A DNA stretch of 64,000 nucleotides, taken from contig NW_005434646.1 of the NCBI RefSeq assembly GCF_000315625.1, forward strand, positions 397,626 to 461,625, written 5' to 3'. The notes below the pieces were generated by a model, which worked only from the letters and a program-made list of their open reading frames with translations, did not search any database and had not been told where the DNA came from. This document shows, piece by piece, positions 1 through 64,000 of the stretch. How positions within the stretch are numbered: position 1 is the first letter of the stretch; each line of letters opens with the position of its first letter. The stretch is from Guillardia theta CCMP2712. Its lineage: Eukaryota; Protista; Cryptophyta. A program made the position numbers and the translations under genes.

Positions 1-1717
1 TCTATCTCTGCCCAGTACCCCCGCAAATGTCGCGCTCCACTTTCATCTTTCACCTCCTGCAGATCCCATAGTGAACAGAGCTAAACTTGAAAGTAGGCGA
101 CTCACTTCAAGAAGCTTGACTGAATCTTTCAGCGTTGAACGCAGCTCGTTGCCCTCTTGGCTGCCATTCCTTGAATCCTCAGGAAGCTTGGTAAAAGACC
201 GCCTCGCACAATCGCATTCAGCGGATAAAATCTGGCAAGCTGTCACACGTGCAAATCTGGATAGGAGAATACATGTACCTCGACAAGCTGAAGAGGGGAG
301 TAGTGCTTGATCTCGTTGGTTGCTTTTTGAAACAAGACTTTCATCTCCTTCATGTCAAGACCATCCTCCTCCGAGCATATCAAAAGCGAACACCAAAGCT
401 CCACTGAGAATGGACAGTTGCGAACTGAGCGCCTGTAAACATCGGCAACTTTTATCCCTCCAGCTCCACTAGGCTGAGATCGAACGAATTCTGCATAAGA
501 ATTCCAAAGGGTAGGGACCAGACAGCAGGTTGAGAGCGCTCGTTCATACGCACAGATAATCTTCGTGACATCTCCGCTTTCGGATTCGCTTTCAATACAT
601 TCCTGCATTAGATCTTAGGTCCAATCATCGAGAAGAGACTTATGCGCGGAACCTGCCAGATCTCGAGCACATTGAGCGACGAGTCCTTCTGTCGACGAGC
701 TTCGGCATCTTTCAGTTCGCGTTCACTTGCCTTCATCATGGCTTCTTCTACTTCAGCCTGACACTGTCTCACAAGCACATCTCCTTAATTCAGTCAGCAC
801 CTTCTTCTTTTCAACAATGCTCTTGTCAGTTTCCCATGATTCATACGAGATCCACGTTTCAGCGAGTCCCTTCACTTGAGCTTTGATCTACCAGGAGCTG
901 TCAGCTGCTGGCACACCAACAAATGAAAACAACCTCTCTGTCAAAGCACTGACGGATCAAAGCAATCTGTGTCTGTTTTTCTGTGGAGGACCCCTGCATG
1001 TTTTCGAGAACTTTAATTTCGAAGTTTCTCTGCAGTTCCCACAGCTTCGAGCCCTCCAACAGGTCATTGCCCATTATCGTCAGGGATCTGCACGATAGTA
1101 AAATCTCAACCATATTGTTGGACAGCATCGATTACCTTTGCATGGTTTCCCTCACGCGGTTCAGATATTCCCTCTGCTTCGCGCCCTCAAGGTCGAAGTA
1201 CAGCTTTTGAATATACTTCACATACTCTGCCCATACTTTGGTAGTTGGATAATCCGATAATGCTCGCTCGAACAAGGATATAATCTTCTCTTGGTCTTCT
1301 TCTGAGCAAGCAAGACGTATCTCATCGCCTATCCATTCCAACCAAAGATCTAGCATAATCATTTCTTGAGGAACGAAGTGGAGGGAACGGCTACAACTTA
1401 CCCTCGGCCAGAGGAAACGAGATAGAAAACTGTTCTCGCGTCTTTTCTAGTTGTTTCCTCATGGATTTCTTCTTGTAGATTCGAAGAAGCTGGTGGAAGG
1501 CTTCGTAATCCCTCTTTCCGCACGCTTCTAGTCTTCCCTCGAGCTGAGCAATCAACTCCTCCCCTCCATCCTCCATGTCGTCACTATCATCATCAGAGGA
1601 GGATTCCATACTCTCATCACCATCTTCCTCCTCTTCCTCTTCCTCTTCCTCTTCCTCTCCCTCTTCCTCTTCCTCCATCGCCGCCTCGTGATTGGCGTCC
1701 TTCATTTCCTGGGTCAT
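1..1717 (-). CDS. SART3: SART3/Prp24-like HAT-repeat U4/U6 snRNP recycling factor, multi-exon, 3' end beyond window
   Basis: Minus-strand exons with HAT-repeat signatures (LWLEWIGDEIRL, SLFERALSDYPTTKVWAEY, YERALSTCCLVPTLWNSY, YRRSVRNCPFSVELW) after an acidic N-terminus; short GT-AG introns separate the ORF pieces. Confidence 0.8.
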
Positions 1718-1864
1718 TTGCGACTCACTTACCCCTACCCACCCTTTGCTGGACCAATGATTACCCACCCTCCCGGCTTCCGTTGGATGCTAGTCGTTAC
1801 TAAGGTAACTGACGTAACGGATATTCAAGCGTTGGTTTCGCGTAGCTCAGGATGGCAGTGAGGT

Positions 1865-2530
1865 CATCCCCCCTCTCCTCTCCTCTCCTCTCCTCTCCTC
1901 TCCTCTCCTCCCCTCCCCTCCCCTCTCCTCCCCTCTCCTCTCCTCTCCTCTCCTCTCATCCTCATCCTCATCCTCCTCCCCTCCCCTCTCCTCTCCTCCT
2001 CCTCCTCTCCCCTCCCCTTTTCATCCTCCTTCCCTTCCCTTCCCTCCACTCCCCCTCCTCATCCACTCCTTTCTCCCCTCCTCCTCCCTTCCCCTTCTCC
2101 TCTCTTCTTCTCCCCTCCCCATCCCATCCCTCCCCATCCCTCCCCTCCCCATCCCTCCCTTCCACTCTACTTTGCTCTACTCTACTCTCCTCCTCACCCC
2201 CCTCCATCCCCTCCCTCCTCTACTCTAATATCGTCTCCTAACTTCTGAACTAACCCCCCCTCCCCCCCCTCCCCCCCTCGCTCCCACGCGTGCTCTACTT
2301 CCCTCCTCCTTTTCGCACTTTCTCCCAACTCTTCCCCCCTTCAAAACTTTCATACTTTTTACCTCCTTTTATTCCATCCTTCCTCCCTCATTCTCTATCC
2401 ACCCCCTGCTCTCTTTTCTACCTTCCTTCCTCCTTCCTCACCAAATAGATTTGCCTCCTTCTACTATTTCCCCTCGGTTTGTCTGCTCTCCCCATCTTAT
2501 CTCCTTCCCCCCCTCACCTTCATCCCTCCA
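1865..2530. repeat. Polypyrimidine (CCTCT/CT-rich) low-complexity tract between divergent genes
   Basis: Almost purine-free + strand with (CTCCT)n motifs. Confidence 0.9.
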
Positions 2531-2864
2531 TCTGCTAGCGTCAATGACTCCCTTCTAATCGCTCCATCTGCTCTCTTTCTCATTCCTTTGACCGATTGTC
2601 TTTTGCTCTGCATTCGATCTATTCCATGATGGTGCATCTCATGCACACGCCATTAGGAAATGTTTGCAACTCACTTGAAATTCCCTGCATCCCTCTGTTC
2701 TATCCCCCCTTTGCTTCGTTCTGATATCCTCCAACAAACCCCTGGATGATTTCTGACGCTTGGTGTTAGCAGGAATTAGGGAGTTTGGTTTGCTATGTTT
2801 GGGAAACTGAAATAATTGCTTGACTCAGAAGACAGTGCACGAGTACTGAGAGTAATTAACGACC

Positions 2865-5081
2865 ATGAGTCGAGAGGGAAGTGAGGTGTATTCATGGGGT
2901 CAAGGAGTTTTGGGTCAGCTTGGTCATGGCGACGAGAAGACGCAGCGACAGCCCCGGTTGGTCGTTGCCTTCCTTGGCTTCAATGTACGACAAGTATCTT
3001 GCGGAAACCAGCACACAGCAATACTTATGGAGAATGGAGAAGTTTTCACTTTCGGAAGAGGAAACTTTGGACAATTGGGTCAGGGAGCATCAGTCACAGC
3101 CAACGTCTCTACGCCTGCTCTCGTTAGTGCCCTTCAAGGCAAGCATGTGAAGCAAGTAGCTTGCGGCTGGCACCATACCTGTGCGCTCATCGACAATGGA
3201 CAGCTTTACACATGGGGAAGTGGTGAGTACGGTCGTCTTGGTCATGGTGATGAGGTTCGGCAAGCTTCTCCGAAACTTGTGGAGTCGCTTCAAGGCAAGG
3301 AGGTGACTTTTGTGGCGGCTGGTGGCTTCCATTCCTCTGTGATCATTGAGGGAGGAAATCTTCTTACGTGGGGCGGAGGCTATTTCGGGCAGTTGGGGCA
3401 TGGCGACGAGACCGACCGGAAGACTCCCAAGATGGTCAAGGGAGTACAGCAGTGCATCGCTCATGAAGTCGCGTGCGGAACTCATCACACGTTGATGTTG
3501 ACGCAGAGTCAGGAGGTCTGGACTTGGGGGAGTGGAGAGTTCGGCAAGCTGGGCATCGGAGATGAGGAGAAGCATGCAGAACCGATCATGATCACAGCTC
3601 TTCAGGGCGTTGGGGTCATACACATCTCCACGGGAGGTTTTCACTCGGCAGCTCTCACGAGCGAAGGAGTTTTGTACACCTGGGGTGGAGGAGACAAAGG
3701 ACAACTCGGACACGGCGACGAGAACAGTCAGAATATCCCTGTGGTTGTTGAGGTGATCTCCTGTGACATGTCGATCCTTGTCTGATCTTCCTCCTTTAGG
3801 CTCTGCGAGGCAAGCGCGTCACCAGGGTCTCTGCAGGCATGCATCATACCATGGCTCTCGTGGACAACTCGGACGTCTACTCGTGGGGAAGCGGCGAGTA
3901 CGGACGACTGGGCCACGACGATGAACAGATGCAGACGACTCCCTTCCTCATCGAGCAGCTAATCGGGAAGGGAGTGCGCGAGGTCTCCGCTGGCGGCTTC
4001 CATTCCCTGGCTCTTGCTTCGGGGAGCGGTGAGAGCGCGCAGGGGGCAGGAGTAGGAGCTCCTTACAGGCCGACTGGCAAGAACCAACGGATCGGATTCG
4101 CCACGAGCAAGGACGAGGACGAGGACGACGATACACGATTGAAGACTGCAAACACGGGAGTAACTGAAGACAGCGGCATTGCGGACACAGAGTCCAGGGC
4201 AGCAAGCAGAATGAGTGCCCGCCCCGGAGCGAAGGGGGCGATGCCTACAGGCAAAGGAGTCACGGGGGACGACGACGACGACCAAGAAGACTACAAGCTG
4301 AAGCAAGCTCTGCGAGAGAGCCAGATGGAAGTGGCTGAGCTGCGAAAGCAGATAGAAATCTTGACTGACCGGTCGAAACTTGAACAGACAAGAATCGAAA
4401 CGAGGCTTCAGGCGAGCCAGGAGGAGAGGAACCATCTCCGAAAGCAGCTGGAGAGGCTGCAGGAGAAGCAACAGGCGGATGCTGCGCTGAAGGCAAAGCT
4501 CAGCACAGCACAAGAGGAGATCGCGGAGTTGAGGAAGAAGTACGAACGCTCGCGAGGAGACCTCAAGCAGCGAACTGTCGACGTTCACATGCTTCAAGTC
4601 CGCGTTGCTCAGCTCTGCGGCTCAGAGTTGGACGGCCTCACAGTCTCCCAGCTCGAGGAGCTCGAAAGGATGCAGGCAGAAGCTCTTCGCCGATGCGGCG
4701 TAGCCAAGTACGTGCGCCTGCGTCAAGAGTTCCAGGAGAAGGAAGAGCACATGAGAGAAGATGTAGAGAAGATGAGGAGAGAGTTTGAAGAACGAATGGA
4801 CAAGATGAAGGTCGAGGTGCAGAAGATCCAAGAAGAGAAGGTGATACTGCTACTGCCCGGCTTCTTCTTTTCTAACCGTCGTGCAGGTTCACCTCATGGG
4901 TCTCGAGCAGCGTCTGCGTCAAGAGTTTCAGACCCAAGTGCAGGCAGAGCAGATGTCCAACGAGGAGCTCAGGATACGCCTCGAGACTCTGCAGGATGGT
5001 TTCGTCCAGTTGCGATCGATCTTGCGCAAGGAGAAGCAATCACGTGTGGAGTCTGAACGACATCCCATGGACGACATGTGA
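2865..5081 (+). CDS. RCC1-repeat beta-propeller protein with C-terminal coiled coil (3 exons; introns ~3753-3799 and ~4841-4886)
   Basis: Seven repeats of the type VYSWGxGxxGQLGHGD...V.QVSCG..HT; both introns are GT..AG and rejoin the frames; heptad-rich C-terminus. Confidence 0.88.
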
Positions 5082-6399
5082 GCTCCTGCTGAGAACTTTC
5101 CGCTCTCCGAGCGGAGGATCGGAATTGCATGCTGCCAGCAGTTTGTCATATCTAATGTATGTCGTGGTATGTCGGTATAAACAATGTTTCCCCGACTCAA
5201 GTTTCTCTCCATCAGATTTACTTCACAACAATGAAGGCATCATGTTAATCAGCTCTACTCCGGTGGCCCCCACAATCCACTTTCAGCCTCACCTGACGGC
5301 CTGCCGAAAGGAGTCAGTCCGAGGAGCGTCTGCAGTATCAATGAGGGTCTGGCAAGGAACTTACTGCATGTCAGGGTAGAGCTTGCACCTACGAGCGACA
5401 ATTCAGATATGAGAATTGAAGGAGCTGTTTGCTCACATGGGCTCGAGGGGCTTCATGACAGGCTGCTCAGGATTAGTAGGATCGTAGACAAGGCCTGAGC
5501 CGATGGGGTTGAAAGTTGCTTCGAAGTTGGGAAGGGAGTTGCAGGTGTCCTGTGACGGAGAAGTTTGATCAGTGATAACATCAAAAAACTTGATTCAATT
5601 TTTTTGTCTCAACCATTCTCTTCAATCACGCAGCCATCACTTGGAAAGTGGAACAGAGACAAGTACACCAACTCGTGCTCCCTCTCCATCACTCTTGGCC
5701 AACTCTCTTTCCAGCCCTCTATCAGTCTGCATCCCTCCCCTTACTTGCGCACAAACCTCCCTCTCTGCACTGCAAAGTTCTTTCTTGCGTGATCCCTTGC
5801 CTTCTAACTGCCTTCCTACATTGTCTATTTCTGGTTCTCTAGCTGAACACTTCCTGCCTTGAAGTATTTTAATGCGTTCAAGATGTGATACCACAGGGAA
5901 ACAACAGTATACTGTCACTATTCCGTCACCTTGTCATGTACCTCCCTCCCTGCCTCCAAGTTGCAGGCCGTGAATCTCCGTGCTCTGTGTATCGCAGCCC
6001 GATGGCCCTTGCGTGTTGTCTCTGACATAGACTCGTTGTATCTTTCACTTTTGTTTGTTTCAATACATCGCTCTTGCATCTATCTATGTCTTTCTTTTGT
6101 CTCTTTCTATCTCTACCCTTGCATCTTTCTATCTATCTCTCTACGCTCTATCGATCCCTATCCCTTGTCGCTCATTCACACTGTCATATTGATCTCTACC
6201 TCCTATCTCTTTCTATCTCTTTTGTTTGTTGTCTCTTATCTCTTTCTGTCTCCTTCTCTTATAATATCTCTTTCACATGCTTCTTTCTTCCTCTTTTCTC
6301 TTCTCCTCCTCCCCTCCAACTCATACCTGCGTCCACAACAGCTTCGTCAAGCGCATGGCTCTTGGTAATGCCGTTACCGCCGTTACCAAATGAGAAGTC

Positions 6400-6930
6400 G
6401 TTGACCGGCAGTGAGCCGCCCACTGGGCCAGTCAGATGTCCGGGACCGGCCGCCCGGCCGGCCGCCGGGCGGGCCCGCCGTCAGTCACGCCGTGCCCAGC
6501 CCGGCCGGGCAGGCAGCCGCGGCCCGGCTCCCGGTTCCTCGCCGTCCGGGGGCCGCGCCGGTCCTCATGACTCAGTCTGTGGCCGGGCAGCACCGCCGCC
6601 GGGCGGCGCGGCGCGGCGGCCGGCCGGCCCAGTCACCGTTCCGCCGCCGGGCCCGGCCCGGGCCCGACGGTGACTGGCACCCCGTTCGACCCGGTGACCC
6701 GGCGGCGGCTGGGCCCCCGGGCGCCGGGACGGGCCGGGCGGCGATCCGACCGTGACTGGCGGCCCGGCTCACAGTGAGTCACGGTCCGATCCGATCTGCC
6801 TGAGTGTGTCACGTGGATGACACTAAAGTGTCAGTCATCAGAGTTAGGCCCTTCGTTTCCTCTGCCTCGTAGTCGTCAGCCGCTAGTCCGGAGTGGGCCG
6901 TGGAACTGTGACTCGGAGGCCCCGGCAGCA
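6400..6930. other. GC-rich island with clustered GTGAC/GTCAC and TGACTCA-like motifs
   Basis: Abrupt CCGG/GGCC-rich segment containing catgactcag, cagtgagtcacg, cggtgactgg; similar islands at ~15980-16450 and ~55390-55560. Confidence 0.6.
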
Positions 6931-8141
6931 CGTCGACGGTCATAAACTGCGATCCTCCGACTCGGTGCAAAACAATTTTCGAAAGTGTCACTGAAAAAAT
7001 GAAATCTTAGAATCATATTCTTACCACAGTTTTGTAAATTGTCACATGCTTTACTATGTGTACAAAAGTAGGACAAATTCTCTCTACCTGGTCGGGGGAT
7101 TGAAGAGGCGTACGACTGTGTGAGCCTGTGAGCACGAGATGCCTTGATATCTCGGAGGGGGTCCTCTAGCCTCCTGCTTTCAGGGCATTACCCAAAATTA
7201 AGCGGTGTAGTTCACAAATTTGGTTGGTTTGAGATGATTATTTCAAATTTGATAATGAAAGTTTCGATCATGGGCCAAACCGTAAACATGGCCACGTTGC
7301 AGGGCATCCCATTAGGGAAGGGTACTCAAATTTCGGTAAGGGCATCCAAATTTGTAATAAATTACCTGAATTTTAGTGTTGATTTTCAGTTTTACAAATT
7401 TTGGTTGTGATTTTGTGTGATTTTCCAACTAATGATACCCCTGACGGAACCATTTCTTTGGCCAAGTCCTTCAGTCCTTCCTCCGCAAAGACCCCTGGGG
7501 GTAGTCACATGGGGGTAGTCAGGAGGCCTAGATCATTCTCTGGTAGGGGTCCACATGGAATGACTATCTTAGACCGGGTAGTTTTAGAGGAAAATATACG
7601 GGATCAGACCAGTGGTGGGTAGTTACAATCAGGGGTAGAGGTAGATTGGTCATGAGACATCCACGTGGGGTAGGGTAGTACCGCAATTTGTGGACGGGCT
7701 GATATGAGAAGGGGGGTAGGGGTAGGACAAGCGAACGTCCAAAGGATGCAGAGGGATTTTTGCAAGGGATCAGAAGAGAACGAAGTGGAGGAAAGTCGAA
7801 AGAGAGAGATGAGAACAGGAGCGAGAGTGAAGATGATTACAGAAGATTTTATCTCGTGTTCAAGTCATAACTCGCGAGGATACAGCTTGATGAAATACGG
7901 CATGGCACGAGTATCCATGAAAACATGATTAGAAAGGGGGCAGGAGTTGCTAAAAAAGTGAAGTTCGGAGAGATTGAAGATGACTATTGTAGACAATATC
8001 ATTATGGTCCCATTATGCATGTGAAGGTCCACGCGGAATTCATGTCTTGGTTGTGACCAGATGCTTTCTGATTGTGTTCGATTCCACGCTTGGATTTATT
8101 TCTTTTGATTCTCTGCCTTGTATGACCTCACGATTGATAGA

Positions 8142-11100
8142 ATGCGGTCGTCGTGGACGGGTTTGGCCTTTTTGGCTCTTCTTGGAGTTGGATTCGTGCT
8201 TGCAAGCACTGCCCAAGTACAGACAATGTCTCATACTGAGAGATGGAACGACCTGTCTGCCAAGTTTCGTAATTATCACCAGGTGAAGATGCTGGGCAAA
8301 CGACATCATGGGGAGTGACTGTCTGTGTGTTTCAGGATCAGTTCAACATCTTCCTGCACATGATAACTACTCCTCTTGGAGGTAAATTGTTGATTGCTTG
8401 GATTCTACACTGAAGTTAGCTCTCCTCCAGTTCTCAGTGTCTTGTCACTTGTCAACAAGGTGACAGGAACCAGCTTTCTCGCAAAGATCTTGGCCCTTGC
8501 GTATTGTGTGTCCATCATGGACAAGCTTCCAATGCACATTCTTGCCTTGACCACCTTGGTGTCAACTGGAATCGCCTTGGGCTCAACCCTGTCGTCTGGC
8601 CTTGGCTATCTGACCCACATGGTCATGTTCATCGTTGGATACTTCGGACAAGATCTGGCTCATTTTGCCACGGGCGAGAAGGTTGCTCTGCTCTTGAGAC
8701 ACGTTGCACGGTCGATTGACTGACACCACAAGCAGACCTTCCAGAGCAGCTACCAGCAGGACTCCAACTTCTTGGAGCTTCTCGCTGAGCACACCTACTA
8801 CCTCCTTCCTCTCGTGTTCGAGAGCACCATGCCTCCTCAGACTGCATGGTGACCGAGTGAGCCTGGTGTGACGACTTCTGACATGCTTGATAGGACTGGT
8901 GGTGAGGCCAAGTTCGAGCAGATCGTGCACACCCTCCCGTGCTTGGTGGCTTTTGTCGTTTACTTCTTGAGCACCTCCGGCGCTCTGCTCTTCCCCTGGC
9001 AGTTCCAGAAGTCGAGGGTGCTGATCGTCAAGCTCAAGGATGCTCAGGACTTGAAGGTTTCATTGTGGATGACTTACCTCGGCTGTACTGACTTTGCACA
9101 AGGACCTCGCTGCCATCCGCTCGTGGGCCATTTCCAAGGGTCCTTCCACCTCAACCTCTACCCACTGGTGGTACCAGGTGATGTCCATCTGCCGGTTTTT
9201 TGTCTTGCTGAAGAAATGCCAGGCTCCCAAGCCCGATACTCCCCCTGAGCAGTGCTTGGAGAAGGCCCCCAAGGATGCATTCTACAGGATTGCCAACGTG
9301 CCAAACGAGAATTGTTTCGCCTGCGTTGACTTTTCGTATTCTTAGTGCCCTACCATCACGAACTTGTACAAGAACCACTTCGGATCCAACTGGAAGGTTC
9401 TACTCCGTCATTCTGCATATGCAGCCTCATGACGAGACGGGCAGGTTGAGGTTTTGGATGGGATGAACGAGGTGTACGTGTCCGCCCCTCATACCGTCAA
9501 GAATACTTCTGATGAGGTTCCGTGGGCTGAAGCTCTAAAGGCAAGGGAGTCACTTGCACCGTCAGGTCTTCTACACGAGACATATCGATGGACCATACTA
9601 CTACATCCCCTTCAGGTAACACCTCAAACTCCACTGCTTCTTCTTCTCACCTCCTTGCTTCGCAGCTCCTGCTTCCGTATGATCATCGGTCTTGATGCCA
9701 ATGAGGAGATCACCACCAAGGTTCTTCCATCCTCATGAAGATGTTTCGGTTGACTTGAAGCTCGCAGTTTCCTCTTGTTCCAACCGAGCTCGCTGCTCAG
9801 AACGGAGATGTTCTTGCCTTCGACTTCCATAGAGAGGTCGAGGAGATGTCGCAGCACGGATGGGGGTTGACATATTTCCATCAGGTGCACTACATCGAAA
9901 AGAACTATGGTGTTGTCAACAAGGACTTCCGTATCGTGCTCAAGGTTCTGAGCGGCTGAGGGACGAGTCAGAAGAAGCTGAGACAACCCTGCCAGGTCCA
10001 TCACGTCATCTATCCCTCGTGGGCCTGGCCTTTCGGAAAGCTCATGGGAATCTTGTCCACCCGCTACAACAAGTTGTTCCGCTCCCTCTTCCTCTACACC
10101 ATCAACCCCAAGGTTGGGAGGAATCTGCAGCCACGGGCTGAAGGACTGAGATAGCTTCAGGGACTGTTCAACAGGTTTGCGGCATGGAATGTTGTCTTCT
10201 GGACGAAGGTGGCGGATCATTTCGGGGTGTCTTGGCTGAAACTTGGGGCAGGTTGTGCATCAGATCGAAGAGAAGGTCGGCTACTGGTGAGGAAGAGGGA
10301 TAGGGGAAGGTGCGCGTCTGACTTGCTTGCAGCAACATCGGATACATCGCAGCCCTCGCTGTCGTCTCCTTTTTCACCACCTACAAGGTGTTCCTGGTGG
10401 GCACAAGGTAGGAAGGAGGATCAAGGTGGAGGCAAATCCCTTCTCACCGTGAGGCCAGCTTCATCCACTACCTGCGCTACATCAACACCTACTACCATCG
10501 TGAGGGCGTCGCCTACGGAGTCTTCAAGGTCTCCTCTGACTGGTTGCCCTGTGGGCCAGTGACGTGGGATGGTGGTGCAGAGAGACGTCTTCCTCTTCAA
10601 GGCTCTCTCGATCTCCCAGCTCGTCTTGTTGTATGCGTCAGCCGTCACCAACAACTTCACCGACCTCTCGCTCGCCTTGAAGTGAGCCTCTCCTCCTGTT
10701 GTCTGCTCTCTCGCTCACATGCCTCCTCCTCTCCAGGACTAGCCCCATCGACTACGCCATGATCTTCGGAGGCTATGCTCTCTCCATCTACACCACCTTC
10801 CAGGTTGCTCCTCTCCTCTATTCTGGTAGCTTCGCCACTGACTTGCCCCTCAGCTCGGTGTTGATGGAACTTACTTCGGGATTGAGCTCGGCTTCGTCAA
10901 GGTAGAGGAGGAGAAGAGGATGCGGGAGGAGCTGACACGTCGGCAGGCCTCCAAGCACTACGTGCAGAAGTTCCCCTACGGCGTGATCCCTCACCCCATG
11001 ATCCTCTCCCAGTGCGTCGCCATGCTCGGTTTCATGCGTGCGGAGGCCTTCAGGTCCAGCTGGCCCTACCTCGTGCCCGCGCACGTGTGCCTGTACATGG

Positions 11101-11174
11101 TGCACATGCTGCAGGAGCACTTTGACATCTACAAGAACAAGGCGAGCAAGTCTGTTTCTTTGAAGAGCGCGTGA
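8142..11174 (+). CDS. Multi-exon membrane lipid-modifying fusion protein: signal peptide + Mpo1/DUF962-like domain + HxD...H (Fe/2OG- or cupin-like) domain + PEMT-type phospholipid methyltransferase domain
   Basis: Exons joined by eye give MRSSWTGLAFLALLGVGFVLA (signal), NYHQDQFNIFLHMITTPLG and GQDLAHFATGEK (DUF962-like His motifs), FYTRHIDGPYYYIPF...AFDFHREVHYIE, and LGVDGTYFGIELGFVK...QKFPYGVIPHPMILSQ (PEMT-like). Confidence 0.72.
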
Positions 11175-11300
11175 AGATGTAGACATAGAAGAGAAAGAAG
11201 GGGACGTGAAGGGAAAAAAACAAAAGATCAAATGTGAAGAATTAAAGTCAGACCAACATCCTCCGCTCAAATCTCATCCGATTTCATTACATTACTGCTC

Positions 11301-15496
<4,196 letters not shown>

Positions 15497-15979
15497 GGTT
15501 GCTCCTGAAAGACTGCAACTTGAGCTCAATCGTCCAGAGAAGAAACCTCGCGCCCTGGCTCCTTCCTTCACAATCGCTCCGCAACCACTTATGTCCTTCC
15601 AACCTTCATGCACGATCCTCCCAACCCGATCTCTCTCTCAGATTATTGAGCGTCCTCCTCTTTGCTATCCTGCCTTCTTCTCCTATCCTTCCACCACGTT
15701 CCGTGGCCACATGGGGGCCGTGCAGCCGCCATCGTGATCGCCTGCATATAGTAATATACCTGCTAGTAGGAGACGCGGTTGTCGTACTCATCGTGTACGA
15801 AAATATTGTACCGATCGATCAATCATCGTTACCACTATCTAAGTTGTGAGGGAAATAATAATGAAAATTTATTATAAACTTATACAAAATTAAAAACAAA
15901 TTTGTAAATTCTGTACCATACCTGGTAAATTCTGTACCATACCTGTAGATTTCTCTCTAAATGTGGTACAACAATTACT

Positions 15980-16460
15980 GCCGGGTCACGAGTCACTTCA
16001 AGCCGGAGGCTGTGACAGTGACTCTGTGAACGGTCGGAACTTTGAGCACGGTCGAGCCACTGAGTGGCCCTCGGACAGCGAGAGCCGCTTCCAAGTCGGC
16101 GGGCTGCGAATGTGACACGGAAACTGAGAGACTGTACTGTAACTGCATGCCACATCGGCCGGGGATCATGACCATGGTGCTCTTCTTCCTTCCTCTTCTT
16201 TTTCTCTCTCGGAGTCCTTCGGAGTTCGGAAGTTCCTCTCCGGCCGCTTACTTGCGGCTACAGCACTGTCGGATACAACTCATCAGGGCCCCGGCTCAGT
16301 CACGGTCGCGTCCGCGCCCGGCCCGGGCGGCCGCAAAGACCATCATGCCGACGGTGCCCCGAGTCACTGACTCAGGCTGGCATCATTCGCCGGCAGACTC
16401 GATGCCGATGATGACTGATACCACCCGGCCTCATCCCCGCCCGGCCAGACTCCGGCCCCC
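15980..16460. other. GC-rich island with GTGAC/GAGTCA motif cluster at the left edge of the accessory block
   Basis: gggtcacgagtcac, tgtgacagtgactc, ctcagtcacgg, gagtcactgactcagg. Confidence 0.55.
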
Positions 16461-16613
16461 GGAAAGTTTTCACAACTTGATTTCAGTGACATCGAAACTA
16501 AACAATAACAATTGAAATTTGAAGGGGTATATGGCCTACAATATTTGTGTGTCACGCTGTACAGGTTCCGAGGCGGGCCCAGCTGCTGTGGTCGCCAGTC
16601 TGCTTTGCTGGCC

Positions 16614-17054
16614 ATGGCCTTCACAGTGCGAGAGGAGGGCAAGGGAAAGTTGGACAGAGAGGAAGAAAGATCTGCACGGAAGAGGGAAATGAATAGATTG
16701 AGGCAACAGAAGAAGAGGAGCTTGGAAAACGAGGAACAAAAATCTGCACGAAAAGCAAGCAATAGAATACGTCAAGTCAAGAAGAGGAGTATGGAAACAG
16801 AGTATGAACATTATGCGCGGGTGCAAGAACAACGATGGAGACAATTTAAATTGAGGAAGGCAAGGAGGGAAGAACGACCGGCGCACAAGCTTGGATTGCA
16901 ACACAGGCCTGACATGTCATTGACCAAAGACAACAATGGCATGGCATGCGATGAATCGCTGGATCAAGAGGCTGCACACAAGGAAGAACGACCGGCACGT
17001 CACAGTATGGAAGACGAAAGAGGTGAGGTGCCAGAGACTCAGTTCCGAAAGTAA
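16614..17054 (+). CDS. Small basic protein with STPR-like 23-aa repeats (similar to repeats found near Helitron Rep-helicase N-termini)
   Basis: 23-aa periodicity: KKRSLENEEQKSARKASNRIRQV / KKRSMETEYEHYARVQEQRWRQF, preceded by REEERSARKREMNRLRQQ; intronless. Confidence 0.55.
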   Translation: MAFTVREEGKGKLDREEERSARKREMNRLRQQKKRSLENEEQKSARKASNRIRQVKKRSMETEYEHYARVQEQRWRQFKLRKARREERPAHKLGLQHRPDMSLTKDNNGMACDESLDQEAAHKEERPARHSMEDERGEVPETQFRK

Positions 17055-17168
17055 AGGAATTCAATACTGTTTGACCCGATTCCTGAGCGAACATTGAGAG
17101 CCTCCTAGTAGCAAACAACCATCTCAGCCTTCTTGACTTCATACGATAAAACTCGAAAAACATCACTA

Positions 17169-18182
17169 TCACTGCCGGGGCCGCATGGACTGGCACAGAC
17201 GCCACACCTTGAACGCGTACTCGTTGAGCCTCCTCACGTCCTCGCCCTTCATCGCCTCCGGCAGCCCAGGGGGCAGAGGGACCTGCACGCCCAGCTCTCC
17301 TTCGCACGGCAGCAGGCAGGTGTAGAGCACGTTGCAGTAGGTGATGTAGTCCGCCAGCTTCTGCCGGCTCCTGCAGTCCCTCAGCTTCAGCCTCTTCGGG
17401 CAGATGGCGTCCCATGCATACATCATAAACTTGTCTCTGATCCCAGGCCTCTCCTGCTCGCTCGAGATGCTGGCCGCAAGCTCCGCCGCCCTCCCGACTC
17501 GCCGGAGAAGCTCCGCTCGCTGCTCCGCCGTGGCTGCATTCCCTTGTCGATAGCCCTCGCAGGCCCTGGGCTCAAGCTGCTCAAGCTCGCGGCTCATCTG
17601 GATCCCAGCCGAGTCGCACACCTTCTTGGCGCAGTCCCAGATGCACTGGTAGTACACGCAGACGGGCCGGATGTCGTCGACCCTGCTGTGAACCTTCTTG
17701 GAGACCTTGAGCAGCGACCCAAGCTTCCACACGATCTTCTTCCTCCTCCGCTCCAACGCCCTCTCGCCCTCTCCTCGCTGCCTCTTGACCGGTGCGTCTA
17801 CGGAGGGAGCAGTGTAGCCGTCGACAAGCGGGCGCTTCTTGAGGATAGGCTTCCTGGTGTCGATCAAGGCCGGGTAGGCGGCGGGCGCGGCGGGCGCGGC
17901 ATCCCCGTCTCTGCCAGCAAGGAAGTCTCTGAAGCTCGCGGGGTCGGTGATGTCGAGCACGGCTGCTGAGGTGTCAGATATCGGCCTGGCGAGCGCAGCG
18001 CAGCGATCCAAAGTCGCAAGGGCGTCGGAGTAGCTGGTCGGCGGAGGGCAGCAGGGTGCTGCGGAGGGTGCTGGGGCAGGGGGGCAGGGCATCGCTACTT
18101 GTCGTAGCATAGGAGGAGGCATGATGGAGACGGTCTGCACGGGCAGTCTGTCTTGTTGGCTCGGGCGTGTTGTATAAGGCAT
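17169..18182 (-). CDS. Orphan Cys-rich, NLS-bearing protein, array copy 1 (337 aa, distinct C-terminus)
   Basis: Intact ORF; Pro/Ala-rich N-terminus; KKRP...KRQR and RRRKK basic clusters; ends MRPRQ*. Confidence 0.65.
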   Translation of the reverse strand: MPYTTRPSQQDRLPVQTVSIMPPPMLRQVAMPCPPAPAPSAAPCCPPPTSYSDALATLDRCAALARPISDTSAAVLDITDPASFRDFLAGRDGDAAPAAPAAYPALIDTRKPILKKRPLVDGYTAPSVDAPVKRQRGEGERALERRRKKIVWKLGSLLKVSKKVHSRVDDIRPVCVYYQCIWDCAKKVCDSAGIQMSRELEQLEPRACEGYRQGNAATAEQRAELLRRVGRAAELAASISSEQERPGIRDKFMMYAWDAICPKRLKLRDCRSRQKLADYITYCNVLYTCLLPCEGELGVQVPLPPGLPEAMKGEDVRRLNEYAFKVWRLCQSMRPRQ

Positions 18183-19139
18183 GTCAGGGACGGCGTCAAC
18201 AGCAGGGACCCTGGACTCCTTTTGTAGGCTTTCGAGTCCCTCCCCCTACCCCCTACCTCTACCCCCTACCCCCTCTCGGTCTCCGTACCCCTATGCTCGA
18301 TCGCGCTCGAGGGCTAGTACCCTCTCTGAACCATGATGTCCATCATATCTGGACGGGTACAGCTTCATCTACCCTACCCTCTTCTTGACTCTTGCTTCCC
18401 CCTACCCCGTAGTCACTAGGATCGGAGTTCGTGGTTGCCCACCCACAAACTCGCACAAGCTCGACGGGAGCAGGAGGAGCAAACGAGGGCAACCGGGAGA
18501 GGAGTAAAGGAAGCAAGACGGCAGGAGCATCCGATGAGGCACGGAAAGCAAGAGCAAGCGTACAGCAACAGACAGCAACAGCGCATCAACTGCAACTGCC
18601 GAAAGCCTATGCTCATCTCAAGTCTACATGTCTAGGTCCACTGCAGGTGCAAAGCTCATCCGTGTGCGACCATAAGCGGACGGTAAGAGCATGCGCAGAA
18701 GCAGAAGCAGTCCTGCGCAAGTGCAACGCTCCATCGCAAAGTGCGTCAGCAGCAGCTAGCTGTGATCGGAGACCAACAGCACCCCAAAGTAGTCTCATAC
18801 TAGAGGCTGCTTTACTGTTTTATCATAGGGGATCAGATCATTCCGCTTCTCCAGAGACCTCGGAGCACACAAAGACGCGGTCTAGCTCGCTTTGTCCTAG
18901 ACATGGCAGCCTGGTGGGGACTTGCTTGCTCTCAGCCGAGAGATCGTTGACGTGTCGCTCGGCACAGACATGCTCGTACACGCCGACGCAGAGGCTTCAA
19001 GAGGTCGTTCACGTACAGGCGTCAATGCAAGATCGTCTCGGAGACACTGGAGACCTAGCGCCTCTGCCTTGGACTGACGGCCAGGCCCTCGGAGGCTCAC
19101 CTCCTCCTCGGGCGCATAACAAGATGCCCTCCCTCCCTC

Positions 19140-20180
19140 TCAGCCTCTCAGCGACCGCCTCCCCATGTCCTCCGGGGGCCGCATTGACTGGCACAGACGC
19201 CACACCTTGAACGCGTACTCGTTGAGCCTCCTCACGTCCTCGCCCTTCATCGCCTCCGGCAGCCCAGGGGGCAGAGGGACCTGCACGCCCAGCTCTCCTT
19301 CGCACGGCAGCAGGCAGGTGTAGAGCACGTTGCAGTAGGTGATGTAGTCCGCCAGCTTCTGCCGGCTCCTGCAGTCCCTCAGCTTCAGCCTCTTCGGGCA
19401 GATGGCGTCCCATGCATACATCATAAACTTGTCTCTGATCCCAGGCCTCTCCTGCTCGCTCGAGATGCTGGCCGCAAGCTCCGCCGCCCTCCCGACTCGC
19501 CGGAGAAGCTCCGCTCGCTGCTCCGCCGTGGCTGCATTCCCTTGTCGATAGCCCTCGCAGGCCCTGGGCTCCAGCTGCTCAAGCTCGCGGCTCATCTGGA
19601 TCCCAGCCGAGTCGCACACCTTCTTGGCGCAGTCCCAGATGCACTGGTAGTACACGCAGACGGGCCGGATGTCGTCGACCCTGCTGTAAACCTTCTTGGA
19701 GACCTTGAGCAGCGACCCAAGCTTCCACACGATCTTCTTCCTCCTCCGCTCCAACGCCCTCTCGCCCTCTCCTCGCTGCCTCTTGACCGGTGCGTCTGCG
19801 GAGGGAGCAGTGTAGCCGTCGACAAGCGGGCGCTTCTTGAGGATAGGCTTCCTGGTGTCGATCAAGGCCGGGTAGGCGGCGGGCGCGGCGGGCGCGGCAT
19901 CCCCGTCTCTGCCAGCAAGGAAGTCTCTGAAGCTCGCGGGGTCGGTGATGTCGAGCACGGCTGCTGAGGTGTCAGATATCGGCCTGGCGAGCGCAGCGCA
20001 GCGATCCAAAGTCGCAAGGGCGTCGGAGTAGCTGGTCGGCGGAGGGCAGCAGGGTGCTGCGGAGGGTGCTGGGGCAGGGGGGCAGGGCATCGCTACTGGT
20101 CGTAGCATAGGAGGAGGCATGATGGAGACGGTCTGCACGGGCAGTCTGTCTTGTTGGCTCGGGCGTGTTGTATAAGGCAT
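19140..20180 (-). CDS. Orphan protein, array copy 2 (346 aa)
   Basis: Intact ORF nearly identical to the other copies. Confidence 0.65.
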   Translation of the reverse strand: MPYTTRPSQQDRLPVQTVSIMPPPMLRPVAMPCPPAPAPSAAPCCPPPTSYSDALATLDRCAALARPISDTSAAVLDITDPASFRDFLAGRDGDAAPAAPAAYPALIDTRKPILKKRPLVDGYTAPSADAPVKRQRGEGERALERRRKKIVWKLGSLLKVSKKVYSRVDDIRPVCVYYQCIWDCAKKVCDSAGIQMSRELEQLEPRACEGYRQGNAATAEQRAELLRRVGRAAELAASISSEQERPGIRDKFMMYAWDAICPKRLKLRDCRSRQKLADYITYCNVLYTCLLPCEGELGVQVPLPPGLPEAMKGEDVRRLNEYAFKVWRLCQSMRPPEDMGRRSLRG

Positions 20181-21137
20181 GTCAGGGACGGCGTCAACAG
20201 CAGGGACCCTGGACTCCTTTTGTAGGCTTTCGAGTCCCTCCCCCTACCCCCTACCTCTACCCCCTACCCCCTCTCGGTCTCCGTACCCCTATGCTCGATC
20301 GCGCTTGAGGGCTAGTACCCTCTCTGAACCATGATGTCCATCATATCTGGACGGGTACAGCTTCATCTACCCTACCCTCTTCTTGACTCTTGCTTCCCCC
20401 TACCCCGTAGTCACTAGGATCGGAGTTCGTGGTTGCCCACCCACAAACTCGCACAAGCTCGACGGGAGCAGGAGGAGCAAACGAGGGCAACCGGGAGAGG
20501 AGTAAAGGAAGCAAGACGGCAGGAGCATCCGATGAGGCACGGAAAGCAAGAGCAAGCGTACAGCAACAGACAGCAACAGCGCATCAACTGCAACTGCCGA
20601 AAGCCTATGCTCATCTCAAGTCTACATGTCTAGGTCCACTGCAGGTGCAAAGCTCATCCGTGTGCGACCATAAGCGGACGGTAAGAGCATGCGCAGTTGC
20701 AGAAGCAGTCCTGCGCAAGTGCCACGCTCCATCGCAAAGTGCGTCAGCAGCAGCTAGCTGTGATCGGAGACCAACAGCACCCCAAAGTAGTCTCATACTA
20801 GAGGCTGCTTTACTGTTTTATCATAGGGGATCAGATCATTCCGCTTCTCCAGAGACCTCGGAGCACACAAAGACGCGGTCTAGCTCGCTTTGTCCTAGAC
20901 ATGGCAGCCTGGTGGGGACTTGCTTGCTCTCAGCCGAGAGATCGTTGACGTGTCGCTCAGCACAGACATGCTCGTACACGCCGACGCAGAGGCTTCAAGA
21001 GGTCGTTCACGTACAGGCGTCAATGCAAGATCGTCTCGGAGACACTGGAGACCTAGCGCCTCTGCCTTGGACTGACGGCCAGGCCCTCGGAGGCTCACCT
21101 CCTCCTCGGGCGCATAACAAGATGCCCTCCCTCCCTC

Positions 21138-22178
21138 TCAGCCTCTCAGCGACCGCCTCCCCATGTCCTCCGGGGGCCGCATTGACTGGCACAGACGCCA
21201 CACCTTGAACGCGTACTCGTTGAGCCTCCTCACGTCCTCGCCCTTCATCGCCTCCGGCAGCCCAGGGGGCAGAGGGACCTGCACGCCCAGCTCTCCTTCG
21301 CACGGCAGCAGGCAGGTGTAGAGCACGTTGCAGTAGGTGATGTAGTCCGCCAGCTTCTGCCGGCTCCTGCAGTCCCTCAGCTTCAGCCTCTTCGGGCAGA
21401 TGGCGTCCCATGCATACATCATAAACTTGTCTCTGATCCCAGGCCTCTCCTGCTCGCTCGAGATGCTGGCCACAAGCTCCGCCGCCCTCCCGACTCGCCG
21501 GAGAAGCTCCGCTCGCTGCTCCGCCGTGGCTGCATTCCCTTGTCGATAGCCCTCGCAGGCCCTGGGCTCAAGCTGCTCAAGCTCGCGGCTCATCTGGATC
21601 CCAGCCGAGTCGCACACCTTCTTGGCGCAGTCCCAGATGCACTGGTAGTACACGCAGACGGGCCGGATGTCGTCGACCCTGCTGTAAACCTTCTTGGAGA
21701 CCTTGAGCAGCGACCCAAGCTTCCACACGATCTTCTTCCTCCTCCGCTCCAACGCCCTCTCGCCCTCTCTTCGCTGCCTCTTGACCGGTGCGTCTACGGA
21801 GGGAGCAGTGTAGCCGTCGACAAGCGGGCGCTTCTTGAGGATAGGCTTCCTGGTGTCGATCAAGGCCGGGTAGGCGGCGGGCGCGGCGGGCGCGGCATCC
21901 CCGTCTCTGCCAGCAAGGAAGTCTCTGAAGCTCGCGGGGTCGGTGATGTCGAGCACGGCTGCTGAGGTGTCAGATATCGGCCTGGCGAGCGCAGCGCAGC
22001 GATCCAAGGTCGCAAGGGCGTCGGAGTAGCTGGTCGGCGGAGGGCAGCAGGGTGCTGCGGAGGGCGCTGGGGCAGGGGGGCAGGGCATCGCTACTGGTCG
22101 TAGCATAGGAGGAGGCATGATGGAGACGGTCTGCACGGGCAGTCTGTCTTGTTGGCTCGGGCGTGTTGTATGCGGCAT
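21138..22178 (-). CDS. Orphan protein, array copy 3 (346 aa)
   Basis: Intact ORF nearly identical to the other copies. Confidence 0.65.
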   Translation of the reverse strand: MPHTTRPSQQDRLPVQTVSIMPPPMLRPVAMPCPPAPAPSAAPCCPPPTSYSDALATLDRCAALARPISDTSAAVLDITDPASFRDFLAGRDGDAAPAAPAAYPALIDTRKPILKKRPLVDGYTAPSVDAPVKRQRREGERALERRRKKIVWKLGSLLKVSKKVYSRVDDIRPVCVYYQCIWDCAKKVCDSAGIQMSRELEQLEPRACEGYRQGNAATAEQRAELLRRVGRAAELVASISSEQERPGIRDKFMMYAWDAICPKRLKLRDCRSRQKLADYITYCNVLYTCLLPCEGELGVQVPLPPGLPEAMKGEDVRRLNEYAFKVWRLCQSMRPPEDMGRRSLRG

Positions 22179-23133
22179 GTCAGGGACGGCGTGAACAGCA
22201 GGGACCCTGGACTCCTTTTGTAGGCTTTCGAGTCCCTCCCCCTACCCCCTACCTCTACCCTACCCCCTCTCGGTCTCCGTACCCCTATGCTCGATCGCGC
22301 TTGAGGGCTAGTACCCTCTCTGAACCATGATGTCCATCATATCTGGACGGGTACAGCTTCATCTACCCTACCCTCTTCTTGACTCTTGCTTCCCCCTACC
22401 CCGTAGTCACTAGGATCGGAGTTCGTGGTTGCCCACCCACAAACTCGCACAAGCTCGACGGGAGCAGGAGGAGCAAACGAGGGCAACCGGGAGAGGAGTA
22501 AAGGAAGCAAGACGGCAGGAGCATCCGATGAGGCACGGAAAGCAAGAGCAAGCGTACAGCAACAGACAGCAACAGCGCATCAACTGCAACTGCCGAAAGC
22601 CTATGCTCATCTCAAGTCTACATGTCTAGGTCCACTGCAGGTGCAAAGCTCATCCGTGTGCGACCATAAGCGGACGGTAAGAGCATGCGCAGAAGCAGAA
22701 GCAGTCCTGCGCAAGTGCAACGCTCCATCGCAAAGTGCGTCAGCAGCAGCTAGCTGTGATCGGAGACCAACAGCACCCCAAAGTAGTCTCATACTAGAGG
22801 CTGCTTTACTGTTTTATCATAGGGGATCAGATCATTCCGCTTCTCCAGAGACCTCGGAGCACACAAAGACGCGGTCTAGCTCGCTTTGTCCTAGACATGG
22901 CAGCCTGGTGGGGACTTGCTTGCTCTCAGCCGAGAGATCGTTGACGTGTCGCTCGGCACAGACATGCTCGTACACGCCGACGCAGAGGCTTCAAGAGGTC
23001 GTTCACGTACAGGCGTCAATGCAAGATCGTCTCGGAGACACTGGAGACCTAGCGCCTCTGCCTTGGACTGACGGCCAGGCCCTCGGAGGCTCACCTCCTC
23101 CTCGGGCGCATAACAAGATGCCCTCCCTCCCTC

Positions 23134-24174
23134 TCAGCCTCTCAGCGACCGCCTCCCCATGTCCTCCGGGGGCCGCATTGACTGGCACAGACGCCACACC
23201 TTGAACGCGTACTCGTTGAGCCTCCTCACGTCCTCGCCCTTCATCGCCTCCGGCAGCCCAGGGGGCAGAGGGACCTGCACGCCCAGCTCTCCTTCGCACG
23301 GCAGCAGGCAGGTGTAGAGCACGTTGCAGTAGGTGATGTAGTCCGCCAGCTTCTGCCGGCTCCTGCAGTCCCTCAGCTTCAGCCTCTTCGGGCAGATGGC
23401 GTCCCATGCATACATCATAAACTTGTCTCTGATCCCAGGCCTCTCCTGCTCGCTCGAGATGCTGGCCGCAAGCTCCGCCGCCCTCCCGACTCGCCGGAGA
23501 AGCTCCGCTCGCTGCTCCGCCGTGGCTGCATTCCCTTGTCGATAGCCCTCGCAGGCCCTGGGCTCAAGCTGCTCAAGCTCGCGGCTCATCTGGATCCCAG
23601 CCGAGTCGCACACCTTCTTGGCGCAGTCCCAGATGCACTGGTAGTACACGCAGACGGGCCGGATGTCGTCGACCCTGCTGTGAACCTTCTTGGAGACCTT
23701 GAGCAGCGACCCAAGCTTCCACACGATCTTCTTCCTCCTCCGCTCCAACGCCCTCTCGCCCTCTCCTCGCTGCCTCTTGACCGGTGCGTCTACGGAGGGA
23801 GCAGTGTAGCCGTCGACAAGCGGGCGCTTCTTGAGGATAGGCTTCCTGGTGTCGATCAAGGCCGGGTAGGCGGCGGGCGCGGCGGGCGCGGCATCCCCGT
23901 CTCTGCCAGCAAGGAAGTCTCTGAAGCTCGCGGGGTCGGTGATGTCGAGCACGGCTGCTGAGGTGTCAGATATCGGCCTGGCGAGCGCAGCGCAGCGATC
24001 CAAAGTCGCAAGGGCGTCGGAGTAGCTGGTCGGCGGAGGGCAGCAGGGTGCTGCGGAGGGCGCTGGGGCAGGGGGGCAGGGCATCGCTACTGGTCGTAGC
24101 ATAGGAGGAGGCATGATGGAGACGGTCTGCACGGGCAGTCTGTCTTGTTGGCTCGGGCGTGTTGTATAAGGCAT
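23134..24174 (-). CDS. Orphan protein, array copy 4 (346 aa)
   Basis: Intact ORF nearly identical to the other copies. Confidence 0.65.
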   Translation of the reverse strand: MPYTTRPSQQDRLPVQTVSIMPPPMLRPVAMPCPPAPAPSAAPCCPPPTSYSDALATLDRCAALARPISDTSAAVLDITDPASFRDFLAGRDGDAAPAAPAAYPALIDTRKPILKKRPLVDGYTAPSVDAPVKRQRGEGERALERRRKKIVWKLGSLLKVSKKVHSRVDDIRPVCVYYQCIWDCAKKVCDSAGIQMSRELEQLEPRACEGYRQGNAATAEQRAELLRRVGRAAELAASISSEQERPGIRDKFMMYAWDAICPKRLKLRDCRSRQKLADYITYCNVLYTCLLPCEGELGVQVPLPPGLPEAMKGEDVRRLNEYAFKVWRLCQSMRPPEDMGRRSLRG

Positions 24175-25139
24175 GTCAGGGACGGCGTCAACAGCAGGGA
24201 CCCTGGACTCCTTTTGTAGGCTTTCGAGTCCCTCCCCCTACCACCTACCTCTACCCCCTACCCCCTCTCGGTCTCCGTACCCCTATGCTCGATCGCGCTT
24301 GAGGGCTAGTACCCTCTCTGAACCATGATGTCCATCATATCTGGACGGGTACAGCTTCATCTACCCTACCCTCTCCTTGACTCTTGCTTCCCCCTACCCC
24401 GTAGTCACTAGGATCGGAGTTCGTGGTGCCACCCACAAACTCGCACAAGCTCGACGGGAGCAGGAGGAGCAAACGAGGGCAACCGGGAGAGGAGTAAAGG
24501 AAGCAAGACGGCAGGAGCATCCGATGAGGCACGGAAAGCAAGAGCAAGTGTACAGCAACAGACAGCAACAGACAGCAACAGCGCATCAACTGCAACTGCC
24601 GAAAGCCTATGCTCATCTCAAGTCTACATGTCTAGGTCCACTGCAGGTGCAAAGCTCATCCGTGTGCGACCATAAGCGGACGGTAAGAGCATGCGCAGAA
24701 GCAGAAGCAGTCCTGCGCAAGTGCAACGCTCCATCGCAAAGTGCGTCAGCAGCAGCTAGCTGTGATCGGAGACCAACAGCACCCCAAAGTAGTCTCATAC
24801 TAGAGGCTGCTTTACTGTTTTATCATAGGGGATCAGATCATTCCGCTTCTCCAGAGACCTCGGAGCACACAAAGACGCGGTCTAGCTCGCTTTGTCCTAG
24901 ACATGGCAGCCTGGTGGGGACTTGCTTGCTCTCAGCCGAGAGATCGTTGACGTGTCGCTCAGCACAGACATGCTCGTACACGCCGACGCAGAGGCTTCAA
25001 GAGGTCGTTCACGTACAGGCGTCAATGCAAGATCGTCTCGGAGACACTGGAGACCTAGCGCCTCTGCCTTGGACTGACGGCCAGGCCCTCGGAGGCTCAC
25101 CTCCTCCTCGGGCGCATAACAAGATGCCCTCCCTCCCTC

Positions 25140-26180
25140 TCAGCCTCTCAGCGACCGCCTCCCCATGTCCTCCGGGGGCCGCATTGACTGGCACAGACGC
25201 CACACCTTGAACGCGTACTCGTTGAGCCTCCTCACGTCCTCGCCCTTCATCGCCTCCGGCAGCCCAGGGGGCAGAGGGACCTGCACGCCCAGCTCTCCTT
25301 CGCACGGCAGCAGGCAGGTGTAGAGCACGTTGCAGTAGGTGATGTAGTCCGCCAGCTTCTGCCGGCTCCTGCAGTCCCTCAGCTTCAGCCTCTTCGGGCA
25401 GATGGCGTCCCATGCATACATCATAAACTTGTCTCTGATCCCAGGCCTCTCCTGCTCGCTCGAGATGCTGGCCGCAAGCTCCGCCGCCCTCCCGACTCGC
25501 CGGAGAAGCTCCGCTCGCTGCTCCGCCGTGGCTGCATTCCCTTGTCGATAGCCCTCGCAGGCCCTGGGCTCCAGCTGCTCAAGCTCGCGGCTCATCTGGA
25601 TCCCAGCCGAGTCGCACACCTTCTTGGCGCAGTCCCAGATGCACTGGTAGTACACGCAGACGGGCCGGATGTCGTCGACCCTGCTGTGAACCTTCTTGGA
25701 GACCTTGAGCAGCGACCCAAGCTTCCACACGATCTTCTTCCTCCTCCGCTCCAACGCCCTCTCGCCCTCTCCTCGCTGCCTCTTGACCGGTGCGTCTACG
25801 GAGGGAGCAGTGTAGCCGTCGACAAGCGGGCGCTTCTTGAGGATAGGCTTCCTGGTGTCGATCAAGGCCGGGTAGGCGGCGGGCGCGGCGGGCGCGGCAT
25901 CCCCGTCTCTGCCAGCAAGGAAGTCTCTGAAGCTCGCGGGGTCGGTGATGTCGAGCACGGCTGCTGAGGTGTCAGATATCGGCCTGGCGAGCGCAGCGCA
26001 GCGATCCAAGGTCGCAAGGGCGTCGGAGTAGCTGGTCGGCGGAGGGCAGCAGGGTGCTGCGGAGGGCGCTGGGGCAGGGGGGCAGGGCATCGCTACTGGT
26101 CGTAGCATAGGAGGAGGCATGATGGAGACGGTCTGCACGGGCAGTCTGTCTTGTTGGCTCGGGCGTGTTGTATAAGGCAT
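25140..26180 (-). CDS. Orphan protein, array copy 5 (346 aa)
   Basis: Intact ORF nearly identical to the other copies. Confidence 0.65.
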   Translation of the reverse strand: MPYTTRPSQQDRLPVQTVSIMPPPMLRPVAMPCPPAPAPSAAPCCPPPTSYSDALATLDRCAALARPISDTSAAVLDITDPASFRDFLAGRDGDAAPAAPAAYPALIDTRKPILKKRPLVDGYTAPSVDAPVKRQRGEGERALERRRKKIVWKLGSLLKVSKKVHSRVDDIRPVCVYYQCIWDCAKKVCDSAGIQMSRELEQLEPRACEGYRQGNAATAEQRAELLRRVGRAAELAASISSEQERPGIRDKFMMYAWDAICPKRLKLRDCRSRQKLADYITYCNVLYTCLLPCEGELGVQVPLPPGLPEAMKGEDVRRLNEYAFKVWRLCQSMRPPEDMGRRSLRG

Positions 26181-26437
26181 GTCAGGGACGGCGTGAACAG
26201 CAGGGACCCTGGACTCCTTTTGTAGGCTTTCGAGTTTTTTAGCTGTGCAAAAGGAAAAGCAATTCAGTTATTGGTGGATATATCAACATCACAATATAGA
26301 TTCATGTCAATCTATCGTTAGGGTTTAGAATATTCAAAACAGTGTTGTGATGAGAAAACTTCGCTCTCGTTTCATTCTTCGAATCAAGCTTCTCCCGTTC
26401 TCAAACTGGACTTCTCACCGTTTTCAGCGACTGTTAC

Positions 26438-26790
26438 GCTATGCTTGATCGCGTCTGGGGGCTGGCCTTACTTGATCTTTTCATACATCGCTATGGTGTT
26501 TGTAAGGTGCATGCTTGTTACATGTCTGCTCTATGCAATAACAGGCGAAAAGAATACACTACCAAAGCAAGTATAATGATGAGACCAGCACCCTTCCAAG
26601 CAAATACGTCTCATACGAAAAGCTGCTTTACTTTCGTATCATAAATGACCACACTTCCGCTAATCCGGAGACCTCAGAGCACACAAGGTACACGGTCTAG
26701 CTCGTTTTGTCAAAACGAGCTAGACTAACCCTCTGAGACTAGAGATGTCAGTCTCGTGGGGACTTGCTTACTCTCGACCAAGAGCTTGTA
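26438..26790. repeat. Diverged homolog of the array spacer, containing a perfect 15-bp-arm hairpin (26695-26725)
   Basis: Blocks shared with the spacer: ctatgct.gatcgcg, gtctcatac, gctgctttact, ttccgct, gagacctc.gagcacaca, cggtctagctcg.tttgtc, gtggggacttgctt.ctctc. Hairpin gtctagctcgttttg-t-caaaacgagctagac. Confidence 0.85.
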
Positions 26791-27284
26791 GAGAAAGGCT
26801 CGTTAGTTTCAGATGCTCTCTCAGTCTGCCATGGATCAAGAAGGGTTGGGTTCCTGGTCCCAGGATCTCCCTTACGGTGAAAAATTTTGTGGTGTTTGCC
26901 TCCTACCCACTCTGAAGTTGTACCCCTTCATACTCGTAACCCTCTGATTGACTGCCTAGTACCCCAGATACTCCTTTGGGGTAGTTGACCCCTACCCATT
27001 GTTTGCCCGGTTTCCTTGGCCCTCGAGTTTTAGACGATCGTGGCTGGATTAAAAGTTTATTGGTCTCTGTAATTACGTATTTTATTATTAAAATCCATAG
27101 TTTGAAAGGGAAATATATTGTTTAAATATACAAAAGCTAGCGATCTTCTAATCTTATTCCTTAGACACATCTGTACCATGAAAATCGTAAATCAATTTAT
27201 TTTTGTACCCATAGTCTATAATAATTGTTTTGGTCAAAATGTATTCGAACTTCCCGCCATCACGCCACTACTCCTTCATCAACG

Positions 27285-28750
27285 ATGCCGGAGGTGAGCA
27301 ACAAGAGGCATCTGCCCAGCGCGAGGAGCGAGGAGGAGGCATACTCCTCATCAAGAATGTAGCATAGGCATGTCACCGTCAAGAAGCAACCATATCTGTT
27401 CTCCTCGTCCTACACTGTTTGAATTACTCCAGCTCGATGTGCCAACGAATTGCTTTCTCGATCCTCACTATCATTTTGCAGGTGGCCGTGGTACCTGAAT
27501 TGCATTACCCTGAGGATGAGATTGTCACTCCTAAGAAAGACAATCTCGAAGCTGTAAGTGATCCGGAATGCAACAAGGAAAACATCGTCCCCGCCCCGTC
27601 CAAGAATGCCGGCAACGGGAAACGATCAGCAAGCTCCAATGGAGCCAAGGTTTCAAAGAAGCAAAGAATGGAAGCGTTGATCGAGAAGGACCCCTCCATC
27701 CTGCAACCATTCAACATCCCCCAGTGGAGATTCACCCCAGTCATCCCTGACCCGCGAGGGGTGACTCTCTCCCCGTATGATCGGGCTCCGCAACTGAGGC
27801 TGGTGGATGAGAACCTGACAGTCTCGGGGCACAAGGGTTACCGCTTGATCCGGGCGAGCCACGGGGTCAGTGCAGGATCGTGGTACTTTGAGGTCACAAT
27901 CAGAGAGGATCACGTGAACACGTTTCTAGAAGAGAAGTAAGTTGTTGTTGCCCTTGTTGTGAACCTGACTTGGAATGAATTTCTCCAGGTTCCTCAACAT
28001 TGAAGGCCACAGTAGACTTGGATGGGCACGCGGCAGTGCTCAGATCCAGGCCCCTCTGGGCTATGACCGGTTCGGCTACGGCATTTGCTCCCGTACTGGC
28101 AACATTGTGCACACCAGGCGGTTGAAAGAGTTTTCATGTCCGCTCCAGAAAGGAGACGTTGTGGGATGCTACATCCACTTCCCTGCCGTGGAGAAAGCCG
28201 CACTCGAGGAAGATGACTGCAAGACCTCTACACAAGCTAAGGAAACTCAGGACCCGCCGCAGGAAGGGCAAGAGGAGGGCCAGAAGCCCAAGTGTGAGAA
28301 CGCTGCCGATGGAGAAACCAAACAAGAGGTGAGGAAAGGGAAATCCAAGTGCAAGGTCAAAGATAGACTTACCTGGAGAGACACCGAAATCGAATATTTC
28401 TTGGTGAGTATTCTGCTATGTGGAAGCCTGCCTCTAAATGATGTATGCAGGAGGAAGACACGGATGTTGGGTCAGAAATCTGCCGAGGCAGCGTGATCCG
28501 CTTCTTTGTTAACGGCAAAGCATGTGGAAGCGCGTTCGAGGACGTAGAGCAGGGTATCTACTATCCCGCTGCATCCGTCTACATGGGAGGGCAAGTAACT
28601 TTCAACTTCGGCCCGACTTTCAAGTTTGGGATGCCTGCACCGTATGAAGGAGAAGGAGAGGTCAGGCCCATGTCAGATGCTGCCTTGAGAGACAAGGCTG
28701 AGGAAGTCGAGGCCGCCGCTGCCAACGTGAAATCCGAGACAACGAAGTAG
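27285..28750 (+). CDS. ASH2L: ASH2L/Bre2/TRAUCO SPRY-domain subunit of Set1/COMPASS H3K4 methyltransferase (4 exons)
   Basis: LSPYDRAPQLRL..LTVSGHKGYRLIRASHGVSAGSWYFEV, HSRLGW, LGYDRFGYG, GSVIRFFVNG, GIYYPAASVY, VTFNFGPTF. Confidence 0.88.
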
Positions 28751-28784
28751 GACGAGAGAAGTTGCAGATCTCTGGGTTGTAAAA

Positions 28785-30086
28785 TTATTCTTGAATAAAT
28801 ACATGGGTGTAAACAGACGCTCCAGCCCCTCCGATGTTCTGAGTGACCGCAACTCGTGCTCCCTTCACTTGGTTTTCGCCCGCCACTTCCCTGAGCTGCA
28901 TATTCATCTCGGCCGCCTGGTAGACTCCCGTAGCCCCCACGGGATGTCCTCTCGCCTTCAATCCACCGAACGTTGAGATGGGAAGCACGCCCTTCAAGCC
29001 AATGTGTCCATCCGCCGCAAAAAATGTACCCTCCCCTGGAGAGGCGAAACCTGCGCTTTCCAGACAAAGGCAGGCCATGATGGTGTAGGCATCGTGGAGC
29101 TCGAAGATGTCGACTGAGTTTCTATCCAGACCACTCCTACGAAGCGCCTCCTCGAGTGACTTCTCCACCGCCACGAGCGCAAGAGGGTCTGGACGATCAT
29201 CCACCGCGAGGATATCGGACGAGGCGCCACTGCCAGCAAGTCGAACAACTCGTCCCGCCTTGTCCTTTGCGATCTCCTTGTTTGACGTTAGCAGAACTGC
29301 TGCAGCTCCATCGCATGTCGGCGAAGCATCCATGATGGTCACCGGTTCCTTGACGACGTTGGACTTGGTGTAGTCTTCGACGGAAACGTTCTTCTTGAGG
29401 GTGGAGTGAGAACTGGTCAGAGCGTTCTTGTGTGCATTCAGCGAAAAAGGAGCAAACCTCTCCCTGCCGATGCCATACTTCTTCATGTACATTGACATCA
29501 ACTTGCCATTGAGGGACACGAAAGTCTCTCCTACAGCACCTTCCTTCTCCCAGTGTGACGCAGTGGCCAGTCCCTTTGTGACAGAGTCACGGTCGCAGTG
29601 AGTCATCTGCTCTACGCCGAGCACGAGCACGTTTTCATGCATTCCCGAGGCTATTGCCATGTAACCCCAGCGTAAAGCTGCTCCTCCTGATCCACAGCAC
29701 GCTTCGATCGTTGAAGTTTCGATGCCGTTGAGGCCGGCAGCAGTTGCTATCAAAGGACTAACATGCTGCTGATTCGAAAGAATTCCTGAGAGCATGTTAC
29801 CAACATACATGGCTGTGATTGATTCTTTGTTCAATACAGATGCTTTCAGTGCATCATCAATGGCCTGCTTCCCCATGTCGGCGATTTTCGCACCGGCGTT
29901 CCTCGTGACGGGCACCACGCCATGGCTGGCAACATAGACAGGACGCTGCGGAGAAGATGTCGAAGTCACGAGAGATCGTCGAGGTCCTTCAGCTGGCAAC
30001 AAGCCGATCAGACTCATCTTCCTCGCTGTGCTGCTTGCTCGCATCGCTGCCTCGCGCGCCCTGGCGCCATGACGGAGGAGCATCAT
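28785..30086 (-). CDS. SCP2-type/archaeal-type thiolase (acetyl-CoA C-acyltransferase) with likely mitochondrial presequence, intronless
   Basis: EACCGSG catalytic Cys motif, SPTCDGAAAV, ELHDAY, GGLKARGHPVGATG, QNIGG; Arg-rich, acid-poor N-terminus. Confidence 0.9.
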   Translation of the reverse strand: MMLLRHGARAREAAMRASSTARKMSLIGLLPAEGPRRSLVTSTSSPQRPVYVASHGVVPVTRNAGAKIADMGKQAIDDALKASVLNKESITAMYVGNMLSGILSNQQHVSPLIATAAGLNGIETSTIEACCGSGGAALRWGYMAIASGMHENVLVLGVEQMTHCDRDSVTKGLATASHWEKEGAVGETFVSLNGKLMSMYMKKYGIGRERFAPFSLNAHKNALTSSHSTLKKNVSVEDYTKSNVVKEPVTIMDASPTCDGAAAVLLTSNKEIAKDKAGRVVRLAGSGASSDILAVDDRPDPLALVAVEKSLEEALRRSGLDRNSVDIFELHDAYTIMACLCLESAGFASPGEGTFFAADGHIGLKGVLPISTFGGLKARGHPVGATGVYQAAEMNMQLREVAGENQVKGARVAVTQNIGGAGASVYTHVFIQE

Positions 30087-30269
30087 TCAAGACCCCGGCC
30101 TCAGCCGGGACGGAGCACCCCACCCTACAATATTAATATCGAAATAACGCAACAGGTGGGGTGCATTGAAAAGTGATATCCACCCCTTCAACTACTTTAA
30201 ATATCGGGGTGGGGGTATTCTGACTCACGTATCAGACCTGTAACAAAGTTGAAAGCGCGAAGGGACGCG

Positions 30270-31619
30270 ATGGGTGGAGGGGGGCGAAGTTATGGAAGCG
30301 ACGCGCGGGACAGCATGATGGGAGGGAGGAGGAGCACGAGGAAGGCAACGACTATAGCAGCAGGGACAGCAGCTGCAGCTGCCCTCCTTGTCGTTGTGGT
30401 CACTTTGATCGCTGGACCCGGTGGTGATGGGAGGAATGTTCTATCTGGTCGTTTGGGCAACGACGCTGGTCCCTCCTCGCGTTGGGAAGGAAGCAACTTG
30501 CCCTACGGAGTTGCTGTCTCCCCTAGGGAAGCTCAGACAGGCTATGGAGCACCGGGCTGGGAGCCGGGGCCCGACTATTATTCGACAGCCAACTGGGACA
30601 ATGCTGCGCTGATGCCGTCCCTCATGCATCCTCGGTATGACCCCTACATCGGCAAGACTGGATGCCCGACATGCAGCCCTGAGAAGAAGACCTACATGTT
30701 CTCCGTGGACCCACGATGTGACAACTCACCGGCTAACTACAACATCCGCCAGATATTGAAGATGGATGAATGGTGGAAATCTGACCCAGCCGTGCAGGCA
30801 GCTATCTATCAGGAGTATTCGTGGATTGGAGCGCAAGTGGGACTTTTCATGCAGAAATCCAAGGATGTTGTCATGGTTGTCCCTCCCTGCTTCTTCCCCC
30901 GCCTTGCCAACGCCGAGCTCAACATGCTCAACACAGCCGTTTATGGGCTTGGGGGTTCTCTGCTGATTCTCGGAGGGCTGACGGGAGCCGACTTCATCTC
31001 TCAGAATCTAGAGGGATCTGATGGGTACGGCTACGTCGACTCCGCCGGGTCGGACATGGTGAACTTCAGTCCCAAGTTTGACATTGACTGCGTCTGGTCG
31101 GGGGGACCATTCTATATGCAGAACTCGGCGATATCAACGGAGTTCTTTTATGGTCCCAAGTACCTGGAGGGTTCTGACAGCACCTGGGGCATTCCTGTGA
31201 ATCAGCTGCCGCCTGAGACGATCCATTACTACATGTCCGCTGATGAGGTCTCGATTGTGTTCGAGATCCCAGCAAAGAGCGGCAGGATCTTGTTCATGGG
31301 CTACGATTTCCAGCAGATGCTTCCTAACTGGATGGATGCTCTGCTTCTCGCAAGGAGAGAGCTCCAGATCGAGGCTCAGTACCCTCCTGGGATGTCCCGT
31401 TACTCATCGTCGTTCTCAACGCGAACATCGAACAGCTTGAAAGCTCCGCTATCGTCTCATGTGCAGTTGGCCAGGGTTGTAGCCAAGGATGGGGCTTCAG
31501 ATCAGAGGAAGTCTTCGGTTCCCGACAAGAAGCGTAAGGTGAAAGGGAGGGGAAAGGATGCATTGGACAGAGAAATCGAAAGATCTGTGGACAAGTTGAT
31601 GGCAAAGAGGGGCAAGTAG
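30270..31619 (+). CDS. Hypothetical type II membrane protein, possible class I glutamine-amidotransferase-like fold, intronless
   Basis: Long ORF; N-terminal hydrophobic segment (AAAAALLVVVVTLIA); LNTAVYGLGGSLLILGG and SGRILFMGYDF resemble GATase1-like strands. Confidence 0.65.
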   Translation: MGGGGRSYGSDARDSMMGGRRSTRKATTIAAGTAAAAALLVVVVTLIAGPGGDGRNVLSGRLGNDAGPSSRWEGSNLPYGVAVSPREAQTGYGAPGWEPGPDYYSTANWDNAALMPSLMHPRYDPYIGKTGCPTCSPEKKTYMFSVDPRCDNSPANYNIRQILKMDEWWKSDPAVQAAIYQEYSWIGAQVGLFMQKSKDVVMVVPPCFFPRLANAELNMLNTAVYGLGGSLLILGGLTGADFISQNLEGSDGYGYVDSAGSDMVNFSPKFDIDCVWSGGPFYMQNSAISTEFFYGPKYLEGSDSTWGIPVNQLPPETIHYYMSADEVSIVFEIPAKSGRILFMGYDFQQMLPNWMDALLLARRELQIEAQYPPGMSRYSSSFSTRTSNSLKAPLSSHVQLARVVAKDGASDQRKSSVPDKKRKVKGRGKDALDREIERSVDKLMAKRGK

Positions 31620-31748
31620 GATCTGATTGGGGGGAATCATTCCATTTGGGATTTATTAGTGTTCTTTTAATATACGATTAGCTTTTCTCACTATGCTGCT
31701 TCTATACAGTTAGACAATGGTGGACATTATTTGTGACAACGTGTTGAC

Positions 31749-32447
31749 TTACAAGTGTCTCTTTTCGTGTCCTTCCTCTGGAGATTTCACTTTCACTGCT
31801 ACTCCTTGACAAGTGCGAACCCAAATTCTTCCAATGCCAGGGAGGTATCGAATATGCGGTGTGGGGCTCAGGAGATCATCTAGCGATGCAGGTTTCTTGG
31901 AACTTGACGAGGCTTTGAAGGGGGAATGTGAGTTGGCTCCTGGGCCAATAACATTCCCGTGGGAGTTGTTCTGTGAGTTCCACGGAGCATTTTTCTCCTT
32001 GTTCCCAAGGATTATCTTCTGTGGTTTGAAGAAATTTCCTTTGCGTTCCAAAGAATCTTGGTCACTGTCATCTTCGTTCTCTTCGGCCTGATTATTCCTC
32101 TCCTTTTCTTCTGAGTCATCGTTGAACTGTGATGGATCTGTATCTGACTCGCTGCCAAGCGTCTTGAGGACGCCAGCGGCACAGGTTCTTGTTTGGTTGA
32201 TTTGAACGTTCACCTCCTCAAAGCGAGACTTGATTACATCGAGGTTCATCGCCTTCTTGAGGGCCTGCTGGAGTCTTTCTTTAGTGGTGAGAGGCTTACT
32301 TTGGTCTTGATCTGATATCATCATCCTGGTTGGTACAGATTTCAGCCGTCTGAGCATCGGCTTGGGTTGCTCTGAGATTCCACGGAAATCAAAGGAAGAT
32401 TTCGATTCTAATTCTGGAGAAGTCGTCCTTTGCAATTCCGACGGCAT
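31749..32447 (-). CDS. Hypothetical hydrophilic protein
   Basis: ~232-codon ORF with plausible composition; no recognisable motif. Confidence 0.5.
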   Translation of the reverse strand: MPSELQRTTSPELESKSSFDFRGISEQPKPMLRRLKSVPTRMMISDQDQSKPLTTKERLQQALKKAMNLDVIKSRFEEVNVQINQTRTCAAGVLKTLGSESDTDPSQFNDDSEEKERNNQAEENEDDSDQDSLERKGNFFKPQKIILGNKEKNAPWNSQNNSHGNVIGPGANSHSPFKASSSSKKPASLDDLLSPTPHIRYLPGIGRIWVRTCQGVAVKVKSPEEGHEKRHL

Positions 32448-34107
32448 ACTGGTCACTGTTTTTGAATGACTGCTATCAGTCTATTATGCAAAGTTTTCTT
32501 AAGGTAGTTCTGTTAATCAAAATGTCAGAACCTTGTACGAAAAAGATGGTTGGTTTGACAAAGATGACGATGAAATTTAGTCTCCATAGGATTGAAGGCA
32601 TATGACTATCAATGCTCAATAGCAATGGTCGAAAGCAGGATTCCCCTGTAGCTTATGATGACATCACCAGCCAATCATTTTCGTAATCCCTTTCTAAACT
32701 TCTTATTCCCCTGTCTTATCAAAAACAACATTCCAGTCAACCTGCTTGAAGCAGAACCCTCTACAAACTTTTTCTCGTCCATCCCATCTGTCTTGCTACC
32801 TCTGGATGTTTTCTTTACAACCTTTTCTTTTCTGCTTCTAAATATCAACCCTTTGCTATTTTTTTGGGGTAGAGTTCTAACAGCATACGGGTTTCAAACA
32901 TTCGATGGCTTATTGCCATCTAAACCCTCGAATCAGACTCTCTCAAATTTCTCCCTCACTTTATCCAAGCAATAAGCTGACATTTCTTTGATGCGTCTTA
33001 AAGAGAGCTTCATCTTCTTTCTTGTCTCGCTTGATTCTTCGCTGTTCCATCCCCCCTAAACCCTGCCCCTTCACCCCTTCGCCATTCTCCTCTCGGCCTC
33101 AGGCCGCATCAGTTGGTGTCCCTATCCTTCTACCCCTTGCACCTGATTGAATATACCCACCCACAAGAGATGAGTACCCCCTCCCCCCCCCAAATCAGGA
33201 TACATACCCCACCTTATTAGATCATGACAAGTTCACACCACCCCCACCTTTAATGTACCCCACCCTCTTCGCATCCTACTGAGCATCGCTTCTCCCAAAA
33301 TGAGTTTTATCTTGCTCCTTGACGTAAAGGACCCTACCCCATGGTCCCTCACCATACATTTGGAAAACTGACCCCCTGAATAAACACAAGTATGATCGAA
33401 TATGCAAGGGTAGTATTCAACCCCCACCCCGTCTACATCAGAACCCCTATTCCCCCCTCTTTTATTTAACCTGCCCCTTTCAAGCTACCCATACCCTCAT
33501 ATCACGCCAATGATGACATCACCCCTACCCCCTTTTTAACATTTTGGTTGTTTTGCCTACGGTAGTACATTTCCACCCCTCATGGTACCACCCTGTGATT
33601 TTCTATTCAAGGACCCACTCAACAAGGCCAGCATTTTTTGTACTGTTCACCTTACCCTACCCCGAGCTGGAATGGTGTAGCTGTGACCCCTAGAGGAGAG
33701 CGGGATGGCCCGGTGATACCATTTCATTTTTGGGGGCGTGGCACCGGGCCCGGCACCGGCACCGGCACCGACCTCACTGAGATGGTCTCCTTGGTTGCCC
33801 TTGTCAGATCGGTTAAATCGAATTGAATCGCTGAGATCCCAGAAACCGTTGAAGCCCAGCATTGCGCACACATGCTGTGCTGCTGTTGTCAGCACCATCA
33901 CCCTCCTCCCTTCCTCTCCCTTCCCATCTGACCTGCCGCCATCCACTAGCCTCTACCTCTGACGTGCACTCTCGGGCTCTGAGTTTGCTGTCTGTCTGTT
34001 TTCAAGTTCTACTCTCTGTCTCCCCTCACTCCTCTCGTACTGCAGCTCCTCCTGAGTTGTGTTGAACTTCTTGTCTTGAACTCGTCTGGTTGCTTTCGGT
34101 AGCCACC

Positions 34108-35982
34108 ATGCCAGACCTGCAGCAAAGAATCGACCAGAAGAAGAGGAGGCCTCCCCTAAATCGAAAGAAGGAGGACTTGAGGCTGCGCCTGAGGGCCATA
34201 AAACTTTCAGACCCTGACCCAGTGATGAAGACTTTGGAAGATGCTTTTGTGCGAGCAGCAGAGCTACTCTTGTCTGCAGACTACGTGCTCATTGCAGCGG
34301 GAGCAGGCTTCTCAGCCGACTCTGGTTTGCCAGTCTACAAGGACATTGCGGATGTTGACGCGTACAAGAAGATGGACGTGACGTACGCTGATCTTTGCGT
34401 CCCAGACTGGCTGCTGAAAGATCCGGAGATCTTCTATGGGTTCTGGGGCTCGTGCTACAACGACTACCTTGGAACTACACCTCACAAGGGCTACGAGATC
34501 GTCAAGGAGTGGATTGACTGTGGATTCAAAGGGAGGGAGGGAGGCTCTGGTCCAGGAGTGGGGTGGGGTGGGAGCAGCACTACGCAGCAGAACGCTGACA
34601 TCCTACAACCTTGCAAGCCGTCATTGAGAGGTCTACCCTACACAGCTCGGCCCACTTCGGCCGTAGTGCCCGCATCAAGAGGTAGTGCGGATCTAAGGGA
34701 TCGGGCCGGGTCTGACATTCATGTAAGACCAATACTCCTTCAAGAACAGGCCCAAGTCCACGTCTATGATTCGCAAGAAGCTCGAAATGACCAAACTGAA
34801 GGAACCAGACTTCTTCGTGTACACTTCAAACGTGGACACAGCCTTCCAGGTGAGGAGCTGCTGATGGCCTTACACGATATCTGAGAGAAGGCTGTGTAAC
34901 AGAGAGCCGGAGTAGACCCTGCCTTGATCTATGAAATACACGGAGACGTGATGAAATGGCAGTGCAGGATCCCTTGCTGCCAGAAGGTCTGGTCGCTCCC
35001 TGACGATTACCGGTGCATGAAGGCTTGAGGAGGATGCGTTTCTGATCCACTTTCAGGTTTCAAGTTGACAAGGACACCCGTCGAACCCAACGATTCCGGA
35101 ACGCTGAAGGACAGAAAGGGGAAGAAGAGGGCAAAGATCTTATATATAGGCATGGGAAAGTTTTAGAGATCGAGGAACCAAGCAACCGCAAGATGGACTT
35201 TCGAGGTTTGACGCCATACACACAGAACCAGAGCTTGAACAGGTTCATCAGTTCACCTCAGAGCCCTCAATGCTAAACGCGTATATGATCCTATCAGGCT
35301 GGTGCGATTCGGTGATGAGGCATCAAATCGCAAATGTTTCGATGAAGAGTTGAGGTGTCAAGTGTGCGATGGGTTAGCAAGACCAAATGTCCTCATGTTT
35401 GACGATGACAGATGGGTGAATTAAGTTGCGCTTTCAGCTGAGCCCTGACTGACGATCTCACAGATCGAAACAGATGAATCAAACTACAAGACGTGGGTCA
35501 AGCGAGCTGTGGTGAGCTGATGAACATAGATGTTGAGTTAGATTGATCGCATACGCTGCAGGCTAACATGAAGCTGGGGAAGAAAGTAGTGATCCTTGAG
35601 GTCAGGCCAAACTGATTGAGCACAACGAGATGCCTGCTAATGTCCTGCTGCTCAGGGCGGGTGCGGCAAGAGAGTTCCGACAGTGAGGTTGAACTCGAAC
35701 AAACTTGTTGCCAGCGGTGCCGGTGACTTCTGCTCCTCCACCTTGCGAGGCAGAGCTCCTGACATGCTGGATTATCAGACCTTATCAGGATCAACCTTGA
35801 CTTCCCTCTCAATCCAAAGTATCCCTCGAAGACTGTCTCCCTCCAAACTTCTGGTGCGTGTCAAACCGTCCGGCATCGGGCCGGAGGCTGACTGGGCTGA
35901 CTCTTTGGCAGTGCTCAATGCGCTGGTGGGAATAGATGAAGCGATCAGGCGGTTGTGCTATCGGACAAGGTCTCAGCCTTGA
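34108..35982 (+). CDS. NAD-dependent deacylase, SIR2/sirtuin family, multi-exon
   Basis: LIAAGAGFSADSGLPVY, FYGFWG...PHKGY, YTSNVD, EIHGD, CQVCDGLARPNVLMFDD, RVPTVR, LIRIN. Confidence 0.88.
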
Positions 35983-36342
35983 GCTCAAATCACAGCCAGG
36001 TGTGACGCCTCAAGTGAATCAATGATTGAACTGAAGTGAATGTAACCGTAATCGATCGTCATCGACAAGTATTCTTAATGAAGTTAATAGTTCTAGTTGC
36101 CACTGGACTAATCGAGTCAACTCGCAACCCGTAGCCCGCTGCCGGGCCGTCATGTCAGTGGCCGGCGCTGGCATCATAGCCTCCTGGCACTCTCCTGATT
36201 GTCCTCGTACTGATTTTAACCTAACTTTAAGTAAAATCTATAGTCAAGCGGCCTTCGGCGGGGAAGTAATCAAAGAGGGTAACTGGATATTTCACTCACG
36301 TCATCATCGAAGCAGCAGTGACAGCGATCGGATGGCGTGAAG

Positions 36343-37961
36343 ATGGCAGGGGGGGCCTTGGCGAGGTTGATGCTGCTGGCGCTGGCAGCAGTCGCTGGTG
36401 GGGCCCAGTACCTTCCTCCTGGTCAGGTGCGCCTTCCATGTCCTGTCTCTCCTCCTCCTCTCGCTGACCCGCTATGCTCGCGCATTCCTCCCCACGATGA
36501 ACCCACCTGCCTGCGTCCATCGCAGACTCCTCGTCTCACCCTTCCTCTGAGCGTCTCTACCGCCATTGCCCTCCTGCCCACTGTAGCTCGCTGTAGCTCC
36601 TCCCTCTAACCCCCTACCCACCCCCTCTCTCTTTCTATGCTTGATCTTGGAACTCGCCGGGTTTGCTAGGCTGACATGAGGCTGCAGGGTACCTGGTACA
36701 TTACTTCGAGCACTGTGCGAGCGGAAGGGGAGGGGTGATAGCAAGACGCGAGAGGGAACATGCGGCACTGATCATGATACGCCTGCAGCTGTGACGTCGA
36801 CTGGCTCGAGATCGAGGTGGGGGACGTCCGGAAGACCGTCATGGTCTCGGAAGCACAGAGAGACGTTGATTGCAGGTTGTTTCCTATCTTGTCCAGCCCA
36901 AGTGCTTCACACTCCCTCACTTGTTCGCTTCGAAGAGCTTGCCTCTGCTGTGTTGTTCTGTCTTGATTGAATCTGCTCTGGTATCAGCCCGGGGTCCAAC
37001 AGCTGCCTCTACTACTTCCTGTGGAAGTGTGCCAGTAAGAGCAGGTTGCAGCTGTTGAGAGGTTTGACGCGTGACAGAACTCGACACACACGAGAAGCGA
37101 CCTGAGGAGCAGAAAGTGAGTCTGAAGTCCTGCCGACGGAACAAGAGCTCTGACCTGAGCACAGCTGGCTGTCATGATCGACCTGGAGGGCAAAACAGCA
37201 AAGGCTGTGACCCCCCAGTACGACTTCGCGTCCTTCGACGGCCAGATGCACGTTGTGGAGGAGGAGTACACCGTCTCCAACGTCATGCTGAAAGGTGTGC
37301 GCGCCTTGGCATGTAGATGAGTCAGTGACGTGCGGTGGACTGAAGGGACTCAAACGTGGAAGTGGACGAGTGCGGATGGCAAGCATGTTTGCCAGGGTCA
37401 AGATCAGATCGTCGGGCGGCCAGGCATGTAGAGGGTGAGGAGGGAAGGGGGGGAAGTGACAATGAGCGCGCAGGAACTTCAATGTCCTGCGATTTCTGGT
37501 GGGAGGAGAACGAGGATGGGGCAGAGATTCCTCGAGACCTGAACGGAAAGGTGGAGGCTGACAAGCGCGCGGGCCGGGGGGAGGAGGCGCTACTGGTGGA
37601 GGGGAAGAAGGCGTTTGTGCCTGGAGGTAGAGCAGAGGGACTGAGCGGTCAGCCGGACAATGACGCGAGGAGTGAGGAGGAGCAAGAGAGGCAAGACGCG
37701 AGGGACGCGTACCACGAAAGCCTCGTGCACCTGCCGTACGCGCCGGACGAGTCAACGACGGAGGACGGGGTAGCCATCGAGCAGTTTGCGGCACCCATGA
37801 TCACTGAGATGATGTTCCTCCTGGCGATCGTGCCCATATGCGGAATCCTCGTGGTCTACTTGAGGAGGAGGAATTTCAGGATCAGCATGGACCTCGGGAC
37901 AGGGAACTCGTCAGTATCGCTGCTGATGAGGGACGGGAACGTGGCGTATCAGTACTCTTAA
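36343..37961 (+). CDS. Hypothetical type I membrane protein (signal peptide, C-terminal TM helix), multi-exon
   Basis: MAGGALARLMLLALAAVAGGA signal; last exon has the TM MMFLLAIVPICGILVVYL followed by RRRN; internal exons uncertain. Confidence 0.5.
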
Positions 37962-38198
37962 GGGCCCTTCTGGCGAGCTCTTTGCCAGCGGGGATCCTGC
38001 GATGATTATGTTTTCCATGTACATAGACAAGGGCAGGAGAATGAGAGCAGAGGACAGAGAAGGTAGGAGGAGGCAGAGGGAAGGAGGAGAGGGGAGGGGA
38101 GGGGAGAATTGGGAGTTATGGGAGGACGAGGGGAGGGTAAGCAGTCTTCCGCTTCTCAAACATTACTATATTCACTTAGTACATACATGCTTTGAGCT

Positions 38199-39016
38199 TC
38201 AAGAGCGACCTTGTGACCTCGTTTGGTACAAGTTGTTCAACTTGCTCCTGTCATACATCGTTCGGTCCACCTCCTCCTTCCTAGGCAACATCCGGTCACG
38301 GGTGCTGCGAGCAAGAGGCCGCTCCCGCTTCACTGGGGGGGTCAGGCCGAGGCCCTCGAGCAGGGCCGACGGGATTCCGTTGCTCCTCTTCCCCATGGTC
38401 GTGAGCTCTTCGAGGAGTGAGAAACCTCCCGAGCTGCTCTCCTCCTCCCTGGCTGCCGGCGGGTGGGCATGGCCGTTGGTGGACCTCCTGTCGATGCCCC
38501 GGGTGAGGAGGGCGAGAGACGCCTGGATGTCTCGGATCGCCGACATCATCTCGTCGCACTGCGCGCAAGACTTCTTGCTCCGAAAGTAGCTCCCCCTGTT
38601 CGGGAGCAGCTCCTTGCGCGGAGGGAGGAAGGAGTCCCGCCAGTCGGAGCCCTTGCCGGCTCGGCTCCGATGCATGAGGAAGGTCGGGAGCTTGAGTAGC
38701 TTCTGCTCTGCCAGGGCCTCGTGGTCTGCAGTCTTTGAGTCTTCGAGGCTGAGGGAGGTGTTCTTCTGGCTCTTGCGGAACTCGAGGGCAGAGTTCTCCA
38801 TCTCGATGAGCATCAGCTTCATCGCCAGCATCGAGACTGAGTCGACGCTCGCGCACCCGTGCTGGATCTCCTTGTCCAGCATGCGCTGCACGTAGGACTT
38901 GAGCTGGGACCTGATGATGCGATCGAAGTAGACCAGGTCCTTGCAAGGAGCCAGTCAGCAAAGGGGACAACAGATCAACTCAAGAAGAAACGAGGGATTC
39001 GGGCAAAAGGTCAGGA

Positions 39017-39062
<46 letters not shown>

Positions 39063-39398
39063 AGTGAAAGCGACATCCAATCACGGGGAGTGTTCGCTCA
39101 CAATGTGATCAATGCCTTCACTTAAATCTTCGTTCTGAAAGATGGAGGAGAAGGACTCTTGCGTGAAGTCCACGTCCTGAGCCCAAGGGAGTTTTCGAAA
39201 ACCTTCCTTCAGCTCAGTGAGCGATATGCTGCCCGAATCATCCGAGTCCATGATCTGAGAGTAAACACGAGGCTGTCATTCGCAGAAGCAGGAGCGGGAG
39301 CGGAAGCAGGAGCAGGAGGAGAGAGGAGAGAGGAGAGAGGACAGAGGAGAGAGGAGCAGCAGCAGGAGCAGGAGAAGAGAGGAGAGAGGAGAGAGGAA

Positions 39399-39434
<36 letters not shown>

Positions 39435-41419
39435 AAGGAAGTGGAGATTGAAAGCAATATGTACCTGGAACAGCGCGTTGATTTTCTTGGAGAGCTCGTG
39501 GGAGCTTGTGCTCGTGATCAAGGAGGCAAGGAGAGGGTCCAAAGGGCTTGAACTTCCATGAAGCGCGTTCGCCTTGGCCATCTTGCAAGGGAAATCGCAA
39601 AATCGCAGTCATGGTCGTAGGACGAGCAGGGAGGTCGCACAGCACAGTTTCACCTTCTCCTTCTCCTGCTCCACAGCAGTGGTGAAATTCTCCAGCAGGA
39701 CGGCCACCACCACTTGCAACAGCGTCCAACCGACGAAGACTGCTCATAGGGGTGAGGAGGAGGCTGGTGATAGCAGAGAGAGGGGGGCGAAGAGACCGAT
39801 GAAGGAGGCGAAGAAGAACGCGACCCCAACATTGTACTGCCCTTGATTGTCTCGGAAGAGCGGCCTCACGATCTCCGAGGACCCTGGCAGTCACTGTCAG
39901 TCGGTTTATCGACGAGTCCGCCTCCTCACATCCGTCTCCCGTGCAGACTTGAAACATCTGCACCCTCCGTCAGCAGGCCGACACTCAAAGGGGTCTCAGT
40001 AACCGTGAAGAGCGAGCTGGAGAAGCGCCCGAAATTGCGAGGCGAGTCTGGACCGAAGAGCTGGACGGCACTGGAGCAATCCTGTGAACAAGAGGGCATG
40101 CAGCTAGCGGGCAACTGACAGGATTGCGTAGATCGAAGTGATGAGAAGCATCAGGAAGAAGGCGTGGAAGACAGGCTGGATGCTTGCAGAGAGGCTGTTG
40201 ATGATGAGGCGCAGGGACTGGAGCCTGCCGAACAGCCGGATGACCTGGAGCAAGGCAAGCCTCGTGACGACAAGCAGATCGGAAAACCCTCATCCCCTGT
40301 ACCCTGAAGGCTCTCAAGAGCCTGATGGCATTGATCCCTGGGAGGTTGTAGTTGGAGAGCGCAACGATGGAAACCATCACGACCAACTACTCATTGCGCG
40401 TCACATCAGCTCCATGATAGTCGAAGAGTCGTACCAGGTCGAACAGCGACCATCCGTCTGAAACAAACCTTCGGAAGAGATTTCCACACATGTTGACAGC
40501 CAGCTGCCAGATAGAGGTAAGGCACAAGAGGCAGATGACAACTTGTGACCTCTAAAGTGAACAAAACAGTGAAGATGATGTCCAGATTTGAGAAGACAAC
40601 GTCGTAATATGAACCATTCACCTAATCATTGTTGGTAAGGTTTGACATAGAGGCGCTAAGATCAATGTACAGGCAAGAATTCAGACTGCAAAACGTTGCT
40701 GATGAAATTCAGCGAGATCAGCATGGACGTGGAAAATTGGACGGGATTAGACTGATAGAAATCGCGGACTTTCTTCTGTAGTCGTTTGATCTTGAATCGA
40801 ATGGTAGAAGAGTTCGATCGATGAGCTCTGTGCATTTCCACGATCTCTGACAACTTCTCCAGGAATGTTCTGCAAAGACTTTCTTCGACAAATCTGCAAA
40901 GTAAACGTCAGGTGAAAGCTTATGGTTGGGTTCGACTCTAGCCTGAGGAGAAGAAATCCTGAATCAAGATTCTCACTCGAGGGCAGCATCTGTATTCGGA
41001 CATGGAAGAAGGTGTCGACCGTGTCGATCTCTTGAGGGAAAACATCATTGTAGAAGCTGTCAAGGGCGGCATGGCCTCCAACCTTGAGTGAGGCCACCTG
41101 CCAGCAGGGTGAGAAGGAGAAGCAAGATCATCGTCGAGACAGCACGGACATGATCGATCTCTGAGGTGGCCACGATGTCCTTGAGAGTCCCGAAGTCCTC
41201 CTCTATCTCGTTGGTGTACAAGGACAAATACCTTGCGCTGAGCACCCCTCGCCTGCCATTCCACTGCATGAGTTTTGTGCTGTAAACCTCCATGGCTCCA
41301 TCGTAGATCGTTGAAGTCGTCGAATTCCCTGACAGCCGGAGGGAGACGGGGTTCTCCCCCTTGATGGATCCGCCGCGAACCGACATGGCGGTGAGTGGCT
41401 CAGCACGTTCCTTAGGCAT
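38199..41419 (-). CDS. Single-domain (6TM) voltage-gated Ca2+/Na+ channel, EukCat/BacNav-like, with N-terminal PH-like region and C-terminal EF-hand
   Basis: S2 LDIIFTVLFTLE; S4 IRLLRAFRVIRLFGRLQSLR; S5 HAFFLMLLITSIYAIL; pore FGRFSSSLFT|MFQVCTGDG|WSSEIVRPLF; S6 VGWTLLQVVVAVLLENF; EF-hand MDSDDSGSISLTEL. Confidence 0.85.
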
Positions 41420-42137
41420 CCTTCAGCTCCCTTCCTCGGTCATCTTCATATCCAACTTCGCTGCCATCCACCTGGTAAAATGGCTTCAGAAAGATTCACA
41501 TTGCTTTCGCCTCTTCTTTGTCACGTTGTAAACATCCTCCCTTGCATCCCTTCCTCCTACTTTGTTCATCTACTCGTAATATCCTCGCTCTGCTCTGCTC
41601 TGCTCTGTTATGAGATTAGCTCTGCTGTACTGATCTCTGCTGAGTTCTTTCCACACCGTCTCTCCTCTCCTCTCCTCTCCTCTCCTCTCCTCTCCTGTCA
41701 AGCTCTTCACTGACTTCCAATAGCTCCATGCGCCCGGTGCCATTCTTTGACCTACTTCGCCTTGTTCCCTAGGACCTCCTACGAGAAAGTCATATCAAGG
41801 CGAACGAGGGTGGTGGACCCCTTGTGTTGACCGAAGGCGTGCAAAGTGGAAGGAAATGCCGGGGGGAGAGAGGGGTGGTAGATATTGGGAGGTAGAAGAC
41901 TAGGACTGGGTGGGGTAGTAGAGGGGTAAGGCACGGAATTTTGTGAAGGCGAAGGAAAGAGGGGGTAGGGTGATAATAGTATCAGGGGTGAATGGGACCT
42001 AGGGACTAGGGGGTTGTATCAAGATGATGGAGGGGTAGGGGTGAAGAAGTAGGAGGGTGGTGGTTCATTCCTTACACTTACAGTTACGATATTTTGACTA
42101 CAGTAACGGTCCATCCGCAAATAGAAGCAAGGGCGCC

Positions 42138-42710
42138 ATGTTTGCGATCTTGTCGGCAACTTTCACGTCCCTCGTCCCTGAGGAGCAGGCGGGTGAGAAG
42201 GAGGAGGAGAAAGAGAGAAGAGGAGGAGAGGAGGAGAGGAGGAGAGGAGGAGAGGAGGAGAGGAGAGGAGAGGAGAGGAGAGGAGAGGAGTGGAGGAGAG
42301 AAGGAGAAAATGAGGGAAGAGGGGGGAAGGAGAGAAGGAGAAGAGGGGAGGAGAGAGGATGAGGATCAAGAGCAAGCCACAGAGAGACATGAAAGTCGTA
42401 AAGGGGAAGGAGAGTGAGGGTAGGATAGACAAATAGTTGGGCTGAATTGCTTCGTCTCGTAGGCTTCGTCATGCCAAGCAACAGCATAATGGATAAGTAC
42501 GATGAGGATCATCCGGAATCCTGCAAGGAGTTCAGGCACTGTGAGCTAGCTATCTTATGGTGAGAGGTTGGCTTCTGACATGACTCAGGCGGATCGCGTG
42601 CCAGCTTTCGGTCCTTCCCCACTCAGCATTTTCAGCCTGCTCCGTCACTCGCGAAGGCGAAACAGGAGAAGCCTCACTTCGTCGGTCATTACATGCGTGC
42701 GCTTTGGTAA
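42138..42710 (+). CDS. Small multi-exon hypothetical protein (MFAILSATFTSLVPEEQAG...EKPHFVGHYMRALW)
   Basis: ATG, GTGAG donor before a GA-rich intron, further GT..AG introns; missed by the ORF track as one gene; internal frame uncertain. Confidence 0.45.
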
Positions 42711-42831
42711 GCGACGAGAACTCAAGACGACCACCAACATTTGATGCTCGCCTTTAGAGCACGTTTCTATTCCTTCCTTTGAGCTTACAAATTTATACAT
42801 CATTAATCGACTGGTCAGCTTCGCTTTTCCA

Positions 42832-45682
42832 TCAGTCTCTGGGTCTGAATTCTCTTTTCTTTGAACCTGAGGGAGAAATGGTCTCGATCAATCCGTTTGT
42901 GAATTCGATCATTCTAGTCCCGTCGCTGTGGGCAAAGTAAGAAGCATCCTAATGCTCATCCTACCATCAAACACACCTGAATATTCTCTGCTTTGTTCCA
43001 TCAGGGAATATGCTTTCTTCTTCCTTGTTGCTCTTGATATACTTCAATGTGCCATCCGGGAAAAGAATCTCTTTCCTTCCATCAGGATAGTGCTTCTCCT
43101 TCTGATTGTTGCTGAACTCAAAAACCTGCAGCACGATGGTGTGAGCTCGTTGTTTGACTTTCAAGCACTACAGCAACTTACCTCGATGCCGTCAGGAAAT
43201 GTCGTGTGAGTTGTGCTGGTCTCAGCATAGAAGTAAATGACTCGTCCGTCCTTTAAATTCCTCTTCACGTCACGGTTCGAGAAATGGACGAGGCTGCCAC
43301 CGTCGGGGAAGATTTCCTTTCCTTAGGAAAGATGTCAGTCACTTTCAGTGAAGACATGTCTCAGAAACTTACTGGTGCCATTCGAAAAAATAAGAACTCT
43401 TCTGCCATCTGAATACCTCTGCTCAATTTTTCCATCTGCATGTTGCTTTTCTAACACGAGCTGGGTCTCTTCATCGGAACCCTTCGAGCTTTCCTGCTTT
43501 CTCAAACCAGCATCAATGACCAGAGTCTCGTCGAGAAGGTCTGTTCGACTCTGCGTGATGATGCTCGTTCCATCGTTGGATATATTCAGTGCAGTGGTCC
43601 TCTTCTCCTGCATGTCCGGAATGATCTTGATGCTATTCGATTCCTCCACAGCCACTTGTGCTATATGAGAAGCTAGAGTCTCTTCCGATCTGGGGGTCAT
43701 GCAAGGAACAAAATTATCACGTGCAGTTGATTCTTTGGCCTTGGAGAGTTTTGCTTTGGCTTGGATTAGCACTTCCCTATCTTGAATGGCAAGACGAGCT
43801 TCTTCGCTGAATTTCAATTCTCTTGCCAACTCTTCATTCTTTGCCGTCAAATCGTCAACTTTCTTCTTCAGCCTCTCGATCTCTGACCGTAACTTCTTCT
43901 CTTTACGAGAGTTTTCCTCCTGCGCTGCCTGCAACTCCTTCCTGGCACTATCTCGTTCGGCACGCGTGTCCTGGACCTGCTGCTGCCACAGAGCAACATT
44001 CCTCTCCATATCTTTTCTGTCCTTTCGAAGTTTCTTCATTTCGGCTTCTTTGTATTTCTCGAACCTGTTCTCGGCATCGTGCAAATTCTTGGAGAGGCCT
44101 TCTTTCTCGGCTATCAAAGCCTGCCTTTGACTTTCAACTTCGGATCTAACTTTCTGAAGCATCTCATTCTGCCTCCGAAACTCAATGATTTCGTTTTCTA
44201 ATTCAAGCACTTTGCGTTCTACAGATGCGCCTTCGCTTTGTTCGCCAGAATGTTTCATCTCTTGCTCAGCGCTTTGCTTTTTCCCTTTTTGGATTTCAGA
44301 TCTTGGTGATGCGATGGTAACTTTTTTCTGTTTGTTTGGAGATTTCAATTGACTTTTGTTTGATTGATTTCGATTACCCGAGGACAGACTTTTAGCTGAT
44401 TTTCCTTTCTCATCATTCACAAAAAATTTGTTCACGAGGCTCGATCGAGTCACGGTATGTTCGCCTTCAGGAGCCTTCCCATAGTAATTGATGTCATCTT
44501 CCATCATATTGTTCTCGTCGCTGTATCCCTTAGTCATACTTGCAGTCAGACCTGCATTTGTCTCCGCATCATTTGACCACTCCTCATCATCACCATATTC
44601 AATATGCGCATTCGAGCGGTAAGGAATCAAGGCCGGCTCCTCCTCAGCGTCTTCATCATAAATGTCCTCCCCATCCTCATCGTTCAGCATGTTGTTCTTC
44701 ATCGCTCCTTCCCCATCAGTGAAGGCATTCACCTGTATTGCTCCACTCTCTTGCAAACCAGCAGCAATCTTTCTCTCGATTGACTCAAACTCGCGAAGCT
44801 CCTCGTCCTCGCTGTTTTCCCTGTAAGAGTCATCTCCACCATTGAAGCGAGTTTGAGCACGAGGCTCGTCCTCATAGAGGGAAGGCCTTGCTGTCAGCGT
44901 GTTCCTCTCTTGATCTGATGTCTCCTGGTAGTCATCAGACAGAGAAGCTGCCTGATCGCACTCGTCCTGCAAGTTCCTCGCTACTTTCCGCTCCCAGGTC
45001 CCGTTGCCGACCTCCGCATCTTCCTCGGAGTGGCTCCCATGAAATGAGCTCGGAGCTGTTTTGGGCCTCATCTCCTCCCTTTTCATATCAGTCGATCTCC
45101 TGGTCTCCAACGAGCTCCTAGCGTTCTCTCGTCCGTCTTTTGCAGCTTTCGTGTTGGACTTCGAGGAGCTTTGATTGGTCCTGTTGGTTTCAGCCAAGGG
45201 TTGTCGACTCTTTCCTGTCGAGTCGTTCATGCTCTGCCTTCTATCTTGATCACTCTTTAAATTCACTAATGAAGCATTCAGACCACCTCCTGAAAGATCA
45301 TGAGTGACGAGAACGATGAAATTGATCTAGTACCTCGTTTCAAGAAGCTTGTTCGGGTGCCAGAGTTCGGTGCTGACTTGATAGTGTCTGTTGACGATGA
45401 GTCCTTCGCCAATTCCCTCTCGAGGAGCTCCTCGAAAGAGCTGGGACCTCTCTTCATGATAGGGATTTCATCCGCGGGATTAGGGGGCAGCCATTCTTGG
45501 GAGGAGGGGGAGCGATCGTTCGAGATGCCGTTCAACACCTCTTCGCTAGATTTCCTCTCTTGCTCCTCGTCTTCCCATCTCTGAGAGATCCTCACTGTCG
45601 TCTCTTCTTCATGCTGGCTCTCCTCCCTCCCCTCCACCATCGCGCGGCTGATCTTGTTCCCCTTCCTCTCTTTCCCCGCCAT
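42832..45682 (-). CDS. CENPJ: Centriole assembly protein SAS-4/CPAP (CENPJ), multi-exon
   Basis: PN2-3-like motif EIPI...FEELLEREL...FLKRG, central coiled coil, C-terminal TCP10/G-box repeats (HADGKIEQRYSDG, YPDGRKEILFPDGT, FPDGTKQ). Confidence 0.88.
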
Positions 45683-45689
45683 TGCCCTT

Positions 45690-45965
45690 TATAAACCCCT
45701 TTAGCTAAATCTTTTGAGATCCTTTTAGCTCACTTATTTTTAGTGAAGTTGAGTGCCCGGGCCGGGCGAGCCTCGGCCCGCCGCGCGGCCCCCGGGTCCG
45801 GATGCCGCAACGGCTGAACAACGGCCATTCGGTTTTGAGTTTTTTCAAAATCTACACGCCTTCCCCTTCATCCACCGTTCCCCTCCTCTCCCCACCTCTC
45901 TCCTGTTGTCAACCACTCCTGCTGCCCCATCCCTCTCTGATCTTCCCCTCTCCTGTGCATCCTGA
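45690..45965. promoter_or_regulatory. Bidirectional promoter of CENPJ/HMMR with two MSA-like CAACGG cores and a CHR-like TTTGAA (minus strand)
   Basis: gcaacggctg and acaacggcca at ~45807-45827; ttcaaa at ~45844. Confidence 0.45.
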
Positions 45966-45970
45966 TCGAA

Positions 45971-48900
45971 ATGTTCGGAAGGAGCACTTCATCAAGGTTC
46001 TCCGAGGCCAGGAGCTACACCCCTGGCCCTGGTGAGTATGATTCGAACAAGTCCCTCTCCTCCACCAAGAAAGGCTTCAGCATGGGAGTCGGCGAGAGGA
46101 AACTCCATCGTCTGAGCGAGTTCTGCCATCTTGGTCCTGGCACGTACGCCATTAGCAGTGAAAACTCGCTCCCTGAACACAGAGCTTTGCCTGCCTCCTC
46201 GGATGTGGAATCTGCTATCAAAAGGCTGACCGGAGCATACAACAAGTACTGCGGCGGCTGCAACCCAAAGAACCCAGCGTCGAACGCAACGCGGGAAGAG
46301 ATCCTAACCATGGTCTCCAAGTTGTTCTCTGAGTGCGTGTCAGCTGTTGGGGAGGTCTCAAGAGTCAAGGGAGAGGTCGATCAACTTCAGGGGAGAGTGC
46401 ACGATGAGACGAACTTGGCGATCAAGCCCTCCAAGTCATCAGGTAACGCCGGGCTGCCTGCGGTGTGGAAGAAGATCGAGCCCCTTCAGAAGGCCTTGGG
46501 AAACGCTGGTTCCGAGCTGGAGAAGAAAGTCTTGAAGGCTAACTCGATGCTGACTTGCGTTGCGGAGGAGTTCCCAGCACTTGCATGCCTGCTGTCGGAG
46601 GATCCCAGGCTCTCGCAGCTTCATGCGAGGGTAGAGACGCTAGAGTCAGAGCTCGAGGAAGCAAACCTGCAGGTGGAAACCTTGTCCTCCCAGCTGAAAC
46701 AGTTCTGCGAAGAGAAGGATGCGGTGGAGGGGATGCTGTTGGGGGTGAATCGTGAGAAGATCAAGATTGCGCAGAGGAACATGAGCCTGGAATCCATCAT
46801 CCAGAAGCAGAAGACCTTCATTCAAGACCTTGAAAGCTCCCTTGACGAAGCTCGAGCTGGCCACGAACAATTCCTGGCGTCCCTGCACCAACTGTCAGCC
46901 CGGGCAGACGACGATGCATCCCTGCACGATGAGCTGCTGGAGATGACTTGCAGATGCGAGAGGCTGATGGCCTGCGAGGAGAGCTCGTTCCAGCAGATCG
47001 CCGACTTGCAGAGGGAGCTGACTTCCTCTCTGCTCGATGCTGAGCAGGCAGCACAGGGATATCAGGTGAGGACGACTAATCTCGGTCAATGTTCCTCACT
47101 CCGTCTCAGGCTGAGATTGGGGAGATGGGGGCAAAGCATTCCGCCCTCCTGCACGAGATTTCAGGTCTAACAGAGGAGCTGATCGAGTCAGGAAGAGCCT
47201 GTCAGAAGCTTGAGGGCCAAGTGACCCTGTTGAGATCCCGGAACAACAAGCTCAAGTCCTGTTTGCACATGGCCGACCACTTCCTCCAGGTCTCTCCGCC
47301 GTGTCCTCCCATAGCCTCATCCTCCAACTGCCCTCCTTGCACCCATCTAGTTGACCGTTGACCGTCTCTCTTCACCATTGACTTTCATGTGGGAGGTGGA
47401 CAGCTGACCATTGTCGAGCAGTCTCAGGTAGCGGAGGAGCTAAAGGAAATGGAGGACTTCGATGAGCTGAGGGACGAGGATGGCACATCGAGCCTGATGG
47501 ACAAGCTTGAGTTTGACATCTTTGAGAGAGCTTGTCAAACGATCCATGACCTGATGAAGGAGTGCGACGAGTGTCGGGAGGAGTTGACGGCAGCTCAAGT
47601 CATCAACAGGGAGGTTGAGATTGAGAAGTTTGCGATGGTTGAGAGCTATGAAGCATCTTTGATGTCGTACCAGAGCGAAATTAACACCTTGATGTCTGAC
47701 AGAGATGAGGTGAGAATACAACGACCCTTGACAGCGATTGACTCGCTAGACAGATGATCGACAGGTTGCAGCAACTGCTTGCTCACAAGGCAGAAATGGA
47801 AGAGCGAAACAGAACTCTCCAAGAGTGGTTGGAGGCAAAGGAAGCTGAGATTAAAACCAGCAACAAAAAGCTCTCTGAGATTTGCAATCTGTGCGCCGAC
47901 ACCCAGTCGAGCTTTGATCAGTTGCAAAAGACCGTCAAGCTCAAAATGGACAAGGTCCGCATCTGAATCAGCTTTAGGCAAACAACTGACTTGCTTCGAA
48001 CAGGAGATCAGTGATGTCGTGGCAAGGTATCATGACCGTGTGGAGACATGTTCAGCACAACAGAAAGAAATTTCAATGCTGAACACCTCCTTGGACCGAA
48101 CCATTACAGACCTACAGATGAAACATGAGGAGAACGAAACAAACAAGCGAACCATTCAGCAAAATGAAGAAGCGATGCAGCATCTCAAGGCAGAAATTGA
48201 CGAAAAAACCGCAACAAACAATCAAACCCAAATCGAGCTGGCCCAGACCAAGGACGTCGTCGCCGCCCGAGAGGAGGAGATCGCCCAGCTTGGAGGCGAG
48301 CTGGCCCAGACCAAGGACGTCGTCGCCGCCCGAGAGGAGGAGATCGCCCAGCTCGGAGGCGAGCTGGCCCAGACCAAGGACGTCGTCGCCGCCCGAGAGG
48401 AGGAGATCGCCCAGCTCGGAGGCGAGCTGGCCCAGACCAAGGACGTCGTCGCCGCCCGAGAGGAGGAGATCGCCCAGCTTGGAGGCGAGCTGGCCCAGAC
48501 CAAGGACGTCGTCGCCGCCCGAGAGGAGGAGATCGCCCAGCTCGGAGGCGAGCTGGCCCAGACCAAGGACGTCGTCGCCGCCCGAGAGGAGGAGATCGCC
48601 CAGCTTGGAGGCGAGCTGGCCCAGACCAAGGACGTCGTCGCCGCCCGAGAGGAGGAGATCGCCCAGCTTGGAGGCGAGCTGGCCCAGACCAAGGACGTCG
48701 TCGCCGCCCGAGAGGAGGAGATCGCCCAGCTCGGAGGCGAGCTGGCCCAGACCAAGGACGTCGTCGCCGCCCGAGAGGAGGAGATCGCCCAGCTTCAAGG
48801 CTCGCTGTCTTGCATGGAGCAGAAGCTGCAGGAACTTTCACAGAGCCTCTCCCGACTTGATCATGAGCTGAAGGAAAGAGACCAAATTATCACAGAAGTC

Positions 48901-50427
48901 GAGGAGCATTTGAAGAGGGCCTGGGAGGACTCCTTCGCTCAATCACAGGCTGTGCAGGGTTCGTGCGGTCTGCTAATGGATGAAGTGAATGAGATGAGGC
49001 AAGCGATCTTGTTGACCTCTGACCTTCTTGCCAACGAGCTTGCGGCCCTTGACAACGACTTGACGTGGAAGACAGCAGAGTGCGACGACGTGAGGAAGAC
49101 GCTACTTGCGAGGGAGGCGGAGCTGACGAGAGGGATGGAGGAGATGAGGGCGAGGCTGGAGGACGAGCTGGCAGGCAGAGCGGCCGACCTGCAGGAAGCC
49201 CACATCCAGCTTGCCATGCTGCAAGAGACTGTGAAGGAGAAGGAAGTCGAGAGGAGGCAGCTGGAGCAGCAGGTGGAGGAGTCGCACTCGGCAGTTGTCA
49301 AGATGTACGCAGACACAGACATGCAGCTCAAGGCGCTGGGAAGCTCGTCCTGCGGGCCCCCATCGTCCAACTCGAGGCTTGCGGCTCTGCAGGTCTGTAC
49401 AGGGGAGAAGACCAGATTAGGGGGGGAGGAGGGGAGGAGGGGAGGGGATACGGAGTGACGGCCGAGAGGGTCCATGGCTGACGCGGATAGCAGGCTGAGC
49501 TGGAGTCCTCAATGATGGAGAGGCAGGAGTGCCTGCGGGCAATGCAAGTGCTGCGGGAGAAAGAGCAGCAGGCGACAGAGAAGAGCTTCCAGATGAAGGA
49601 GGAGCTAGAAAAGAACCTGCAGGAGCGAGCGTCGATGACGTCGAGGATGGAGCAGTTGGAGAAGGAGAATGCAAAGCTCACGCAGGAGAACATTCAGGCA
49701 TGGAGAGGGGAGAAGAGGGAGCGAGAGGAGAGGGGGGGGGGGGAAGAGGAGAGGAGAGGAGAGAGGGAGGGAGAGACCTTTGGGTGCTGGCTGACTGGCA
49801 GCAGCTTGTAGGCCATCAGAACTTGAAGCAGAAGATTCAGATGCACGCCAAGGTGAAGGAGGAGAACAACCAGCTGAAGAAGGAGAAGGCAGCATTCGAG
49901 AAGATCGTCGCCCAGCAGAAGAAGGTGATCGAGAGGATCACGCAAGCTGCGGGAGGGAACGAGCAAGACAAGGAGAACTGCCTCCTCTTCAAGATCGACC
50001 AGGAGGAGCAGCTACAGGTGAGCTGGCGGCTGCAGCCGACGAGCTGCTGAAGTCTGCGAGCAGGAGAGCCTGAGGGAGGCGGAGAACGAGAGCAGAGCCC
50101 ACCGCACCCACTTGCTCACTCTGCTGCACCAGCTGCACGGGATGAAGGTGGAAGAGGCGCAGGAGGACATCCTGTCGGAGCTGCTGCAGGACACAAGGAA
50201 GCTCGGAGGGAGGAAGGACTGGAGCCAACTGATGAACGCTGCTGGTCGACTGCTGGAGCAGATCAGCCAGCGGCAGCAGCAGCAGCAGCGGGAGATCGAG
50301 GGAGCGAACCTGAAGATCAAGCTGGTGAGGCCCAGCTGCGGTTGTTAGCAGTTGGAGTTTGACTTTTTTCTTTTGGCAGCTGGAGCAGGGGGCCCGAATC
50401 CTCAAGGCAAACCTGGGGTCGAGCTGA
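45971..50427 (+). CDS. HMMR: HMMR/RHAMM-like spindle coiled-coil protein, multi-exon
   Basis: N-terminal SRFSE...TPGPGEYD (HMMR_N-like) and C-terminal LVGHQNLKQKIQMHAKVKEENNQLK (HMMR/KIF15 C-terminal motif); no kinesin motor; long coiled coil. Confidence 0.72.
48235..48795 (+). repeat. 63-bp coding tandem repeat, ~9 copies (ELAQTKDVVAAREEEIAQLGG)
   Basis: Directly visible; copies differ only at the synonymous CTT/CTC codon. Confidence 0.97.
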
Positions 50428-50567
50428 GAAGGAAATCATTTGAATGACTTTGACAAACTAACTACCCCACTATTCAATTAAACTTAAGAGACACCTTTAG
50501 TCATGCTAACTGACATCGTCAGTCGATCCGAATGACATCGTCAGTCCTGATGATTGACATACTTCTT

Positions 50568-53500
50568 TCAGCCTGGCTCCATAAAGGGATCGAGGGGAAC
50601 GTTCGGGTTGGCCCCGGTGACGAACTCTATAAGGTCGACGGCAGCGTCCCTGACCGGCTTGGAGATCTTGGGCTCTAGCTGGGGATCCTCCAGGAACTTT
50701 CCGAAGTTTTCGACGATGAAGTCGCAGAGGTTGGGGAAGCGAGCGTCTGAGAAGATAAGGCGCTTGAAGAAGACAATAAGGGCCTGTTCAACGTGTCAAA
50801 CTTGACATGAGGGAGGGGGAGAGGGGGACGGGGACCATGTTCTCGGAGACATCGTGTCGGAGAGGGAAGGAGTCGAAGAACAACTTGATCTAGACTGTGT
50901 GTCAGTCTCTTGCCCCTCAGAAAACTTTCTTCCGCACCGCCTGGTCGCCTTTTTCCACATTAACGAAGAAGAACCTTGAGCAGAGCAATCTGGACAGACT
51001 TGCTACCTGGTTGCTGATGTGAGTAGAGAGGGAGGGGATGAGTTTACCACAAGAATGACGAGGAGATGGTTGGGGGAAAGTAAGGAATGTAGGATGAAAG
51101 GTAGGAATAGGAAGGGAGCGGCGGAGGAGGGGATGCAGGTGGGAATTCAAAGATCGAGAGGGAGATTAACTCACAATGTTGTCTCGAGCGAAGCCGCTGA
51201 TTTCCTTTACGTCGGTGAGCTTGAGAAGAAGATCAAATATTCCATAGCAAGCCCCGATGGTTGTTTTCTCAGACTGCGAGTTGTTGTCAGTGCAGCTGCC
51301 TCCTCCCTCCTCCCTCCTCCCTCCTCCCTCCTCCCTCCTCCCTCCTCCCTCCTCCCTCCTCCTTCTCCTCCTCCTCGTCCCTTCTCTCTCTCCTCCTACG
51401 TGAGTTGCGATGATTCCACAGCAGGCAGCAGCGTTCTGCACGAGTCGCATGTCGACGTCATCCCCCTTTCCACTCGAAAACTTTGACAGGATGCTTGTCA
51501 GGCTGGAGTTGAGCACAGGAATCATGTAGTAGGAGTATCGGTCGAGGGGGAGACTGCTCTTCGACACAGCTATGTCGGTGAAGACAATTCCAACCGCTCC
51601 TAGCGCCAACCTCTGCATCCACATGGGTTGGTGAGACGATGACCACTCAAGGAAATTCGGGAAAACTTCGTCAAAGAAGTTACGAAAGAGTTTTGAGTTC
51701 GAGGTGCCTTCCCGCATTTCAAGCTCCTCCTTGGTCAACCGATGCTCCTTCCAGAGCTTTGAGATCATGCAGACGGCGTGGAGCAGACTGGAGAAGAGAT
51801 ACTCGACGTTGTCGAACTCCAAAGCGATGGAAGCCTCGATGTTGTGGTCCATGATTTGCTTCATCACTTCCGTGACCTTCTCGAGATAATCCTTCATGAA
51901 GTTCCATCGCACCATCTCAAAGATCCCGACGAGCGTTCGACAAGCGATACCCGTCAGTTCTCCTTCGCTGCTCTTCCGCATGATTTGCAGCACAGAGTGT
52001 ATAGCCTCGTCTGCCAAGTTCTCTGAGACGGCGTGGAGGGCAGGAGGCTGCCTTTCATCAAGCGAGGGACGAGACCAGTAAGTCACCGCGAAGGTGACGA
52101 GGGTCTGGACGGTCCACAGACACTCCTTGCAGATCTGAAGGTTGCGAATTTGGAGCATGCTGATGATGGATTTGAAGATGCCCCTGAGGTGCGGCGAGAA
52201 GCTTTCTCCCAGGTTCTCAGCTAACACCTGCAGCTCGTGGTCAGTTGGGGCAGAAAACCTTCTGAGCTGCCCTACCCTGCACAGCTTCACAGCGTTCGCC
52301 TTCTCCTCGTTGGATTTCTCGCCAGTGTCCTTCGCTCGCTGAACCACCTTGTTCAGCTCCGCCTGGGAACAGATAAACTCGCCGAGTCTTCACGGTCAGG
52401 TGTACCTGATCGACATCATCAGCCTTCCCCTGGTAGATATAGTCTTCCAGGGTCTGGGAAGGATCCAGGCAAGCTTTCAACGGTGGAATGACCTGCACCA
52501 ACGTCGTCAAGTCTCTTTCCTGTCATCTGTCGCATCGATGAACATCGCCATCTTACAATGTCCAGGAAGGGCTGGAACGCCTGCTGGAGGACGGAGATCA
52601 CATCAGCAAGCGACTCCAGCGCTGCTTCTCTTAGGATCGTTTCTTTTTCGGGGCCCATGAACGCCATCAGGATCCTCTCCATGCAGAGGAAGGAGTACTC
52701 CTTGAGCGTCTTCGAGCTGCTCCGAGTGAGGAACTTCCCGAGGCTCTTCACGCATTCCGCACGGATCAACATGTCGTCAAGTTCATCCTCCTTGCCTTGC
52801 GAGTGATTTGCCAGCTTGTCATAAAGATTTCCAACTGCCGTGATAGACTTCTCCATCGTCTCGTCGGCCAGCTCGAAGGAGGCAATGATGCAGCAGAGGC
52901 ACTTGAGCGCTCGATCGTGCAGAAGCAACTTGTCGGAGGCGAACTGCTCGAACAAGAACGTGAGGACTTTGGGAACGTAGTCGACCAGGGATGGACAAGA
53001 AGCTTTGGCTAGGCTCTCTATAAACTCGAGAAGGAGGCTGCAGGTTTTCCCGTGGGTCTCTATGTGCAGATTTGAGACAACAAACATGAGAATGTTTTCG
53101 TCCAGGTCCGACCGGATCTCTTCCGGAAATGAGTTGACAAATGAGCAGAACGTCTGGAAGACATAGCCACTGATTTCTTTGGCGTCTATCAAGTGTCTGT
53201 TTGATAAAATGTTCAAAGTTCGACTAACCTGCGGCCGTAACGTCAAATTACGTAGGGAAGTGGAATATACATCAGACCAAATTCGCTTCTCTCAAGCCAT
53301 CAGCCGATGATTTCCCGTAACAAAAACTTTCAATGAGCATGATCCGAAGAAGCATTGATTTCATCTTGTCCGTCTCTTTCTCCCACTGCTCGTCCTCTTC
53401 GCCTTGGACGTATCTGAAAGCCAGCAGTGTCGCATTCTTCGAGGACTTTGAGTCCATCAGCTTTCCTAAGAGCATCTTATACTCCGGGATTAATGTTGAG

Positions 53501-55283
53501 TTGTCAGATCTGTATGTTTCCAAAGTGGAGCTTCCTTCCTCAAACTCTCCGTCGTCATCAAACGCATCTATGTTTCCCTCGTGGTCGGTGGACAACACGT
53601 CACAGATTTGTGCTACCTCCAAATCCTTGAAAACAGCCTCGAGCTGCCTTACCACCCTTGCAAGAATGTTTCCAACCAGCTTTCTTTCCTCAACAGCGTC
53701 TCCTCGTAGAGATGCGATCTCAGCCAACAAGAAGATCGCCTTCTTCCTCGCGGTCGAGCTCACCTCAGGAGCTTCTGAAGCCCTGAAGGCCAACTCAATC
53801 TGGACAGCAAAGGCTGGTCAACGAATCGAATGATCATCCACAAAACGTTACGATGTCATCAAGCCGTGCAATGTCAAATAGAGCCCAGCAGTACGTGAAC
53901 ACTTCGACGTAGAAATCAACGCAAGAGAGAATCATTTTCGAATCTTTCTCGTGGACCTGCGATCGTTACCATTCAGCTGGTGAGAGATCAACATTCAGAT
54001 CTTCTACCGCTCTTGAAAAGGTCTTATGGGACATTTCCAGCATGGAGTACTTGAGATTATATTGCTGTCCTCTAACGGATCGCGGGAGATTGGATTCAAC
54101 ATCAGCGGTTCCACAGCAACAATAAGGCACACCTTGTCATGAGATTGAGGGCCAGCTTGATGCCCTTTTTCCTTACAAGGTTGTGATACTGAGGGCTTCA
54201 AACGTGACAACCAGAAGCATCAGGAGTCGATACAACTCACGTGTGACATGGATTCTATGGCAGCCTCAGAGAGCTGGTCAACGTAACCTCCCATCTCATC
54301 GGCCCCAGCGTCAAAGATATCCGAAATTCTGCAATATCAGGTGGTTCATGATTCGTGCAACGCAGACAAGACACTTGGAATACAGTTCCAGCGCAATGCT
54401 CCGCAAGGGTAACTGCTCATGTTTTGACAATTCGAACAACTGCAAAGCTGTGAGATCGACGAAGTATTCTGATAAATCAACCGTGAATTTCTCACCTTTT
54501 TCATCGTGGAATGGAAAAATGTGAACGATGACGAGACGCCAGCCGATTCACCTATCAAAGCTGCCAACTGCAATGGAGGATTCAATTCAAATTTCTCTCG
54601 AAAAACAATCCGGACCGCTCTGCTGAGCTTCAAAGACGCTAGCGTTGAATCTTGAAAGAGTGCAGTATATACTTCTTCTTGGAAATTCTCTTTCTGTTTG
54701 TCATCTAGAACAGGCCAGAACTCTTGGATCCTTCTCCTGAGGATCTGAAAAAGCTCCCCTCAGCGAACCATAGAGCATTGGAACAGCTCTCAATGCTACT
54801 CACTACTGCAGCTAGCTGCCTGATGTCAACACTGAGCTTGTTGGTCACTGCGCAGTTGAGCAGGTTTTGGACAAATTTCGGTTGTTTCAGGTTGAGCTCA
54901 ATCTTGCTTTCTGCTTCCTCAATCAACTTGTTGTCTCCGGCCAAGATGTCTTCCAGCACCGCTAGGATGTACTCCCTGCTACAGGCATCGTTGTGCGGAC
55001 CATTTCCACCTCGCAACCGAAACTGCAACCACATCATGTTCGTTTCTCCTTGATGGAAATGAATCTTGCAAGACCTCACAAACGCAAGTGCACTGGTGTC
55101 GCCCCTTGAAGGGAAAGAGAAGTCCAGTCGGAGAGTAAGGGTGCATGGCAGGAGGAGCAAGAGCAAGAAAATCAGCAAAGCGTTTCGTTGCCTCCGGAAT
55201 CCCCGAGAGGGCGTGGAGGAAGAAGAGAGTATGCGATGAGAGCAGGGACCAGCAGATGTGCATGGAGCTCCTACGAAGCTCAT
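50568..55283 (-). CDS. Importin-beta family HEAT-repeat protein (importin-4-like) with N-terminal signal peptide and FRLRGG leader, multi-exon
   Basis: IBN_N-like LEDILAGDNKLIEEAESKI...DIRQLAAV; HEAT exons (HDRALKCLCCI, IRAECVKSLG, LREAALESLADV, LVQNAAACCGII, ARDNI). Confidence 0.7.
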
Positions 55284-55389
55284 GGCTGCGCCTGCCTTTT
55301 ATCCAGATACCATTGCGACTCGTAAAAAACGCAATTCATCGCCCTCTTGCATCTGCACCTTTGTCGGCCAGTTTGTCGGCCTTTTGAAA

Positions 55390-55560
55390 GTTGTCGGGCC
55401 GGGCTCCGACTCGGAGCCCGCCAGGCGGCTCGGAGGCTCCAGCACTGAGGGCTCCCGGAGTCCAGGCTCGGTCGGGTTCACTCATGCCACCAGGCTCCGA
55501 GGCTCACTGCCAGGCTGAGTCAGTCAATGAGTCACTGGATGTGTCGGGGGAAGCCGGGAG
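55390..55560. other. GC-rich island with TGAGTCA motifs at the left edge of the duplicated block
   Basis: ctgagtcagtcaatgagtcactg plus repeated ggctcc/ggctcg. Confidence 0.5.
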
Positions 55561-55921
55561 GAAGTCGGGAGGTAAAACTACAAAGTCAGGTCACGAAACC
55601 GGATTGTTACCCGATTTTTAACTTAACTTTGAACCGGATTGTTACCCGATAGTATGCGTCTTGCAATTACTCAGGGCTCAGAATTGCTTCCGGGATCGTC
55701 CAGACCGTTACGCCATGTCATTTTCCGTTCCACGGCTAAGTCATTTTCCGTTCTCAACGGTCGACCACTTGGCGTATACTCTGTTCTCATCAGGTGAAGG
55801 ACAAGCTAGAGTGAGGGATAACAAACATCGCGCAGCCGCTGGGTGCTTGAAAGACTGCCAGGCTGTGATCACAGACTCTGAGACATTGATAGCGTGAGAC
55901 AGCCTGAGGGAAACAGAAGCA

Positions 55922-56095
55922 ATGGCCGCCTTTCTTATATCCGACGTCTTCATCCGGTTTGCTGGAGGGCTGGTGGTTTTCATGCTCATGATGCCTATCA
56001 TCGCAAAGGTTATTCACGTGATACGAGCTCAAGTCAGGAAAGCACTGTTCGCTATGAAAGAAGACGAGGATAGCGAAGACGAAAGCGAAGCATGA
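55922..56095 (+). CDS. Putative 57-aa single-TM microprotein with acidic tail (second copy at 61606-61779)
   Basis: MAAFLISDVFIRFAGGLVVFMLMMPIIAKVIHVIRAQVRKALFAMKEDEDSEDESEA*, below the ORF-track cutoff. Confidence 0.35.
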   Translation: MAAFLISDVFIRFAGGLVVFMLMMPIIAKVIHVIRAQVRKALFAMKEDEDSEDESEA

Positions 56096-58346
56096 GCAGT
56101 ATAAGCTTCAAACTCGTCCAAATGGAATCCAAAGGAAGTTGCTTGTAATGGGTGCACCATTCCAGCCTGATACTCTGAAGACTTGCACCAGCTGAAGAGA
56201 CTGATTCAAATCATTGTCTTTAGCCGATGATTGTACTGTTTCACCGTAGATTCAGAACGATTTCGCTCCTCATCTTAAAAACCCGCTGGAAGAGTTGATC
56301 AGTTACCAGCTGGACCAACGCGTCACGGCAGGGAGAAACTTGGGCACAGAGGGAGGAACTTCGGAAGGCTGCTCTGGAACAATAGACTTCGCCTGTAAGG
56401 CTCTTGTAGTCACGGCTCTTGAAAGTCACAGAAAATGAAAGTCTTCTTTGCGTATCTGTGACATCATGTAACCGATGATTTGTGTGAATTGATTTCATTA
56501 CAAACATTTGCGTACATGAAAACGTTTTACCCCCAATCATTTCGAGACAGCGATACTCGCTGATGTGAGTCACCTGCAGTTGTACTTGTCGATGAAAAAG
56601 GTTACATGGGCCTACCAACCGTTGAGCCCTCCATACCCTTGTCCATGCAGCAGCCGCATCCCTCAGCCAGCGCTCGTTGCCATACACGTTGAGCGGCGAT
56701 GGAGCTTGAGCAGGGAGAAGCTTCGGATATCGTTGGGGTTGACGTATGGTAGCCTCTTGATAGGACCTCAAGACCTACCCAAGCAGCTTCGCCCGACAAG
56801 GCTCGAAGTCAACTTTTTTCGATTTTTCGTCATGCCGATCAATGAATTGACGAGAGGCAACAGATTTCCACTCTAAAGAATCGAAGCATTTGATCAATGC
56901 TTGCAGAAACATCAAAGAATGAATTGCACAACAGTTGGATCAAGCAACGAATCGACGAGAGGAAGTAAGAAATGGTTTTGTAGCTATCCCCTAGAAGCCC
57001 ATCGGCAGCCGTCTAAGGCTCTTACTTTGTGCAGCCCGTGGCAAAGGAGAGGAGAATCCTCCGACGAGCGTTTGAAACAGAGGTTGAAGCAGAGCCTCAA
57101 GGTGAAAGTTTCGGGTCGGACCCAAATATCGATCCCCTCACCCCACGCATTCCGGGAATAACATGGGGAGAGCTCTTGTCAAAGGAAAACAGCGTCGATA
57201 GCATCTTCGAGGCAGGAGACAAGAAACTTGTGAACGAAGTTTGCGTCAGCATGATTGTGCAAGCTGACTGAAGTGAAGATCCTGCGGACGATTGCCGGAT
57301 AAAGTAATCTATGCTTGTCCTCCTTTTCAAATGAACGCAAAAAGATACCTTTGAAAGACAGGGCATGGCATTGGAAGGGAAGCCTGATGTGCCATCATCT
57401 TTGTGCGAATGAATATTTTGATTCGGAAGGATACACCAGCAGTGCGTGTGAGCAACGTAGGAAAACAGCCATTCCAACAATTTCTCAAGATGCGCTTGCT
57501 GGCAAGAAGTCATGTAGAAGGATCTAATCATGGCACATTAGAGTGATGATGATGTGTTGTTGATGATGATGAGGTGGAGGTGAAGCATTGATAGGATTTT
57601 ATAGTGCTAGCTTTACTTACTTTATTTTGAGGTATCTGAGGCAGATTCCTAGTTTAGCTAATCCTCTATACTTAAGGAAAACCGAGAAAGAATAAACTTC
57701 ACGTGCATGGTTTACGGATTGTAGATGCTGTCTGTTTCTCGAACGAATTGCCTGGGATTTCTGGTTTGGTGAAATCTGGAATGTCAAAGTTTGGGACTTT
57801 CATGAGAGATACCATGAGGGGTTCTCCAGAAAGAATCAATACTTGTGAACGGGAGAGGTCTGAGATCTGTGAGGTACAATCTTGTGTGCCAGGATCGGGG
57901 CAGACAGGTATGGACGTGGCGTGGACATAGCGCCAAAAACATTGAGAATGGATGATGTACAACAAAAACCGTTCTTGGGAAGAATGGACGATGTACAACA
58001 AAAGCCGTTCTTAGGAAGGGCAACTAATCGGGATGTCCCAGAAGAGAACGATGAATTGCGTGCGAATTGTCAAACGTTGAGTCGACTAGTACATGTTATT
58101 CGTATGGAAAATGGAACAAATTGAGCGAACCCATGAAGTACTTCCAGAGCAAATGCTGTTGGGGACTTAAGCTTGTTTGGCACAACATCAGATGGTCGTT
58201 CGTTTTGTACCGAATGAGGACGAAACTGATTGCTTCGATCTTGGCTGTAATTGGACAAAGCTTTGCCGGCGCCGGCGGTTACGCCGGGGTTGCGCCGGAT
58301 ACTGGAAATCCTCATTCTCTCTGAGGCGGACTGGGTTGAGTGCTGG

Positions 58347-60502
58347 ATGGCGGAGGCTACAACGATGATGCTGTTGTTGGCGCTTGAGCTGCCGACGATG
58401 ATCGTCGGGATGCTGGTTCCTGCCCTCTCATGGTCTTGCTCCTCCGTGTCTTGCAACTCGAAGTGGGTCTCGTCATGGCCCGGTATTGCTCGTGATCCTT
58501 CTTGCTGGTCTGATGGTCTGGTAAAGCACACGAGAGGTGGAGGGGGATCAGAGGATCAGGTGAAGCTTCAGATAGAGGAGGTACAGCGAGAGATCAAGGA
58601 AGTAAAACAAGAGATCAAGGAGGCACCGCCAGAGATCAAGGAGGTACAGCAAGAGATCAAGGAGGTTCTGAAAAGGATCGAGCATGAACAGGATTCAACG
58701 AAGAAGGCGGTCCTTGTAGAGCGGGTGACGCAGCTTGGAGAGCGAGAGAAGCAGCTTGGAGAGCAGCTTGGAGAGCGGTTGAGGCATCTTGGAGAGCGAG
58801 AGAGGCAGCTTAGAGAAAGGGTGAAGCAGCTGGATAAAGAAAGGAATGATCTCCAGAGGCAAAGCAGAAAATCCGATGGGCTACGGATTGACTGGGTCGA
58901 GTCAGAGGCAGGACTGGACCGGACAGGCTTTTGCCATGGCAACAAGTACTTTCGTTTCAATGCATCATACTTGCAAGGAGACGGCGAGATACTGCTTTAC
59001 TGCCGGAAAGCATTCCACGAGCAGCAACGTTTCCTGAGGGAGCAGGTGTTAGAGAGCCGGGCCTTGGGCTGGATCCAAGGTCCGCCGGGAACTGGGAAGA
59101 CGACGACGACGCTAGCCTTCTGCTTGTCGCTTGGCATGAAGGAATGGAGCGTGACATTCTTTCAGCTCGATGCAACTAAGTGGACTGAGTGCATTCAGAT
59201 TAAGAGGAGATCGTGCACGATACCAGCAGAATGCTCGCTGAAATGGACCAGGAAAATACTAGAAGATTGGCCGGACAGCGAGAAGCGTCTTGTCGTCATC
59301 GAGTACGGTCTAAGAGGAGATCGTGCACGATACCAGCAGAATGCTCGCTGAAATGGACCAGGAAAATACTAGAAGATTGGCCGGACAGCGAGAAGCGTCT
59401 TGTCGTCATCGATGGCTACTTGAGGTACGAGTCGCATCATGCACGCTGCTATCGAGCATGTACGAGATGGCTCCTAGGTGACAGACAGAATCGACGGGTT
59501 ATCGTTGTGACGTCGATGTCTGGAGGAAAGGTTCGGGACAGGTTCGAAGATGATGTGAACCTGATGCCGCACACCGTTGTATCATGGACAACTGGTGAGT
59601 ACCTGAATGCGGTGAAGTGCGATGCTTTCTACGAGAGGGTGAAAGCCATGCTAGCATTGCACGACACTGCGGTGCACATTGGTATGAGGATACGGAAGAG
59701 GAATGGAACGAAAGAAGAGCAGATTATGTCGAAGCATTACCTGGCTGGCGGCTCATGTCGGTACATGTTCGAAAAGACGGCAGCGGTGGTGAAGCAGAGG
59801 CTGGATCGGGCTCTTGCATCGTGTCGAAACCTAGAACATCTGTTCCAGGGTATCGTTGGTGACTCCTCGTTGGATGCTGTAAATCACTTGACTGCACGGT
59901 ACATGCATGGCGAAGAAGCGTCCTGGATGCCTGTGAGCAAGTACGTCGCCATGAAGCTAGCGGAAGTAGCGGAGGTGGGCGTTTTGAAAAGACTGTTGGA
60001 TGGGACAGGCATTCCCAGCATAAGGGGCTACGTTTTCGAGCTTTTATTTTTCAAGAAGGTGAAGCAAGGGCTGACCCTGACGTATCGGCAGGGCGTGTCA
60101 CGTGTGAATCAGGTTTGGATGGGATGCCCAGTGTTTCTTTTCGATGCGAACGAAGTCATGGAGAGTCTTCCTCAAGAGAGAGCATGCTTGAGGCCAATCA
60201 ACGTGTTTCAACCAGGCTATGATGCTATTATTGTGAATGTGCGTGCGAAGTTGGTCGAGCTTGTGCAGGTGACAGTTTCATCGTCGCACTCATTTAAGCT
60301 CTCTCCCTTCGCAAAAGCTCTCAAGAAGCTCAACATCCCAACCAAGGGTTGGAAAGTGAAAGTAGTTTTCATCGTTCCGCCAGAAAGGCTGGAGGATTTT
60401 CAGATCGACACTATCAAGAATTGCGGGGCGATGGAGGAGTACGGATGGAAGAAGGGGTCCGAGGGTAAGCAGGCAGATGTAGCGAGCATTGAAATACTGT
60501 GA
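58347..60502 (+). pseudogene. Crinkler(CRN)/RHS-like effector: coiled coil + P-loop NTPase + PD-(D/E)xK restriction-endonuclease-like domain, frameshifted by an internal 110-bp duplication
   Basis: LLYCRKAF, Walker A WIQGPPGTGKTTT, Walker B RLVVIDGY, IVVTSMS, HYLAGGSCRYMF, GYVFELLFF, PGYDAII...LVQVTVSSSHSFKL; frame switches at 59201-59412. Confidence 0.8.
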
Positions 60503-63132
60503 CCTCTCATCACGGGGGGGCTGAGCACTCGCTTGAAGGGAGAGGCAAGATCTGACCAAGAGATGTTGCGCTGAATAAAGGAATGCATGCTTGTCGGGCT
60601 GCAAGTCAACCTCACGGCAATCTTCTCCAGGAGAACCAGCTACCATGATCTTGTCAAGTCTTGCGTCAAGTGTATCAAGTATATCGCAAGGCTACTTGTG
60701 CTAGCACATGCAATTTATTCATGCGGGCCCATACAATTACTCATGCGACCCCGTGCAACCGTGGCGGCCCTCCTGCCCCGGCGAGATCCGAGACAGTGAA
60801 GGCTGGCCCGGACATGTCGAATCACCTTAGCAGGTTCAATGTGAGGAATTAGAATCAGGGCAAGGGGATGTTTCTATGGCCTTCAGGGCGGACGCCAACC
60901 ACTAGAGGAGGGGATGTCGCCTGAGACTTGCTGAGCAGCTTATCCTGATTTGCCAAGTTGACAGATTTGTGCTTGCATGGATCGAACACAGGCGGATGCA
61001 TGCGATGAAATCTTTGACACCGTCGCGATGCCTGACGTTATGAACACTGCTGTTCGGGCTAACACAGGCATAAACTTTGCAATGGTTACTCAATACATCG
61101 AACACAGAATCCCCAAAATAGTCTGGGAACTATTCTCGTGATGTCGGAAGGTCAAACTACACTGAATGAGAGGATCGACGAAGGAAATACGGGTATTGCA
61201 TTTGCGAAACCGTTGGGGAAGCCGGGAGCAAGACGAAATGAATGTGTCCCAGCTGATCGATTATCCTCTAGACCTTCCGAGTGAAGTCAGGAGGTAAAAC
61301 TACAAAGTCAGGTGAAACCGGATTGTTACCCGATAGTATGCGTCTTGCAATTACTCAGGGCTCAGAATTGCTTCCGGGATCGTCCAGACCGTTGCGCCAT
61401 GTCATTTTCCGTTCCACGGCTAAGTCATTTTCCGTTCTCAACGGTCGACCACTTGGCGTATACTCTGTTCTCATCAGGTGAAGGACAAGCTAGAGTGAGG
61501 GATAACAAACATCGCGCAGCCGCTGGGTGCTTGAAAGACTGCCAGGCTGTGATCACAGACTCTGAGACATTGATAGCGTGAGACAGCCTGAGGGAAACAG
61601 AAGCAATGGCCGCCTTTCTTATATCCGACGTCTTCATCCGGTTTGCTGGAGGGCTGGTGGTTTTCATGCTCATGATGCCTATCATCGCAAAGGTTATTCA
61701 CGTGATACGAGCTCAAGTCAGGAAAGCACTGTTCGCTATGAAAGAAGACGAGGATAGCGAAGACGAAAGCGAAGCATGAGCAGTATAAGCTTCAAACTCG
61801 TCCAAATGGAATCCAAAGGAAGTTGCTTGTAATGGGTGCACCATTCCAGCCTGATACTCTGAAGACTTGCACCAGCTGAAGAGACTGATTCAAATCATTG
61901 TCTTTAACCGATGATTGTACTGTTTCACCGTAGATTCAGAACGATTTCTCTCCTCATCTTAAAAACCCGCTGGAAGAGTTGATCAGTTACCAGCTGGACC
62001 AACGCGTCACGGCAGGGAGAAACTTGGGCACAGAGGGAGGAACTTCGGAAGGCTGCTCTGGAACAATAGACTTCGCCTGTAAGGCTCTTGTAGTCACGGC
62101 TCTTGAAAGTCACAGAAAATGAAAGTCTTCTTTGCGCAGCGATACTCGCTGATGTGAGTCACCTGCAGTTGTACTTGTCGATGAAAAAGGTTACATGGGC
62201 CTACCAACCGTTGAGGCCTCTATACCCTTGTCCATGCAGCAGCTGCATCCCTCAGCCAGCGCTCGTTGCCATACACGTTGAGCGGCGATGGAGCTTGAGC
62301 AGGGAGAAGCTTCGGATATCGTTGGGGTTGACGTATGGTAGCCTCTTGATTGGACCTCAAGACCTACCCAAGCAGCTTCGCCCGACAAGTCTCGAAGTCA
62401 ACTTTTTTCGATTTTTCGTCATGCCGATCAATGAATTGACGAGAGGCAACAGATTTCCACTCTAAAGAATCGAAGCATTTGATCAATGCTTGCAGAAACA
62501 TCAAAGAATGAATTGCACAATAGTTGGATCAAGCAACGAATCGACGAGAGGAAGTAAGAAATGGTTTTGTAGCTATCCCCTAGAAGCCCATCGGCAGCCG
62601 TCTAAGGCTCTTACTTTGTGCAGCCCGTGGCAAAGGAGAGGAGAATCCTCCGACGAGCGTTTGAAACAGAGGTTGAAGCAGAGCCTCAAGGTGAAAGTTT
62701 CGGGTCGGACCCAAATATCGATCCCCTCACCCCACGCATTCCGGGAATAACATGGGGAGAGCTCTTGTCAAAGGAAAACAGCGTCGACAGCATCTTCGAG
62801 GCAGGAGACAAGAAACTTGTAAACGAAGTTTGCGTCAGCATGATTGTGCAAGCTGACTGAAGTGAAGATCCTGCGGACGATTGCCGGATAAAGTAATCTA
62901 TGCTTGTCCTCCTTTTCAAATGAACGCAAAAAGATACCTTTGAAAGACAGGGCATTGCATTGGAAGGGAAGCCTGATGTGCCATCATCTTTGTGCGAATG
63001 AATATTTTGATTCGGAAGGATACACCAGCAGTGCGTGTGAGCAACGTGGGAAAACAGCCATTCCAACAATTTCTCAAGATGCGCTTGCTGGCAAGAAGTC
63101 ATGTAGAAGGATCTAATCATGGCACATTAGAG

Positions 63133-63179
<47 letters not shown>
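63133..63179. repeat. (GAT)n microsatellite, 36 bp longer than in copy 1 (~57544)
   Basis: Directly visible; explains the offset change from 5589 to 5625. Confidence 0.95.
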
Positions 63180-63941
63180 TGTTGTTGATGATGATGAGGT
63201 GGAGGTGAAGCATTGATAGGATTTTATAGTGCTAGCTTTACTTACTTTATTTTGAGGTATCTGAGGCAGATTCCTAGTTTAGCTAATCCTCTATAATTAA
63301 GGAAAACCGAGAAAGAATAAACTTCACGTGCATGGTTTACGGATTGTAGATGCTGTCTGTTTCTCGAACGAATTGCCTGGGATTTCTGGTTTGGTGAAAT
63401 CTGGAATGTCAAAGTTTGGGACTTTCATGAGAGATACCATGAGGGGTTCTCCAGAAAGAATCAATACTTGTGAACGGGAGAAGTCTGAGATCTGTGAGGT
63501 ACAATCTTGTGTGCCAGGATCGGGGCAGACAGGTATGGACGTGGCGTGGACATAGCGCCAAAAACATTGAGAATGGATGATGTACAACAAAAACCGTTCT
63601 GGGGAAGAATGGACGATGTACAACAAAAGCCGTTCTTAGGAAGGGCACTAATCGGGATGTCCAAGAGGAGAACGATGAATTGCGTGCGAATTGTCAAACG
63701 TTGAGTCGACTAGTACATTTTATTCGTATGGAAAATGTAGATGTTATGCGCAGTTGGGGACTCAAGCTTGTTTGGCACAACATCAGATGGTCGTTCGTTT
63801 TGTACCGAATGAGGACGAAACTGATTGCTTCGATCTTGGCTGTAATTGGACAAAGCTTTGCCGGCGCCGGCGGTTACGCCGGGGTTGCGCCGGTTACTGG
63901 AAATCCTCATTCTCTCTGAGGCGGACTGGGTTGAGTGCTGG

Positions 63942-64000
63942 ATGGCGGAGGCTACAACGATGATGCTGTTGTTGGCGCTTGAGCTGCCGACGATGATCGT
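63942..64000 (+). CDS. Start of the second CRN-like gene copy (truncated by window end)
   Basis: Sequence identical to 58347 onward (MAEATTMMLLLALELPTMI). Confidence 0.6.
   Translation, partial: MAEATTMMLLLALELPTMI

Follow-up and report, generated by a model that had tools for sequence, protein, structure and literature searches.

A nuclear gene of Guillardia theta, located at positions 8142-11174 on the plus strand of the window (the whole 64,000-nucleotide stretch of DNA analyzed here), joins three enzyme-like domains in one predicted polypeptide: an Mpo1-like membrane domain, a soluble Fe(II)/2OG-oxygenase-like domain, and a PEMT-like membrane domain. The best explanation for its product is an endomembrane protein of about 669 residues, with its oxygenase-like domain in the cytosol, that belongs to a widespread, uncharacterized family. 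Since homologs in bacteria and diplonemids are linked to the genes for DGTS, the family is a strong candidate for the enzyme converting DGTS to DGTA, and we consider the chances to be about even that it tailors betaine-lipid head groups, most likely by this conversion. Both the enzyme and the mechanism of DGTA formation were unknown as of 2023 (PMC10685587), and we found no later paper naming a DGTA enzyme in the literature to November 2026.

Gene structure

The gene consists of 22 exons, which together hold 669 codons and a stop codon without any internal stop, and of 21 introns of 43 to 55 nt, each starting with GT and ending with AG. The exons, all on the plus strand, lie at 8142-8282, 8336-8381, 8431-8681, 8736-8848, 8894-9056, and 9103-9177 (exons 1 to 6), at 9223-9297, 9346-9396, 9445-9516, 9566-9615, 9666-9720, and 9768-9836 (exons 7 to 12), at 9885-9944, 9996-10112, 10161-10208, 10252-10286, 10333-10407, and 10459-10528 (exons 13 to 18), and at 10581-10681, 10737-10803, 10854-10901, and 10947-11174 (exons 19 to 22). 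When they are aligned with P0004, the closest full-length homolog, which is itself uninterrupted, the exons are contiguous over residues 6 to 667 with an overall identity of 64%, and the end of each exon abuts the start of the following one. Judged from the alignment, this residue-by-residue fit is far beyond chance. All exons also map end to end on other uninterrupted cryptophyte homologs, transcriptome open reading frames (ORFs) among them, and the residues encoded by the two in-frame introns, 9837-9884 and 10902-10946, are missing from the homologs. The window copy retains 87 of the 88 positions conserved in the family; the 88th, S502, is a codon split across the junction of exons 17 and 18. 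The gene occurs once in the 87.1-Mb assembly.

The preliminary description of this DNA had proposed a three-enzyme fusion, and this proposal was borne out in related organisms. Rhodomonas, Cryptomonas, and Hemiselmis all encode the fusion within a single ORF, as their MMETSP transcripts show, and intron-free bacterial genes do likewise; across 197 cluster representatives, it is kept as one ORF of about 570 to 710 residues. It could be argued that the fusion is a splicing artefact and that two or three neighboring genes are transcribed separately, as our gene model for G. theta is built on genomic DNA and homologs. However, the way in which the exons abut along uninterrupted homologs, the uniformly intron-sized gaps between them, and the complete single ORFs from three cryptophyte transcriptomes and from bacteria leave this explanation with hardly any probability.

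Because the exons are too short, a six-frame Pfam search of the genome for Mpo1-like and PEMT domains did not recover the locus. Exon-by-exon scans gave no match in NCBIfam, no match in the protein atlas for a 59-residue middle piece, and in Pfam only a match to PEMT (E of 0.024, 15.5 bits; window positions 10854-11171), with none to the Mpo1-like family for any single exon. The whole-protein searches and the folding described below were performed on P0004 or on alignments of database proteins, not on the window protein.

Domain architecture

At its N terminus, the translation of exon 1 shows a hydrophobic segment (8142-8222, plus strand) that cryptophyte homologs share in equivalent form but bacterial homologs, and many others, lack. 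It had been described as a signal peptide; the hydrophobic stretch is plainly visible and may be a signal peptide or a signal anchor. For a plastid transit peptide, there is no room ahead of the start of the conserved domain.

The first domain, an Mpo1/DUF962-like membrane domain identified using Pfam and hhalign, occupies exons 1 to 4 (8235-8848, plus strand). It contains the two histidine motifs pointed out previously, YHQDQFNIFLH, which spans the junction of exons 1 and 2 (8274-8282 and 8336-8359), and QDLAHFATGEK (8649-8681). The residues conserved in the family, in P0004 numbering H44 (8277), H53 (8357), H138 (8661), E143 (8676), and H163 (8790), are all present in the window. Full-length homologs score 16 to 23 bits against Pfam PF06127 (Mpo1-like), below the gathering score of 24, with P0004 at 19.3 bits. 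Nevertheless, 30 of 78 relatives match this family at an E value of 0.01 or lower (best, 4.8e-6), and one relative, P0190, carries a precomputed match. A comparison of the family N terminus with five bona fide bacterial DUF962 proteins by hhalign gave a probability of 93.2% and an E value of 3e-7 and brought the H..N...H and GY.GQ..H motifs of both into register. At the profile level, the N-terminal domain is a divergent homolog of the Mpo1/DUF962 Fe(II) dioxygenases, in agreement with the earlier assignment.

Yeast Mpo1 (YGL010W), a DUF962 protein, is an Fe-dependent 2-hydroxy-fatty-acid dioxygenase. With it and with PF06127 the N-terminal membrane domain shares the motifs H..N...H and G.(Q/H)..H...E, and oxidative decarboxylation with O2 would be the reaction of both. 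Unlike Mpo1, the domain described here is fused to two further domains, scores under the Pfam cutoff in the closest homolog, and has betaine-lipid genes instead of sphingolipid genes as its genomic partners. The homology to Mpo1, together with the name YGL010W-like that JGI gave to one fragment, could suggest an enzyme of sphingolipid or 2-hydroxy-fatty-acid alpha-oxidation to which tailoring domains have been added. We consider such a role quite improbable, as the homology is distant, no sphingolipid genes were found near homologs in the neighborhoods examined, and stand-alone DUF962 genes of the ordinary kind coexist with the fusion in the same bacterial genomes.

Between the first and second domains, AF2 predicts an extra transmembrane helix followed by a linker (8894-8996, plus strand). 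The helix, corresponding to P0004 residues 185 to 212, was modeled with a pLDDT of 51 to 64, lower than elsewhere, and is missing from several eukaryotic homologs and from the bacterial members, in which it appears as an alignment gap.

The second domain, encoded by exons 5 to 14 (8997-10016, plus strand), is predicted by AF2 and Foldseek to be a soluble double-stranded beta-helix (DSBH) of the Fe(II)/2OG-oxygenase type. Its model, calculated for P0004 residues 222 to 450 in place of the window protein, has a pLDDT of 91.7 and a pTM of 0.89. Foldseek retrieved 345 matches from the PDB at an E value of 1e-3 or lower with a probability of 1.00; the best 50 of these 345 all have the Fe/2OG-oxygenase fold, and nearly all are annotated as 2OG oxygenases. 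The 50 top rows of VIA-align likewise consist of this fold, with Z scores of 12.3, 11.9, and 11.8 for ColD, AviO1, and vCPH. Searches by sequence gave a different picture: in the full-length homologs and the 78 relatives, the middle region is left without any Pfam match, and a profile built from 69 sequences found no PDB chain for this domain at an E value of 10 or lower. The predicted structure is clearly that of an Fe(II)/2OG oxygenase, without membership in a family at the sequence level.

An HxD...H facial triad had been proposed from the motifs RHIDGP, which lies exactly at 9578-9595, and REVHYI, which crosses the junction of exons 12 and 13 (9831-9836 and 9885-9896). The conservation of these residues, on which that proposal had been staked in advance, is complete: all 78 sequences carry H338, D340, and H392 (P0004 numbering), and R406 and K410 as well. 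In the window, the triad starts at 9581, 9587, and 9888 (HxD, 9581-9589; distal histidine, 9888-9890), the arginine at 9930, and the lysine at 9942; an aromatic THWW region is found at about 9160-9171. Relative to the predicted strands, the placement of H338, D340, and H392 fits the canonical facial-triad layout, and R406 and K410, placed where the last core strand begins, 14 and 18 residues past the distal histidine, are by position candidates for the basic residue that would bind the C5 carboxylate of 2OG. With the Fe(II)/2OG dioxygenases PHD2, vCPH, ColD, AviO1, PtlH, and MysH the domain has in common the DSBH (Z of 11 to 12 over 160 to 180 residues), an HxD motif ahead of the core strands, and a distal histidine opening a late strand; its invariant arginine, a candidate 2OG ligand, lies where 2OG is usually bound in these enzymes. 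It differs from them in its lack of sequence matches to Pfam and the PDB, in TM-scores of only about 0.5, and in its position between two membrane domains, and 2OG is a putative cosubstrate. According to AF2, two long linker helices (P0004 residues 418 to 473; 10017-10332, plus strand) connect this domain to the C-terminal membrane bundle.

The third domain, a PEMT-like membrane domain according to Pfam, is encoded by exons 17 to 22 (10333-11174, plus strand). Both of the sequences by which it had first been noticed, TYFGIELG (10869-10892) and FPYGVIPHPMI (10971-11003, with PHPM at 10989-11000), are present, and a QE pair follows at 11112-11117. Full-length homologs score 19 to 31 bits against PF04191 (gathering score, 25), with P0004 at 22.5 and several others at 25 to 31, and 74 of 78 relatives match at an E value of 0.01 or lower (best, 3e-10). 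Residues G583, E592, H613-P-M, H643, H650, Q653, and E654 are invariant, and all are found in the window. PEMT-family enzymes methylate lipid head groups, and the conserved motifs of this domain may correspond to those that bind SAM in PEMT. The invariant G583, E592, Q653, and E654 occupy positions comparable to the G-rich motif and the acidic pair of PEMT, with the first glutamate of the presumed EE motif replaced by glutamine. A C-terminal bundle of four to five helices and the PEMT-type order of TYFGxELG (G-rich), FPY..xPHPM, and QE-x-F-D resemble PEMT, Opi3, and plant PLMT.

Taken on its own, this domain might suggest that the protein is essentially a phospholipid N-methyltransferase, converting PE to PC, with accessory N-terminal domains. 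PEMT is the strongest Pfam match of the family, and UniRef names relatives phosphatidyl-N-methylethanolamine N-methyltransferase; as the preliminary description had anticipated, databases call them just PEMT, ICMT, or methyltransferase. We nonetheless find this interpretation improbable. In contrast to canonical PEMTs, the scores are marginal (15 to 31 bits against a cutoff of 25), and the oxygenase-like domain always precedes this one in the fusion, which forms a distinct family: an exhaustive search with the C terminus yielded no more than 197 relatives, and among those listed, the full-length proteins carry the match at their C-terminal end. Furthermore, the G. theta genome also has canonical PEMTs, with better matches on contigs C32 and C20, the invariant metal-binding residues are kept in both other domains, and the operons that harbor the bacterial genes are those of btaAB and not of phospholipid synthesis.

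Linkage to betaine-lipid genes

Using a motif scan, we located 35 bacterial loci that carry a homolog, 31 of which were tabulated. As NCBIfam has no model for BtaA or BtaB, the two were recognized by Pfam DUF3419, which we take to be the BtaA family, and by gene position. In 20 of the 31 tabulated loci, btaA and btaB adjoin the homolog, in three different gene orders; further such cases come from a few loci that are partial or frameshifted. In a FastTree tree, the adjacency cases fall into at least five deep clades, comprising Pirellulales, BD1-7 gammaproteobacteria, two myxobacterial groups, and a Calothrix MAG, and Pfam confirms DUF3419 in the distant cases. The Rhodopirellula operon, for example, consists of genes for a metallophosphoesterase, a DUF3419 protein, and a methyltransferase in the BtaB position, followed by the homolog. 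Where adjacency is lacking, DUF3419 was found elsewhere in four of five genomes, versus none of 14 control genomes, and the neighbors of such homologs are unrelated and do not recur, except for an Rce1-like gene in two loci.

The same association extends to eukaryotes. In Diplonema papillatum, a DUF3419-methyltransferase fusion (BTA1) lies 3.5 kb downstream of the homolog on the same strand, and a second contig, taken to be diplonemid, has the homolog and BTA1 in the same arrangement. No lipid genes were seen in the neighborhoods of Diacronema, Gorgonomyces, Amorphochlora, and a pelagophyte. The G. theta genome does contain a DUF3419 gene, at C123:97057-98185. With respect to the pathway, for which both betaine-lipid and sphingolipid tailoring had been suggested, these neighborhoods uphold the former, and nothing pointed to the latter. 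It is this gene context of btaA/btaB and BTA1 that provides the new evidence for a betaine-lipid role.

Among the membrane lipids that lack phosphorus, DGTA is a major one in brown algae, cryptophytes, chrysophytes, diplonemids, and some haptophytes and diatoms, and it is a widely used marker in ocean lipidomics. Named eukaryotic homologs come from the DGTA lineages Ochromonas, brown algae, Diacronema/Pavlova, diplonemids, and the DGTA-containing cryptophytes. Other named hosts are Chrysochromulina, Paraphysomonas, bolidophytes, a pelagophyte, Amorphochlora, Oxyrrhis, Choanoeca, Corallochytrium, and a chytrid. None of the named homologs is from Chlamydomonas, Nannochloropsis, Rhodobacter, or rhizobia, which make DGTS and are not known to make DGTA, and as far as named matches show, such organisms possess BtaA/BtaB without the new family. 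The presence of DGTA has been demonstrated in Ochromonas and brown algae (PMC9892843) and in Diacronema/Pavlova (PMC8379373), and the betaine lipids of D. papillatum, a genetically tractable species according to the same paper, are mainly DGTA and MGTA (PMC8611851). Synthesis of DGCC was rejected as a function, since the DGCC producers Thalassiosira and Emiliania are without a named homolog; to our knowledge, cryptophytes, brown algae, and Ochromonas do not have DGCC.

A role in the betaine-lipid pathway other than DGTA synthesis would fit the linkage to btaA/btaB and BTA1 equally well. In this scenario, the protein hydroxylates, demethylates, degrades, or remodels DGTS or diacylglyceryl-homoserine, or makes an undescribed betaine lipid. 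Known 2OG oxygenases with trimethylammonium substrates, gamma-butyrobetaine hydroxylase among them, do no more than hydroxylate, and no DGTA has been reported from the bacterial hosts. Moreover, two reported DGTA producers yielded no homolog in the searches made: Phaeodactylum tricornutum, whose main extraplastidial betaine lipid is DGTA, had no named homolog in word-index searches, and Chloracidobacterium, reported to contain DGTA (PMC12816986), is absent from the 35 bacterial loci of the motif scan. On the other hand, the named hosts with known betaine lipids all belong to DGTA lineages, none being known as a DGTS-only organism, and three catalytic-looking domains have been held together from bacteria to algae, which suggests a multistep conversion. 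Nor is any other widespread derivative of DGTS known to be distributed in this way. We therefore regard a non-DGTA role as unlikely, albeit a serious contender.

Proposed role in DGTA synthesis

Under the preferred interpretation, the protein would modify the BtaA/BtaB product at its head group. The protein shows no homology to the DGTS synthases, BtaA and BtaB of bacteria and BTA1 of algae and fungi, which it adjoins in many bacteria and in diplonemids and with which it probably shares the use of SAM; whereas BtaA/BtaB make DGTS from diacylglycerol, the new protein would act afterwards. If this is true, the family would serve as a genetic marker to tell DGTS producers from DGTA producers, a distinction often impossible by mass spectra alone, the chemistry of lipid head groups would gain a new kind of reaction, and the automatic PEMT annotation of its genes would be corrected. 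With a concrete gene family whose bacterial operons are open to direct expression, the DGTA question becomes testable within a few weeks.

The literature assumes a decarboxylation and recarboxylation on the way from DGTS to DGTA. Speculatively, the 2OG-oxygenase domain would activate a C-H bond of the trimethyl-homoserine head group, with the conserved aromatic THWW region perhaps holding the trimethylammonium. The Mpo1-like domain might eliminate the original carboxyl carbon by oxidative decarboxylation with O2, a step that fits the assumed route. The PEMT-like domain could use a SAM methyl group either to remethylate the nitrogen after rearrangement or to supply a carbon that is subsequently oxidized. 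We know of no citable precedent for such head-group chemistry.

Joining these steps, we propose, at slightly less than an even chance, that the family converts DGTS to DGTA within a single membrane protein, by a rearrangement that requires O2, Fe(II), and SAM. In it, the Mpo1-like domain would release the original carboxyl carbon as CO2, and rebuilding the beta-alanine-betaine skeleton would fall to the other two domains. The proposal further holds that the family has spread between bacteria and many lineages of eukaryotic plankton, with part of it captured by giant viruses. The short forms found in giant viruses keep the linker helices together with the oxygenase-like domain.

Results

Gene context links homologs of the window gene to the DGTS synthesis genes, both across distantly related bacteria and in a eukaryote that makes DGTA, and it constitutes the new evidence of this analysis. 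Scanning one genome per species, we found 35 bacterial loci (Planctomycetota, Myxococcota, cyanobacterial MAGs, a BD1-7 gammaproteobacterium, and others), and btaA and btaB lie directly beside the homolog in 20 of the 31 tabulated, with a few partial or frameshifted loci besides. Three arrangements occur, btaA-btaB-X, X-btaA-btaB (X being the homolog), and divergent, and the adjacency is spread over at least five deep bacterial clades of the family tree; in distant cases, the DUF3419 domain that marks BtaA was confirmed by Pfam. Where the genes are not adjacent, DUF3419 is found elsewhere in 4 of 5 genomes, versus 0 of 14 control genomes. An apparent operon in Rhodopirellula runs from an LpxH-like metallophosphoesterase through DUF3419 and a class I methyltransferase to the homolog as its last gene; we take DUF3419 and the adjoining methyltransferase to be the BtaA/BtaB pair, and the phosphoesterase is of the kind known as phospholipase PlcP in lipid remodelling. 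No other neighbor recurs among the bacterial homologs, except for an Rce1-like CAAX-protease-family membrane protein gene directly upstream on the same strand at two planctomycete loci without btaAB (L024, 5231-5884, and L028, 9343-9903).

Gene clusters are rare in eukaryotes. In Diplonema papillatum, the homolog has a same-strand DUF3419-methyltransferase fusion (BTA1) 3.5 kb downstream, and a second contig, which we take to be diplonemid because it aligns closely to the relative P0223, carries a homolog and a BTA1-type gene 1.3 kb apart. The DUF3419 (BtaA/BTA1-like) gene of Guillardia theta itself is interrupted by introns and does not share a contig with the window gene (G000:C123:97057-98185; L041-L043).

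The window gene (8142-11174, + strand) reads as 22 exons and 669 codons with 0 internal stops, and every one of its 21 introns is GT..AG and 43 to 55 nt long. An exhaustive HMMER search with its unspliced open frame 10854-11171 matched 197 cluster representatives, many of them 570 to 710 residues long with the match at the extreme C terminus. Since the closest full-length match, P0004 (670 aa), is without the 15 residues that 10902-10946 would encode, this segment was assigned as an intron. Window exons were searched singly, the exon chain was checked for stops, length, and GC, and whole-protein analyses were run on database homologs. Aligned one by one to P0004, the exon peptides are contiguous for every exon, with consecutive ends abutting, and span residues 6-667 at 64% identity. 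The window gene has one copy in its assembly (87.1 Mb, 669 contigs); of 88 positions conserved in the family, it retains 87, and a split codon encodes the remaining one. The same architecture is present as a complete single ORF in three cryptophyte transcriptomes (Rhodomonas, Cryptomonas curvata, and Hemiselmis tepida) and as intron-free genes in bacteria. This is one gene with three domains, and the fusion is conserved; that separate genes occupy 8142-11174 is scarcely credible. All motifs of the preliminary description were found where it had placed them (e.g., RHIDGP, 9578-9595), and the Mpo1-like, DSBH oxygenase-fold, and PEMT-like parts of the fusion that it had proposed were each recovered in full-length homologs.

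Family models need more sequence than a lone exon offers, and the domain assignment was taken from these homologs, in which Pfam scores are marginal for two of the three domains: 16 to 23 bits for Mpo1-like at the N terminus (cut-off, 24) and 19 to 31 bits for PEMT at the C terminus (cut-off, 25), with E<=0.01 in 30/78 and 74/78 family members, respectively. When hhalign compared the N-terminal profile with five bona fide DUF962 proteins from bacteria, the probability was 93.2% (E, 3e-7) and the His motifs lined up. That the protein is an Mpo1-like sphingolipid or fatty-acid enzyme is very improbable. Relatives are named PEMT, ICMT-family, or methyltransferase in databases, and a plain PE methyltransferase, hardly more probable, is disfavored by the gene context and by other genes of the genome that match PEMT better. 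Two other PEMT-family matches, G000:C32:545688-545990 and C20:270227-270439 (L001, L002; 45.5 and 33.4 bits, respectively), exceed the Pfam cut-off and are the likelier ordinary phospholipid methyltransferases.

The middle region of the full-length homologs had no Pfam match and no PDB match by sequence. Structures were predicted for the 64%-identical P0004; AlphaFold2 with a 78-sequence alignment gave a mean pLDDT of 88.4 and a pTM of 0.75, and the middle domain folded on its own reached a pLDDT of 91.7. With this domain model, Foldseek returned 345 PDB matches at E<=1e-3, nearly all Fe(II)/2OG dioxygenases among the matches listed, and the independent VIA-align search gave Z up to 12.3, its best 50 rows all being of that fold; the oxygenase-like domain suggested from the motifs is thereby supported. 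Likewise, the HxD...H pattern holds, as H338, D340, and H392 of P0004 (window 9581, 9587, and 9888) are invariant in 78 sequences and present in the window copy. In Fe(II)/2OG dioxygenases, 2-oxoglutarate is usually bound where the last core strand begins; R406 and K410, also invariant in the 78 sequences, are predicted to lie at this place.

Cryptophytes contain DGTA, and named homologs occur in them, in chrysophytes (Ochromonas, Paraphysomonas, and Chromulina) and brown algae (Pylaiella and Nemacystus), in bolidophytes, the diatom Leptocylindrus, and a pelagophyte, in Pavlovales (Diacronema), Chrysochromulina, and the chlorarachniophyte Amorphochlora, and in diplonemids, Oxyrrhis, a choanoflagellate, Corallochytrium, and one chytrid. 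None of these named hosts is known to make DGTS only. DGTA is documented in Ochromonas and brown algae (PMC9892843) and in Pavlova/Diacronema (PMC8379373), and DGTA-type lipids dominate in D. papillatum (PMC8611851). Phaeodactylum yielded no named homolog in three word-index searches, though it has DGTA, and Chloracidobacterium, reported to contain DGTA (PMC12816986), is not among the 35 loci of the bacterial motif scan. Either a second route exists, or divergent genes were missed by the searches, or some lipid assignments are really DGTS, an isomer with fragment ions in common, or the family's DGTA assignment is wrong.

A homolog on a Magnetospirillaceae MAG contig (L035, 10001-11683) clusters with the eukaryotic sequences in the tree, beside the chytrid (support, 96), with no btaAB nearby; the gene may have been acquired from a eukaryote, or the contig may be mis-binned.

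Discussion

DGTA is assumed to form from DGTS via decarboxylation and recarboxylation, with enzyme and mechanism called unknown in 2023 (PMC10685587), and we found no report of a DGTA-forming enzyme in the literature to November 2026. Gene context and domain content suggest that the family probably acts in betaine-lipid head-group metabolism, and we would give roughly even chances to its being specifically the DGTS-to-DGTA enzyme. The window protein would modify the head group made by BtaA/BtaB, the most likely change being from DGTS to DGTA. The domain set fits a conversion in which the original carboxyl is lost, as Mpo1-type oxidative decarboxylation would achieve; oxidation beyond this step, and possibly a methyl from SAM, would also be required, the step order and intermediates being speculative. 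Some other modification or turnover of DGTS is a lesser but real possibility.

Deacylation and reacylation have been described alongside the DGTS-to-DGTA conversion. One relative, P0355 (864 aa), has extra alpha/beta-hydrolase domains of the lysophospholipase type (PF00561, PF12146).

A short form of the family (~390 to 440 aa) consists of the oxygenase-like domain and the helices after it and lacks the catalytic Mpo1-like and PEMT-like parts. It is present on 42 contigs of giant-virus type (L044-L085; from GVMAG and IMG/VR, at most 330 kb; e.g., L045, 6001-7248) and in a "viral metagenome" entry of UniRef; within 6 kb of it, the 42 contigs carry neither btaA nor btaB nor genes for the missing domains. 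In the window, a (GGACGA)x20 microsatellite (11388-11509, 99% match) lies ~215 nt past the stop codon and, if translated on the + strand, would encode an acidic Asp/Glu run; at 12523-12654, 4.4 perfect tandem copies of a 30-nt unit lie inside long open frames of both strands.

Follow-up and report, generated by a model that had tools for sequence, protein, structure and literature searches.

The periplastid compartment of cryptophytes, the relict cytoplasm of their endosymbiont, is known to run a ubiquitin-dependent import machine, and the ER lumen is continuous with the outermost plastid membrane. Import into the stroma of cryptophyte plastids has been reported to go with an aromatic residue directly after the signal cut. 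Ubiquitin ends in LRLRGG, a tail that is cut by deubiquitinases; ISG15 ends in the same six residues and NEDD8 in LALRGG. Most deubiquitinases cleave a free LRGG peptide poorly when the ubiquitin body is missing. Among the karyopherins, the receptors of the importin-4/5 branch import histones H3-H4 and ribosomal proteins. Transit-peptide-like sequences have been described as being "somehow then removed" (PMC5756292). The canonical pore complex has been reported to be absent from nucleomorphs, and the survey of the nucleomorph pore, which was restricted to nucleoporins and left karyopherins aside, found almost none that had a signal peptide (PMC6411479). For cryptophytes, our search found no usable publication on Ran or importin encoded by the nucleomorph. 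It also returned no paper combining LRGG with Guillardia or the periplastid compartment, those that join LRGG with cryptophyte terms being concerned with other matters. The LRGG end of the leader considered here, for which we found no published description, is thus apparently undescribed, and the supplement of the genome paper may still list such proteins.

The window, that is the whole stretch of 64,000 nucleotides analysed here, carries on its minus strand a predicted importin gene whose coding sequence (50568..55283) comprises 17 exons and encodes 1227 amino acids (aa), all 16 introns being of the GT..AG type. A sequence-only reading of the window had described, in the minus-strand ORF that runs from 55283, a hydrophobic signal, a linker, the motif FRLRGG (55005-55022) and an importin N-terminus, and we confirmed both the coordinates and the residues. 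The first ATG of this long ORF opens a long N-region rich in Ser, Pro and Arg (aa 1-34, 55182..55283), which is followed by the hydrophobic core of a signal-peptide-like segment, 17 aa without charge (aa 35-51, 55131..55181), and by a transit-peptide-like linker in the same reading frame (aa 52-89, 55017..55130). LRGG itself (aa 90-93, 55005..55016) comes next, and the rest of exon 1 encodes the beginning of the putative mature importin body (aa 94-160, 54804..55004), including the first half of the IBN_N domain (54804-54914); all of these features are on the minus strand.

The best 10-aa Kyte-Doolittle mean within the hydrophobic core was 3.77, and the core is followed by an end of the P-C-T-L-T type. 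A 34-aa N-region ahead of the core is long for a signal peptide; it contains an RRQR cluster, and over its first ten residues it is similar to the N-terminus of Hanusia (G-[AS]-P-C-[TI]-S). Judging from hydropathy and layout, the N-terminal segment can be called signal-peptide-like. With the signal cut guessed between T51 and L52, the first residue after the cut is Leu. Linker and LRGG together make up 42 aa, with six R+K, three D+E and a single Lys. According to the alignment ranges, LRGG lies 7-8 residues ahead of the position that corresponds to human importin-4 Met1.

To follow the transcript, we aligned RNA-type contigs (three sets) and the reads of one raw RNA run to positions 50400-56300. 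Fifteen GT..AG introns of the importin gene were directly visible as contig joints, and the contigs are therefore derived from RNA; the remaining intron 8 (53800-53851) was placed from a contig break at 53799 and from the reading frame. The raw run (X16) contributed six reads on the stretch. Spliced contigs from the three RNA-type runs (X1, X2 and X3) have their 5' ends at 55322, 55317 and 55306. They thus reach upstream of the first ATG, so that the signal-like segment is present in the mRNA. We took the interval 55306..55322 (minus strand) as the approximate transcript start, contig ends being an approximation of the start site only; further upstream, RNA depth was zero over 55325-55521. A transcript beginning downstream of the signal had been named as an outcome that would speak against the leader, and the RNA contigs, which cover the first ATG, do not bear it out. 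The intron 54745-54803, which interrupts the ORF as originally read, is downstream of both the leader and FRLRGG.

The first ATG of the long ORF stands in the context GCAGCC-ATG-A. Ahead of it, the 5' leader of the mRNA holds a four-codon upstream ORF (55299..55313, minus strand) that begins with an ATG at 55313 and shares the frame of the main ORF. Between AUG1 and Met83/84 there are two out-of-frame ATGs, which makes leaky scanning to MMWLQ unlikely. Intron 13 (51274-51399) is a GGA/GGG-rich simple repeat that reads (EEGGGRR)n in frame; 68 bases of it are missing from a relative with 97% identity (L001), and positions 51295-51384 within it were skipped as a repeat in the RNA read placement. 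On the plus strand, a divergent neighbour transcript (55561-56300) begins about 240 bases from the importin transcript, with splices 55591>55632 and 56189>56224 and a 57-aa ORF (55922..56095) in which a single hydrophobic helix is accompanied by an acidic tail; up to 10 mismatches to the window occur in the RNA contigs within 55561-56300. The importin gene also faces a convergent, plus-strand coiled-coil gene (48150-48800), which includes about nine tandem 63-base repeats, each encoding a nearly identical unit of 21 residues.

Searches for the family of the protein used single exons, full-length tests used an orthologue, and the joined 1227-aa model served for frame checks. Exon 1 alone matched positions 1-37 of the IBN_N profile with 13.4-14.3 bits, below the Pfam cut-off of 21; the domain is split by intron 1, and exon 2 alone gave no match. 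The window's own exons produced sub-threshold Pfam matches only (the IBN_N half and TPR_IMB1), the raw ORF pieces retrieved nothing useful from the PDB, and a word search with exon 1 gave zero matches. With exon 13, the word search recovered fragments from Hanusia phi (72% identical) and from a metagenome (97% identical), and an exhaustive search of 1.84 billion representatives returned nine matches, all fragments, with the public Guillardia model not among them. The Hanusia phi cluster includes a protein of 1122 aa, P0030, encoded on the transcript contig L002, and a word search with this protein recovered a second Hanusia model only.

The orthologue P0030 passed the Pfam cut-offs for IBN_N (24.5 bits against 21, residues 19-83), TPR_IPO5 (28.5 against 27) and HEAT_EZ (39.3 against 27). 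Its top PDB sequence match was importin-4 (E=6e-7), and its Atlas neighbours were importin beta-3/IPO5 clusters at 0.97. The AF2 model of P0030 is an all-helical solenoid of about 50 helices with a mean pLDDT of 75, and its best 20 Foldseek matches were all IPO5/RanBP5, Kap121, importin-4 or Kap123, over 1118-1209 columns; the HEAT solenoid, which in the karyopherin-beta superfamily has about 19-24 repeats, was assessed on this orthologue, about 70% identical over the large exons. From these sequence and model comparisons, the window gene is predicted to encode a divergent karyopherin-beta of the importin-4/importin-5 (Kap123/Kap121) branch. The divergent importin proposed by the sequence-only reading thus stands, by way of the Pfam, PDB and Foldseek matches of the orthologue. 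Close relatives were found by sequence searches only in Guillardia, Hanusia and marine or environmental contigs. Elsewhere in the genome, a leaderless importin-4 gene (L005, G000:C15:945667-947164) shows alignment to the solved human protein starting at residue 1 of the latter, and has a stop just upstream of its first Met; the window gene is therefore an additional, leader-bearing copy.

We recovered the leader layout of the window gene in four relatives: the metagenome contig L001, the Hanusia transcript L002 and the environmental contigs L054 and L055. In the five-sequence alignment of the N-terminal regions, L-R-G-G was the only invariant four-residue run; the leader drifts apart from it, the linker being unconserved except at a few positions. 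The hydrophobic core is kept in all four relatives, at a varying distance from the motif, and is preceded there by short N-regions, in contrast to the 34 aa of Guillardia. In L001, whose protein is 97% identical, frame and core are kept and an in-frame 6-base deletion changes the motif to W-LRLRGG. Base differences between the window and L001 amount to 10.1% in the leader, 6.9% in the introns and 2.8% in the coding sequence. Since the leader differs more than the introns do, most of its positions are unconstrained; its codon changes, 7 synonymous and 10 non-synonymous, do not discriminate coding from non-coding sequence.

In the Hanusia transcript the frame is open upstream of the importin body, and the leader runs from a classical Met-Leu-Arg-Lys plus hydrophobic core, through an L-[QR]-L-D-[LF]-S-F block and a different linker, to L-K-L-R-G-G. 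The block is a short conserved stretch, and the EukProt Hanusia model (P0031) independently begins within the leader. From the hydrophobic core to the start of the mature domain, Met is absent in both Hanusia and L055; in Hanusia this includes the position of MMWLQ. L054 and L055 are 23-27% identical to exon 1, and each shows, in order, Met, hydrophobic core, basic linker, LRLRGG and importin N-terminus. An abundant uncultured relative, probably a cryptophyte, carries this LRLRGG-ended importin leader. The distant orthologues L054 and L055/L056/L057 have a GC content of 57-59% and few or no introns in large ORFs, and one cluster among them occurs on more than 50 marine contigs.

The motif had been read as a ubiquitin-tail mimic. 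The tail residues do match, and they sit at leader/mature junctions; a profile search found no ubiquitin family match in exon 1 at E values up to 10. The linkers of the five sequences measure 29-66 aa, with 6-7 R+K, 0-5 D+E and exactly one Lys each. Because they are unconserved and show no ubiquitin family match, the word mimic applies to the tail only, and the linker of the window gene, on its sequence, does not correspond to a ubiquitin fold.

A survey of leaders upstream of all 15 IBN_N loci, and of one locus on contig C4 found with P0030, showed that two further karyopherin genes carry a hydrophobic N-terminus and LRGG at the same junction. One is exportin-5-like (L022, G000:C65:85000-91500; ORF 106..948, plus strand), matching PDB 3a6p with E=1.4e-28 and Xpo1 with 50.5 bits, both Xpo1 and IBN_N being over the cut-off; a classical signal and a 24-aa linker lead to LRLRGG, which precedes the equivalent of exportin-5 residue 1 by four residues. 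The other is a second IPO4/5-like gene (L023, G000:C4:79500-86800; ORF 5488..6984, minus strand; TPR_IPO5 82 bits), in which a hydrophobic N-terminus and a linker of about 75 aa lead to LHLRGG. In all three leader-bearing karyopherins, the motif ends about 3-8 residues from the canonical N-terminus. Four canonical IBN_N loci begin 23-34 residues before the domain, without a leader. For the remaining IBN_N loci with a first exon upstream, no LRGG leader was found within 1.2-2 kb, a span that does not cover farther exons. An internal Met soon after the motif in L023 could also yield a leaderless form.

The motif was also found well beyond the karyopherins. In the genome, 353 places match a degenerate DNA pattern for LRLRGG, and 255 match its reversed control. 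When the LRLRGG-type sites were taken in genome order, 17 of the first 30 were leader-like, meaning that a Met is followed by a 10-aa window with a hydropathy of at least 2.0, 25-100 aa before the motif end; the same held for 148 of 3395 control positions (4.4%), drawn at random from the open frames of the same loci. This agrees with the enrichment of RLRGG at leader/mature boundaries that the sequence-only reading required, and none of the 30 sites belonged to a ubiquitin gene. In an eEF1A-type gene on the minus strand (L038, G000:C3:1063784-1066800, motif at about 1500-1517), signal, linker and LRLRGG follow one another, and the eEF1A alignment (E=5.5e-23) begins with eEF1A residue 2 on the residue immediately behind LRLRGG, the motif sitting exactly where the initiator Met would be. 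Its sequence marks this gene as a likely periplastid elongation factor, and it provides the cleanest calibration of the leader/mature junction. LRGG recurs on unrelated genes and is therefore a general leader feature rather than special to the importin: in the sequences compared, it is a real and general leader/mature junction mark of cytosol- or nucleus-type proteins in the Guillardia genome. The overall interpretation first put forward, that of a host-encoded karyopherin with a distinct maturation signal, is thus supported in part: the transcribed in-frame leader, the conserved layout, the family and the recurring junction motif speak for it, but the motif is not peculiar to the importin gene.

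The other components of nuclear transport were searched for as well. In the nuclear genome, a search via PF00071 yielded a single Ran gene (L065, G000:C178:10574-14128); it is leaderless, and its Met is closely preceded by a stop codon. The single importin-alpha locus and the four RanBP1-domain loci showed no LRGG leader within 1.5-2 kb, farther exons lying outside this span. Among the nuclear genome loci examined, we found no leader-bearing Ran, importin-alpha or RanBP1 gene.

We consider it probable, with some room for doubt, that the window gene encodes a nucleus-encoded importin-4/5-type receptor with a bipartite, LRGG-ended leader, which is sent to the periplastid compartment, loses its leader at or after LRGG and serves the nucleomorph. 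The signal segment would take the chain into the ER lumen and would be cut near T51/L52, and the linker would carry the protein over the periplastid membrane via the ERAD-derived SELMA route. Removal of the leader would take place at LRGG or directly behind it, after which the mature importin would bind basic cargo (histones, ribosomal proteins) in the periplastid compartment and deliver it to the nucleomorph. As to its parts, the features of the leader indicate that the importin is probably sent to the periplastid compartment, and the protein is a candidate carrier for the nucleomorph. Because the motif abuts the native N-terminus in the alignments, it is more readily taken for a cut site than for a sorting signal alone. 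For the cutter, a protease of the ubiquitin type is an attractive possibility, since the compartment runs a ubiquitin-dependent import machine; this is the weakest step of the explanation. Points that weigh against the explanation are the length of the N-region, the drift of most leader positions, the lack of a ubiquitin fold ahead of a tail that most deubiquitinases would cleave poorly by itself, and, for the step into the nucleomorph, the single leaderless Ran gene, the importin-alpha and RanBP1-domain loci without such a leader in the spans examined, and the reported absence of a canonical pore. The broader proposal that a protease of the ubiquitin type matures the periplastid proteins of cryptophytes by cutting after LRGG, and that the nucleomorph, although it lacks a canonical pore complex, is served by a dedicated group of host-encoded karyopherins (importin-4/5-like twice and exportin-5-like), can be offered only tentatively, and we would sooner doubt it than rely on it.

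LRGG could also be an uncut sorting or recognition element, either a handle for the ubiquitin machinery of SELMA or a stromal stop, with the leader removed elsewhere or kept. Its invariance and its recurrence across the genome show selection, not cleavage, and the single lysine found in every linker (5/5) would fit a role in ubiquitin-dependent translocation. However, a motif that adjoins eEF1A residue 2, and that lies so close to the N-terminus in three karyopherins, is placed as a cut site would be, and we regard the uncut element as doubtful. Whether the protein, once in the periplastid compartment, acts as a transport receptor is a separate matter: a HEAT-repeat chaperone or holdase for histones or ribosomal proteins, or some other periplastid role that involves no passage of the nucleomorph envelope, would agree with the near absence of nucleomorph pore proteins (PMC6411479), with the failure to find leader-bearing Ran, importin-alpha or RanBP1 genes, and with the strong divergence of the protein, whose window exons remain below Pfam cut-offs and whose exon 13 has only nine matches. 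We nevertheless think such a role unlikely, since the leader is present on no fewer than three karyopherins from different branches (two importin-4/5-like and one exportin-5-like), an exportin would be without obvious use if there were no transport, and the Ran-binding N-terminal domain appears from its sequence to be kept in the orthologue P0030.

The two further alternatives concern the leader itself. It could lead to the ER lumen, to secretion, to the plastid stroma or to a membrane anchor, and the 34-aa N-region with its RRQR cluster could act as a type II signal anchor. But the proteins with this leader (importins, exportin-5, eEF1A) are cytosolic or nuclear in kind, and we know of no role for any of them in the ER lumen or the stroma; the stroma in particular is disfavoured by the Leu, rather than an aromatic residue, that follows the likeliest signal cut, itself a guessed site. 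A destination other than the periplastid compartment is thus very unlikely. It could also be supposed that the upstream part of the ORF is untranslated and that the protein starts at Met83/84 (MMWLQ), as an ordinary host cytosolic importin. Met83 is in good context, the comparison of the window with L001 shows no purifying selection on most leader positions, and the 4-codon upstream ORF could modulate initiation. This start is largely refuted, and we give it almost no weight: the RNA contigs cover AUG1, the two out-of-frame AUGs stand in the way of Met83, Met is missing at that place in Hanusia and L055, where the open frame, the hydrophobic core and LRGG are nonetheless retained, and the genome has a leaderless importin-4 gene elsewhere.

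For the passage of proteins and RNAs across the nucleomorph envelope, which still calls for an explanation, the three leader-bearing karyopherins are named, testable candidates. The invariant LRGG at the predicted mature N-terminus is a concrete candidate site for the removal of transit-peptide-like sequences, and it could serve as a simple mark for predicting the cryptophyte periplastid and nucleomorph proteome.

Compared to the importin-4/5/Kap123/Kap121 branch, the protein has the same N-terminal IBN_N, IPO5-type repeats and full-length HEAT solenoid of about 1100 aa, but its divergence is strong, with an identity of 12-15% to solved members, and it adds a 93-aa N-terminal leader with a hydrophobic signal. 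In the order of its parts, a signal-peptide-like hydrophobic segment, then a basic, acid-poor linker, then a cytosol-type mature protein, this leader appears similar to the periplastid bipartite signals of algae with red complex plastids that use SELMA, whereas it ends in an invariant LRGG and, in Guillardia, begins with an unusually long N-region. With the precursors of ubiquitin and ubiquitin-like proteins it has in common the last four to six residues, which are identical (LRLRGG in L001, L054, L055 and other leaders), and, as in natural ubiquitin fusions, the mature partner comes directly after the motif. In those precursors a beta-grasp of about 70 aa precedes the tail; in contrast, no ubiquitin fold precedes the motif in the leaders described here.
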